Origin: Polymyxa betae A26-41
Taxonomy: Eukaryota; Protista; Endomyxa: Phytomyxea
DNA length: 64,000 bases
Assembly (NCBI GenBank): GCA_003693705.1
Contig: RBZT01000424.1
Coordinates: 1-64,000, forward strand
Reading direction: 5' to 3'
Of this stretch, positions 1 through 64,000 are shown one piece after another. The position numbers and the translations under genes were made by a program. Under the pieces are notes generated by a model. That model worked only from the letters and a program-made list of their open reading frames with translations, searched no databases and was not told the origin of the DNA. Each line of letters opens with the position of its first letter. The first letter of the stretch is position 1.

Positions 1-956
1 ACTGATCACTACTGGCCGCTGCATTCATCTGAATACGCCGAGTATTCGATAGCATGAAGCTCTGTATGGTGAAATGACTGATTACTCGTCCACGAAAAAC
101 ATGACGCCAATCGTTGCTCGTGAATGTATTTACTGGAACTTCTCTCAGTATTCTTGTGAACATATTCTTACTTGATTCTGTCTTCAAGCTATAATAGGGC
201 AGTCGTACTGATTGATTGCCGAGTTCGTAAGATTTCCACAACATTGTTATAACAAGCTGAGGTTGATCACTCAAAGAGGCAGCTCCTGCATTGTCGGAAC
301 AGTTTCTCTACCGTTCTCTCAAAAGAAATCTGCAATGGATCGAGCATCATCCGGGAAAGGTTCGCGTCGATCAGAAACTAGATAGCTGCATAGATAATGT
401 TATTGACGTGAAAAGCGACGATGGGATTAAAATAGTAACTCGATGTAGTGAGTAATTTAATCTACCATGCATGTAGGAATAATTCTAAGATGTTGGCAAT
501 TGGGGATTTCTCAAAGCAATGATGATCAGGGAGCAGACTAATGAGACATTCACCTGATTGCTACTGAGGGACCCGCTTCAGCTCGTGATCTTGCATTATC
601 TCGGTCCTGCTGGGACCCGAATCTGTTCCAGCGTCTGTTCGACGATACCAGATCTGATCCTTTTATCTGGGCTACTCGGACGCCTGCCTCAGGAGGGCGC
701 GAATTTTGTCGAAAAGAAGAGAAATGCTCTAAGGACGATTTATACATAAAATGCCGCTTAAATATCAATCCTGTATTCAGATTTATGAATGAAGAGTACC
801 TACCGTATGTGAAAGATTATTACTCCGTATGAGAATATCGCATCAGCATTTACTATCAGAAGTGCATAAAAGTCACTTATTAAGAATAAGTTTCAAAAAC
901 GGTAACGTTTTCTCTAACAAGGTTTCGTCGGATGCATATTGATTAGTTTATTCATA

Positions 957-1656
957 TCAGAGGCTGGGACCTGTTGCTGTCATCAGACAAGCTGCCAAAG
1001 GCGATCGTGCACAATTTTCCATGGCCCATTGTCGGATCTCGTCGCTGACCGGGCGAATTTTTTCACCCTGAACAATGCTCGCAAATCGAACCAATACTCG
1101 GCCATTTCGGCTTACCTTGTAAGTATAGATGTTGCCATCTGCTGGATCATAATAACCATCCCCAAGATCATACGCACCTGCTGGGATCACGTTCATGTCA
1201 CCGTTGCATAAACGTACTGGATCTGCTCGTTTCGAATCAAGACTAGCACCAGCATCGATTCATGAACCAACCAGAAAGCGGATCGCTGCTGGTGATCTCG
1301 CTTTGGAATCTCTGATCCATCGCCGAGCAGTAATCCCAATCTTCTGAATCCGTGAACTTCAATCCGTCATTGAACTCGAACGAGGCCTGGTGTTGGAAGT
1401 CAGATTCATGAACACCGTTTGGAAAAAGGTTCACATCGGTTGGACGACCGTCATTCCATAATGCTGTCACGAATCCAGTTGGAAACACGATCTTGCCTTT
1501 GCCATGAAATCTACCGTTCTTGAGTTCGCCCTGGTATCGAACGTCGGGGCCGAATTGGATATCGCCATCGCCATTTTGACGCTGGTCTCTGCTTAACACT
1601 GACATAATTCTATCAAAATCATCGTCGCTTAAAGATTTATTCGTGGTGCTCATCAT
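957..1656 (-). CDS. MORN5: MORN repeat-containing protein 5-like (2 exons)
   Basis: ORFs 1243-1674 and 957-1196 join via a short GT-AG intron. Motifs YQGELKNGRFHGKGKIVFP, FNDGLKF...WDYC...DQRFQSEI and IPAGAYDLGDGYYDP match the MORN5 pattern. Confidence 0.8.
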
Positions 1657-1692
1657 CAAGCGAACGGTACTCAACGATCGGCGACGTTTTTA

Positions 1693-3707
1693 TTAGACTG
1701 ATTTGTGGCCGCACCATAAGATGGATCGTGATGGTGTGTTGGAGTCAGGCTGAGAGATTTTATGCTCTCGGTTTCTGTCCTCAGCTGTCGGCAACTCATA
1801 CTCGTTGATCTTCTCCTGGCGACATCCTTTTAAAGCGCAGTACCCAATGGCACCCAGGACTCCCACCATCAATACCACGCCTATTATCCAGTTGCCGAGA
1901 TTCTTCGATGTTGGGACTTCCTGTTTGGGACTTGGACGGACCTGATGTGGTGGCGATGGCGTTTTCTCAAATACCGTTGGTTTGTCGTTGACAGTTGCTT
2001 TATCGCTGTCAGCAGGTTTGATCGGGGCTGTTGATGGAGGCTGGGTGATGATAGGTTTTGCAGTAATCAGTATGTCAGATATAGGTGGTGCTGGTGCTGT
2101 AGCCGGGGCCTGTATCGATGGTTGTTGGTTATCAGGTTTTGTAGGTGTCAATACATGAGCTGGAGGTGTTTCATCACTTGCTGGCAAATTCACAGCTGCA
2201 GGTAGCTTTGGCAGCGGCATCGCCATCAATCCGGATCGCATTCCAGTTGAGTTCGATGGTGGTCTGGATGTCTGACGGAAAGCAGGGCTGCGTTGATCGT
2301 CATCATCGTCATCAGTTTCGTCATCGTCATCGTCGTGAATAGGAAGGACCTGGTTGCTGTTCATAACCGCCATCGTTGTCGCATTGGTTTCACTCGCTGT
2401 CTCTGTGATTGTGTGATTAGCATGGCCGTTACCAGCCGGTGCTGTTGGCAACTCCGGTGGCTGTGGAGTCGCTGGCAGAGAAAGCGTTGGCGGCTCTGGT
2501 GATGCTGGCAGAGAAGGTGTTGGCGGCTGTNNNNNNNNNNNNNNNNNNNNNNNNNNNNNNNNNNNNNNNNNNNNNNNNNNNNNNNNNNNNNNNNNNNNNN
2601 NNNNNNNNNNNNNNNNNNNNNNNNNNNNNNNNNNNNNNNNNNNNNNNNNNNNNNNNNNNNNNNNNNNNNNNNNNNAGAGAAGGTGTTGGCGGCTGTGGTG
2701 ATGCTGGTGGCTGGGTTGGCGCTGGCGACGTCTGTGGTGGCTGTGCAGTTGGAGGCGACGTTCGAGGCTCTCGGATGGGAATTGGCGGCATCTGCGTTGG
2801 AGACGTCGGCGGCAATTCGGGCGTTGCCATTGGAGCCGTTTCAGACTCTTCTGGACTTTCCGGCGACAGCGGTGGCTCAGTCAGCACAATTCGTGTTGGC
2901 TCGGGAGGTGGTGATCTTGGAGTTCGAGCTGTTGAGACTGGGACCGGGATCGGGAGTGGCGGGGATACGTCAAACTGCAGGTTGGAGGCGTTGCGGAAAG
3001 AGAGATGCAGCTGATCGGCCTAGACATAATGGTCATCAATATGTGACTTAACCCAGATGAGATGGAACGTACCTGAGGAGGAACTGAAGCCGGTGACGGC
3101 AGTATGGGGGGAGATGGTGCCTCAGGCTGGCGCTGGATGGCCTGAGGCGGCGCACTGATTGGCGTTGGTGATAGAACAGGTGGACGTGTTGGAGGTGATG
3201 GAGTGATTATTATGGGTCCAACAATAATAGGAGGTGTCGGAGCTGGAGTTACTGGGATCATTATAGGAGATGTTGGCATAGGACGTATGGCGATTGGTGT
3301 TGGCGATGGGGCTGGCGATACAGGGCTGGGCGACGGCGGCGACGTCGGTCCCGATGGCAACAGGCTTGGCGCCGGGTAGACGGTGATGGTCGGTGGCGGT
3401 GACGAAGGCAACGGCGATGGTGACGGCGCCAATGTGTTGACCGCCGGCATAATCGAGCCATTAGGCCCTGGCAACGGCTGGAAACAGATCGGCTTGCCTC
3501 TGCAGAGATCAACACGAATCGTACTACATAGGATGGTATGGCTTACTGAAGATTGGGGTTCTGATCTATTAGAAATCGGGGAATGATGGCCAGGTACTGT
3601 CCATCGCAACTGGGGACACGTACAGTATTGGGGGCCGATGTCGGCGGCGTCTGTCCTAAGACGACGGCGACGACAACGAGCAGCAATGGTGCGGCTCGAA
3701 TTAGCAT
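1693..3707 (-). CDS. Pro/Ser/Thr-rich mucin/extensin-like type I membrane protein (at least 3 exons, interrupted by N gap)
   Basis: ATG at 3707 gives signal-like MLIRAAPLLLVVAVVLG. Two GT-AG introns link it in frame to the Pro-rich ORFs 2881-3609 and 2429-2887. It has a poly-Asp tract, a C-terminal TM helix WIIGVVLMVGVLGAIGYCAL and a short tail. Confidence 0.75.
2455..2715 (-). repeat. 33-bp coding tandem repeat (PASPQPPTPSL unit) flanking a 145-N assembly gap (2531-2675)
   Basis: The unit ccagcatcacca(c/g)agccgccaac...ttctct occurs on both sides of the gap. Confidence 0.75.
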
Positions 3708-4185
3708 TACGGAAAGTAATCTAGGCGATTATCGGGCAAGATTCTGGTTCCGGAAAGATTGTTACCAAACGGACCGGAGCGCTCTGCTCCATATTTTCGG
3801 TATCGCAACGCATTGCCTCATTCTTGCGTTTGGCGTCCGATCGTAGCGTTTTCAAGTAGAAAAATGGCAACAATCACCTGACTGACGAAATATCTGCAAA
3901 CAATGGCGTCTCAACTATGGTTGGTTTATTAAGACATGACCGATTTGTATACAACTTGGCATTATCGTTATGTAATAGCCATATCCTGTTTGTTAGCATA
4001 ATTTCAACACAAAGACAATATCATCCGACGATACCTTATTGGAGAAAGCTTTACCGCTTCTTTAAATTATCTTCTCAAAGTTTTCCAAAGTTTGAACCTT
4101 GAGTCACCATCCTACAGCTACCATTTACATCTGAAACGGAATCTAGCGTGAAGCTTCCATTCTAATCTTCGAAAACCAACTGATA

Positions 4186-4359
4186 ATGCAGTACAAGATA
4201 TGGCAACTTCTAGCCGTGCTCTTGTTAGTCATGGTCGGATATGGCTCTGCTGGACATCATAGTCATAGTTCACATCATGGTCATATCGATTCAGATAACC
4301 ACTATGGTCACCATGGGCACCATGGGCATCATGGCCACCACGGGCACCATGGGCATTGA
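4186..4359 (+). CDS. Small secreted His/Gly-rich peptide (57 aa)
   Basis: MQYKIWQLLAVLLLVMVGYGSA-GHHSHSSHHGHIDSDNHY-(GHH)5-GH*: a signal peptide plus GHH repeats. It is shorter than any ORF in the supplied track. Confidence 0.75.
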   Translation: MQYKIWQLLAVLLLVMVGYGSAGHHSHSSHHGHIDSDNHYGHHGHHGHHGHHGHHGH

Positions 4360-4578
4360 GTTAACGTTGTTCTTACAATCGATGTTGATCAAATCTCATG
4401 CTCAGTGTTTACACAGTCATACGTTTTTCAAATGATCATCATTGGCACCATCATCATACAAGTTCACAACTGACAACTTTTGAGCGCAGCCCATATACAC
4501 TGTAAAGATCTGCAACAAGAAGCTTATTTCATCTGTGCGAGATAAAAAGTAAATCTGTTGGTCAAAAGCGGTTAGATT

Positions 4579-4821
4579 TTAGTGCTCATGAGTAAGTTTC
4601 GTGCTGCGAGGCGACATATGAACGAGCTTGGCTGGAGGGCGTTCATGGCTCTGGCGATTAACTGCAGGATCATGGGATTTCTTTCCGCTCAAATGATCGT
4701 TGTCCTCATAGTGGGAGACCTTAGGTGGTAGCTCGCAGCCTTGAACTGGGTCATGGTGATATGGGTGGTGTCGATGAGCTGGGTGACGAGCGCCTCCTGC
4801 CATTCTAGCTTTGCCTGCCAT
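4579..4821 (-). CDS. His-rich hypothetical protein (80 aa)
   Basis: Intact ATG-to-stop ORF, His-enriched (HPAHRHHPYHHD), with no recognisable domain or signal peptide. Confidence 0.3.
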   Translation of the reverse strand: MAGKARMAGGARHPAHRHHPYHHDPVQGCELPPKVSHYEDNDHLSGKKSHDPAVNRQSHERPPAKLVHMSPRSTKLTHEH

Positions 4822-4923
4822 TGTAACAGATTTGGAATGAGCAACGAACTGGGTTATTGACGCGTGCCACCAAAGCCGAAGTCAAGATGAATATATATAT
4901 GTGTTGTATGGATTAGAGAACAA

Positions 4924-5259
4924 TCAGCCCCAAGCATTCGCCAGACAGTAATAAATTTGCAGCTCGTTATTGACGGCGTGACAATCGAACAAGTCGCCAA
5001 TGAGCAGGTCAGGTGCCGGGCAGAATACAGCCGAACAGTAAAGGAAGAGACTATCTTGCGGTTGACATCGTAGTTGAGATCGAACGAATTGAAGAACCGA
5101 GGAGAAGGGCGATTGACGTGAGACCCGAATCTTGGACGATTTCAGGATGGGCGTGTTCGGTCCCGAACGTAAATGAATGACGACTATTTGAGTATTGATT
5201 GATAACTAAGTGACAATGATGATGGCCGGTTTACCTTTATCAATGCTACTACTGTCCAT
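4924..5259 (-). CDS. ATG12: Ubiquitin-like autophagy protein ATG12 (2 exons; intron 5184-5234)
   Basis: Spliced translation MDSSSIDKVVIHLRSGPNTPILKSSKIRV...DSLFLYCSAVFCPAPDLLIGDLFDCHAVNNELQIYYCLANAWG* ends in the ATG12 C-terminal AWG motif. It is absent from the ORF track. Confidence 0.92.
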
Positions 5260-5445
5260 GTGAGGCCGATATCATATTGGAAATGGCCGATTAAAGGCCG
5301 CTCTCCCTCAGTACCGTAACAGGTTCTGTAATCTAATCAACGACCGAATATCTCAACAGTGGGCAGTTCCGCAGGATTGGATTTATATTTTGAAACATGT
5401 TACGAAACATAGACGACAGAATCTAACAGAAAAACAAATGGTATA

Positions 5446-6700
5446 TTAGCTCGTCTCAAGCCATTCACCAAATTCTTCTATGCGTTTCTTTTGCTCGTCT
5501 TCAGTTTCGTCGACTTTGTAATTTGTCACACCATCAAAGAATTCGCAAACGATTCGCTTGGCTCCAAACCAGCGGCCATTTAGGGATTCAATACACCGTT
5601 CGGCTCCAGCAGCATCTCTAAACTTGACGCAAACCGCACCGATCGGGCTCCCCTATACAGATTCAGCAATTAAGGCTTAACGCATAAAGAGATGACCAAA
5701 GCGAACCCGGAATACGGTAAGCTTGTCAATAGGACCACCAATTTTTTGGCATTCCAATCCGATTTCTTCTTCGAGCTGTTCATAGAAGTTATCTTCTCCA
5801 ACAGCCTCATCCGGATGGAACATATTCTTCAAAACGATAATACGAAGACCAGCAGATCTATTCGGATCCTCATCCCAACCAACCAATGCTTGGACTTTGG
5901 CTTGTTTGACACGCCTCATTACGGCTGCTTGTGCAGGCGGCAGCTTGGGTTTTTTCATGTCAGGATCAATGGACTTGAACTTGGCCTGCAGAGGTCTAAG
6001 CGTAGATCGGAAAAGTCGAGAGTTGCAACCTTCTCAACATGAACTTTTAAATCTGGACGAATCATGGAATCGTGTAAGACATCAATAGCTGTCTGAGCTG
6101 ACAGCGGCTATAGCACCTGTCAATAATACGGAAAACACAGAGACAACGGATAACCTGGAAATAATGAACAATGGCATCGCCCTTTGGAGCCCCGGTATCG
6201 TCAGTATAAACTTTAACCATTGGCTCCTTCGTCTCAATATCTTCCTTAATGATGCCAACAGTCTTGAAATGAGCATAAACTTCGTCTTTCGATAAATCAG
6301 CAAACTGTCCAGTCTGAGGGTCACGCTCCCAGGTAATATAAACCGAAGAATTAGGTGGTTTCTTCTTGGCACGCTTGCGTTTCTGTCGATCACAAAAACA
6401 CAGAGTTGGTTATGAACCCTTCACAAGCTAATTCGAATCCAGATTCCAAAAATGAAACCAGAAGAATCAGCATAAAGCGATAATATTGTAAACCTTGGCT
6501 GCTTTTCGTTCCTTAACGGTCGATAATGGCTCCCAATCCTTCGACGACGGGCCGAAAACAAGCGTCTCATCCGGCATGGACTCCAACACCTCCCAGGACA
6601 CCGGCTCGCCTTCTTTATCATCACTTTTGAACTTCCATATGGGTTCAGCCTGCGGATTGGCCGCCAGGGGCGCAACGGCGGATTCGGTCTCAGTTTTCAT
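5446..6700 (-). CDS. HTATSF1: Tat-SF1/CUS2 U2 snRNP-associated RRM+UHM protein (multi-exon)
   Basis: RIIVLKNMFHP...LEEEIGLECQKIG, LNGRWFGAKRIVCEFFDGVTNY and EEFGEWLE motifs, with an upstream RRM (GIIKED...PMVKVYTD). Confidence 0.85.
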
Positions 6701-6951
6701 TACGAGATGGGACTACGGGATCGAGTATGGGAGCGCTACCTACCTGGTGTCCAAGCTCCACTACGGATTTTTTCCAATTTTTCTTCAATTTGTCTTGAAA
6801 GATTTTATTTTTTTTTTGTTTGTAGGTATGTATGCATACCAAAGTGAACTGCATTGTGAAGTGCATTTGCTCTCCAGTCTTGATCAATATTGAATACAGA
6901 GAGAATTGCAACATAAAACGGTCTCAAAAAACACAGTAATTCCTCAGAAAA

Positions 6952-8034
6952 TTAGCTTGAAGCGTTTATTCCTAAACTTGCCAGCTGAAAAAGGAGCCGG
7001 GCAATTTTCAAACCCCCGCTGGCTGATGGCTCTACCCTGTCTATGTAATCGCTGGCGGTCTTGCCATCAAGCGCTTCGAATAGAGGGACCGGAATGATAT
7101 GACTGCCTTCGATCTTGATCTGACTGACAGCAATCTTGAACAACGCTCGAATAGCGCTTTGTAGCTTCACTGGCTTGGTATTATAGCTCAGATATGATAG
7201 AACAGGATCCACCCACCCTCCCTGTTGCTCTTCGGCCGGAAAGTAAATCATGCCTGAACATCTCGATCAGTTACATACATACATCACTCGCTATAACGAT
7301 ATGTCTAACAAACGAGAATCTCCCTCGGTCGTGTTTTAGAGGTTAGTCTTTCTATGTAATTCTGGAGGTCATCTTTAAACATACGAACGAAATGCTTCAT
7401 CCCCCAGCAATGTTCAGGCTCATTAAGTAGGTCTTCAGCTGAATTGAAATGTATTAGTAAGCTCATGTTATATTTTGTAGCAAGCGTTGAACTTAGAGCT
7501 ACCTAGAATACACAAATGAACAAAAAATTGCTAACTAGAGTTCTGATAGCAAACGCTTACATCATTTCCTCCAACCGATACAACAAGAATATCTTCACGA
7601 CGGAGATTATCTTGAATAAATCGGTCTTGTTGGTTTAGTTGTTTCCGTCTTGATCGCAAAGTTGATTCTTCAACTGCTGCATTTATAGTCACTATTCGAT
7701 GCTGTTCTCCTAAAACATTCAAATGGTAGCTAATATCAGCTACCATAACCGGAGGAGTTAAAATCTCTTTATATGGTCCAAAGGCCGGCTTTCGACGGCC
7801 GTCCCCGCGAATCCAAAATTTGTTATCCAACGACGAGTCACCAGCTAGGAAGATGACTGACGATGCTTGAGGTCCAATCGACTGATAAACCAGTTCGAGA
7901 TCAGCGACGTCGTGACCATGATAGGACTCAACTAAGTGATAAAAGCGTGATGAATCTAGTGATAGATTCATCGACAGACTGATATGACACCCGAGCAGAA
8001 TAACGGCAATATAAAAAAGCACCGTTGCATTCAT
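6952..8034 (-). CDS. Secreted SGNH/GDSL hydrolase-like protein (multi-exon)
   Basis: Signal-like N-terminus, block I FLAGDSSLDN, block III VSVGGND and a C-terminal DYIDRVEPSASGGLKIA. Confidence 0.75.
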
Positions 8035-8175
8035 CGGTTGATTTCATAAACTCAGGTCTGCACAGAGATCAAAAGAGTTGCATATGAGACTGTAGATTTT
8101 GAGTGTCAAGAACTGAACATGCGCCAAAAGCTAACTTTACGGAAAAGACATGAAATGGCAAAACGAGATCAAATT

Positions 8176-10129
8176 TTATTCTACATCGTTGTTCTGAGCT
8201 AGTTCTTTCAGCCTTCTTTCAACGTCCGCAGCCTGCAGAAACAATTAGACCTTTAGTAGGAAAAGTTTGAAAAACTGACCTTGTCTTTTGGATTCACAAT
8301 CAAACTGATTCCAGTTATAAATGAAATACAAAAAATGGCCCAGATGAATATGCTATTCGCCCATATGACTCGGAAGAACCTCAAATAGAAAACCTGGGTC
8401 CCGAATATCGACCTGACATCTGTATTTCGAGCGTATATTTTGAAGCTCAGCACACAGAACTACATCGGATTAAGCCTGATATTGCTGGTAAAGATGAAAA
8501 ACCGACCTGAACAACCGGGATCGTACAGATTAATATAATCCAAGTATTGAAAATGAATGCATTCATCATCGTATTGCCAAGCTCCATTGGGTAGATTTTC
8601 ATCAGCCAAGGAACTCGTAGCCCAACCCTAAATGTGCCTTTGATAGCACAGAGAACCAAATAGAACGAGTACACGCCGAACGCCACCACACCGAACAAAG
8701 AGAAGCCTGGTATCCCTGTATCCAACTCCACGAACATAGTATTGAGGAACGGGTCACCATCTTTTGGCAGAACGTAGTAGCAGATATGGATAAACCACGT
8801 CACCGTTAATATAATTCTGAATACGAGATTGAGTCTTCATGGGAATCAACTGGCAAACAACAACAACAACAACAGGAAGAAATATGAGAGGAGAATTGCA
8901 GATAAAACCAAATGTAAACACTTGTCATAGTAACGTTTCCCGCTCCGAAGTCAGAAAAAAAACAGAAGTGATACCCTATGAGCCCAAAGAGAAGCATAGA
9001 GAAGTACCAGACAGGATTCCCTCCTTTCTGATAATATGACTCCTCTAGAAGGCGTTTCTCCTTCTTGAGGGCGTGAAGTTCGGCTTCGAGTCGATTCTGT
9101 GTTGCCCTGTCGTTACGACGATTCTTTCGGGTGTTGGCTCGATCGAGGTCAGCTTTGCCTTTCTGCAACTCTAGGGCCATTGCCAGCAAGCCACCGGCTT
9201 TCTTCCCGATGGCGATCTTCTGCTTGGCGAATTCGATGGCAGTCATCGGGATGGGTCGCGTTCGAAACTCATTAATCATATCGAAAGGCAGCGAGATGAA
9301 GCCGATTCCACAGAATACTGTAAAGAAAAACCATCCTAAAAACGCCAGCATGGCAGAACAAAACACCAAGAAGGAAACTTGCATAGACCACTGCACATTG
9401 GTCGAATTGCAAACGTCCTAAACGATCGTGAAAAGCATGCTTCTAAATGGGTTTAGACCTACAGTAGACTTTGCGGATAAACTGCCTTTCAGAGGGCATT
9501 TGAGGCTGTTGAAATTTGATCGGGAGGTATCGCTGATGGGCCACGATGATGAAAGCTGACTAACATCGCGATCGATGAGCGTCAGTGGAATCTCGGCGGT
9601 GTCGAAGAAGAGCTTCATGAGGGCGAAGACCATCGCCAAGATGATACAACCGATCAATGTGTATTGCAAGGCAGTGCCTGCTTGTCCTCCCCAAGCTCCA
9701 ACAACTCCACCGTTTCGCTCACTAAAACTGTCTCAGCATTAGGTATTATGGAGCGAGTATTCCATACGGATTGTTATCCGATTCGTAGAAGAAGAACGCG
9801 TAAGGCAGGACGATGGTGACGACGGCGATAATGCAGACGAAAATCCCCTGCCAGAGGATATCCATGCGAAGCCCACCACCGCTGCCAGCTCCATTTGCCA
9901 CATCCAACGGCAGCGCTAAAATTGTCCCGAACGACAGAAACAGGCCAGAGACGACAACACCTCTTGGAAACCATGCCATATTCGCGTCGTCAGGATGCCC
10001 AAATTTGATGAGAATTAAAACACATCCGGCAAGTATGATGAACGATAAGACGACGACGGTGACAATCAGGAACCAGCTCACGCTAGACGAAGCCAAATCC
10101 AAGTTGGACGGTGACGTCGTCGTCACCAT
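8176..10129 (-). CDS. LMBR1/LIMR family membrane protein (multi-exon)
   Basis: HPDDANMAWFPR, ILALPLDVAN, LPYAFFFYES, GFISLPFDMINEFRTRP and YPMELGNTMMNAFIFN motifs, with multiple TM segments. Confidence 0.88.
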
Positions 10130-10675
10130 TGTGCCAGATTGATGATGGTTTTGTCAGCCCGTATGATGCTGTGATAGTTTGACACTGACAGCATGGAATC
10201 CCAATGGTACAGGTCATGAGACCGTCTGGTTCAGTGACAGAAAACGCCAAAGTTTCAGCTTCCACGACAATGCACCAATCGCTCGATGCCAACAGTGTTG
10301 TCAACGCGTTTCGCTCCTGAACCGTGATAAATTGAGAAAGATTAGAATTAGGCTGGGAGTTCGTTGTACAGCATCTTCATACCTTGATTATATTGTGACG
10401 ATTCTAAGGCATCAAAAGCACTAGGGTCCCGATTTCCGATCGTGCCAGGCCGGAGCAATACCCACGATTTATAGTCCCACAGAGCGTTTCATAATGCATC
10501 TTTTGACTGGAACTTTTTCTATAAAATCATTTAGAAATAACTCTTTATCATGAATATTTAGTGTCACATTTAAAATTGTTGATTTATAAAATGGTGATTC
10601 TCTTCGTATGATAGGCGAACTTGATTTCAAGATGGAAAATTGAGTTTCAATTACAGCTGCTACAGTAATGTGACT

Positions 10676-11514
10676 TTATTGTTGTATTAACTCAAATGAC
10701 GTTCGGTTTTGTTGAGTTTTGACGGCATACAATCCAGCTTGTTCGACTTCATTTGTGTTCATTGCCCAAGTTAAAAGCTGTGATGATACATGCTCGACTG
10801 AAGTCCATGTTGAATAATCAGCCGAGGGCATAGCCTGTCGATTTGCTGCTGTATCCAAGGTTTCAGGCATAATACAAGCGACTTTGAAATTGTAGTCGCT
10901 CTCACCCAGCGATTTTGTCTAACCAATATGAATACTGCTTTGAAAAAAAGAACAATTATTGCATTTACCAAGAAATGTACTGCATTCTTTGAGATGCCAT
11001 AAGCTAAGGAATTAGATGTGGCAGAGAGGCACGAACTGGAGCCTGTTAGCATAAGTAACCCATTTGGCCGAAGTTTTTTGTCTGCAATATGCCCTGCTAG
11101 TATCGATGTCATCGTATTGACAGTGAACATATTTATAGTGTCAACGAATATCTTGGGTTCCGAGAGGCTTCCTCCAACCCTAAATGATCACCATAAGGAA
11201 GGACTTCGCTATCTTGATAGAAGATACCATGAGCCTGCAACTGAAAAGATAGCATCAACAGGTGGCAAAGAACTTAAAATCGATTCCGATACGACACTGA
11301 GACTTAAGTTGGTCTCTATAACGATGCTTTGATTGGCGGCCTGGCTAGGTTTGCGATCGACACAGATACATTTCCAATCAGCTGCCTGAAAGACTCGAAC
11401 TATCGAGCTGCCAAGGGCACCACATCCGCCGATCTAACCTGGGATAAACGATATGGCTAAGTATATACAAAAACTGCTTACTACTAAGGCGCGTTTCGCC
11501 AAAGTTGAAGTCAT
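10676..11514 (-). CDS. QDPR: Dihydropteridine reductase (SDR family, multi-exon)
   Basis: GGCGALGS Rossmann motif, YGISKNAVH (YxxxK) and PETLDTAANRQAMPSADYSTWT. Confidence 0.88.
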
Positions 11515-11948
11515 GACAATAGAAAGGACCAATATCGTATATCAATTTATCCTTACTCTCGAAATTGCCGGCCTTTCGCTGTAGATACCGCTAATGGGAG
11601 TAAGGAAAAATTGATAAATACGATATTAATCCTTTCTATGGGGTATGGATTCTGATGATATACGATTTTGAAGAATCCGCGCTTCATAATTTAATTACAA
11701 AGAATTATTGCTAAACTTTTTTAGCAATTTAAATTACTGGATTTTTAGTGGCGGATCTCAGTCCATTTTGTCTTCCGCATTGATTCTTTCTGAAAATGTC
11801 AACCGCAATATAGATATGAAGGTGAGCAAGCTAGTCCAACATAACCAATTTATGACGGAAAAAGATGAATGTGTGAACGTATATGAGTACGAAAATGGAA
11901 AAGTACTGAAGCACAGCATGAAAATGGAATTGCTGTATTGCATTGAAA

Positions 11949-13720
<1,772 letters not shown>

Positions 13721-14291
13721 AACGATCTGCTGTCAGCAACAGAGCAAAGTCAAATAACTCAGTTAGATAAGACGAGGCAAAACAATAAGGAGCAACCCGA
13801 TCCAGCCACTCGCACTTAACGCACTGAAGTTCCGAAATTTTATTGTACGCATTTTTGGTTTCTGTGCCGCTAAAAACCGAAATTCTTTCTTTGCCGATCA
13901 GCTTGAGGCCAGTGCTCGAGCGTTTGAACTTTGGATGTTGCGCTTAAAAAAGTGGCGTAGCGCTCTGAAATTGGACCCAGAAAGCTTTGGAATCCGGCCC
14001 AAGATTGCTCTAAAGCTGTTCGTTCGGACAATTGTTGCGTCGGTCTGATAAGCATGGGTGCTCATCAATTCAATTTTGAACCCTATCAGCAAGAATGCGC
14101 TTCGCCCGATCGCCCGATACTTGCTAAAAGACAGAAGACGTTTCGTATCCCAACTGCCCCTAAAACAGTTACTCTCAAGCAGAGTTGTGTGATAACGGGA
14201 AGGCGCTGATTTTATCACTTGCAATACAACAGATTTGAAATACAGTCTTATTTGCATAAAGGCGTTATGATCTTACAGTTATGGGCCTAAT

Positions 14292-14747
14292 CAGGGACGG
14301 AGCCAGAATCTGAAGGGACCCGGGCTAAATGTTCCTTCTCAGGAACCCAGTATGCAAAGTGTTGTATATTATAATCTTAATTTTATTGCAATGAGAATTG
14401 GCTACGACGCGTTGCCATTGTTTTGAATCTGACAATGACAGACCCCGTGCTGATCTTTGAATCATTATTCTTTTTCGATGAACAGCACCAAGGCACTCAA
14501 TAAGAATTTGTATCAGACCTTATTGCGAATGCGATTTCAGAACATTTTGAGGGCAGAGAATGAGAGGCCCTAATGGCCTAATATAATTAGGAACTCACAG
14601 GTACGTGGAAATTCGTTCTGTAACCTCAAGAGTCGAAAACCAAATTTGAAATTGGTTTTATGACATGTAGGGCTAGGGTTTTAGAGTGAACGGCCTTGAA
14701 AATGGGTATACCTACACGGTAGCCCACCCCCTGTGGCTCCGTCCCTG
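14292..14747. mobile_element. Non-autonomous TIR element (MITE-like), 456 bp
   Basis: Perfect 14-bp TIR CAGGGACGGAGCCA / TGGCTCCGTCCCTG, with AAT directly on both flanks (14289-91, 14748-50) and no coding capacity. Confidence 0.7.
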
Positions 14748-14794
14748 AATTTGTCACACTTTACAAGAGATCGGAATACCATAGCCTGTCCATA

Positions 14795-15746
14795 GCCCTG
14801 ATCCGTATATAGTGTATAATAAACACTTTACAGAGTTCACAAATTTTGGCCCCAAATTGTTAAAGTATAACAGCTGGAAAATGGTCAACTTTGATAAATT
14901 CTATAAAATCAACCATTAATCTAGCATCGATGAAATTTTGCAATCATATCAGGTACGACCCAAACCCTAGCCCGCAAAAAAGTTTGCGCGAAATTCGTGT
15001 TCTGGACCTCGCCATTGCTTGCTGGGTTTCCTGACTGTTTTAATGGCGTCCCTGGAAGAGTTCTCGATACACACGATGATACAACGTCCAATATCTGGAA
15101 AGACGATACTGAGGATGATCCCATACAGTTGAGTCATGCTCAGCTGCTCAAATTGACCAATTTTCTGTCGTACCGAAGTCGCTGGATGGAGGTTTTACGA
15201 CGACGCAGTTCGTGATTTTCGAACAGTTCCAGCAATGCCTAGGTTACCTGTGTTTTTATTGTGAACTGTTTTTTACTTGGCAACCTCTTTGATGCCGTTC
15301 GAGAGAGGTTACCATCAAGTAACGTTACCAACCCTGAACCCTAAACACCAAAAATGACCTGAGGCTATTTATGGAACGATCGCTTGCGCCTCAAAGTGGG
15401 CGAACATGACGGCAGCGAAAGAGTCCAGAACAGGACTCCTCTGCACAATCGCAGTCTCGAACCCGATGTCAAAGAGCTAAATAAACACTGCTCCCTTATA
15501 GTGCATATTAGTGTATATTATGCACTATAAGGCATTTCCCCAGTCGTTGCGTGGCCCAGCAAACCTTAAACCCTACCCCGCGATTGCGAAGGCTCCCTTT
15601 GAGCTATCATAAAAAATTTTACATAGGCATGTAGAGCATTACAGGAGCAGCATCAATATAGTAATGATTGGGGCTCATGAGCTTCCTCAGAGGTTTTACA
15701 AATCGTTGAAAACGAAAAGTGCATATATGCGAATGCGGATCAGGGA
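14795..15746. mobile_element. Possible degenerate TIR element flanked by TA
   Basis: ccctgatccg (14796-14805) and cggatcaggg (15736-15745) form an inverted pair with TA just outside each end. The interior has broken ORFs and a 14-bp-stem hairpin. Confidence 0.35.
15494..15532. repeat. Inverted repeat (14-bp stem, 11-nt loop)
   Basis: ccttatagtgcata ... tatgcactataagg is a perfect stem. Confidence 0.8.
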
Positions 15747-15899
15747 TAGACCATAGGTAAAATGATAAATTACGCAATTATTTGCATTTATTTACGCGCA
15801 CAGCGACCAGAATTTACTGCCTACCGGTATATCAATACGGCATATCTGTTCTAAGAGAGAACCTTTAAACAATTTCTGCATTTCATTTTGCATTCCGTT

Positions 15900-17322
15900 A
15901 TGATCCAAAATGGTTCGTATAAGCTTCGGTTCGCAGAACATTTCGAGCGTGATTCACTGAAGCTCATCGAGCTTTCTCCCGAGATGGCCCGCGAATTGTC
16001 GTCGGAAATGCAATCGCTAATTATTCGTGGAACTGCCGATGATAACGTCGTCATCGTTAATCGAAACCAAACGTAGAGTCGAACAGCATTATCAAACTCT
16101 CAACGTAACAGAAATCCTTTAGATTTAAAGTTAATCTTCTTGAGACCTCGAATACGCTGTTACTTTTGAGACCATCAGCATTGGATACCAAACTTCATGA
16201 GGTTGAAGCTGCCCCAAATCACCATTTAGAACTAGTCGAGGCTGTCCCAGACATGCAACCGCTCGTGAACAAACTTAGTCAAAATTGCATTGGTCATCAC
16301 TCCTGTTATTGCAGAACTTCTTCATGATGATATTTTGTAGATGCTGACCATCTAGATGTGTTTTATTCAGAACCAGGCACCACCAACCCTCCAGGTGTTT
16401 CAATACGGGAGCTTCTGGACATGGTCCAGGCCAGTGATGAAGAGATTGAGAAAGAATTGACCAGGAGACGAGCGATTGAAGTTCAAGGTAATGCATAGTC
16501 TGTTCAATGGTTTGTTATTTGAAGAGAAATAGGATACTGGTTCAGCCTAGATATGAGACTTATAAACATAGTTCTAAGCGAGATTATTGATATTGTTCAA
16601 GCATGCTCAATGTCTATGGAACGTTTATCTTTCTTGGAGATTGCCACAGAGTAACCTGATCAGTTTGATTTTAAATATGCTGATTTCTGTTGCAAAGACT
16701 GTCGGATGCATATCCATCTTTATTGGTAAGGCATGTGTTAAGCTGTTTCTCCAAGACAGCCATTGAGGCCAACGATGCGGTATTCTGTCTCGACGAGAGA
16801 TTACTAAGCCGACAGATTGCTATTCGGATCTTGCTAGAACATCCAGTAATTGTTTTGCTAATCTTGAGTTGTAGGCTGATCCCTTCTAGAAAATACCATA
16901 TGTTGAATTCATGGAGAGATGGAGAATGGAACTTCCTGGTCTATTGCAAGCTGACGAGGCTTATCTAAAAGTTGACAGATTGTGTTATTAATTGCTTTGG
17001 AGCTGATAGAGTTGTTAGGGATTAGCGTACCTAGATGAAAGTTCATTTCAAAAGAATTTAGTGTATGTGATCTGGCTGATATCATCAAGCTTGCAGATTC
17101 TGACATCCCCTTAGCTACATCCCAATTGAAAAGCTTGCATTGGAACCGAAGGCACGATTCAACTTCTTGTTTGGAATTCGAACGAAATGGCCAGTTGACG
17201 ACATGCTCGCATTCATTGAAGATTTAATCGCCATTGGCCATTCTTCAGAGACTATTATCATGAGACACACGAAAACAGTTCAAAAAGGCCAAATTTATGT
17301 CGCTAAAACAGTGCCAAGATAA
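15900..17322 (+). CDS. DSCC1: Sister chromatid cohesion protein DCC1 (multi-exon)
   Basis: LKLIELSPE...LIIRG..DDNVVIV, LETSNTLLL and the C-terminal PKARFNFLFGIRTKW..DM..FIEDL match DCC1. Confidence 0.82.
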
Positions 17323-17635
17323 AAACGCTTAATTGAAACTTTCTCCAGAATATTGCGATGCAAAATTGCCACAAACCAGCAGAATTGTTCGTCCGCTTCG
17401 GTATGGGGCGAGAATGTACTGATTGTACTCTGTAAGATACTTCAGTTCTGTTTCCCCAGAATTTACGTATCTTGAATTATTTGAGAGTGAGATTTTTTAG
17501 AGAATTCGGTTAGTTGGAAAATTTGAAGAACTCCGGAGCGGACTGCGCCAATGACCGTAACACTAGCTGATGCCATTCGTGCCAACTGATTGTGCACACC
17601 TCATAGATACTAACAGTCGGGATCCTCAGCTAATC

Positions 17636-18384
17636 ATGGCATCTGCCCAGCCCGAAGTTCAGTTCAAGATCATTCTTGTCGGTGATGGTGGTGTTGGCAA
17701 GACCACCTTCGTCAAGCGCCACTTGACCGGTGAATTTGAGCGTCGTTATATCGCGACCATGGGTGTAGAAGTTCACCCTCTAAAGTTCTCGACCAATTTC
17801 GGTACTATTATCTTCAATGTCTGGGATACCGCCGGCCAGGAAAAGTAGATTACTGCTTTTATGCCCTCTGAACTTCGATCTGATCCCGCTCTGTAGATTC
17901 GGTGGTCTTCGTGATGGTTATTATATTAATGGAAACGCTGCCATCATCATGTTCGATGTCACATCTCGAGTTACCTACCAGAATGTCCCTCAATGGCACC
18001 GAGATCTGACTCGAGTGTGTGAGAACATCCCTATTGTCCTTTGTGGTAACAAGGTCGATGTTAAAGATCGTAAGGTCAAGCCCAAGGCTATCATGTTCCA
18101 CCGCAAGAAGCCAAACATTCAGTAAGAGCTTTACATATCCGTTTTATGGTTATTCTCATCGCTTTGCTAGGTACTACGATGTTTCAGCCAAGTCGAACTA
18201 CAACTTCGAAAAGCCTTTCCTGTGGATCGCCCGACGATTGGTCGGCAACCCGAACCTGGTATTTGTTGAACAGCCCGCTCTGCAGCCCCCAACTGCTCAG
18301 GTTGACCTCAACCTCATGGAGCAGTACAAGCAACAGTTCCAGGAGGCAAATGCTGTCCCGCTTCCAGAGGATGACGATTTTTAA
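17636..18384 (+). CDS. RAN: GTP-binding nuclear protein Ran (3 exons)
   Basis: [42 protein letters not shown] and an acidic tail PEDDDF. Confidence 0.98.
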
Positions 18385-18459
18385 TTCTAATCATTTCACA
18401 AAGCTGCGGCAAAAAATAAAAGCGGTTTTAGGATGTATTCTTGGTTGAAAATGTTCTTT

Positions 18460-20023
18460 TTATTGAATTTCAATTCTGAGATTTGACAATGGTGTCAATT
18501 CCTCTTTCGCCATCAGTTCGATTTCATCGCCTAAAAACGCTTGTAATTCGTCAGCAACTGTTTCAATTGCTTCTTCAATAACGGAGCTTGCTGTGCTATA
18601 AAAAATATTTAGCAAATGGTTTCCGCAAAGCTGATTGCCTTACAGTTCCACCAAATGCTGAGGTAAGATACCAAAGCTTGTATGGAAGCCTTCATTCTTA
18701 CTGCGAACATACTCGTGAAACTGCTGACAGCAAACTTGAGATTCTTCGAGCTTTATAGGTTTTTCGAAATCTGTAGCATCTGGCGTTGTATAACGTGATA
18801 AGATTTGCAACTCAGCTTGGGCTTCAGCCAATAACTGATTGGTTAAGCGAGCAGGTAGATTGGGCGACCGTCTTTCTGTAAACAAATTTCTTGCTATTCG
18901 ATATCTTTCACGATCAAGATCTTCAACTGTGTTACCAACATCCTGGGCAGAACGGTTATCAGACCTGTAATATGTTTAACATGATAGTTGCTGGTTGATT
19001 GACGTAAGACCTCTGCGAATCGTTTGCAGATAGAATCTGTACTGTGTCCGAAAGCAATTCTTCCAAAATGTAATTAGTGAGAGCACAGACTTCCGCATTT
19101 GATAATCTCGATCGAGAGATGTCTTTACGAGTGGTCGAAGTCAAAGTTTTCTCGACTTGGTCAAGCTGATTCAACATCGATTTGGCGAAGTGGGTCGCTT
19201 GACATTCAGCATCAACCACACTGTTCGGTTGATGCATATTTTGTATCGATTGTTGCCCCGTTCGCAAGATATCCTTAATCTAAGCAGAATATTAAGAAGC
19301 CATTATAATTGAGGGAAATTTGTCGGACTCGTTTGTGTGCTGTTTTTATACTTTCTTGTCTTAGATCAGATTCAATGGAACTTTTGCGGTGCTGCTTTGC
19401 CATATCGTGTTTAATGTCGTCCAGAATGAGCTCGGCACGTTTTCTCTCTATTTCAATTTCCGATCCTTGTTTGCATGGGAAATGATCCAGCCCATCATCG
19501 AGTCCATTTTCGAATTTTTTCGCTTCAAGAGCGATTGCAGCCGATATAGCTGCTGATAATGTTGGTTTGGGTTTAGCAGCAGAACTGTCCCTCGCAAAAC
19601 AGTTCTTTTCTTTCGCAGCTCGATTATTGCACAAATTAATGCTGGTAGCCGTCTTACTTGAAGCAGGAGCTGGATGAGCATGAATTTTGGTCTTCACAAC
19701 GGGTCTGATAGAATCGTTGATAATAATTCCATTATTGAGGCTAAACTAACTGCTGATTTAGATGTGAATGTACGAGCCAGGGCGGATTCCCATATCGAAG
19801 CCCTAGCGCGACATCTTCCTGTGCCAGCCTTCAGAAATAAATGAAGCAGTAGAAAGCTTTAATGGCATCGGTACCTCTGACAATGGTTGATTGCAGATGC
19901 TAAATCAAACTGCAGTTGAGGTCTATGCCTTAACAACTCTCTAACTGGTTTATTTCGTTGGGATATGCCCGGGCCTGCAGCTGGTTGATGCGCGTCTACA
20001 TCAATATTATCCTGTGATGTCAT
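18460..20023 (-). CDS. Hypothetical multi-exon protein, Moonraker/KIAA0753-like C-terminus
   Basis: Chain of spliceable minus-strand ORFs. The C-terminus (F.EY...P..LVE..ASSVIEEAIETVADELQAF...EEL) resembles my recollection of the KIAA0753 end. Confidence 0.5.
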
Positions 20024-20085
20024 TACTCATAGAGCAATGAGACTGCAACTGTAACCATAGTCGTTAATGACAGCACATATTGTTG

Positions 20086-20104
20086 AAACCCTAAAACCCT
20101 AAAC
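20086..20104. repeat. Interstitial telomere-like/telo-box motif aaaccctaaaaccctaaac
   Basis: Direct sequence, ~60 bp upstream of the ATG at 20023. Confidence 0.6.
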
Positions 20105-20183
20105 AAATTCCAGAACAGACACCAAACTAAACACAGCACGAATGAATATGATGGAATCGGCTTTCTCAAGCTTTATGATTAAA

Positions 20184-20547
20184 TCAATCTAATTTAGTCT
20201 TGAAAGATGCTTGGCTGATAGACTCGACTTGACTACGCTGTTTAGATAGCATTCTGTAGGATACCAATAAGGAAAATACAATCACCAGCATCGGGCGAAT
20301 CAATTGCAAGAGGTTGATCGTTCCGGCCCAATATGACGTTAGAGTTAGAATGCAGCACAATAGAAGAGAATGAAAGAGAATGTTTGCAGGCTTTGAGTCA
20401 ATAGCTATGTTCATATGCAGTCTCGGCCAGGCAAAGGAGAGACACAGAAGTGGCGCGATCATTAAGAAGGAAAAAGTAATCGAAAGGAAACAGGATCTTG
20501 ACCTTGCAGGAGTTTCTCGATGCTGATATGTGATTGATGGGTTCGGC
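20184..20547 (-). CDS. Duplicated, diverged RPN2/SWP1 terminal exon (putative alternative last exon B)
   Basis: Acceptor catttcag|G at 20548/20547 is in the same phase as exon A. It has 3 TM segments colinear with exon A and ends KTKLD*. Confidence 0.75.
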
Positions 20548-20626
20548 CTGAAATGATAGTGTTTAGAAACATGCGAAAGCAAAAGCATAAATAAGTGAAT
20601 TGGTAATGTATTTAAAGAATGGAGTC

Positions 20627-21758
20627 TCAGTCATGTTTGGGTTTAGCAATGGAGCGCCGGGAACGCAGAGCTCGGTTTCCGACAACAATGGTAAAAGGAG
20701 CAAGTACCATGAGCCATTTCGCCAAATCAAACAAAGTCATTTTGACCCAATATACAGTTAAGATAACAAAAATCGCGGCTAGATATGCATGGAACAGAAA
20801 TCCCCACATTCCGGGAGCTGAAACACGAAGCCCGATACATTTCCAAGTAGGAATAAGCATAATTAAGGGTATTGCAAGAATTACAGTAAATATAAAAGAC
20901 AATATCGGATGGCATCGCGATTCATTGGGACGAAAAATATGACGAATCTCAGGTTTTTTCCTATTGTAAAACATTAATGAAACCACCAAAAACGAAAAGG
21001 CATTGGTAAAGAAATCAAGAGAAACAGAGAGAACAAGTAAACAGAATGTTTACACTTACATGTGAATAAGATCAGACGCTAATCTAACAGCACCGGGTAG
21101 TCTTGCGAGGTTGATGTTTGCTTGGCAAACATTCCAGTCGATATATGTGGGAAGTTGAGGATCGCTAATAAGCAACTTTATCTGATACCTTCCTGCGAAA
21201 ATGAAACAGCGACCTTTAACCCCAATTATGAAACGAAGCATAGCTCTTACCATTTCCGGGTACACGGCTAGAGAATGTGGAATGAGTATATTTCAGTTTT
21301 AACTGGTAGTTACCACTGGCTCGTTTAGTTGGAGTAAGAACAACATGCTTAATAGTGTCCAAATTCAACAATGCTACGCCAATATAGGCGATATCGTCAA
21401 GATTACTGTTCAGCTTAAAAGCAAAATGAACATGTGTGGATGGCGCTGTAATTTCCAGAACGTCGTCGCTTTCATTCGGATACGATGTCCTGAATATGAA
21501 ATTTATAAAACGGCAGTGATGACCACGGCGAACCTACGTGATAGAGCTGATAGAATCTTCATGTTTAGTTGATGTCCATGCTTTAAACTGTGACAGCTCA
21601 ACGACACCATTTGCAGCAGATGCAATTTTCTGTGAATCGTCGTAGCCTTGGGAATTGATTTTGTCGGAAATCTCTATTTTGCTAGCCAAATCCTGGGGCG
21701 AGATCGGCTGCAACTCAATAGCTAGGATAAAAGTGATGACGACGAATATGGCCTTCAT
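20627..21758 (-). CDS. RPN2: Oligosaccharyltransferase subunit ribophorin II / Swp1 (short form, multi-exon)
   Basis: Signal peptide MKAIFVVITFILA, the KPEIRHIFRP motif, three C-terminal TM helices (FLFHAYL, YWVKMTLFD, GNRALR) and a KPKHD* tail. Confidence 0.88.
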
Positions 21759-21914
21759 CGCTATAATAGATAAATGTCGCTATAAAGAGAGGAGCACTTC
21801 TGGTCCCAAGCTCATCACATAGGTGATTACGCTACATCGCCAGTGATTTCTCCCGATCCGTGACATACATACATAGAAATGGCCAATGATAATTACGTGT
21901 TGGTTTTATATCAA

Positions 21915-22233
21915 TCAGTGTAAAAGTGTATCAATAAGCCCAAAATGGCCATGATGATGATCGGGGTTACCGCTCCCATATCTATGGGAGTGATGATCGT
22001 GGCTTTCGTGAACATGATCAGAACCGAAATAGTCATGACTGCATAGGAAAGTTAATTGGGATGTTGTTGATTCTACTAGTTCCTTACTGGTCGTGATCAA
22101 TATCGTCGTGGTCGTCGTCATCCTCATCGTAATGGCGGTCCATGCCCCCGAAACCCCATCCCGCTGAAAACGATCGTGAAATCATCGTCAACAGAAGCAC
22201 TGCCACCAGCACAATTGGAGAGGAGAATTGCAT
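21915..22233 (-). CDS. Small secreted His/Asp-rich protein (2 exons; intron 22039-22087)
   Basis: MQFSSPIVLVAVLLLTMISRSFSA-GWGFGGMDRHYDEDDDDHDDIDHDHHDYFGSDHVHESHDHHSHRYGSGNPDHHHGHFGLIDTLLH*. Confidence 0.75.
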
Positions 22234-22417
22234 TTGGAATTGTTTCAAACCATTCTGCAGTGACTCAGTCCCTTGATTAAAGTTCCGGAACGCTGGACAT
22301 TTGAAAAGATGAATGGCGCGAAATGCTGAAAAACTTGTTTCTTTTATCTCAAAATTTATGTGAACAGCAATGTTATTCGTCCGAGAGAGACTTCAGTTGT
22401 TCATTGTTTTTGCTGTT

Positions 22418-25042
22418 ATGAAGTCAGGAAGTCATTACAAGGACTCAAGCGATACGTCATCTGGACGCTGGAAATGGATTCTGGCACTGATACCAGTTTC
22501 TTGCATGCTAATCAAACACTGGCGTGATTTCAACCGGGAAAGGAGACGACGTCTTCTCGAGCAGATCGCCGCCAATAGACTCCAGCGATGCTTCAGCCTA
22601 TTCGACAAGCAGCTCGAACTAGCAGAGACACGTATAAGCCTGTTGGAGAGAATTAAAGACCTTGAGCTCAATGATGAAATGCGTCAGTATGCCCTCAACA
22701 CGGTCTTCGCCGAATCTGTAATTTCAGCTGAATGTGATCGAATGCTAAAAGAGCGTTCGCTTTGTGATGTTCTTCCTGATAATCATTAAAAGGCTATCTT
22801 TGCGAATACACTCCAAGCTGTGTGAATCCCAATCGCGATCGTTTTAGGTACTATGTGAAAATGGACCCGGGACAAACTTCCGAGAAGTCGAAAAAGACGC
22901 AGACCGAATTGCAAAAACGAACACAGTACATCAAGTCATTACAACGAAACTACGAATGTATTAGCAATGCTTTTAAGAAGCTGAATACGCAGCTGGAGGC
23001 TACCAAGCAAGAATTGGAGACAGTTAAGCAAGGCGCTGCTACAGCTACTGATAATGAGCAGGAGAGAGTCCAGTTACAACAGACTATAGAGAGTTTATCA
23101 TCTGACAATACCTCCCTAGCTAAAGAGCTGTCTTTAGTCAAGGATGCGCTGGCAGTGTCATCGGCCAACTTTCAATCAACTCGCGATCGTCTGCATCAGT
23201 TGTCAGCTCAGAATCAGCACCTGGAATCAGAAATCGCCAAAACTAGTGCAACAGCTCAGGAATCTAGGTATGATGCTATCAGTTGAAGTATTTGGCTGAC
23301 AAACGAAGGTCATTGATCTCAGCAGCGAATCAAAAAGCTCGAGAAAATGTCGCTCTTATAGATAGAAAAGAACGAATCCAGGCTTCTATGCATACACAAA
23401 TTGCACAGTTGCATGCAAAAATCGGCGAACAGGAACAGCAGATACGCAAGCTTGAGATTGACATTCAAAAAGCAAACAATGTCTCGTATAGAGTTGGTAA
23501 GTAGCACGAGATAGGCTTTCTGTTGTTTCAAGTTTCCCATCAGGAATCGATCGGGACAATTTGAAATTTGAGATCAGCCGAATACGAGTGGAGTCTGCTC
23601 GTATTGGAACAGAACATAAGTCGACGTTAAAGAAGCTACAAGAGCTTGAAGACTTGAACAAGGGTCTGAAGCTGGAGTTAAAGTCATTGAAAGCTAAAAC
23701 CGACCAGAAGGAGTTCAGCAAGGTGCTGGAAGAAGCGGTGGCCTCAAAGCAAGCGGCGTATGAGCGTTGTGATCAGCTGTCCAAAACCATCGAAGAACTT
23801 CGCGAAAGACAAGAACATTTTGAGGCCAAGGTCGATGTATTCAGCTGACAGGCGCTGTTTGAACCTTGAATGATTCAGATCTCAGAGCTTCGATCTTCCG
23901 AGAAATCCAAAATCAAAAAGATTGCCGAACTTGAGGACATTTGCGCTGAGCATGAAAGAAGCATAATTGATTTGGCCAGTGCTAAAGAAGAGTCGATATC
24001 ATGCTTAGAGGAACTTCAAAAAACACGGTCACCTTGGACGATAACTTGCAGTTACTTTGAGCTTAATAGGCTTATCTAGGTATGAGAGAGATGTGTTAAC
24101 GAGGGAGAATGAAGATTTGAAAGAAACCGTTGAGGAGATTGAAAGTCAACGAAAGATTTGGATGGACGAGATCCGGGGGTTGTTCGGGGAGAGTTCCGGC
24201 CAGCAAAAGTTGTTTCAAGAACTCGAAGAAATCAACACGCGCCTACACACGTCGCAGTCCCAGGTTCGAGAGGAAATCACAGCCATCAGCGAAGAGCGTG
24301 ATCAACTTCGTCAAACCGCGGTCAACATCGTCAAACGGAATGAGAAACTTGAGGAACAGCTTAAGCATTTGCACGAGCAAGCATCGCAGATGAGAAAAGA
24401 CTATGAACATGATTCGATGCAACTACGACAAGAATTGGAATGTCAGTTTACACATCAAAAGTTTTCTCATTGAAACCTTATGGTGGCTAGCAACGGTTAC
24501 TTCATTACGAGAGCAGCTAAGCGATCAGAGGAAGGAGCTTGATCATGTTCGTCGTCGTAATAAGGAGTTCATGAAACAACAACGGCTAAGTCCAGCCGAA
24601 GTCAAAGCGATTCGAGAGCGTGAAAAAGAGCTGAATGCGACTATACAGAAGCTGGTGCTTGCAGAGGAGTCTAGTGAGGTATTGAGCTCATCGACTTCCT
24701 GTTTGGTTCATTGAACAATGCTTGCAGCCTGCATATACCTGCATGGATTGCATGAAACCATTCACCGATCCTGTCACCTGCATTCCATGTGGTCACAGCG
24801 CCTGCGAGCAGTGTATCATACGAGCTGGAATCTGCATTGTAATGCAAAGCAGACCTTATGATGTTCCAATTACTGATTTGAGCTTATAGCAATGTGGAGA
24901 CAGACGGCGAGTCTCGTATTACCCGAACCAACTTCTTGCCGAGCTGTCAGCTAAGCATGTTTATCGTAAGCAAGCATTGGCAGGTTTGTTGCAGATGTCG
25001 CAGCAGTTCCTCGACAAACAGGATCCAGAGGCGCATGCTTGA
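22418..25042 (+). CDS. Long coiled-coil protein with C-terminal RING finger (multi-exon)
   Basis: Heptad-rich exons followed by CMDC..PF.DPVTCIPCGHSACEQC....C..C; possible N-terminal hydrophobic segment. The start could instead be 22370. Confidence 0.72.
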
Positions 25043-25094
25043 AAATCAGGTCTACGATCACTATTCCAAAGTCTATCTGGAGGACGTCACGATT

Positions 25095-26045
25095 TAACAT
25101 TTCGTTCCAGGCGGTGGAAATGTTGTATAATGAAGCCAAAATGAATTGTTAGATATTTTTAGCCGCATGATGGCAATAAAGTCAAAAGTCTGCTTCTCTT
25201 CTCTTTCAAGTGAGCCTTCTCTTCCTATACAAATATTAACGAAGTTAATTCATCCACTGCATTTTCGCAATACTTCAAGTTGTTTGAGTTTCTGGTGTAA
25301 AGCGGATTGTTGCATTCTTGTTGAATCGTTCAACTTTTGCAAACCGATTAATTCCTTCTCATTCTGAGAGGATTGTTAGTAAAAAAGGAAAGGTGATGGC
25401 CTTCTTTGACCTTTTCTCTTTCGGTTTTAACAAGTTCTGTATTCTTTGCAACAAGCGACTGAAATTGTGTCTCCAATCGATCGCCTATGGCGACTGAATA
25501 GCAAGTCATCCCATACTGTTTGCTCCATACGTTGCTGTCTTAAAGAGTGGATTCTACTCGCTCTTTGTTTACATTCAGAATCTAATTTGGATAATGATTG
25601 CTGATGGATTGCATTATCCAGATGCAGCTTTGCTTGAAGGGATTGCTGATGATTTCAGTGGAAAATTAGAAATGGACGTTTCAGCATTACAATTTCACTA
25701 TCTGCGTCGTCAATTCGAGCTGAACCGGCCGTAATATCCTCTTTCAATCGTGATATCAAATGCTTCGATTCGTCGTTTTGTTTGACCACCTCATCCAGAG
25801 CGGTTACTATTGAAATCTGGTGCTTTGTTAGCCGAGCTATTTGACTAAGTTGTTCTTGAACGAAATCCAGATATTCTCGTTCTATCTGCTGAGCAAATTA
25901 GCAACAAACCCTCGAACCGACCGATATCGATTCCAACATCGATCTCAGCAGTAGCCAATTGCGAACTAAACTGATTGCGGTTCAGTGACTGGATTCGTGC
26001 TGACATCCGATCAGAAAGCGATGCGAATGCATTCTGTATGGTCAT
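25095..26045 (-). CDS. Hypothetical protein (multi-exon, boundaries uncertain)
   Basis: ORF 25845-26093 followed by further charged, coiled-coil-like exon fragments with GT-AG boundaries. Confidence 0.4.
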
Positions 26046-26509
26046 AATGCGCCCCTTTAAGGTTATGAAGACATGACATGACTGTCTCATCACTTCCCCT
26101 TCTTACTGTTACATATCACTATGTACAACTCATTCTCTCTATTTACATAATAAGGTTATTGTTGTGTCTCTGATAGAGTACAAACACCCATTCATACTAC
26201 AGCGCATAGGCCCATCATGGTTCCTGATTGAACACTAGCTGACATCGTTCAGCTTGGCAGGACAAGCTTTATAATCAGGCATCCGCAAAAGGACGAAACT
26301 AAGATCATCCATGCCCAGATAACTGCAGATGTTCGCAGATAGTAAGTATTATACAGCAGCAAATAATACGAGGGTTGGGGTTATGGACGCGTTAGGGTTA
26401 GGGTTTTGGAAGGGCTAGCCTTAAGTCATGTGATTGTGAGACGGTGACAGCAGGCGGGGACTCATTACTCATACATTCAGCATCACATCTCTGTCAAATT
26501 TTACATCTC

Positions 26510-28388
26510 ATGACATCGACTCTAGAGCCGGCTCTTGACGAGCCCGGTCTAGTTTCTGATTACGCTCCCATTATCGATGTCGCGCTATCTCGTGGAGAGC
26601 CATCGCCCCCTTCTCGAAAGGCTGATATGCGACAGCTAACGGTTGACAACGAAGAGGATCACAGCAAGGAAGCTAAATGAATGACGTATAGGATCAGTGC
26701 GAGCTCGTATTTGAACGCATGAACAACGCAACGACTTGTGCGAAGCAACTGAACAATTTTTACCAGAAACTTTCGGAGATTGAAAACTCGTATTCGAACG
26801 CGCTTCTAAAACTGGCGCAGTCGACACAGTTTTCAGGATCTGAGTATGGGAATCGTTCCGAAATTCAACAAACTTCTCTGAACCGATATCGCTAGATCAT
26901 TACAAACAACTCTCAGCACACTTTTAGTGTCTGTTGAAATTCGCTCAAGCATTCATGCAAATTTTGCCAATGAATTACAACAAAAATTGGCAAAAGAGAT
27001 GGGCGATCTTTCTAACCAGATGAAGAAGGAAAGGACACAGGTTGAATGATATCAGTTTTTGAGGTTGTTTTGAACGATTTTCCGTTGCAGACACGAAATG
27101 TCTGGGTGGATTCTGAAAAGGCTTTGAGAAATCAGACAACAGCTGTAGAAAAACATTTCCAACGTTATCTGCAGTCGGTCAGAGACGGCGAGAAGGAAGT
27201 GTCGATGAAGAATGAAACCTCATTTTCTGCTGTCAAGGTGTTGACTTTATTAGCTGGTCATTTGAAGTTGAATTTCTGTCCAGAGTGCTGCCAAACAAGA
27301 CAAGAAGATTCAGGAAGCGATTGGACGTTATCGGTGCCGTAAAGAATCCTATGGCGAAGCCGTAGCAACGCATGGCAAGATACGATCACAATATGCCAAA
27401 ACATGCTCGTATATTCTCGCCAATATCGAAGCTACTGATATGTCTCGGCTACATAAGATGCAGGCCTCACTTGAGTTTTATCAACAGAAGCTGAAAGAGG
27501 TTGTTGAGAAGGGCATGCCCCCTGTTGAGATGCTCCGTGAATCTGTTAACGCCATGGACCCGGCTGAGGACGTGACACGATTCGTTGAAAAATATCGAAC
27601 GGAAGTGAAAGACAAATTGCCGCCAGTCATGGAATTCGTCGACATTCGCACCGATCTTGAGGAAGATGCGCCCACGAAATTATCAGTCTCAGGTAATAGG
27701 CATCCATTTCTTCCAGGCCAATTAAATGTTGGTAGAGGCAAAATCGAGGAGTTCGGGATCCGAAGGCTCTGACATGAATATGACAATGAAAGCGTATGCA
27801 ATAACCAATTCGATGGGTCAACTCGACTTGAAGCCTGGCTTGCTATTGCAAAAAAACGACGACAAACACAAAGTAAACCTGCATGTCCATTGCACTGCTT
27901 CGTAACATTCAAGTAGGATTTATTTTATCTGACATTGTACGAATATTCTTCGGATCAGCATGAAGTCCTGTCTTTTGTGGTAATTTGAAGAAAAAATTGG
28001 TTGATCAGCTTGATCAGTGTCAAAGGTTGGCGAGTTTATTCGGCAAGAAGGCGAGGTTCCCGAATCTGATGGATGGGCTTGGGGTCTTTTGAACGGAAAC
28101 ATGGGAATGTTCCCGACGTCTTACTGCCAAAGCTTCTTCCCACAAAAAACCGTTGCTATCTGTGATTTCAACTTAAGTAACTCGTACGTCATTTTCTCTT
28201 TGATCTTTTTTGTTCGGCGCTGATTGTCTTGAAGAGAACCAGATCAATTGCGAGTGCGAGCTGGTGAACCAATTTGGATTCTACACATAAGTGATCAGCA
28301 CTGGGTCTGGGCAGCTGATAGTCGCGGAATTCAAGGCAACTTTCCCTCGTCATACTGCAATCCAACACCACGATCTACTGACGTATAA
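26510..28388 (+). CDS. F-BAR (FCH) domain protein with two C-terminal SH3 domains (multi-exon)
   Basis: FYQKLSEIENSYSNALLKL (FCH); SH3 motifs DGWAWGLLNGNMGMFPTSYC and AICDFN..EPDQLRVRAGE...WVWA....QGNFPSSYC. Confidence 0.8.
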
Positions 28389-28396
28389 ATGTATTT

Positions 28397-28454
28397 CTAA
28401 CGTCTCAAGAGCTAGTAAGCAATGGCTAACGTCTCAAGAGCTAGTAAGCAATGG
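28397..28454. repeat. Perfect 29-bp tandem duplication in convergent 3' region
   Basis: ctaacgtctcaagagctagtaagcaatgg occurs twice in tandem. Confidence 0.9.
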
Positions 28455-28493
28455 CCAACGGCCGTCTATTTATTAATTAAAGCATTGACAACG

Positions 28494-31400
28494 TCACGTG
28501 ACCAGCGAAAGCAGCAGCGCTGTGCCTCGTTTAGCCCAGTAGTTGGGGTCTTTTGCTCCTGATTTCAGATCGACATTGATGATGAATGATGGCCGTTCCC
28601 TTGTTCCAGTTCGAACTGGATACATATACAATGGACAGGAATACAGACCCTTGCCCGATCTACATATTTTAAGATCAGATAATAATTTCGTTGCAATAAC
28701 GTAACATTTGCTACCTTCCACGTCGATTATCAATTGGTTTAAAATGGACAATTGGCATCTTGGCTTCCAGCTGCATCGGGAGTGCATCAGCCAGTGTCAT
28801 AGCGTTCGTATCCCACCGGGCTCCTTCTAAGAACATGCCGCTAATATAGGCGCCTTCTTTCGGGGCCGACAACAGCGTCGACTCATCGCCCTGCATCGGG
28901 ACGAATTCCCAGGACAAGTCGTCTATGGCGATATTGTTGCGACGAGCAGTGCATTGCAATAGAGCCGTCAGCAGACCGGATGGGAAGGTGAACCCGCCCA
29001 ACCAGAATACTTTCAGTGAACCTTCCGTTGCCCATTTGGTTATCTAAGCAGAAAGATAGGTAAGAATATAAATGTTATGATGCTGTGCGTCAAGCTAGCA
29101 AATATCGACACAAGCCAAGCATGTGATGCAAAAGCAACTATCAAATGGTTGAATGTTACTTGGTCTATTCGCTGGCAGAGATCTTTAACCCAAGCTCCGA
29201 GGCTTTTCAATGACGGATAGGCTGAATGCCAATTTTCCGGGACCGATCCAGCAAAGATCGACCCATAGATCTGCTCGAGGGCGGCAGATATAACAACCAG
29301 ACCCTGTCCACAACTAAATCAGCGCTAATAACAGAGAAACTCAGATTTCCACCTTGATTCCTTTTTGCAAATTGATTAACGAACTGCGAATCTTGTCAAG
29401 CAGGACGTTGTATCGGGCAATTTCCTGGACCAGTACGGTACGTAACGGAGCATTGCCTTCGCCAGCGGCCATGAACTGGCCTGTATCGGTTGGAAGCTGC
29501 GACGGGATCTGCTCTAGAAGCTGATCGATCAAGTTCAACATGATCTGTTCTTGGCTCTGACCGCCACCATCTGCAGTCCTCGGCTGCAATGATAACAGCG
29601 CTTGAAGCAGAGTCGAAGTTTCCGTCTGATAACAAAGCGTAAGCACAGGAAATATTCAGAAAATATTGAAATAATGGCATGGCTATTGGAACATTTGAAG
29701 TTGAGGTTATCGATACCATTTGGGCGTTAATGTCAGCGTTCGGGTGCTGACCAAATGCTTCAGGATGGTCTGAACCGGTTGGAAGACTTTTAAGATAAAC
29801 AAGAACATCTTGATTATCATCTGGAATATAATACGTGTCCAATACAGAAAATTTGAAATTCTTTTCAGTTAATACGGATTCGTTGAAAAACCTGACCAAT
29901 ATCAGACAACAGCAATGATCAGTTGTTGATTCCCCGTACTGGTCCACATAAACGTTCAAAAGACGTCGGTCGCGATCGTCCGTAACCCGACCACCATAGT
30001 TTGCTTCAGCGATTAAGTATTTAAGGGCCTCCCATGGAGTCTCATGTTCATCAAGGTATAGTCTGACAATCGATTCACAGACAGCGAAATCGCTGTCATT
30101 GAACCCATAGCCAATATTCCAGCCCAGTGAGCCGAATTTCCTTCGCTCTAACAGCACAGAATGGAACCAACATAAACTCATCACCTATGTGCAAATATTA
30201 ACAAAAGTAGAGCGAATCAGAAACAGTTACGAACCAGTCGGCGATATTTCGACGGTCGCGATACCTGTGCGAATCGTTCTGGTTTAACGCCCGTGTACAG
30301 CCGTAATAAATTGGCACGAAGACCGCGAGGAGGTTCGGTGGTCACCTTCACGCCGCGCTGCAAAATCGAGATCGGAAATTTCCGGTGCTAAAACAAAAAC
30401 ATTGACTAGGTGAAAACGAATGCAATGAGATTATCTAACTGGATCACTGGACAACCAGAGGCGGAAGTTCGGATGTGGTGGTGTCGGGCCAGTACAGTAC
30501 GCCTCGATGAGAGATTCCAATTCCGGCATCCAAGAAATCGATAAATGACAATTGGCGAAAAATACCCAGAATCCCTTGGAGATTCCAGCCGCTAATAAAC
30601 GCCGAGCTGGAGTTTCCTGGCCTTGACCAAGAGATATCTCCTCCACCTAATCAATTAGATCAATACAATATTAATATGGATCCGGGAGATATAGTGTTGC
30701 CTGAATGTTGTTCTGTGCAGATAGTTGCCGCAGCATGGTCGATGGATCAGCACCAGCAGATAGCACAAATATGATAGGTGACAGAGGCGTTGAATCAGCG
30801 AACACTTGTGCCAAATCCATCGGGGGAGGTTCCACAAATAACGGCCCCAAATTCTTTGAAATGAACCTACAAACACATGTGAACAGATAAAAGGATGAAT
30901 AGAAACGTCACCAACTTTCGAGCACAATGAACGACCCGATCAGGACGGAAAACACGCAGAAGAATCATTCGCTGCAGATCGTCGATTGATGATTGCCATT
31001 CTCCTGGTAATAATGAAGTCTCAGGTGATTCTGAATGTGCCCATTGCTTCCATCCACGATGATTCTGTTCCACACTGTTCACCAAATTCTTGAAGGCAGT
31101 TGTGTGCCCGTCTAATGCGAGAATCTGAACGAATCATTTAGCATGATGACATTCAAAGTTGTTAGATGAACACTATGAACGAAATACAACGGAGGTCATG
31201 AAGAAAGACCAGATAAAAGGATGTGAACCAAACTGGGAATACTGGACCTGATCCCAGAGATTGTCACTAATCCAATCAGGACTTGGATTCAATGCTTTAG
31301 TACGTGATGGTGGTAATCCTCCCCGTAACAAGAACAGATATTCGTCGTTGTTAATCTTGCCTTCAGATGCCATCTTTTTCACACACATCTGGAACGATAA

Positions 31401-34400
31401 TAGCAATTTGTGCTTTTCGAAAAGTCCCCGGCATGTATATCTAAAACCAAGATAAGCAGATTTCTAGACCCTTTTCCAAAACAATCCAGGAAAGTGAAGG
31501 ATGATTAAAAAGCAGATTTGTTACTTGTAAACAGAATCGGTATGATATTGATTCAGAGTACGAACACGTTCTTTAACATCTAACGTGCCCTTCGGTTTTC
31601 GAGATTTATCGATAGAAAGGCGGAACAGCTGAAAGTACGCGTCCAATGAGAATTGATACATTGGGTCGATAGAAGCTAAATCATTCAGGACAAAATAAAG
31701 GATCGCAGCTCGAGCAGCTGCAGGTCTGTATGATTCACGAGCTGCCTGTATGATAATTAGCAGCTTTCATTCGGTGACAATCTGTAATATTACATCAATT
31801 TGTTTCTCGGTTTCTTCAGATACACGAAGATCTTCAGTAACCGCCTCGCTTGTGTGTTTTGACGCCTAAATACAGTTTTAAAGAGATTGCACGTAGATAA
31901 TGGCGCCCAACCTGCAATGTATTGATGAGATCTTCATCGTCGAGGAGAGATCCGGAGGCAGTTTTCAAAAGCGATAGAATTTGGTTCTCTAATTCCACAA
32001 GACGTCGTTTGTTGTTGGCAACAGCAATAACCAGGGCGCTCTTGTCTTCTTCAAGTTTTGGCTGCTCAATTCGAACAACGAATCCCAACAGCTGGTCCTC
32101 AAGTCCCTTCTCTTTCACCGCGAAATTCACAATTGTACATTTCGCGCACGTCTGTAGAACAAAATCATGATTTCAGAAAAGGGCTTTGAATAGGCTCCAT
32201 CAGATTTAAATTCGTTCGGTAAAAAGTAATGAGAAAACTGCTATAAACGATGGACCTCAGGCGGGTAATGAGGGTTCTGAAGCCGGGTCGTCATCCAGAA
32301 TAGAAACGAATCGCTATAATCGAGCTTCTTGTCACCAAGACGAATGTACCTGTCCATGGATCAGTACGACCAACCGATGCGATTAGGTAGAAACGAACTT
32401 GCGGCCGTTTTCGATAATAATTTGTTTGAGTAGGATTGGATCGAGACTTGGGTCAATAACATCTCCAACATCCTGCATTAAAACTGGAATACCAAACTGT
32501 ACAGCTTGCTCCAATATTCGTGAAAATTCTTTATCTTTGGTGTCAACCGTCTTCAAAGATTTCCCATGGAACGCTTTCGCCCATTTATTCGCCTGCTCTT
32601 GCGGATCAACCTATTCACATTAATAAGTCAGAAGGACAGAGCTGAATGAGCAACAATAATAAAATTCGTTTGATTGCTACCATTAGTGGCCATCTAAGTC
32701 CTCGTGTTACTAACAATCCATTCTCAATACTGAATTCATCCGAAGGTAATCCCTAATGGAACATTCAGAATCACAATTACGAGAATTTGTCAATTGATCG
32801 ATTGAAAAGCGCTCCGGTACCTGGATTTGCCAATCACGAACATCAGTTGGCGAGGCCAAGAATCGCGAGGCGCTGAAATCAGGAGAGAATGGGATCTGGT
32901 TGGATCGGACCGATGCCAACCACAGCTTGATCAAGTCGGTTCGGTATCGGGCCAGGAATGGGCCAGTATACGACAGGAATGCAGCCGCTACAGCACAATC
33001 ACCGACAAGGTATCCGAGCTACATTGAATCAATGATCAGATGGTCTTCTTTTCAGGCAGATTGTAATACAATGCATCAATACAAATTCAGTAACTTGGTT
33101 GCAATGGGCCAAATTTTAAATAAAGAGAGATGAAACTTGAAAAACAGAACTCGAATAGAAAAGAAACGGTTTAATGATACCTGTTCGTCAAGATCAGCAA
33201 TCGAAGCCTGCCATCTGGATCTTTCGCTGCCGAGACCGGAGACCAATTTATCGGCGCGTGACAATTTGGCTTCGAGAGATTCGGCGGCCTTACGCAGGAC
33301 GTTCTTCTCGGTTTCACTGTTCTCGTATCGTACTTCAAGATTAGCGACCTGTTCCTTGACTTTGGCCAATTTCTCCTGCATGATTCGAAGTTGTTTCTGT
33401 TTAATCTCCAACGAAGCTATCGCCTGCAGACGTTGAGTATACGGTTTGAAATCGAAATCGAAGCAAATGAACCTCTTTGAGAGCAGCGCGTTTTGGAGCG
33501 ACAGTCCTGAAAGTAATGGCATAAATCTCCATAGCAACGACCCAATCGCAGAGTGCAGCTGCTGCTAAGCTCTTCTTGGCAACTTTCTCAGCTGTGAAAT
33601 CTTTCGAAGAAGTGTACTTAGAGATCTTCTTTAACGTTGCCGATGGGATGTTGTCCTTGTCGAACTGCTTCAAACGAAGCAAAAAATTGGCATCGCTTAG
33701 CTCCTTCTTCGCAGTTGCCCAAGACGCCTAAATCGACAGAAATGATAGTTCAGGGCAAGACGAAGCTGAAATAGGAAAGGATTGACCTCTTTACCCATAA
33801 CGACCATAACAGCACTCATGACCTGATTGACAATCGGAGGTGGCTTTGTGTAAGATTTAACTTCAGTGATGGAATTCTTATCGAGTTTCTCAAGAGCTGC
33901 CATTGCCTTCTCTAACGCAGGTAGTGCTTTCTCCAAATCGGCCTGGGCCGAAGAAGCGATCGCTTGACATTCCTTCTCCTCAGCCGATGTCTTTGTCGCT
34001 TCGATTTCCACCTATTTTCCTGTCATTTGAAGCCGCTTTTTAATGCAATTCGCGCAGATAGATGACAATTTGACAATAACAATAAAAATAAAAAATTGAC
34101 CTGTTTCCGTTGTTCTTCAGCAGCTCGTTGTTGCGAAACAATTTCGACCAGTAGCTTCTCGCAATCGCTTTTCTTCACAGCGACGACTTTTCGTTTTTCT
34201 TCAAGTTCAACGGTCATTTCAGCGACCTGAGCGCGACTTTCATCGAGCTTTGATAAACCGTTACGCAGCTTATCGGCGGCATCGCCTAGCTGGGTTCGTT
34301 TTTCGATTAATAAGCGACGATATCCGGCTACGAGATCAAGATAATTGGTAGGAGTCACGTATGTATAACGTAGTAACTCCTGTCCCATTCGTTGGGCGCC

Positions 34401-37400
34401 TTCTTGAACCGAGATGTGAGCACGACAGAATACTTGTGCAAGACGATCCTAAAACGAATAGTTTGATGATAGGTAGAAAACCATTTGGGACTCAGATGAT
34501 GGAGTCTCTAAAACAAACCAAAACTTGGGCAACAATTTCAAGAGACAATAGCATATACAATAACAACAGAAAAATCTTTGAAATCACAGCTAGTAATGCT
34601 AAAGCCGACAGACGATGGGTAAAAGGAGATGAATCGTGATTAAAGAGCAAGAAATGATGAGCCATTACCTGAATGTCTTTTTCGCGTGACGACTCCCCGA
34701 AATTAGTATCAACAAGGAACTTGGAAGCAACCTCGTTAAGGGCCTTCTCTGGCCATTCAGCGAAGAAATCAATTGTTGTGTTATTAACAATGGCAGGATA
34801 CATTCGAATTCGATCTCGGAATTCTGCCCCCACAGGTGACATACAAAGAACGATGTTGATACGTTGTCGGACGCGATCAATGAAGTACGAGTAGACACCA
34901 TCGTCGGTTTGACCCTTGCCCTCTTCAATCGCTTGCGGCCTATGAGAAGCATATTATGATCTGGCATTTGATGAGGCAAATGCAACTGTATTCAGAACCC
35001 GAACACCCTGAACAATATTAAATCCTGACCTGATTGCTTCAAGAATTGGTTGGAGCTCATCAGGCGGGAACAGATTTGGGACTTCGCCCGATGAAAGGAT
35101 ATTATTAATATCTTCGAGGAAGCTGTTATGAATGAGCTGAGTATCTGTGATTAAGAAGAGCGAACGTTGCCCTGTAACACCGGCTGTCTGATACAGCTGT
35201 TTGAGATATTCACGGAAATCCACCAAACGGTATGACTTTGTGATTTCAATTTGTGAGACTGGGATCTGTTAAAGCTTAGAAAGGTCTCAGGTTGACAATT
35301 AAGTAATATTACTTCAGCAATATAAGCTGCTAGACGGGTCAGGCTCTGTCTCCCGCTACCGCCCACACCGATTATGAGGGCATTTCCTCGCGGTTGAGAG
35401 ATGATTCGGTAGATGCGAACAACGTGTTCAACAGCGTCATCGAAGAGAACCAAGTTCATAGCAGCATTACCCGGAAACATGTTGTAAAAGTCAAGTTTCT
35501 CGCTCACGAAAGATTTCACCACCTCACGATTCGGCATCTCTTGATAGCTCGGCGTCGCGCCTTCCTCCAAAGATCCCTATCAGGAACAATCAGCAACTTC
35601 CGCTGAAAACATTGAAAGCCTCAATTGACGATTCGTAAACAAAAGTCTCCTAAAGAATAAAGAAAATTCGTATTGCTGATTACATCAGAAAGGAAGGCGC
35701 CGAATAATGGATCACTTTCAGCAGTGCCGAACAGATTGTCCCAAGATGTTGCAAATAAAGTATCGAGCTGTTGTCCCACAAGACCCTTGAATGTAAGTCT
35801 ATCTACTGCATCCACCAATCGATCATGAAATACTCTCATACATTCATGGACCCAAAGTCGGATGAAATTTTCTCGCGTATCGTACAGGTTGGGATCTGAC
35901 AGCAATAAACCGCCCGTTACCTATCAACATGTCAGTCCCCAGCTATGAACAATTTATCGAACAATTGTCGGATTACCTTTGCCATGTCACGAAGATTGAA
36001 GAGATAATGCGATTTCGAAGGGGTTGGCAGGAATGATTCGATGACTTTCTTGTAGAGCGCCAGCGTCGCCTCCGTACATACTGAAGCTAATGGTTTCACC
36101 TGAGATATTATTAATGGGTGATGGAGGTGTAGATAAGGAATCAGTCACCAACCTGTTCATCAAATGGTGACAGCTTCGCAGCAATAATCGTGCCAAATAT
36201 ACGTTTGATCTGGGAGTCGCTTGGGTTAGTCAGATTGACGAGATTGAATCGGCTTTGAAGGCGAGAAGAGATAACGCTGCGTCCTCCACCGGGAGGTCCC
36301 ATAGCAGCAATCAGCTGATTGTAATGTCAGCGAACATCTTCACAATTGTCGTTTGACTAATTAAAAAGCAAAATGGGATCAAATACAACATACAGACCAT
36401 TTGAACAGTATTGGACAGAACTGACACAGAAAATCTCAATCCAATAAAAGAACGATCCAATTGAATTTAACTAAAAACGACGGCCAGTAACGGCTCAAAA
36501 CAATGTCATTTTTAAAGTGGACGAACCTGCATATCTAAGATCGTCTTTAAAGTCTGCTTAGATCGATCATACCAAGATCCCCAGTTAATCCATTGTCGAA
36601 GTAATTCATTGGGCGGCTGTGATCCATATGGATCGGGTGTAGGCATGTTTAAGTCGTCAATAAACACCAACAGACGTCCCCGACCATTCGATGGACCGAA
36701 ACTGTTTCGCTGTCGTTTCTCCAGACGGCTTTCCAGCATGGTCTGAGCCACGTTCGAGCTCGTGGCGGACGAGAAGTTTAACGTCATCGTGACGGTTTTG
36801 GAATCTTCATTGGCAGCAAGCAGGGCCTGGGCCAGAACAGATTTTCCGGTACCAGTTTCACCGACGAAAAGAGTCGCATGACGAGCGCTGATTAAGCACG
36901 AACCGATGAATGAATTTCGAACTGTATCGACAGTCGGCACGACTATGGAATATCTACAGCAGCAGTTTAGGGTTGAATTAACAGCGAATCCTGATGTAAA
37001 TGAAACTGAAGGAATGAGGCGGCCAGCAACAGAAAGCAATTTCTCGGCCAGAATAAATTTGAACGAATCAACAAGTTTCGCCTGAAACTACTATGAAATG
37101 TTTTTCTGAAACAGTCAAACAAGGTTTTGGAAGCATCAAAACAGTGGTTGAAATTGCATTGATTCCACTTACATTGGGACATTTGACGGAAGCGCCCATG
37201 TATTTGTGACTCGCTCCTCCCATGTAACCCAATCACGTTTTGCTCCATCAATAAAGTAATCGTAGACCATATTGAGGCCCGGGAATCCAGCTTCATGTTC
37301 ACGCATCCATTCGTCGATCCGAAGACGGCCAGCATCATCAACAGCCCCTCCCACCGACCAAACACACGCGAACAACACCCAACTCTCGATCATTCGTGCT

Positions 37401-40400
37401 CGAACGCTTCCAGCAAATTCGGCGCCACCTGTTAGTAAGATTATTACATCCCGCAAGACCGCCTAACGTTGAAAATTTCAAAACGATAAGTAGAGCTCTA
37501 AAGAGGACGATTTTGAAAACAACTGCGAAAGGTTTTAATACTGTTTTGGGACGAAGATACATCGACGCCGTTGTTCGGTGTAGCGAGAGCATCATATAAA
37601 CGTGTCAGCGATTGTAGGGCGTTGAAAGCAGAGATGGGCACAAGTTCACGTATGTTGGCGCTGCGCTTGAATTCCAAGAGCGGTATAACGATGCGGTCAA
37701 GCACGGAACGAATCAGGGCAGACTGATCAGGGTCCTTCTTACTCAACCAGGTTTCGATGAACGGCTGCCATCCAATGCCATCTTTATCAATGTAAATCTG
37801 AGAGAATGATGAACAAACATGTGAGAAGCGATGTCGGCGTCATACCATCCCAGCTCGGGAAACTGTTGCAGGGGAAGCCTGGCAGAGATTTTGTACTTCA
37901 AAGACGAGTGAAATGGATGGCGTCAAAGCGATACGGTCACCGTTAATCAAAGTTAAAATTTTGTTGTCATCGAGGACAGTATTCATGGATTCAATCCATA
38001 ATGTATCGACAGGTCCATCGAGAACAATCCATTTCTCGCTGTCTGCTTCGCTGGAGCAGAACCGTCGTAGAACCGATGAAATAACCCCATCAGTCCATTC
38101 ACGGGTATTGAGGTCATATGATCCATATAGCTCATTGTTGTTTAAGGCCTTAGGATTGATTATGGCAGTTTCAACCTGGTCAATGAACTTAACAAAAGTT
38201 GAACGTAGAGCATAAAATGAATGAAGTAAATGCAAACTGTTTTGAACTTGGAAGTATTGCTGAAGTGATTGCAGGAAACAGATCGTGTTATCTGATTAAA
38301 AAGCGAACTCACCTTTTTGAAAGGAGATCCCAGCTCAGTGCTTAATGCCGATAATGTTCTTTGCAGCATTGACCAGATAGTAGTCTTACCAGCGAGTGAT
38401 TCTCCTACAACCATGTTCCCATGACGGGTTCGCTTCGACTCATACAGTTGCAATATTTTCTCGATGAGGATCGGATGAGCCTGTAAACCTTCCGAAGCCA
38501 ATTCCGCCTAAACCAATATATTACGAACGGTCGCGTGTAACGGCGTCTCCATACTCGAATGACATCCTCGAAATGTTTCTGGTTGATAGCGGCCGGCTCC
38601 AGTCCAGGAAAGAGATCCTGCATTAAACCATTAAACAGAATCGCGTCTTCCGAGACGAATTTTGGAATATTCATGTCATGCAGGGCCCGGTGCAGTACGA
38701 CCTGCAAAAGTAAGTCGTACTTCTGGAGACAAAGATTTGTAATAAACCTCTTCTGGTTGGTCGGGAGTCTCTCGAGAAATGACACCAGCTCGATTCAACA
38801 CCGATTTCACAGCACGAAGACCAAAGTCGTAATGTTCTTGCTTGGAGAATTGCTGCTCCATTAGGCTGTATAAGGTGACGATCTTTCTAGCCAGCGAACG
38901 CGCCTCTTTGAATCCTTCCGCTTGGAGCATGATCTCGGCGATCAGGGCGAAATCGGGTACCATCATGGCTACTGGTCGGAATAATGACTTCAGATTATCA
39001 GGCAGCTCTGTTCGACCAGCATAGCTGTAGTGCAAATAAACATTTTTTTTGACTTTGCAAAACCAATTGAAAAAGTTTAAAGCAGCTGGTAAAATGATGG
39101 GAGGCTAACCCTGGATTCATTGTAATGAAGATGCCCACAGTACGAATTAGGCGAATCTGGGCGCCTTCGAACAGAAAGTAGTCTTTGCCATCAGCGACGG
39201 CTGTGAAAATAGACGAGATCTGCTGCGCCACGACACTCAAGACTTCGATCAGAATGCGATTAAATTCGTCGAAACATCCCCAGGCCCCAGTCTGGGCCAA
39301 TCCCGAATACCTGAAATCGTCAATGTCACCCTGAAGATTTGAACAGTTTCAATAATTACAGTGTCGCTAATGATTTGTAATCCATAGCATCAGAGCAGTT
39401 AAACACGATGACGAAATTTCCCATAGCCTTGCCAAGGTCTTTAACAGTTTCAGTCTTGCCAGTACCAGCAGGACCTTGCGGCGAACCGCCCAGATGTCTG
39501 AAATAAATTCAATTCAGCAAAGTTTTGCGAAACGATAAAACGGGCCATAAATAAGTGAAGTGAGAAAATTCTTTCTCATCGGAATATCAACTGAACAGGT
39601 GAACAGGTTGAAAGAACAAGAAGGCATTCAGAGAAAAACGGTTCTTGATTAAAAAAGTGAAATTGCGTACAGATGGAGAGCAGTTGTTAAAGTGAGATAG
39701 CAACGATCAGTAAGAGGAGTAACAGCTAATCGACCATTATTGCCTTGGTATTCATATCCATAGGCGAATGACGTGTTTGTTTGACGAACATGACATTCGC
39801 CATAGTCGCCCTCGTTACGATCGTAGTAAAATCGCAGCTGCGAAGTCCACTGGAACTGCTCGGCCGAAGTTACATTGTGTTTCAGCATTTTTTCAATTAC
39901 GTCTCGAGCGTGGACTTCGATCGTAATCAAAGCGACCAGCTTGAGACGATCCACATGCGATAGGTCACCACGAATCAGAACGGTTAATCGTTCCAAGTAT
40001 CTACATGGAATTTGAAAAATGCTCAAATGGTAAAAAATAATACGCTATCACCTGTACCAACGATTTCGTTGTTGTTTGAGCGCCTTACGGGCCTTATGAG
40101 GGTCTTGTAATGCTTTTGTGCATTCCATTGTCCAAGCAATCTAAAGAAGCCAAGATGAGTGACAAGAAGAAATTCAAAGAGGATGTCAGAAACAGCATAA
40201 GAGCGGCGTTCGGAAACAGCAAAGAAACTTCAAATAAAGTTTTGCAACTAACCTGTCCCGAAGTAATGAGCAATTGACCGATAGTAGACCGAATCCAATT
40301 TTCTCGTTTCGACATGGATTTCAATACAGCCGAGACTGCCTCCTGCATCTGCTTCCGCAATGTCTCTCGCATCGATTTCTCAACTTTGATCAACCAGAGC

Positions 40401-43400
40401 TCGACAGGGCCTTGAGCAGAGATTCCGTACAGAAATCGAACTTTTTCTCCATCCTGCTATAGTGTGAGCACACGATGGAAGGCAGTAAACAAGCATAACG
40501 ACCTCAGCGATCATACCGACTACCTCCCAATTCTTTACGATCTGACCGTTATTGCTGTCGCGGTCTTTCGACTGCATTTCAAGACGATGTATTCCTGCGA
40601 AACATTTCTTAACATGTTTCTGAACTTGACTGGGATCACGAGTCTGTCCCAGAATCTCCAACAGATCGTCATCGGACAGAAAGTAAAACCGAGGGAAGAT
40701 CTATTTACTGTTAGAAATTCACTGACATCAATGGATGCATTAAGTACCTGGCGTTTCTTCTCGAGATATTGGTCCAGGGATTTCTGAACCTTTTCTAAGG
40801 TAGCTTTCATTCGTTGAAGTCGGTCGATCTGGCCGTCGCTTTCGACGCATTGAAGCGCGATACGAACTGAATTCCATCGATCCATGATCTCGATCCAGCT
40901 GCCGTTGACGTTTTCGAACAAGGCAGATTCGACAGGAAGCTGTTTACGAATATCCTCCGAGCCTGTTGCATTGTCAAAACCGGCAGCAAAAGAAAATTCA
41001 ATGAAAAGCTTCGATTCTGCTGAACATAATTCTGATTTGTTACAGAAAGACGGAAGAGCAATGTCCAACTGCCACATTACCAATGAATATTGACTCTAAA
41101 TACATCCACTGGCGTTGTACTGAAAGAATGACTTCCAACGTCTCAGCGGTGTCGTTCAGGCGACGCACCCAGAGATTAACTGTCTGATATAAATCAGCAC
41201 ATCAAATAATGCAGATATTCTGGGAGTCGTACTTCTTCGAAAGTGATATAATGAGGCGAATTTTTCATCGATGACAACGCTACATGATTGTCCTCCAAAG
41301 TTTGAAACAAATCATCAGTTGATACAATCTTTCGATACCTTTAATAAGGTTAGCAGATCTTTCTAAGAACAATCAAGCAGCCAATGCTAACCTGCCCTCT
41401 TTGTATGGTACAACTTCAACGCTCATGGTACGCCACTTTTCAGCGATTTCATCGAGCGTCTGCTCGATGGTGAATTCGCGTGATGCGATAGCTGATAATG
41501 TACTGATAGTTTCTGCATGCTGTTGAATACCAAGCTGCAACAATGTCCCTAGCGAGAACGTCTCGCTGTTTGGATCAAAAGCAGTATCAGGAATCTCTTC
41601 TTTGAGCTCCGCCCAATGTCGTTCTCTCATAGCTGGGTTCTTTAGGTCTTTGATCAATGGCATCGCTGCCCGGAACTTCTCAATTTTCTCTCGAAGGTCA
41701 TTCCAAACGGGCCATTTCTTCATCATCTTTGAATATCGCAACAGTCGGGACTGCACGTCGCTGGCACGCTCATCCATAAAATCACAATTTAGTGAACGAA
41801 ATGGTTGGGAGCGCCAGCCCTCCCAACCAGATCGCCATTCAGCCGTTAACTGAAAAAAATTTCACAACGTAATTTGGAATTTGTTAATTGATTCCGACCT
41901 GCCAGATATTGTCAAGCGCTTGCAAATCACGTTCAATGTCATCAAGATCTTTGTAAGTGGGCTGGGCGATGGAGAAGATATCCAAACCAGCTTTCATTGA
42001 AGCTGCCTGGGCCCTGGCTTCGGCAATGCGTTTCTTCCAGGAATCTAAAAGAACAAGCGCTTTCTCAATGCTTTGAGGATCGTCATCAGATGCAGCCTTG
42101 AACACATCCGAAGCTGAAACAGCTTAACATGCGAATGTAGATATAGTAGTGAGCTTACACAGGAAAACACGACGATGCTCGATGAGTGAATCGTTGAAAG
42201 CATCGATAGATAACTCTAAACCACGCTTCATTGAATGCTTGACTTGGGTCAGCATTGTCTCTGCATCCTGAATGGTGACCAGGAATAACTTCCACGACGG
42301 CCGAAGAGCATCAAGGGCATCCTTTTCTTCATCAGAGACAGCCACACCGAATTTCAGCAGCGTTTTAAACATGTCGTCCAAAGGATCAAATCGGGCATCA
42401 ATCAGCGACACCTAATACGCGAATATTAGCAAATCGCCCAAAGTAAGAAGAGAAACCCCCAAAATTGTTTCGTACTTCTTTCTTCATGCGAGCTAGAAGG
42501 TTCAGGCCATTTCCAAGCTGATCCAAGTCTTTTGGTTCCCTCATGAGTTCTTCGCTGGTTGTTGAGATGAGCTCGCGTAGAGCTTGTAGTTCAGACGAGG
42601 CATTCGCATGTAATAACGTCGTTAGACGGTTTTGCCAATCGATGCAGTGTGCGACGAGAGACGATTTCAAACGAGAGCAATCGATACGGATGAATCTAAC
42701 TGTTCTAGTCGGGTCCTCGCTCTGAATGTCTTCCTGCATAGATTTGTAACGAGTGATATCCATATCGTAAGAAGACAATGGTCGCTTGGTGTTGGCATAA
42801 CGCCTCATATATGCATCTTTATCGACATCCCATGCCGACCTGAAATTGTTCTTAATAAGAGCTATTCAAAAGAAACCAACAAACCTGTAAGCATCCTTCC
42901 AGTACGCAACGAGTTCGCTGATGTCGGTAGTGACATTCCTCATGCCCTGAATAATCGTCACGAACGTTTTCAATACGTCTTCGTCATTGGCGATAGCATC
43001 GTAGAAATTAGCTGGATCGCTGTTAGCGGAAGCCGCTGCCGCAGGCGTCGTTTCGTTAGTTGGTGCTGCTTCTTCTTCCTCATTATTAACTAAGACAACA
43101 ACAGCATTCTTCTTCTTTCTTTTGTAGTCAAGCAGGTCGCTCAACCGAAGAACGACTTTGACCGTATTCATTAGTTTGCGGGAGACGTCATTAACAAGGT
43201 TTGTAAGATCGGTCATAGTTGGACGGAAAGCAACTTGTTGCTGGCCTCCCCCGACGTTATCATCGAGAATCATGGCGATTTTGAATAGCGCCTGCATCTC
43301 TTTCTTGGAGTCTCCTGCGATAGCTTTTGATAGCTCAAGCATCGATCGTTTTACCATTTGACGTAAGGCTGATTCGATCTGCCGATCGATTCGACGGATG

Positions 43401-46282
43401 TAAAGCGCCCAGGCTCGCTGCACATCAGATGGTGCATCTTTGAAGATATCATAACAGTCGTTCATCCTCAAAACGATGTCTTTGTGTAAGTTGGCCAGTT
43501 CTGCCTCAATCCTTTTAAGCAAATCTTAGTACTTTCACATCAGTTAGAAAAGGCTTACTGAGCACGATGAAGGTTTTGAGCTTCGTCGAACATCTTATCA
43601 GTATAGACCGTGTTCTTCTCGAAGGCGATCACCATGCTGGCCGAAATCTTTCGACAGCTGTTGATGATATTTTGATGATGGCCATGGAACACATTGATCA
43701 ATGCCGAAATATCACGGCATTGCTCACGACAGATTTTGACGAAAAACTCTTTGATGTGCTTCTTCGACCAAGTTAACTTTGTCAGACCGGGGCTCAGTCG
43801 TCTGTTAATTTTTCGAATATGATCAGCAAACAGCTGACGTTCATCAGACGTTAAGGCATCAATAACAGCGTTGAATTCGCGAACCACCAGCATAATATTC
43901 TGATAGAGAACCCTCATAGGCTCATGTGTAGCCGCAATATCATGAGCAGTATAAGGAATGGCAAACTCGCTGCCTGTGAAATCAGCCCAGTAAGCAACTT
44001 CGTCATACACTCGCATTAATATCTTGTCGAAATTCGCTTCCAGATGGCCATTATCACCATCAGCCATACGAAGCAATGGTTGCTCGAGACGCTGCGGGAA
44101 CGGCATCTCGTTGTTTGCTTCGTCAACAAAAACGACAAATTCTGCATGCATCTGCTTTTGGTAGGCAGCGAGAACGCTAACAACTTGATCAAGAGCGACA
44201 TGAGCATCGCGACATTCTCTTGAAGTATCATTAGCAAGCGAGGCAGCTCGGTCCACGATCTCGCGTTGCTCCTGACAGCGACGTGCTAATCCACGAGCCC
44301 ATAAAGCACTCCCAGAATAATGTGGATAGCAAGGAGGTAAAGGTGGCCGATTATGGTGACGATCGAAATCGCGTTTGACGGCCAGCATGTCGGCTTTCAG
44401 CATGGCGAATACGTCAGCGGTCTTACGGTTGAGCACAGCTCGAAGAGACGGTCTCTTGGCGACAGACGAGAATGATTCCAAGAGTTCGACACCGCTGGCT
44501 ACGGTGGCGACGCCATCGAACGCAGAAGAGATGACGTTCGTCATCATGATTTCTAGGTCTTTAACGCCGTTCTTGAAGAAGTTGTAGTCGTCATGCCAAT
44601 TAGTAGCTTTTACATCCAGAATGTTGTAATCGACACTTCGTAGTCGCTCAATGTGTTTTTCGAACGCTTCTTCAATATCGATCATTGCTCGTTCGATTTC
44701 ATGGCCTCGGCAACCACCAAATACTGGAAGTTCGGTTTTACCCGTTGGAGACGATGAACATTTTCGTGCAAACTGGACTTGGCCTTCACAAACTTCCAGC
44801 AGCTCGCGACACCTCTGCACAAAAGCTTCGATTTGAGCGAAGATTGAAGAAGGGTCGAACGACCACGCCTTGGGGTCTGTTTGACGAACATTTTCGAGGG
44901 TCTTCTCGTAGATTGAACGCCATTCCACACCACAATTGATGGCATCACGAAGATGTTTCATGCTTATATCAACATCGCCGTCGAAAATTTCGCTCAGATT
45001 GATGGCGTTCGTGCATTGCCGAATAATCTGCGATGAAACTTTACGCAGAAGGCTGGTCAGACGCTCATTCGTATTGTAGAAGCGCGACTTGGACCAGATT
45101 TGAAGGATTAAGTTCAATATCTCTGGTAGTAATGGAGCGATATTGGAAGGCGCGGATTGGCGAAGACGTTGGCAAGGATCCGCTAATGTCTCCAGAAAAC
45201 GAAGATTGTCGTCAGCCTCGTCTGAACCCGATTGAATCATGCCTCTTAATGTCTCGAATGGTTTCAGATAAGAAGACGTGACCATGTTTAGGATACGAAC
45301 AATATCAACCACACCTGGTCGCTCCAACTGCCTTCGTATCCCCAATAAGTCGACCGTCCTGGAACGCCAAAATTCGATTTCTTCTAATGGACCACTCTCC
45401 TTTGGTTCATTCAGCCTGCTATCTGAAAAATCAAGTAACATCTTACTTCAACGTGTTGGGAAGTCTCCTGATTCGTCACGACTTCTTTGATCTGTCTGGT
45501 CCAATGAATCAGAGTCGACTCTAGCCGCTGTATCAAATCTTTATCATTGATACAAGCTTCAGTATCTGATAGATCCTCTTGCGGAAGATAAAGTATGGTG
45601 CTTCCCTTTGCATGGTTCACCTAAATATTGTTTAGATGGCATGGCCTAGCCTGTAGAAGCTGATTACAGTTTCAGTGAGGGTCGCCATAAATTTATGGAC
45701 ATGGCCAGAAAACTCTTTTCTGACGCTGGTGGGCCAAGTAGCATTCGATAGAAAGGTCGGGACGAATACGTTCGTCATCGTGTTAAAAATATTGTCGAGC
45801 ACGTTGCCACTTATGATTCCATACTGGATTAGATCACGAACTTCATCTCGCGATAGAGCCACAGTACCCGGCTCTTTGATAAAGTATTGAACCTGATCTA
45901 GGCCTGATTGTTGAAGTGCCGATGCATCAGTTTGCATGGAAACACGGCCCTGACTGTCAATAAACGCCACTAACCGAGTAATGGTCGGAGAGGCTAGAAA
46001 ATCAGAGATAATGAACCCATGTTCTTCACGCCAGGATTCTTTCTGAAATCCATCCAAAGCGATCCTCTGCCAAATCCATAACACAGCATCATCATCAGGA
46101 ATTTGCTCATCGACTTCAATATTGGATTCGTGTATAGGCTGAACTGATCCAGGAATGCCTATAGAGATGCCTTCCGGCCGGTTTTTATCCAGAGGCTGTA
46201 GCAGATCACGTTCAGTTTCAAAAGGAATAGAGTCCATTAGATCATCGGCGTCGTTTGGCGGCTCGCCGATGCCGCTGGACAT
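28494..46282 (-). CDS. DNAH2: Axonemal inner-arm dynein heavy chain (I1-beta / DNAH2-like), many exons
   Basis: GPLEEIEFW (DHC_N1); P-loops [26 protein letters not shown] and GVGGSGRQS; [10 protein letters not shown]; stalk/MTBD; C-terminus [19 protein letters not shown]...[12 protein letters not shown]. Confidence 0.92.
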
Positions 46283-46664
46283 GATGGCCCTATTGTGCTA
46301 AAGTTGTGCAGCTAAGTTTCAGTTTCTCATCAGGTCACTGTGTAACCGACTGCAATGTCATTGAAAGTTTGTCAAATCGTGAAATCGACGACGTTGTGGT
46401 GTCGACCATTTTTGGTTGACAGCATCCGCCTTCCATCAAGGCCATGTTGATAGGTTAAGAGTCTCACAAATCGGAAAAATGAGATTGCGGAATCTATTAT
46501 GTGCGACATTCAACTGCACCGAACAGATGCCAATGTCATTTGCATTACATAGTCGTCAATCCATACTGAAGGCTCTGACGCCCATTAACAATGGCAGCCC
46601 AACATCGTCTATGTACCTATGTATTGCCAGTGAATCCTAATACGAAGGCGAATATCATATATTG

Positions 46665-48002
46665 CTATTCTATTTTTCCTTTGAGCACGCCTTCAATGAC
46701 GTCTAATCTGCGATTAATGAGAGAAAGCTCTTTGAGAAGATCCAGTTTCATCGAATTCATCATAACTTCGAATTTGCTTAATTTTGACGATAATACATCA
46801 GAACAGGGATTCGATTGCTCAAGACACTGAATTTGAATGGAGCTGATATATCCGATACTTTCCTTCCAAGAAGCTAAGCGAAATATTCCAGAAGAAAGGG
46901 AATAAGACGTCAATATTAATAATTTGGATTTTGATGAGATCCAAGCAAGACCGCGAACACGGGCGGTAGTGTTCTTATCATCACAGCGTATTGTTTCGGT
47001 CCATATGCGAGTAATAATTTTGGAATTAATTTGAAAAACAATAATCTAAAAAAACGGTTATCAAACAAATGCGATGGTAATAGAAGGAGATTCACCATGT
47101 TGCTCGTAAACGAAGTGATTGCCAACAGTTTGAGTGTCGCATCGTAAACAGCAATGTCAATGATTGGCAGCTCAGGAATTTCAACCGATGCTATCTCTTT
47201 CAAGTTGGTATTAGAAAGAGAAACAACAGCAAATCCAGAGTCTTGTACATTGAGATTGTGAAGGTGTTCCAGCGGGCTCATCGAGGTTTCGAGGTTTTCT
47301 GAGTTTAGCTTGATCTTCGGATTTGAGCAACATATCAAGTTGAAATCACTCCCTGTTTGGCTTGCAAAAACGAATGATAATTCCGCTGTTCGTAAAGATA
47401 AAGTCAATTTGGAGCCAAGCTCAGTATTCTCATCAACGTTGATTACTGAATCGTTCTGGACTATATACAAATTTGCTTGGTTGGTAAACCAGGTCGCAAA
47501 CGAAGAAGAGAACAAGAGCTGTCCTTTCAAAGAATAAACCATAATAGATGAGCGATTACTGGCTAAGATTCTGTCAGTAGCAATAAAGACCAGGTCCTTC
47601 ACTTTGAAATCGCAGCTGATCTCAGAGACCAGTTTACCATGTTTTGAGTAGATAAGAATCTTTGGTATAGATTCAGCGATTCCACAGTTTAAATCGTCTG
47701 ATAGTGCAACTGCTGTGATCTTTGCAGGATCTACGCTGGAAGGTATTAGCAGATAGCCTAACTGGAACACCAAATGATACAGACGTATTGTGGATGTGAG
47801 TCATCTCTGAGATAGCCGATTTGAAACTCACTAGGCGACAATATTCGCCATTTGTTATTAGCATGGCCTTTCGCTTCGATGATACCGCTAAGCGAGATAA
47901 GCGGCATGCTCATGAAAAATCCACTGACATACCATGATGTAGATAGTCAGCAGAATAGTATCTGCATGTGCCAAGATCATAATGGAACATTTCAGCATCC
48001 AT
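46665..48002 (-). CDS. WD-repeat and coiled-coil protein (WDCP/C2orf44)-like, 4 exons
   Basis: Spliced N-terminus MDAEMFHYDLGTCRYYSADYLHHAVSSKRKAMLITNGEYCRLL and VEIPELPIIDIAVYDATLKLLAITSFTSNMIIVFQ...RVRGLAW resemble recalled WDCP motifs; C-terminal coiled coil. Confidence 0.55.
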
Positions 48003-48509
48003 CTCGGACAGAAAGATGATGATGATCCCCAACTGCACAATGCCTTATTCGAAACGCCGTAGTGCATACAGCAGAACTTTTCGTTTCGAAGGCGTCGAAA
48101 ACATATTGTTCGTTTTATTGATGTGTCTTGTTGATATTCATTATTCTTAACGAACATTTGATTGCAACGCAGGAATACAATCGAGGGCTTCGAATGGGTC
48201 ATTTCTGAGAGTGACGGTACTCTCCCAGATCGGCGATGCTCCATTTGCAGGCATGATGTTCCTTCCGTGGTCGATCGTATCTCTTCACCGGTTGAACTTT
48301 ATGATGAGATTTTAGAACGTAGGCTTTGGTCGAGTTACAAGTAATTTATTGCAGCATGATACTGGATTCTGGCGTTACGTCAGGCACATCGGGGGAAGAT
48401 TTAGGTGTATTGGGCAGCGAGGATACGTCGTTAGATACTCAAGAACGAGATGTCTGCAACCAACAACCCCTATTTGCTTACTCAAATTGTCAGAAATTCT
48501 ACGCGATGT

Positions 48510-49139
48510 TTATTTGGATTTTGATTTTACTGTTAACTTATAATCGATAAAATGATAGGCCAAGTAAGCCATAGGGGCAAACATGAAGCCGAGGGCACGG
48601 TGCTTGAATTTGTTTGCAATAAACTTCGCACCTCTCTCCTCTTGCTCCGTCAGGCCACCCAGCGACGAAAACTCTAGCCTGGCAGCATCGGTAGTGGCAG
48701 CAGCATACTTTTGCAAATAAAGTGATTTGCGCCAGGCACCGATTCCGAATCCGAGAGAGGCTGCAGATCCAATGATGAAGGAGCCTTGTTCAGTTGGAGT
48801 GGCGATGTAAAAGGGCCATTGAGACAGGCGAGGGTATAATACCACACATGTGAATAGTCAGCTGAAACACAAGTATCCAGTAAAAACGTCATAAAATCCA
48901 CAAAGCAGTCGTGGGCGAATTCTGTGAGACATCTTGGCAAACGTACCAGTTGGTTTCAACAGCGACGACTGCAGCGTGTCCAGGCGACGTTGGAGCGTCG
49001 TGATCAGTTCTGTGCGCACCACAATCAGGTTTTCCGCATCTTTTTCCTCCGCCACCGCCAGCTTTGCCTCGACCTCAGCGATCTCCTCCTTAATATGCTC
49101 CATTTCTTCCTTAATTAACTGTTCCCGCGACGACATCAC
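48510..49139 (-). pseudogene. Coiled-coil + membrane hypothetical gene split by a 1-nt frameshift (pseudogene, assembly error or recoding)
   Basis: Exon 1 is coiled-coil, followed by intron 48862-48946. Exon 2 frame 0 stops at 48674, while the -1 frame continues as a hydrophobic 48510-48845 ORF. Confidence 0.45.
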
Positions 49140-49787
49140 GACAAAGAAGAATGAGAAAATATCAGTGACGCACTTTTTTAAAATCGATGTTGCGATTATT
49201 TGATTAGTTGAAGAATGAATTTATTTGAAGGAATTACAATCCTTAAATACTAGAGATAGGTAACGCGTTGACACGACTGTCACAATCCTGAATAAGAGGA
49301 TAGGCTGGAAAATGACTTAGCACTGTTTGGTCTTAATGACTTGAGCCGTGTGAAGTGTCGATCCTACTGTGACGCTGTAGTTTGGACTTCAATACCCCCC
49401 TTCGTCACGCGCTCGGCGATGCTCAGTTTTTAGCCTGACGCCTCCCGGACTAGGGGGGAGTGAGGCGTATTCATCAGTCTGCGGAGGATGGCGAGTGTGA
49501 CGCACGGATGAGCGACCGAATCTGCCCGCGTTTCAGAGTTCTAGTATGTACATTCGTACCGAGCTAAAGACCCTTTTAACCCCCAGTTCGAGTACGTATC
49601 GGCATGCTGCGTGCTTCACAGTATCGTGAATGGACGTCGTGTTGCAGCAGACAATATCCGTTTTCTTCCAGAAACTGACTACGAATCTGGCAGCCAGTGT
49701 CAACCTGGTGCAACTGTAGACGGATCAGAGCTTCGGCGCCTGGTACAACAAAAGGTAATGTATTTCTTTTCCTAATGTTAATACATG

Positions 49788-50975
49788 CTAGTTGTCGAAT
49801 GCACGCTGTAAGGTTTGCTTAATTTGATCCAGTGTTGCACCTGCCGTCATTACACTACCAACGAGGTTGGCTTTTGCCACTTTTGTAGCGAGCAGCTGGC
49901 TGTGAGCACTACTTTGCTCTTCCAGCTTCAGCTGTGCCTTCTCAATATCGATTTTACCTTGCTCTATGTCTGCATGTTTCTGTTGCAGAGCCAATTCGTG
50001 CTCCATCTTTTTCGCATCGAACTCCAGTTGGGCATTTTGCGTTTCAGCGAAAACGGAAGCAAAATCTTTGCGAGCCTGCTTGTTGGGTTTAGGAGTAACT
50101 ACAGGAAATTCGATTTTTTTTTGAAGAAATTTCAGACCGTTTCGCCCTGGCTGGGGTGGATTTTGCAGCTTTTCGTGGGGCTCTACTATCATTTTTTTTT
50201 ATACATTCGTCGTCACTTTCGTCTGTTGAGCGACGTTGGGTTTTCTCCTGCATTTTCTGCTGATGGCTACCGAAAGCATCTGCCAGGTTCTCAAGATATT
50301 CCTTTCCCTGGCCTGCCCCTACATCCTGCGAGGTAGGTACAGAAGATTCAACGACTGATGCCATAACAGGCTGGATTCCCACGTTTTGGTGATAATCGTC
50401 CATAGAGAGCCCTTCGGCGTTTGTGTCGATAAAATCGTCGCTGGATTCTTTACTGTTTCCATCGCTTTCAGATGGCAAGTTTTTCGACGGTTTGTTAAAG
50501 AAACCGGCAGGGATGCCGAGCTCTGTGGTTGCAGCAGGAGTAACATTTTGGCGAGCACCAAACAACCGATGCACCCGGCTATAATAATGGCACATTATAT
50601 CCAGTTTCTCTGCAATCGTTTTGATATTCTTGTTCGTATGGTCCTCTGTTAGACCTGACCCAGTTTGTTCGCTAATCGTCTTGGTGTTTTTATAAGGCTT
50701 TACATAGCTTTCATAACGGCTTTTCGCATCGAGTGTGGTCCAGACACGTTCTTTATTGTCAAGGAATTTGTTGGCAAAATCTGCTAAGGCTTTGTAGCCT
50801 GCAGCCTTAGAAAGTTTTTGACCAGCAACAACTGGCTTGCCATTTGATGCGGAACCGGTGATTAACTAAAAATTCTCAGAAATCTCGAGAACGGTGATCA
50901 TGTCTCTAAACTCGGCCAGGCTGGTGCGTTTGCGTTGGCTTTTAGGCTGCGAAGAAGGCGTGCTTTAGTTGACAT
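49788..50975 (-). mobile_element. Degenerate Myb/SANT-like transposon protein (PIF/Harbinger-type accessory ORF relic)
   Basis: WTTLDAKSRYESY..YKNTK....TGSGLT...IKTIAEKLDIMCHYYSRVHRLFGARQNVTP. There are in-frame stops near the 5' end and a frameshift at a homopolymer near 50195. Confidence 0.6.
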
Positions 50976-51284
50976 AGTAAAGATCGATCGCGAGCGACAG
51001 CAAATAACGACAACGAATGACGAATTGACGATAAGGTTAACTAACCTACCGGTAAATTTCGAGGCGTACTTATCTGGGCGCATAATTGTGAGAAGCGATC
51101 TTTATTAAAAAGCACTGCTTTTTTATATAGAAATGGTTGATTGTCCCCGATAACTCGGCGATAAGACCCCCGGAGGAAGTTGGTAGGAACCTGTTTGCGG
51201 GCACTGCGTCCCCGTTTTCTAACCCTTGCCTAAACCACCCAGCACAAAGAGTACGCTTTCCAGGAATCTTTGAAGAGTATGAAA

Positions 51285-52341
51285 TTAGGATGGGCATGTA
51301 TTTGCAGTGACTCCTTGTGGACGGCTCAGTATAAGACTTTCCTGAACCAGACTGATAGCAGATTCCGCGATAGTTCTTGGAGAGGGAGATTCGTTCCTCT
51401 TAATCTGCAAACTCCGTTTCCATAATGACGACATCGGTGTCGATGCGAACAGATTCATCAATGGATTCATCAGTGAACGAATCGAATAGAAGCCCTCCGA
51501 TAGTTCTTCCTCGGCGTATTTTGCATACGATCTGGCAAGCTCCATTCGCTCTTCCCAGCTGCAGAATGACTCTCCAAATCTGCATTGACCAAGCAGGAAA
51601 GGGTTGTCTCTGATCGCCCTTCCGATCATGATTCCATCAACCTTGCCTGTATAGCTTTGAACTTTGGACAGATCATTGATGCCTCCATTTAAGATGATAT
51701 CTAGATGGGGCATCTCTCGTTTGACTCGATAAACGATATCGTAATCCAGCGGAGGAATGCTTCGATTTTCTTTCGGATTCCTGCCAAGTAACGCCTTACG
51801 GGCATGAACTATGAACTTGGAGATTCCAGCTGAATGCATTCTCTCGAGAAAATCCAACAGAAATTCAGGTGAATCATGATTGTCAACGCCAATTCTGCAT
51901 TTGATAGAGACTGGAATATCGATAGTCTTTTTTAGAGACTTAACGACATTTATGATACCATCTTCAATCATCAGCGCCGCTCCAAATCCACCCGATTGCA
52001 CAGCATTCGATGGGCAACCCATATTGATGTTGATCTCATCAAATCCTGCCTGCTGACATTTCTCTGCTGCCTGATTCAAAACCTGAAGGCTCCGTCCTCC
52101 AAGCTGTACAACAATTGGTCCATCATCAGGTGATCGTCGCAGATGACGTTGCGGATTGGCGCCGAAAGCCAAACAGCGATCCACAATCATTTCTGTATAT
52201 AAAACAGCATTCCGATTTAACATTCTGCATAAGTGCCGAAATGGTGCATTTGTCACCTACTCTCAGGCTTTAAGTCTATTGACTGAGATGATAACATTAT
52301 ACCTTCATCATTGGAGCTACATGTATAGGAACTGATACCAT
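51285..52341 (-). CDS. dusA: tRNA-dihydrouridine synthase, DusA-type (2 exons)
   Basis: VAPMM..T...FR, LYTEMI, QLGG, EININMGCPS, KCRIGVD, FIVHARKALLG.NPKENRSIPPLDY and GIMIGRA motifs. Confidence 0.88.
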
Positions 52342-52502
52342 ATTGTCGAAGATAGATGATAAAATTGAAACGAAATGATTGGCGTTTTGGGGCTGGGGGG
52401 AATGGTAAGACCCCGAGAAGGTTGCGCCATGGTTCAGAATTTCAGTCCGGGAGGCGACTCTATCTTCATTCGTCATCTTCATCTTATATTCAATCGGCCA
52501 TC

Positions 52503-53538
52503 ATGTTTGAAGCTAGGCTGGATAACGGTCTCCCTTTCAAGAAGGTACTCGACACCCTGCAGGGCATTGTCGAGGAGGGAAACTTTGACTGCTCGTCGAC
52601 CGCTATTTCTATGCAAGTCGGTTGTCTGGAAGGTGTGTTTTTTACCTACTGATTGTTCTATATAGGCAATGGACACTGCTCATGTCGCCCTCATTTCTTT
52701 ATTCTTAAAAGCTGAAGGTTTTGATCACTTTCGTTCGGATCGAAATATCTCCCTTGGTTTCAAAGTTGAATCCATGTGCAAAGTCAGCTCTCGCCAGAAG
52801 TCCGTCATTGTCGATTTTCTTATTAGATCCTGCAGATCTTCAAATGCATGGATAAAGACGATGGTTTGACCATGCGAGCTGACGACGAGGCTGAATCTGT
52901 ACACTTTGTTTTCGAAAGCCCTCAAACCGAGCGGCTTTCCGAATTCGAGTTGAAGCTTATGGACATCGATTCCGAGCACTTATCGGTCCCTGAGAAGGAT
53001 TATGCTGTTGTTGTAAGTGTAATGGCTGTATTCGCTGAAAAGGCCTTAGTGTGTTTACTGTAGATCAACATGCCTGCCGCTGAATTCCAGCGCATCTGCA
53101 GAGACTTAATGGCTTTGGGTGAAACTGTTGCTATTGACGCTTCTAAAGATGGTGTCAAGTTTAAAGTTGAAGGTGGAATCGGTTCTGGGACTATCGCTAT
53201 TCGTGCAAAGTAAGGGCCTTGCCGTTACTGCTAAAAATTTCGTCATTTAACGCTCCGTAGTGCTGTTGTTGACGAAAAGAAAGGCGATGTACCTACAACG
53301 ATCGAATGCCAAGACCCGGTTGAGCTTCAGTTTGCAATATCATACCTGAACTCTTTCTCTAAGGTTTCCAATTATTGTTTTACTTGATATTTGCTTCAGT
53401 TGATTTCTCTGTTAGGCTTCCGTATTGAACAAGAAAGTCAAAATTGCTCTGGCTAACGATGCCCCGATAATGGTCGAATACGAAGTCGACGAAATCGGTA
53501 CCTTGCAGTTTTTCTTGGCTCCTAAGATCCAAGAATAA
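52503..53538 (+). CDS. PCNA: Proliferating cell nuclear antigen (multi-exon)
   Basis: MFEARL, QAMDTAHVALI, FDHFRSDRN, EFELKLMDIDSEHL, FQRICRDL and FFLAPKI motifs. Confidence 0.98.
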
Positions 53539-53687
53539 ATTTTTGCTTTTTTGCCATTGTTTAAATAAACATAACCCTAAATCTGCTTACAACATGTAGA
53601 TAAAAAATTGTGCAGCAAATTCGAATTGCCTGAATATCGAACTTAGATGTTGCGGTGTGGTGACCCATTTGTCTGACGTCCAGTATC

Positions 53688-56600
53688 ATGAATGGATGTG
53701 AGAATTCTCATGACCTCGGTCGATTACCTGCTCAGGCCTCTCTCATATCGTCAACTCTGAGTATACACAGACCTTCAGAGGCACAATCATCTCGATCTCC
53801 CTCTAAACCTGACTCGGATTATCCTGTGGTAGTCGAAGCGCTTCGACTCCTCTGCCAAAGAATACTGCAATTGAATTTATCTATCCAGCGGATTGAAAAA
53901 AAGTTCCATTCTCTTCAATCAAACTTGTAGGTCTCATTATCGGCTAGTTACCAGCGATTTAATCCAATTGCAGTGAAGATAATCCTGGACATTTGTAATA
54001 CCGAAATTTGTTGAAGGAATCACTTCAAAGTAATAAACCTTTATTATATTAATATTTCATGATCATAATAAATTGACAATTTTTTTTGAAATCATAGGCG
54101 AAGTTTTGAATGATTGTTATCATTACTCCTTGTTTGAATAATATATTGGGTACGGAAGTCATCTAACATTGTGTCAAAGCTACATCGGCGTTTTGCATGA
54201 AGGTTCGGCGCTTGGCTTTAGGCAACCTTCCGCCATGGACCTGGTCCGACTCGTCTTGCAACCATCGGGCCCATCTGGACATTGCTCGCCGATCCCGCTT
54301 TACCAGGCATGGCTTCAGTGGCGGTCTTTACAGGGATACTTACAGGGACTGACGCCAAGCGCCTGGTAGATAATCATTTTCCTTCTGCCTTCCCTTCCTG
54401 ATCGATCTCTGTAGGCAATCGCTAGTTCAGACGACACGAGAAGAACTGAAACAAAAGCCAATTTCTGAGTGGCTCCGTAATTGCCTTCAATCTATGCTTG
54501 GGGCTGACAAAACGTCAATCAGTTGTTCATTTGTACAAGCAGTCGCTCAAGATCTGGACTCTCTTTATGCCGTATGCATATTAAACTTCCGTTTTTCAAA
54601 GTGGATAAACGCTGTGCTAGATATGCCAAATTGCTGCTGTGACTCTTCCTGAAACAATTGGCGTCTCGTTCTGCAAAAACCAGCTGCGATCATTGCTATT
54701 AGGACGTTGGTCGAAGTCATTCGAAAACCCTTCTGATTCGCAACATGCCGTCATGCAAGTTATCACCAACATTGTTGGTGCTGATGAGGTCATTTTAGCT
54801 GTCCATTCCATCATCGTCTCTGGAAAGGAATTCGCGGTCCCTGCATTATTGGCTGTTTTCCATTCAGAGCCATTTCGGTCCGATTTTATTGGTTTGTGGC
54901 TTTTTATCAGTTATCGTTTGATCGATTTTCGTATTTTGTGACCATCGCTGCTTCTAGAAATCTTTAATCGTCAAACTTCTGCAAGATTTTAGCTGAAAAC
55001 CGGTTAGATAGAATGAAGTCAACTTTGACGACCTGGTTCAACAGTGCCATTGAACATAATGATATAATGCAAATAATTGGTATTGGTCAGGGGCTGATAA
55101 CACGATGGAATAACATTACTTTCAGGCACGATGCGGGTGGCTCAAACGCTCTCATTCGCTCTTAAGAACACACAGTCGGGATATTCTCGATTTCAGTATT
55201 CTCTTTGGATACAGAAACTGGTCGTTAACAATTGAACCTCCTGTAGCATATCGTGCGGAACCTAACCATCATTTTTATTGGTAGGTTCTGGATCTATTCG
55301 CGCTTAAATCAATCGCATCGGAACGTCAGCTGCGTTTAATTTTAAAGGCCATGATTAAGTGTGTAAAATAGGCATACTGAATCTTTGCCTTTCTAAAGAT
55401 TTTGCTGCAGGTCGAAACCGTCAGACTGGAGCGACACAATCAAAGCTCATCAGGCTACAATCGCTCGTTTGAGCTGCCATCACGATCTTTGCTCGGCCTA
55501 TATTGCCGGCGGTTCGCCCGCTCTTCCAATGGCCGAAATCGTCGCTTGCAATTGTCTCAGGCATATTGCTATCGGAATTGATGGTCACGTCTCTGAAGTA
55601 CTCATCAAGACCACATTGAATTGTTACTTGAAATCTGTCGTCTTGTCATTGCGAGCCCTTCGCTCTGAGAATGGCACCAACGCGAATCTGGTAAACGACA
55701 TCGACCAATATGCATCTGTATTGTCATGTTTGAACTCACCATTTGAATCCATCGTTCTTGACATGACGCATTCTCTGTTTGCTTCCAGCATCACAGAATT
55801 TGAGCTCGGTGCATTAGCAATGTTAGTTGCATCGGGATTGAGGAAGGATTCGCTCGTTTTCTTGTCTCTCGTTGATAAGATCCCGTTCAAACATCTCGAT
55901 AATGTTTTGCTATTCGCTCTACATTTGATCCGGGCGCTCTCGGTTTTTAATTGTCCCGCTGGAAGTGCTGCTGATTCAAGTTCAGTGTTGAAGCTGTTCG
56001 CCAAGCTGTCCTACTTGACGGAAAGACACGATTTTTTCCATGATGGACCTTCTTGTAGAACAGCGACATGTTTATTGATTTCAGAAATGAAATCGGTGTT
56101 GTCGCTCCGGGTTGGTCCAATTGACTTTAATCGCGTTTGCATCACCGATATTCTGGAGCTCGAAGTCGAACAACACGATTCATGTTCATCCTGGATCTGT
56201 TTCTTCATAAGAAGGCGCTTTGGTCCCGAATCCGTTGCAGACAGAATCGATACGTTTATTGTTAATCGATTGGCGACAGGATCGCAGCTACTCTCGGCCT
56301 CATTCGCTTCCTTGATTCGAGCAAACTTCGACCTGTTTCCAAAGAAAAATTTGAAAGATTTGTTGCAGAAAGTCAGGTCGAAGTCATCAATACCACTACC
56401 GAGGCTCCTGCAAATAATTACGGCCTTTGGTGGTGATTTGGATTTGCATTCGGTTGAATGTTTTCTGGTGGAAGCTATCGCGCAATCGTCAGGTTCGATC
56501 ACCAAGCTTCACAGCGATGAAATGCGTCAGGTGATTTGGCTTTACAAAACGTATTCCATGACGGAGCCAAAAGACGCCCAGCTACAGGCGTTGTTTTATG

Positions 56601-58025
56601 CCGATAGTGATCGCCTGCGGGATTTAGATGAGACCTCGAAGATCATCGCGATTGCATGTTTAACTGTGCTAAATTCGTCAAATACCCAAGCACTCTTCAG
56701 TTCACTGCAATTAGCAAATAATTGTCGATTTGCTGCTCAACTATTTCGTCGGCTCGTCCTGGATGGGCATTTTGATATATGCAAGCTGGTTTGCCATCAT
56801 GTTGGCTCCATAGATATCATTGCGAGTGCATTCCCCGATTTACAACCAGATGCAGCATTAACATTAATACGGATCGGGCTAGCATTCCCAGATACTGTCA
56901 ACAAAGCGAGCCAGAGTTCTGAACTGTTGCATTGTTTGTTACGACATTACATTTGCTCTGTTCCTCAAGCATTACAAGATTGTTCGAATGGGTTACTCTG
57001 GGCAAATTCTGCCAGGAACATGATGAAATGTATTCTTGAACGAAGTGATGTCCAAGTTTCGCATGACTTACTTCAACAATTTCAATTGTTGTGCCCTGGT
57101 GTAGAACCAATCAGCAACTCTAAACCATCCCATAATGGTGCTGTCAGATAAATAACATTCTTAAAAACAGAAAATACTGCATGCAGCATAGAGTCGGCGC
57201 GTGCTCGGAGTTCAATGTCGCGATCTCTGGACATGATTATTGTTGAGGTCTCAGTGCTGGTTTTTGACAATCCACAGCAGACTCAGTTCCACGACGCTTT
57301 TCGCGAATGGAGTCAATGATCTACCTCTGACAGCAGCCGAGTAGTTGGAACTATAAAGTTACTGTTATCATAACATGAAAGAACACTATAGCGACGATTG
57401 ATTGTATTTCTATTCTGTTCGAACTAACTGTATTCATAAAATATGATTTTGTATAAGGCCTACCTATACTGTAAGGTGATTATGTATTATTATGTGATTT
57501 CTAGTGTGTACTGCAGTATATAAGACAGTATGTGTATCATACTCATATAGTATTGATATGTCTATAGACATAGATCCACAAGTCGCTCATCAACTTCATC
57601 ATGTCGTCAGTCCAATAATTGGCCCGCATGTCGCCTGCATTAATCGGTGCTGCTGTAGGAGGAGGTAGGGGACAGACTCGCCGCCCCAATTCGATCGGAT
57701 CTGGATTTGGATGAGACCGAGCTGCTGCTGGCTGGATCGCTGGGTGATAAGCTGGTATTGGCGCTTCGAGAATGGAGATCAGGACCAAGGGTCGAGTCTG
57801 TCAGCATTGAACTGCTTAAAGTTGCTATTTTGCAATTGCCAATGACAGAGTTAATCAATGTCTTAGGTGATGAGAGCTCATGGGCTTGAAAATGGATGGA
57901 CACCACGACAGACTTCAAATGCAGAACGAAAGCTACGTCTTCTATTAAGACGAGTTCGTCAGAACAATCCGGGAGCCACCGAACCTAGCTCCAAAAAGCG
58001 ACGTAAACGTGCCAGATATTCCTGA
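53688..58025 (+). CDS. Large helical multi-exon protein, FANCA-like (tentative)
   Basis: Includes the 560-codon ORF 55469-57151 and a C-terminal basic NLS (KKRRKRAR). The spliced segment 55013-55510 resembles a conserved FANCA block. 5' exons are uncertain. Confidence 0.55.
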
Positions 58026-59382
58026 CCTTTTGTGATGCTGTTATCAATCGATATCTATATTTATTTATTTATCATTAACTACATTTAATATCAAAGACAG
58101 AAATATTGGCCTGAGTCTATTTGGGTTTCCATTTCAGTCCCGTTGCTGCTCTAATTATAGATGCGTCTGGACAACGCCAAAGACGTGCTTGCAGCTGGCC
58201 AATGGTTCGTCACTGAGGCTTTCTTGATACTCTCCCCATAGCTGACATGGCAACGGTCAATTCAGAGAACAGCCACGAAAATTTAGCTTCAACGATTCAC
58301 TTGACAGTTGGCAATCCACCTTCAAACCCAAATTCCGCTTAATTCATGACCATCACCTGATGCAGATCGGTTCCTCTCTGAACTAAGCACCTTCGATCAG
58401 TGTCTCCATGGGTCAACAGCTTTCTCTGTTTTGCCATTTATCCATATGTGTGATGTTGTTAGAGGCAGAGATTCATTACTAGAAATCTGCTTTGCAATTC
58501 GAGTCTAGAAGTTGGTTATACCTAACATCTATCGATTTCTAAACCCAATATCCTGCATTTTCTATATTTCCAATCAAATAATCATATTGACAACTTATAA
58601 GAATCTATTCACATCATGTAGCAGTATTGAACCGCTGTAAACTGCCACGTAGAAACATGAAATCTGCAACCAGATTTCATTGATCAATTCCAAGTCATGC
58701 AATCCAGATTTTTCTAATCCATTACCTATTCAAGCAATTACAATGATATTGTTAATCATGTTGTTTCGTCTTATAGCCTAAAAACATAACGTCAGATGGA
58801 TACGTTTATTAGGACTAAACATGTGGAATAGTAGTTTTAAGCGTTCTGGCAATTGATCTTCAGGTTTATTTTGTATCAGGAAATGACCAATTGAACCGAA
58901 CGGTTGGATTGAAACCAGATGACCTATTGAACATTGATGAGATAGTGGCAGTTTTATTTGATAAATCAGCAACAAAATGCATACACAATGATTCAATCTT
59001 CAGCATTGATCAGTTTCTGTCCGAGTATTAACATGTATTATCGTGGAAACAATTTCCATGAAATTTGAGATTCCGATGTTTGCATCTCTGTATAATGCAC
59101 AACATGCATAATGTGTCAATATCATCAAGTATATCCATAAACCACTACTTGATGATTCATCTGCAATATCACCTGCTGTAGAATGAAGGCTTATCACGAT
59201 CTTGATAGTCTGATCGCTAACAAATGGAGCCGATAGAAACTTGAGGACCTCTATGCTCTAAGATCTGTTAACATAAGAGATATCACACACATGTGTTCAG
59301 ATTCCTATTTAGATCGTATTTAAGCAATATATTTACATTCAATCAATGGTAATACTGTACTTCGACATTATTACTATCTCTA

Positions 59383-60411
59383 TCATTTATTTAGAAATTG
59401 TTGAATGCTTTCATCATAACCTGTGTACTTGAGAGCTGCCATACTAAGACCGGCGAATGCCATTAATGAGCAGGTAATCCCCAACCCAATTGCAATTCGA
59501 TGTTTTGTGACGATTGATTTCGGCTTAGTCTCATGATCAGGCTCTAATTTCTGAAATAAATCATCCCAGGTTTTAGCCTGACTCGGGTCACCGCTTATTT
59601 CAAATGTGCATCGTCGAGTCTGATCTAAACGTTCAATGGTCTCGACAATAACATCTGTCAATGATGCTATAGGGATGAGAGGGTATCCTCTTAGTCTTAA
59701 TAGAGGAGCTCGACCTTGATGGAATGAGATATCGCTAACAGATCGATGCATTGATGTCATGGTGCATTGAACGTTATGAGGTCGAATAACAGTATAATCG
59801 AGACCCGATCCTTAATTGCAATCAATCAGATATGGCATTATACCTGTTAAACAGCTTTATACCTTTAATAAGACATTCTCCATTTGCCTTCCAATAATAC
59901 ATGTAATTCTGTGTCAAATTACCAAACATTGTTGCAATCCTAAACGGCCTTCCAACTGGATTGATACAAATCAGAACAAGATCGTGGTATATCAACATAC
60001 TGGACCTGCTGGAGGCTCGATCATCACGATCCTCTGTAATGTTGAAGAGTTTTTTGCTGCATCGCAAAGCTGCTGAATCGCCAGGTAATCGACCGATTTT
60101 GACGAATCCGGTGACGAAGAGAACAAATCGATAAAACGCCAACGAGATCGTGGTCCTACACACCAGACGACGATATCAATTCCATCCATGGCCATGTGAA
60201 TATCTTCAGATGATAATTGCTTGGTTAAATAGAGTTTAATACGACCTGATTCGATGGCATCACCAAACATAGCATGAGCACGATCTTGATCACGAACAAG
60301 TATAGATGTAAGATAATCAGTATTAGTTAATATCTGTTGAGTTAAACATGATCCAATAGTCCCTGTAGCTCCTACTATCAAGATAGCTCTCTGTTCCTTC
60401 AATTTCGTCAT
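59383..60411 (-). CDS. NAD(P)-binding atypical SDR/NmrA-like protein with C-terminal membrane anchor (3 exons)
   Basis: ILIVGATGTIG, LVRD, GIDIVVWCVG, VDY and YWKANGE motifs, plus a C-terminal hydrophobic helix. Confidence 0.8.
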
Positions 60412-61599
60412 AATTCAATTTGAGAATATCTTGAGATTACAGGCCGTTCATATATGAAGTCGGAGGATTCCGATTCACAAGATTTGATATTCATCGGAGA
60501 TCAAAATTCATATTAGTTTTGTATTGATGGAATATCTCTTGGTCATAATAACGTCTAATACACCAGATACATTAATAACCTGTTCCTGCCTATATTAACA
60601 TGATGTTATTTGCAATAATATTACCTCATATATACTCGGGATGTGTTTGTTTGAGACCACATGAAGCTATAGATGCAGCTGATGCCAACCATGCAGGTCT
60701 ATCTGATCTATTCGTGCAGCAGATCACGAGATGAGCCGTGATAGAGCAACCGCCCCTGGAACTTGATTAAAGGATTCCATTGGCATAGATACTGGTTGTG
60801 TCTATGCAGGACCATCTCTCGTTATCACCATATACATAGATCATAATATTCATGATCATCAACTTTACTGCAGTTTCATATTCTGCAAATGTCTCGGCAT
60901 ATTGTCAGCACAACTCAATGTGACTCTGTTAGTTAAACAAGTGATTATTCATTGAACGTATGGCTGAGATTTTGGTCATGCTCATATATGGGATGTTGCT
61001 CCCCTGCCTGATCCGGCAATCGCACATCATCACGCCACACTTCACCTGCAAGACAATGAGCTGCGAATCAAGAGGGTGCTCCCGGTAGTTTGCATCCTCT
61101 GCCTGCGTCGGTCAACGATCTCCACGCAATCACAGAAGACCTGTGTAGACCCAGATATCCTGCCTAATTTCCATCATCACTAAATGCACATCACCAGTAT
61201 CCTGCACGTCGATTTTCTGTCCAGCTCGCAGGCAGATAACCCAGGGCGTAACTTGTCATCCACCTCGCGTTCACGGCGACCTCATACGTGAACCAGGAGC
61301 CGCGTCTTTAGCAGGAGACAATCCTGCATCAGTATACGCCCTGGATCCAAGCACGGATCCAGAATTTGGTAAGCGAGGAGCGCCAGAAGATGATCCCGTC
61401 CAACGCCGAACTCTTAGCAGAATGCCACGACTTTCTGATGATTGTGAACTGAAGTCAGTGCAATCATTTTATGAATGACGCTCCTTGTACTGATCTGCAA
61501 TAGAGGATACCTTTCGTCTTCAAGACAGGTTTGCAAAGACACACACCAGTGTTCAAGCTGCTCATTTTCTTAAATAATAAAATACTGACAGATCTTTTA

Positions 61600-62961
61600 T
61601 TATGAATTAAGATATGTTCGATCTAATAGCAGATCTATAGGAAGTGATCTAAGAATATTCTCTGCATTATCAATACCTTGATCTCGAAGATTATGCTCTA
61701 ATTCTTCTATTGAACATATCTTGAATGCAATAGAATCAGACAGCCTTGGATCAATACAATGTTGCCAACTAGAAATCTTCATTCGATGAACTTCATACCA
61801 GAATTTCCACCATAATCTATTCATCAAAAAGGTAATGATTAAATCACATAGAGATATGAATACATTAAATACTAACATTTGATGATCTTGATAGGATGTG
61901 AATATCTTCATGATCTTCATTAACTCTTGAATTGATTGTCTATTATTACTTGATCTTGTAAATATATGATCATATAATGGACATGTATGTCTATAATCAT
62001 ACAGGAACTTGTATAATTCATCAATAGTGAGATGAATGTGATTATAGATCTCTGTATGAACTACAATATTGAATATATAAGTAATATGTAGATATATGAT
62101 AATATGAACTAACATGATAATGGAAGTGATTGAATACTCATCTGATAATGTTCATATGCATCATGATGTAATCGTGATAGAGCATTATCAATATGAGATC
62201 CAATTACAGCACGTGTACGTCCATGGTTTAGAAGACAATGTAGTTCAGCGAGGGATCCCTCCTGATCTACATCTAGTTCAATGATATCGCTGCAGGTACT
62301 GAACTGTATCCGGACTATGAATGGGAATGGATCAACCTAGAATAAGGATATATCTAGGGTTTAGGGTTTGACTTCAGGTCTATCTAACCTGTATATGAGC
62401 TGGCTCATATAATATTCCATCACATAGACAGAATCTATGCTTATCACAATGACGCCATTCTAGTTCAGTACCATCCAAGATCATCATACAATCTCTGACC
62501 AGGGAATCGTACTGATTTGGGCCGATCTCGGCTCGAATCGCGATCGCCTTTGCAAATCGATCGAGTCCAATACTGTGTTCGATTCGTTTGTTATCACAAT
62601 GTCGGTCCCATAATAGTCGATGCATTGGATTTTTGATTAAACAAATCTGTTGTGGATCTAGAATAATATCATCATGATCATGATCATTGATATCATCATT
62701 GATAGTATAATCTATCTTATATATAGTCCGATCTGGAGATTCGAATTCACTTCTTAAGAATGCATCCCAGGATTCCTGCCAGAATTGCTTTATCCATTGA
62801 TCTCGATGTATGGATACCTGATTATCTAATAGTCGTTTGAGGACAGATGAGAATCCTGCCATCTGGTCATGATCTGATATACATGATCTGAACATATTCA
62901 ATGGGTAATGACGTGATAGTTTACAGATCTTGATCGGGATCATGGGCTCAACATCAAACAT
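61600..62961 (-). CDS. Orphan His/Ile/Asp-rich hypothetical protein (at least 3 exons)
   Basis: ORFs 62380-62961 and 61600-62115 join in frame via two GT-AG introns and a middle exon (VDPFPFIVRIQF...LLNHGHEYSITSIIMLVH). Confidence 0.55.
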
Positions 62962-63113
62962 TTCAAACTAAACGATTTGGTCGGTAACAACGTGTCAATA
63001 CATCCATCATTATATTATATATTGAGTCAATAATTCATTAGAATTGTAGTATATATTTATGTAGGCTTGATGAAGATATTATGGTGGCGGATGTCATTAT
63101 CGTGTTTAATTTG

Positions 63114-64000
63114 ATGTCAACATTATCAGGACCTCACAGGATTCAGGTCGGGGTTCGGATCCGTCCTTTAACACCAGCAGAACTAGCTCAGGGTCAATCC
63201 TGTAGTTGGGCAGTTCGAGGACAGACAATCCAGCAGATTGTTGATCAAGACATCAGACCATCATCGTCATCTTTGAAGAAGCGCGCCGAATTCAAATTTC
63301 AATATGTATTTGGACCTGAGACTAGTACAGATCAGGTATTTAATGAATTAGTTGCTCCAATTGTACAAGATGGTCTATCTGGTATTAATGGTGCTATATG
63401 TTGTTATGGACAAACATCAGCTGTATGTATAGAACACATTCATATCACATTTCACTTTGGCGCTCTTTTCACCGAATTCGAAGCGTTCTCTTCTTTTAAA
63501 AAATATCTTGGTTTTAGTACAACACGATGAAGATTTCCTCTGAGATAAGATATTGATTATGCCTCACTGTTATTTTCAATAATTAATTTGGCTGTGTGGA
63601 GAGCTCTAGTTTCTTTTGATGTTTCTAATAATGTATGACATGAAATATGTTCTTGTTTCAGTCTATGAATTGCTGATATAATTAATATACTATGTTTAGG
63701 GTAAAACATACACATGCCAAGGGACAGATGAACATCCAGGTATTATTCGTCTGGCATTGAGATTATTATTCGCTTCAATCCAACAAGTATAATGTCATTG
63801 ATGATTATGTTGGATCTGAGCATTATTATATAGGATAATACACGACGATATCAATTACGATGTTCATATATAGAGATCTATAATGAACATGTATTTGATC
63901 TTCTGTCTGATGTTGAAGAGAATCTTGTCGTTCAGGAAGATAAAGAGGTTTGCATTCTTTCAAACCGGATAGTTCTTGTTCATAACGCTTCCATTCTTCA
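63114..64000 (+). CDS. Kinesin motor, kinesin-7/CENP-E-like (5' part; runs off window)
   Basis: IQVGVRIRPL, F.FQYVFG, GINGAICCYGQTSA|GKTYT (P-loop split by intron 63423-63699) and SYIEIYNEHVFDLL. Confidence 0.88.

Follow-up and report, generated by a model that had tools for sequence, protein, structure and literature searches.

RPN2/Swp1 is an essential subunit of the oligosaccharyltransferase (OST) in yeast (PMC7226087). Known members of the family belong to OST subcomplex III (PF25147, PF23860; PDB 6s7o_F, 6c26_C, 8agb_F) and consist of a signal peptide, an Ig-like luminal domain, a linker, three transmembrane (TM) helices and a short cytosolic tail. In yeast, the three Swp1 helices together with Ost2 pack around the Wbp1 helix and touch lipids at the Stt3 interface (PMC7226087), and subcomplex III holds a pocket for the terminal glucoses of the donor (PMC9701220). 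In simulations, the glycan on Stt3 N539 lies against the backbone of Swp1 H181 (PMC13747012). OST isoforms are known to arise from paralogous genes, namely Ost3/Ost6 in yeast and STT3A/STT3B with DC2/KCP2 or MAGT1/TUSC3 in human (PMC7226087). A different source of protein variants has been described for the human genome, where 77 C-terminal substitutions originate from tandem exon duplication, including those of GNAO1, NECTIN2 and the plasma membrane Ca-ATPases (PMC8373072).

Here we describe an RPN2/Swp1 gene in a window of 64,000 nucleotides from the plasmodiophorid Polymyxa betae A26-41 (contig RBZT01000424.1, positions 1 to 64,000), to which all coordinates refer unless another sequence is named. 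Its domain order resembles that of the known RPN2/Swp1 proteins but, unlike these, the gene carries the whole linker-plus-TM block twice, in two apparently alternative copies that we term terminal exons A and B.

Structure of the gene and identity of its terminal exons

The layout of the gene is given in Table 1. Exons 1-3 sum to 593 nt, so that the shared donor at 21059 (CAC AT/gtaagt on the - strand, the slash marking the splice site) is in phase 2; the acceptors of A (first exon base 20960) and B (first exon base 20547) are both in phase 2 as well. Translation would give 308 aa for the A form and 318 aa for the B form, neither of them interrupted by a stop; the exons were joined only for this local check of frame and length, and homology searches were run exon by exon. 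The spacer preceding B contains a TCTAAA motif, a pyrimidine tract and a final TTCAG, and the sole AG within it is the acceptor itself. A sequence-only reading of this DNA had described the donor, the two acceptors, their phase, the stops and the dilysine tails, and had pointed to an unusually long intron before A. All these features were found on the - strand, and the intron in question measures 99 nt in transcript contigs, against 46, 48 and 58 nt at the other joints.

Table 1. Features of the P. betae RPN2/Swp1 locus (window coordinates)
Feature	Position	Strand	Description
RPN2/Swp1 exon 1	21538..21758	-	Signal peptide and start of luminal domain
Exon 2	21251..21489	-	Luminal domain; 46% identity to P. 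brassicae RPN2
Exon 3	21060..21192	-	End of Ribophorin II third domain; shared phase-2 donor at its 3' end
Intron before exon A	20961..21059	-	99 nt, T-rich (51% T)
Terminal exon A	20627..20960	-	Canonical EIxHxFR linker, three TM helices, KPKHD then stop; junction present in RNA
Spacer	20548..20626	-	79 nt from the stop of A to the acceptor of B; apparent short 3' UTR of the A mRNA and 3' splice-site region of B
Terminal exon B	20184..20547	-	Divergent linker (His to Tyr), three TM helices, longer tail ending in KTKLD; transcribed

Both terminal exons pass the 27-bit cut-off of Pfam family PF25147 (Ribophorin_II_C), exon A with 68.7 bits (E 7.5e-19) and exon B with 38.4 bits (E 2e-9), and they are the sole two matches to this family in the P. 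betae genome. The RPN2 identity proposed earlier for both exons is thus borne out, including by the profile search of exon B against the Ribophorin II family that had been suggested as a check. A and B are colinear with 31% identity, their homology begins at the splice acceptor, and both match human RPN2 residues about 523-625. Each displays three hydropathy peaks before its tail (KPKHD in A, KTKLD in B), and an AF2 model of exon B consists of three helices. Fold searches with this isolated model returned generic helical matches only, among which RPN2 (Z 6.0) did not stand out from many others of equal score, and are uninformative; the B form of Plasmodiophora brassicae has an RPN2-like predicted fold (Foldseek E 2.6e-16). 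Further upstream, Ribophorin_II_3rd (PF23860) matches exon 3 alone weakly (E 0.021), and exons 2-3 share 46-49% identity with the P. brassicae protein, itself above the PF23860 cut-off. The gene belongs to the RPN2/Swp1 family. We note in passing that the ribophorin II proteins of Coemansia (P0103 cluster) are called "proteasome regulatory particle base subunit" at NCBI, probably by confusion with the RPN2 gene of the proteasome.

Exon B is the more divergent of the two, with lower scores against RPN2 profiles than A, long branches and the loss of several conserved residues. The linker motif EIxHxFR is present in A and in its P. brassicae counterpart, A', but not in B or B', in which the His is replaced and further positions have drifted. 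This His, at the position of yeast H182, is retained in 99% of 148 other homologues as well as in A and A', whereas B carries Tyr and B' carries Phe.

At its other end, the P. betae protein is Swp1-like in length, with 308 aa compared with 603 aa for P. brassicae RPN2, of which about 300 N-terminal residues are absent (21758-21538, - strand, versus L003:5001-6275). RPN2 transcript contigs start at 21801-21835, and this 5' end together with the signal peptide indicates that the shortening is a real truncation. Searches for the missing N-terminal domains elsewhere in the P. betae genome, run without a positive control, did not find them. Several neighboring genes were also recognized. Just upstream of RPN2 lies a small secreted His/Asp-rich gene with no Pfam match (21880-22248, - strand), over which contigs cover 21880-22038 at RPN2-like depth and continue as spliced loose ends. 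The transcript of the downstream gene begins near 20024-20046, approximately 110 nt past the point where the long RPN2 transcript ends, and contigs from three runs confirm a 46-nt intron in it (19829-19874, - strand). A Ran-like small GTPase gene with short introns, recognized from ORF translations, occupies 17570-18384 on the + strand.

The Plasmodiophora brassicae counterpart and the age of the duplication

Profile searches retrieved one plasmodiophorid cluster, that of P. brassicae, the source of the closest related protein in these searches; queries with exon A and the P. brassicae pieces yielded no plasmodiophorid besides P. brassicae, two metagenome scans were blank, and an Atlas search gave no usable match. 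The P. brassicae gene (L003, CP145411.1) displays the same layout of donor, 108-nt intron, A', 127-nt spacer and B', with both exons intact and in the same phase; exon 3 ends at position 6748 of L003, and A' and B' begin at 6857 and 7321. Here too the intron preceding the proximal exon is long, 108 nt versus 50-60 nt for the other introns of the gene; the published mean intron length for this genome is 60. Scores against PF25147 are 71.6 bits for A' and 61.4 bits for B'. In both species the B acceptor ends in TTCAG and has TCTAAA approximately 18 nt upstream. All four tails carry a KxKxx or KKxx dilysine signal and a final Asp, and B and B' share a tail that is roughly 8 residues longer.

Genes flanking RPN2 are not syntenic between the two species. 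The gene is identical in all four P. brassicae loci (L003 and three more), which therefore allow no polymorphism test. Downstream of P. brassicae RPN2, a small ORF at L003:9280-9435 gives a weak tblastx match (E 1.7e-6) to window positions 4594-4752, 16 kb away from the P. betae gene, possibly reflecting a shared small gene family. The same downstream region contains a duplicated segment of about 1 kb (L003:9599-10646 versus 7586-8665, 94% identity).

Public annotations of the P. brassicae locus disagree on the C-terminus of RPN2, and the two-exon layout explains why. Of the three NCBI proteins at this locus, CEO96647.1 and SPQ94705.1 end in A', and XXQ31552.1 ends in B', its gene model joining exon 3 to B' through a 572-nt intron. 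This last model belongs to the Pb3A assembly, whose BRAKER3 annotation drew on protein evidence and on RNA-seq at 7, 16, 21 and 26 dpi and comprises 10,521 genes with 12,590 transcripts (10.1101/2024.04.03.587992). In our judgment, a predictor would be unlikely to pass over a good proximal exon and accept an intron ten times as long as usual unless a hint supported it. An A' transcript may be part of the Pb3A annotation too, as XXQ31552.1 is the longest product of the gene. The gene does not appear in the supplements published with the P. brassicae genome.

Comparison of the four exons offers a view of the forces acting on B. Identity between the species is 43% for A and A' and 31-32% for B and B', within-species A-B identity is 31-35%, and similarity scores for A-B' exceed those for B-B'. 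The B-B' alignment (32% aa identity, z 12) contains 37 identical residues, 22 of which are encoded by different codons. Nucleotide identity at codon positions 1/2/3 amounts to 0.53/0.76/0.33 for A-A' and 0.41/0.59/0.28 for B-B', and third positions are close to saturation between P. betae and P. brassicae. After nucleotide shuffling, the chance of a stop-free B is 0.3% in P. betae and 0.8% in P. brassicae (frames of 119-120 codons). That stops are absent and the dilysine tails kept despite nearly saturated third positions argues that B is under selection as a protein. By these sequence comparisons, B is a selected coding sequence that evolves faster than A. Neutral decay of B in relatives, which the sequence-only reading had set against its own proposal, is not what we find: B' is intact, and purifying selection is supported. 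The exon duplication that it had put forward is upheld by the homology and colinearity of A and B and by the retention of the two-exon layout in P. brassicae.

A quartet tree favors the grouping (A,A')(B,B') with a bp-RELL of 0.87, although AU tests reject no topology, (A,B)(A',B') having p 0.146 in the quartet; a tree of 58 sequences gave no resolution. Most likely, as judged from the two species compared, the tandem duplication of the terminal exon predates the Polymyxa/Plasmodiophora split.

Transcript evidence and competing explanations

The junction from exon 3 to A is seen in transcript contigs from three runs (X4, X5 and X6; two studies); a fourth run, X2, covers exon 1 only. All introns are removed in the contigs of X4, X5 and X6, with those of 48, 58 and 99 nt evident, so that these contigs must come from spliced RNA. 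None of the X4, X5 and X6 contigs contains the joint from 21060 to 20547 that would connect exon 3 to B. A is hence the dominant form in the sampled RNA, and absence of the B junction is not implied, as contigs drop rare variants.

The contigs differ in how they treat B. X4 and X5 each provide one contig that runs from exon 1 through A and the spacer into unspliced B, ending at 20153 or 20195, which means that the A mRNA can carry B within its 3' UTR. The main contig of X6 (depth 37.7) ends at 20599, 28 nt past the stop of A. In the same run, B is found on a detached contig (20529-20168) with a depth of 3.7, approximately one tenth of the main contig, depth being a rough guide only; its start misses the acceptor by 18 nt, so that it is compatible with both routes, B spliced to exon 3 and B carried behind A. 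The contig 3' ends near 20599 (X6) and at 20153-20195 fit two poly(A) sites, although contigs cannot show RNA ends.

Taken with the sequence evidence, these data are probably best explained by A and B being alternative last exons derived from an old exon duplication, with A dominant and B minor or conditional. B might instead be a small gene in its own right, coding from ATG 20588 for a TM-only paralogue of RPN2 (134 aa); expressed from its own start or by reinitiation on the long A+B transcript, this product would serve as a stand-alone accessory or competitor subunit. An in-frame ATG indeed precedes the B acceptor in both species, by 14 codons in P. betae, where it falls within the spacer, and by 5 in P. 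brassicae; long transcripts carrying A and B unspliced, and the detached low-depth B contig of X6, would also suit such a gene. However, neither the position of the ATG nor the leader peptide is conserved, and the P. brassicae ATG lies inside a branch-like motif. The homology starts exactly at a splice acceptor whose phase fits the donor in both species, and the P. brassicae annotation splices into B'. Furthermore, only 39 nt separate the stop of A from ATG 20588, so that a promoter would fall inside the coding sequence of A. We therefore regard a separate gene as unlikely. More improbable still is a dead or nearly dead duplicate lying in the 3' UTR and spliced at noise level at most. The A junction is the only one seen, and the low profile scores, long branches and lost residues of B point in this direction, but stop-free frames of such length exist in two genera between which third positions are saturated, identity across codon positions follows the pattern expected under selection, and the TM pattern, dilysine tail and acceptor are conserved, all of which speaks against it.

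Two further explanations seem to us highly improbable, and to a similar degree. B could be reached through a donor inside A, yielding a chimeric anchor, or through recoding at the stop of A, yielding a six-helix product; in P. betae the B frame is in fact open across the entire spacer, from within the last codons of A (148 aa). In P. brassicae, however, a stop closes the B' frame six codons before the acceptor, the phase-2 GT sites within A are poor donors, and no such joint occurs in the contigs. The pair could also stem from independent duplications in the two genera that converged on one layout, whether in alternative use or otherwise, a scenario left room by the unrejected (A,B)(A',B') topology and by a B-B' identity no higher than that of A-B'. 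Against it stand the exon order, the long intron, the acceptor motif and the longer tail, all common to both species, and an A-A' identity far above that of A and B within either species.

Probable alternative last exons in relation to known systems

If A and B are alternative last exons, the locus would work as follows. A block comprising the linker, three TM helices and the ER-retrieval tail would have been duplicated in tandem, with both copies kept coding. In the default path, which is the one observed, the exon-3 donor joins the proximal acceptor to give the canonical subunit, and the A mRNA appears to end either just after A or after B, which it would then carry as silent 3' UTR. Two poly(A) sites would be in use, the proximal one behind A and the distal one behind B. 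In transcripts not cleaved at the former, the donor could skip 512 nt to the acceptor of B, yielding the same luminal domain on anchor B. Such use of the distal acceptor would be confined to a minority of transcripts or to a particular stage. Both species have a T-rich intron of double length ahead of the proximal exon, and this may weaken or regulate the acceptor of that exon. A Dscam-like loop-out was considered as well, but in neither species does the RNA of the long intron pair with that of the spacer any better than shuffled sequences do, and 6-7-mers shared among introns and spacers as a regulatory motif occur at chance level only.

The proposal of two OST isoforms generated by alternative splicing and polyadenylation is thus sustained in part: RPN2 identity, the duplication and the P. 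brassicae B' model favor it, and the junction into 20547 is absent from the contigs. The term "mutually exclusive", which the sequence-only reading had applied to the exons, designates the wrong class. Strictly mutually exclusive exons are internal, with exactly one retained (PMC8373072), whereas A and B are both terminal, and the A mRNAs of X4 and X5 carry B unspliced. The fitting class would be that of alternative last exons, combining an alternative 3' acceptor with poly(A) choice.

A genome search detected one locus each for STT3, OST48, DAD1 and RPN1, so that anchor B would most likely join the same OST complex. Alignment maps H181 and H182 of Swp1 to the first residues of the swapped exon, and the STT3 glycosylation sequon is kept in the P. 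betae genome. The STT3 motif itself (L017:3179; G000:C839) reads DNNTRNNTH rather than DNNTWNNTH, with the glycosylated sequon intact. Going by the yeast structures, anchor B would change the segment packed around the OST48/Wbp1 helix as well as the linker strand beside the structural N-glycan of STT3, giving a second isoform of OST in which assembly, stability or donor handling differs. The simplest reading of this analysis would be that the B form is a second form of a single OST complex in which the packing of subcomplex III or the handling of the donor is altered; a role of the B form outside OST is possible. More speculatively, plasmodiophorids might use regulated last-exon choice to switch the RPN2 anchor and the linker facing the STT3 glycan, obtaining a stage-specific second OST of different donor selectivity or activity from one set of OST genes. 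We put this forward tentatively, as a somewhat doubtful extension.

The role of the RPN2 TM block is poorly understood, and a natural pair of forms with an identical luminal domain, maintained in two genera, would constitute a ready-made test of this block and of the linker His. The locus also appears to represent a conserved regulated splicing event in plasmodiophorids, which are crop parasites and virus vectors. A literature search with partial coverage returned nothing on alternative splicing in this group, and no such arrangement for RPN2 or another OST subunit, which is weak evidence of novelty.

The class of mechanism is already known, and what may be new, as far as this partial literature tells, is its occurrence in an OST subunit. 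As in the human C-terminal substitutions, homologous 3' coding exons would be swapped by alternative poly(A) and acceptor choice, the arrangement is old and conserved, and NECTIN2 likewise swaps a TM-containing region (PMC8373072); RPN2 is not named in the main text of that study. Unlike the human cases, the present one concerns a core OST subunit, and it occurs in a rhizarian parasite whose genome is compact, its introns measuring approximately 50-60 nt. Like the paralogue-based OST isoforms (PMC7226087), it would provide two OST variants differing in one subunit. Those isoforms, however, rely on separate genes and concern subcomplex II, whereas here one gene would swap the anchor of subcomplex III around a single-copy STT3. 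If this holds true, OST isoforms can be made by splicing of a subcomplex III subunit instead of from paralogous genes.
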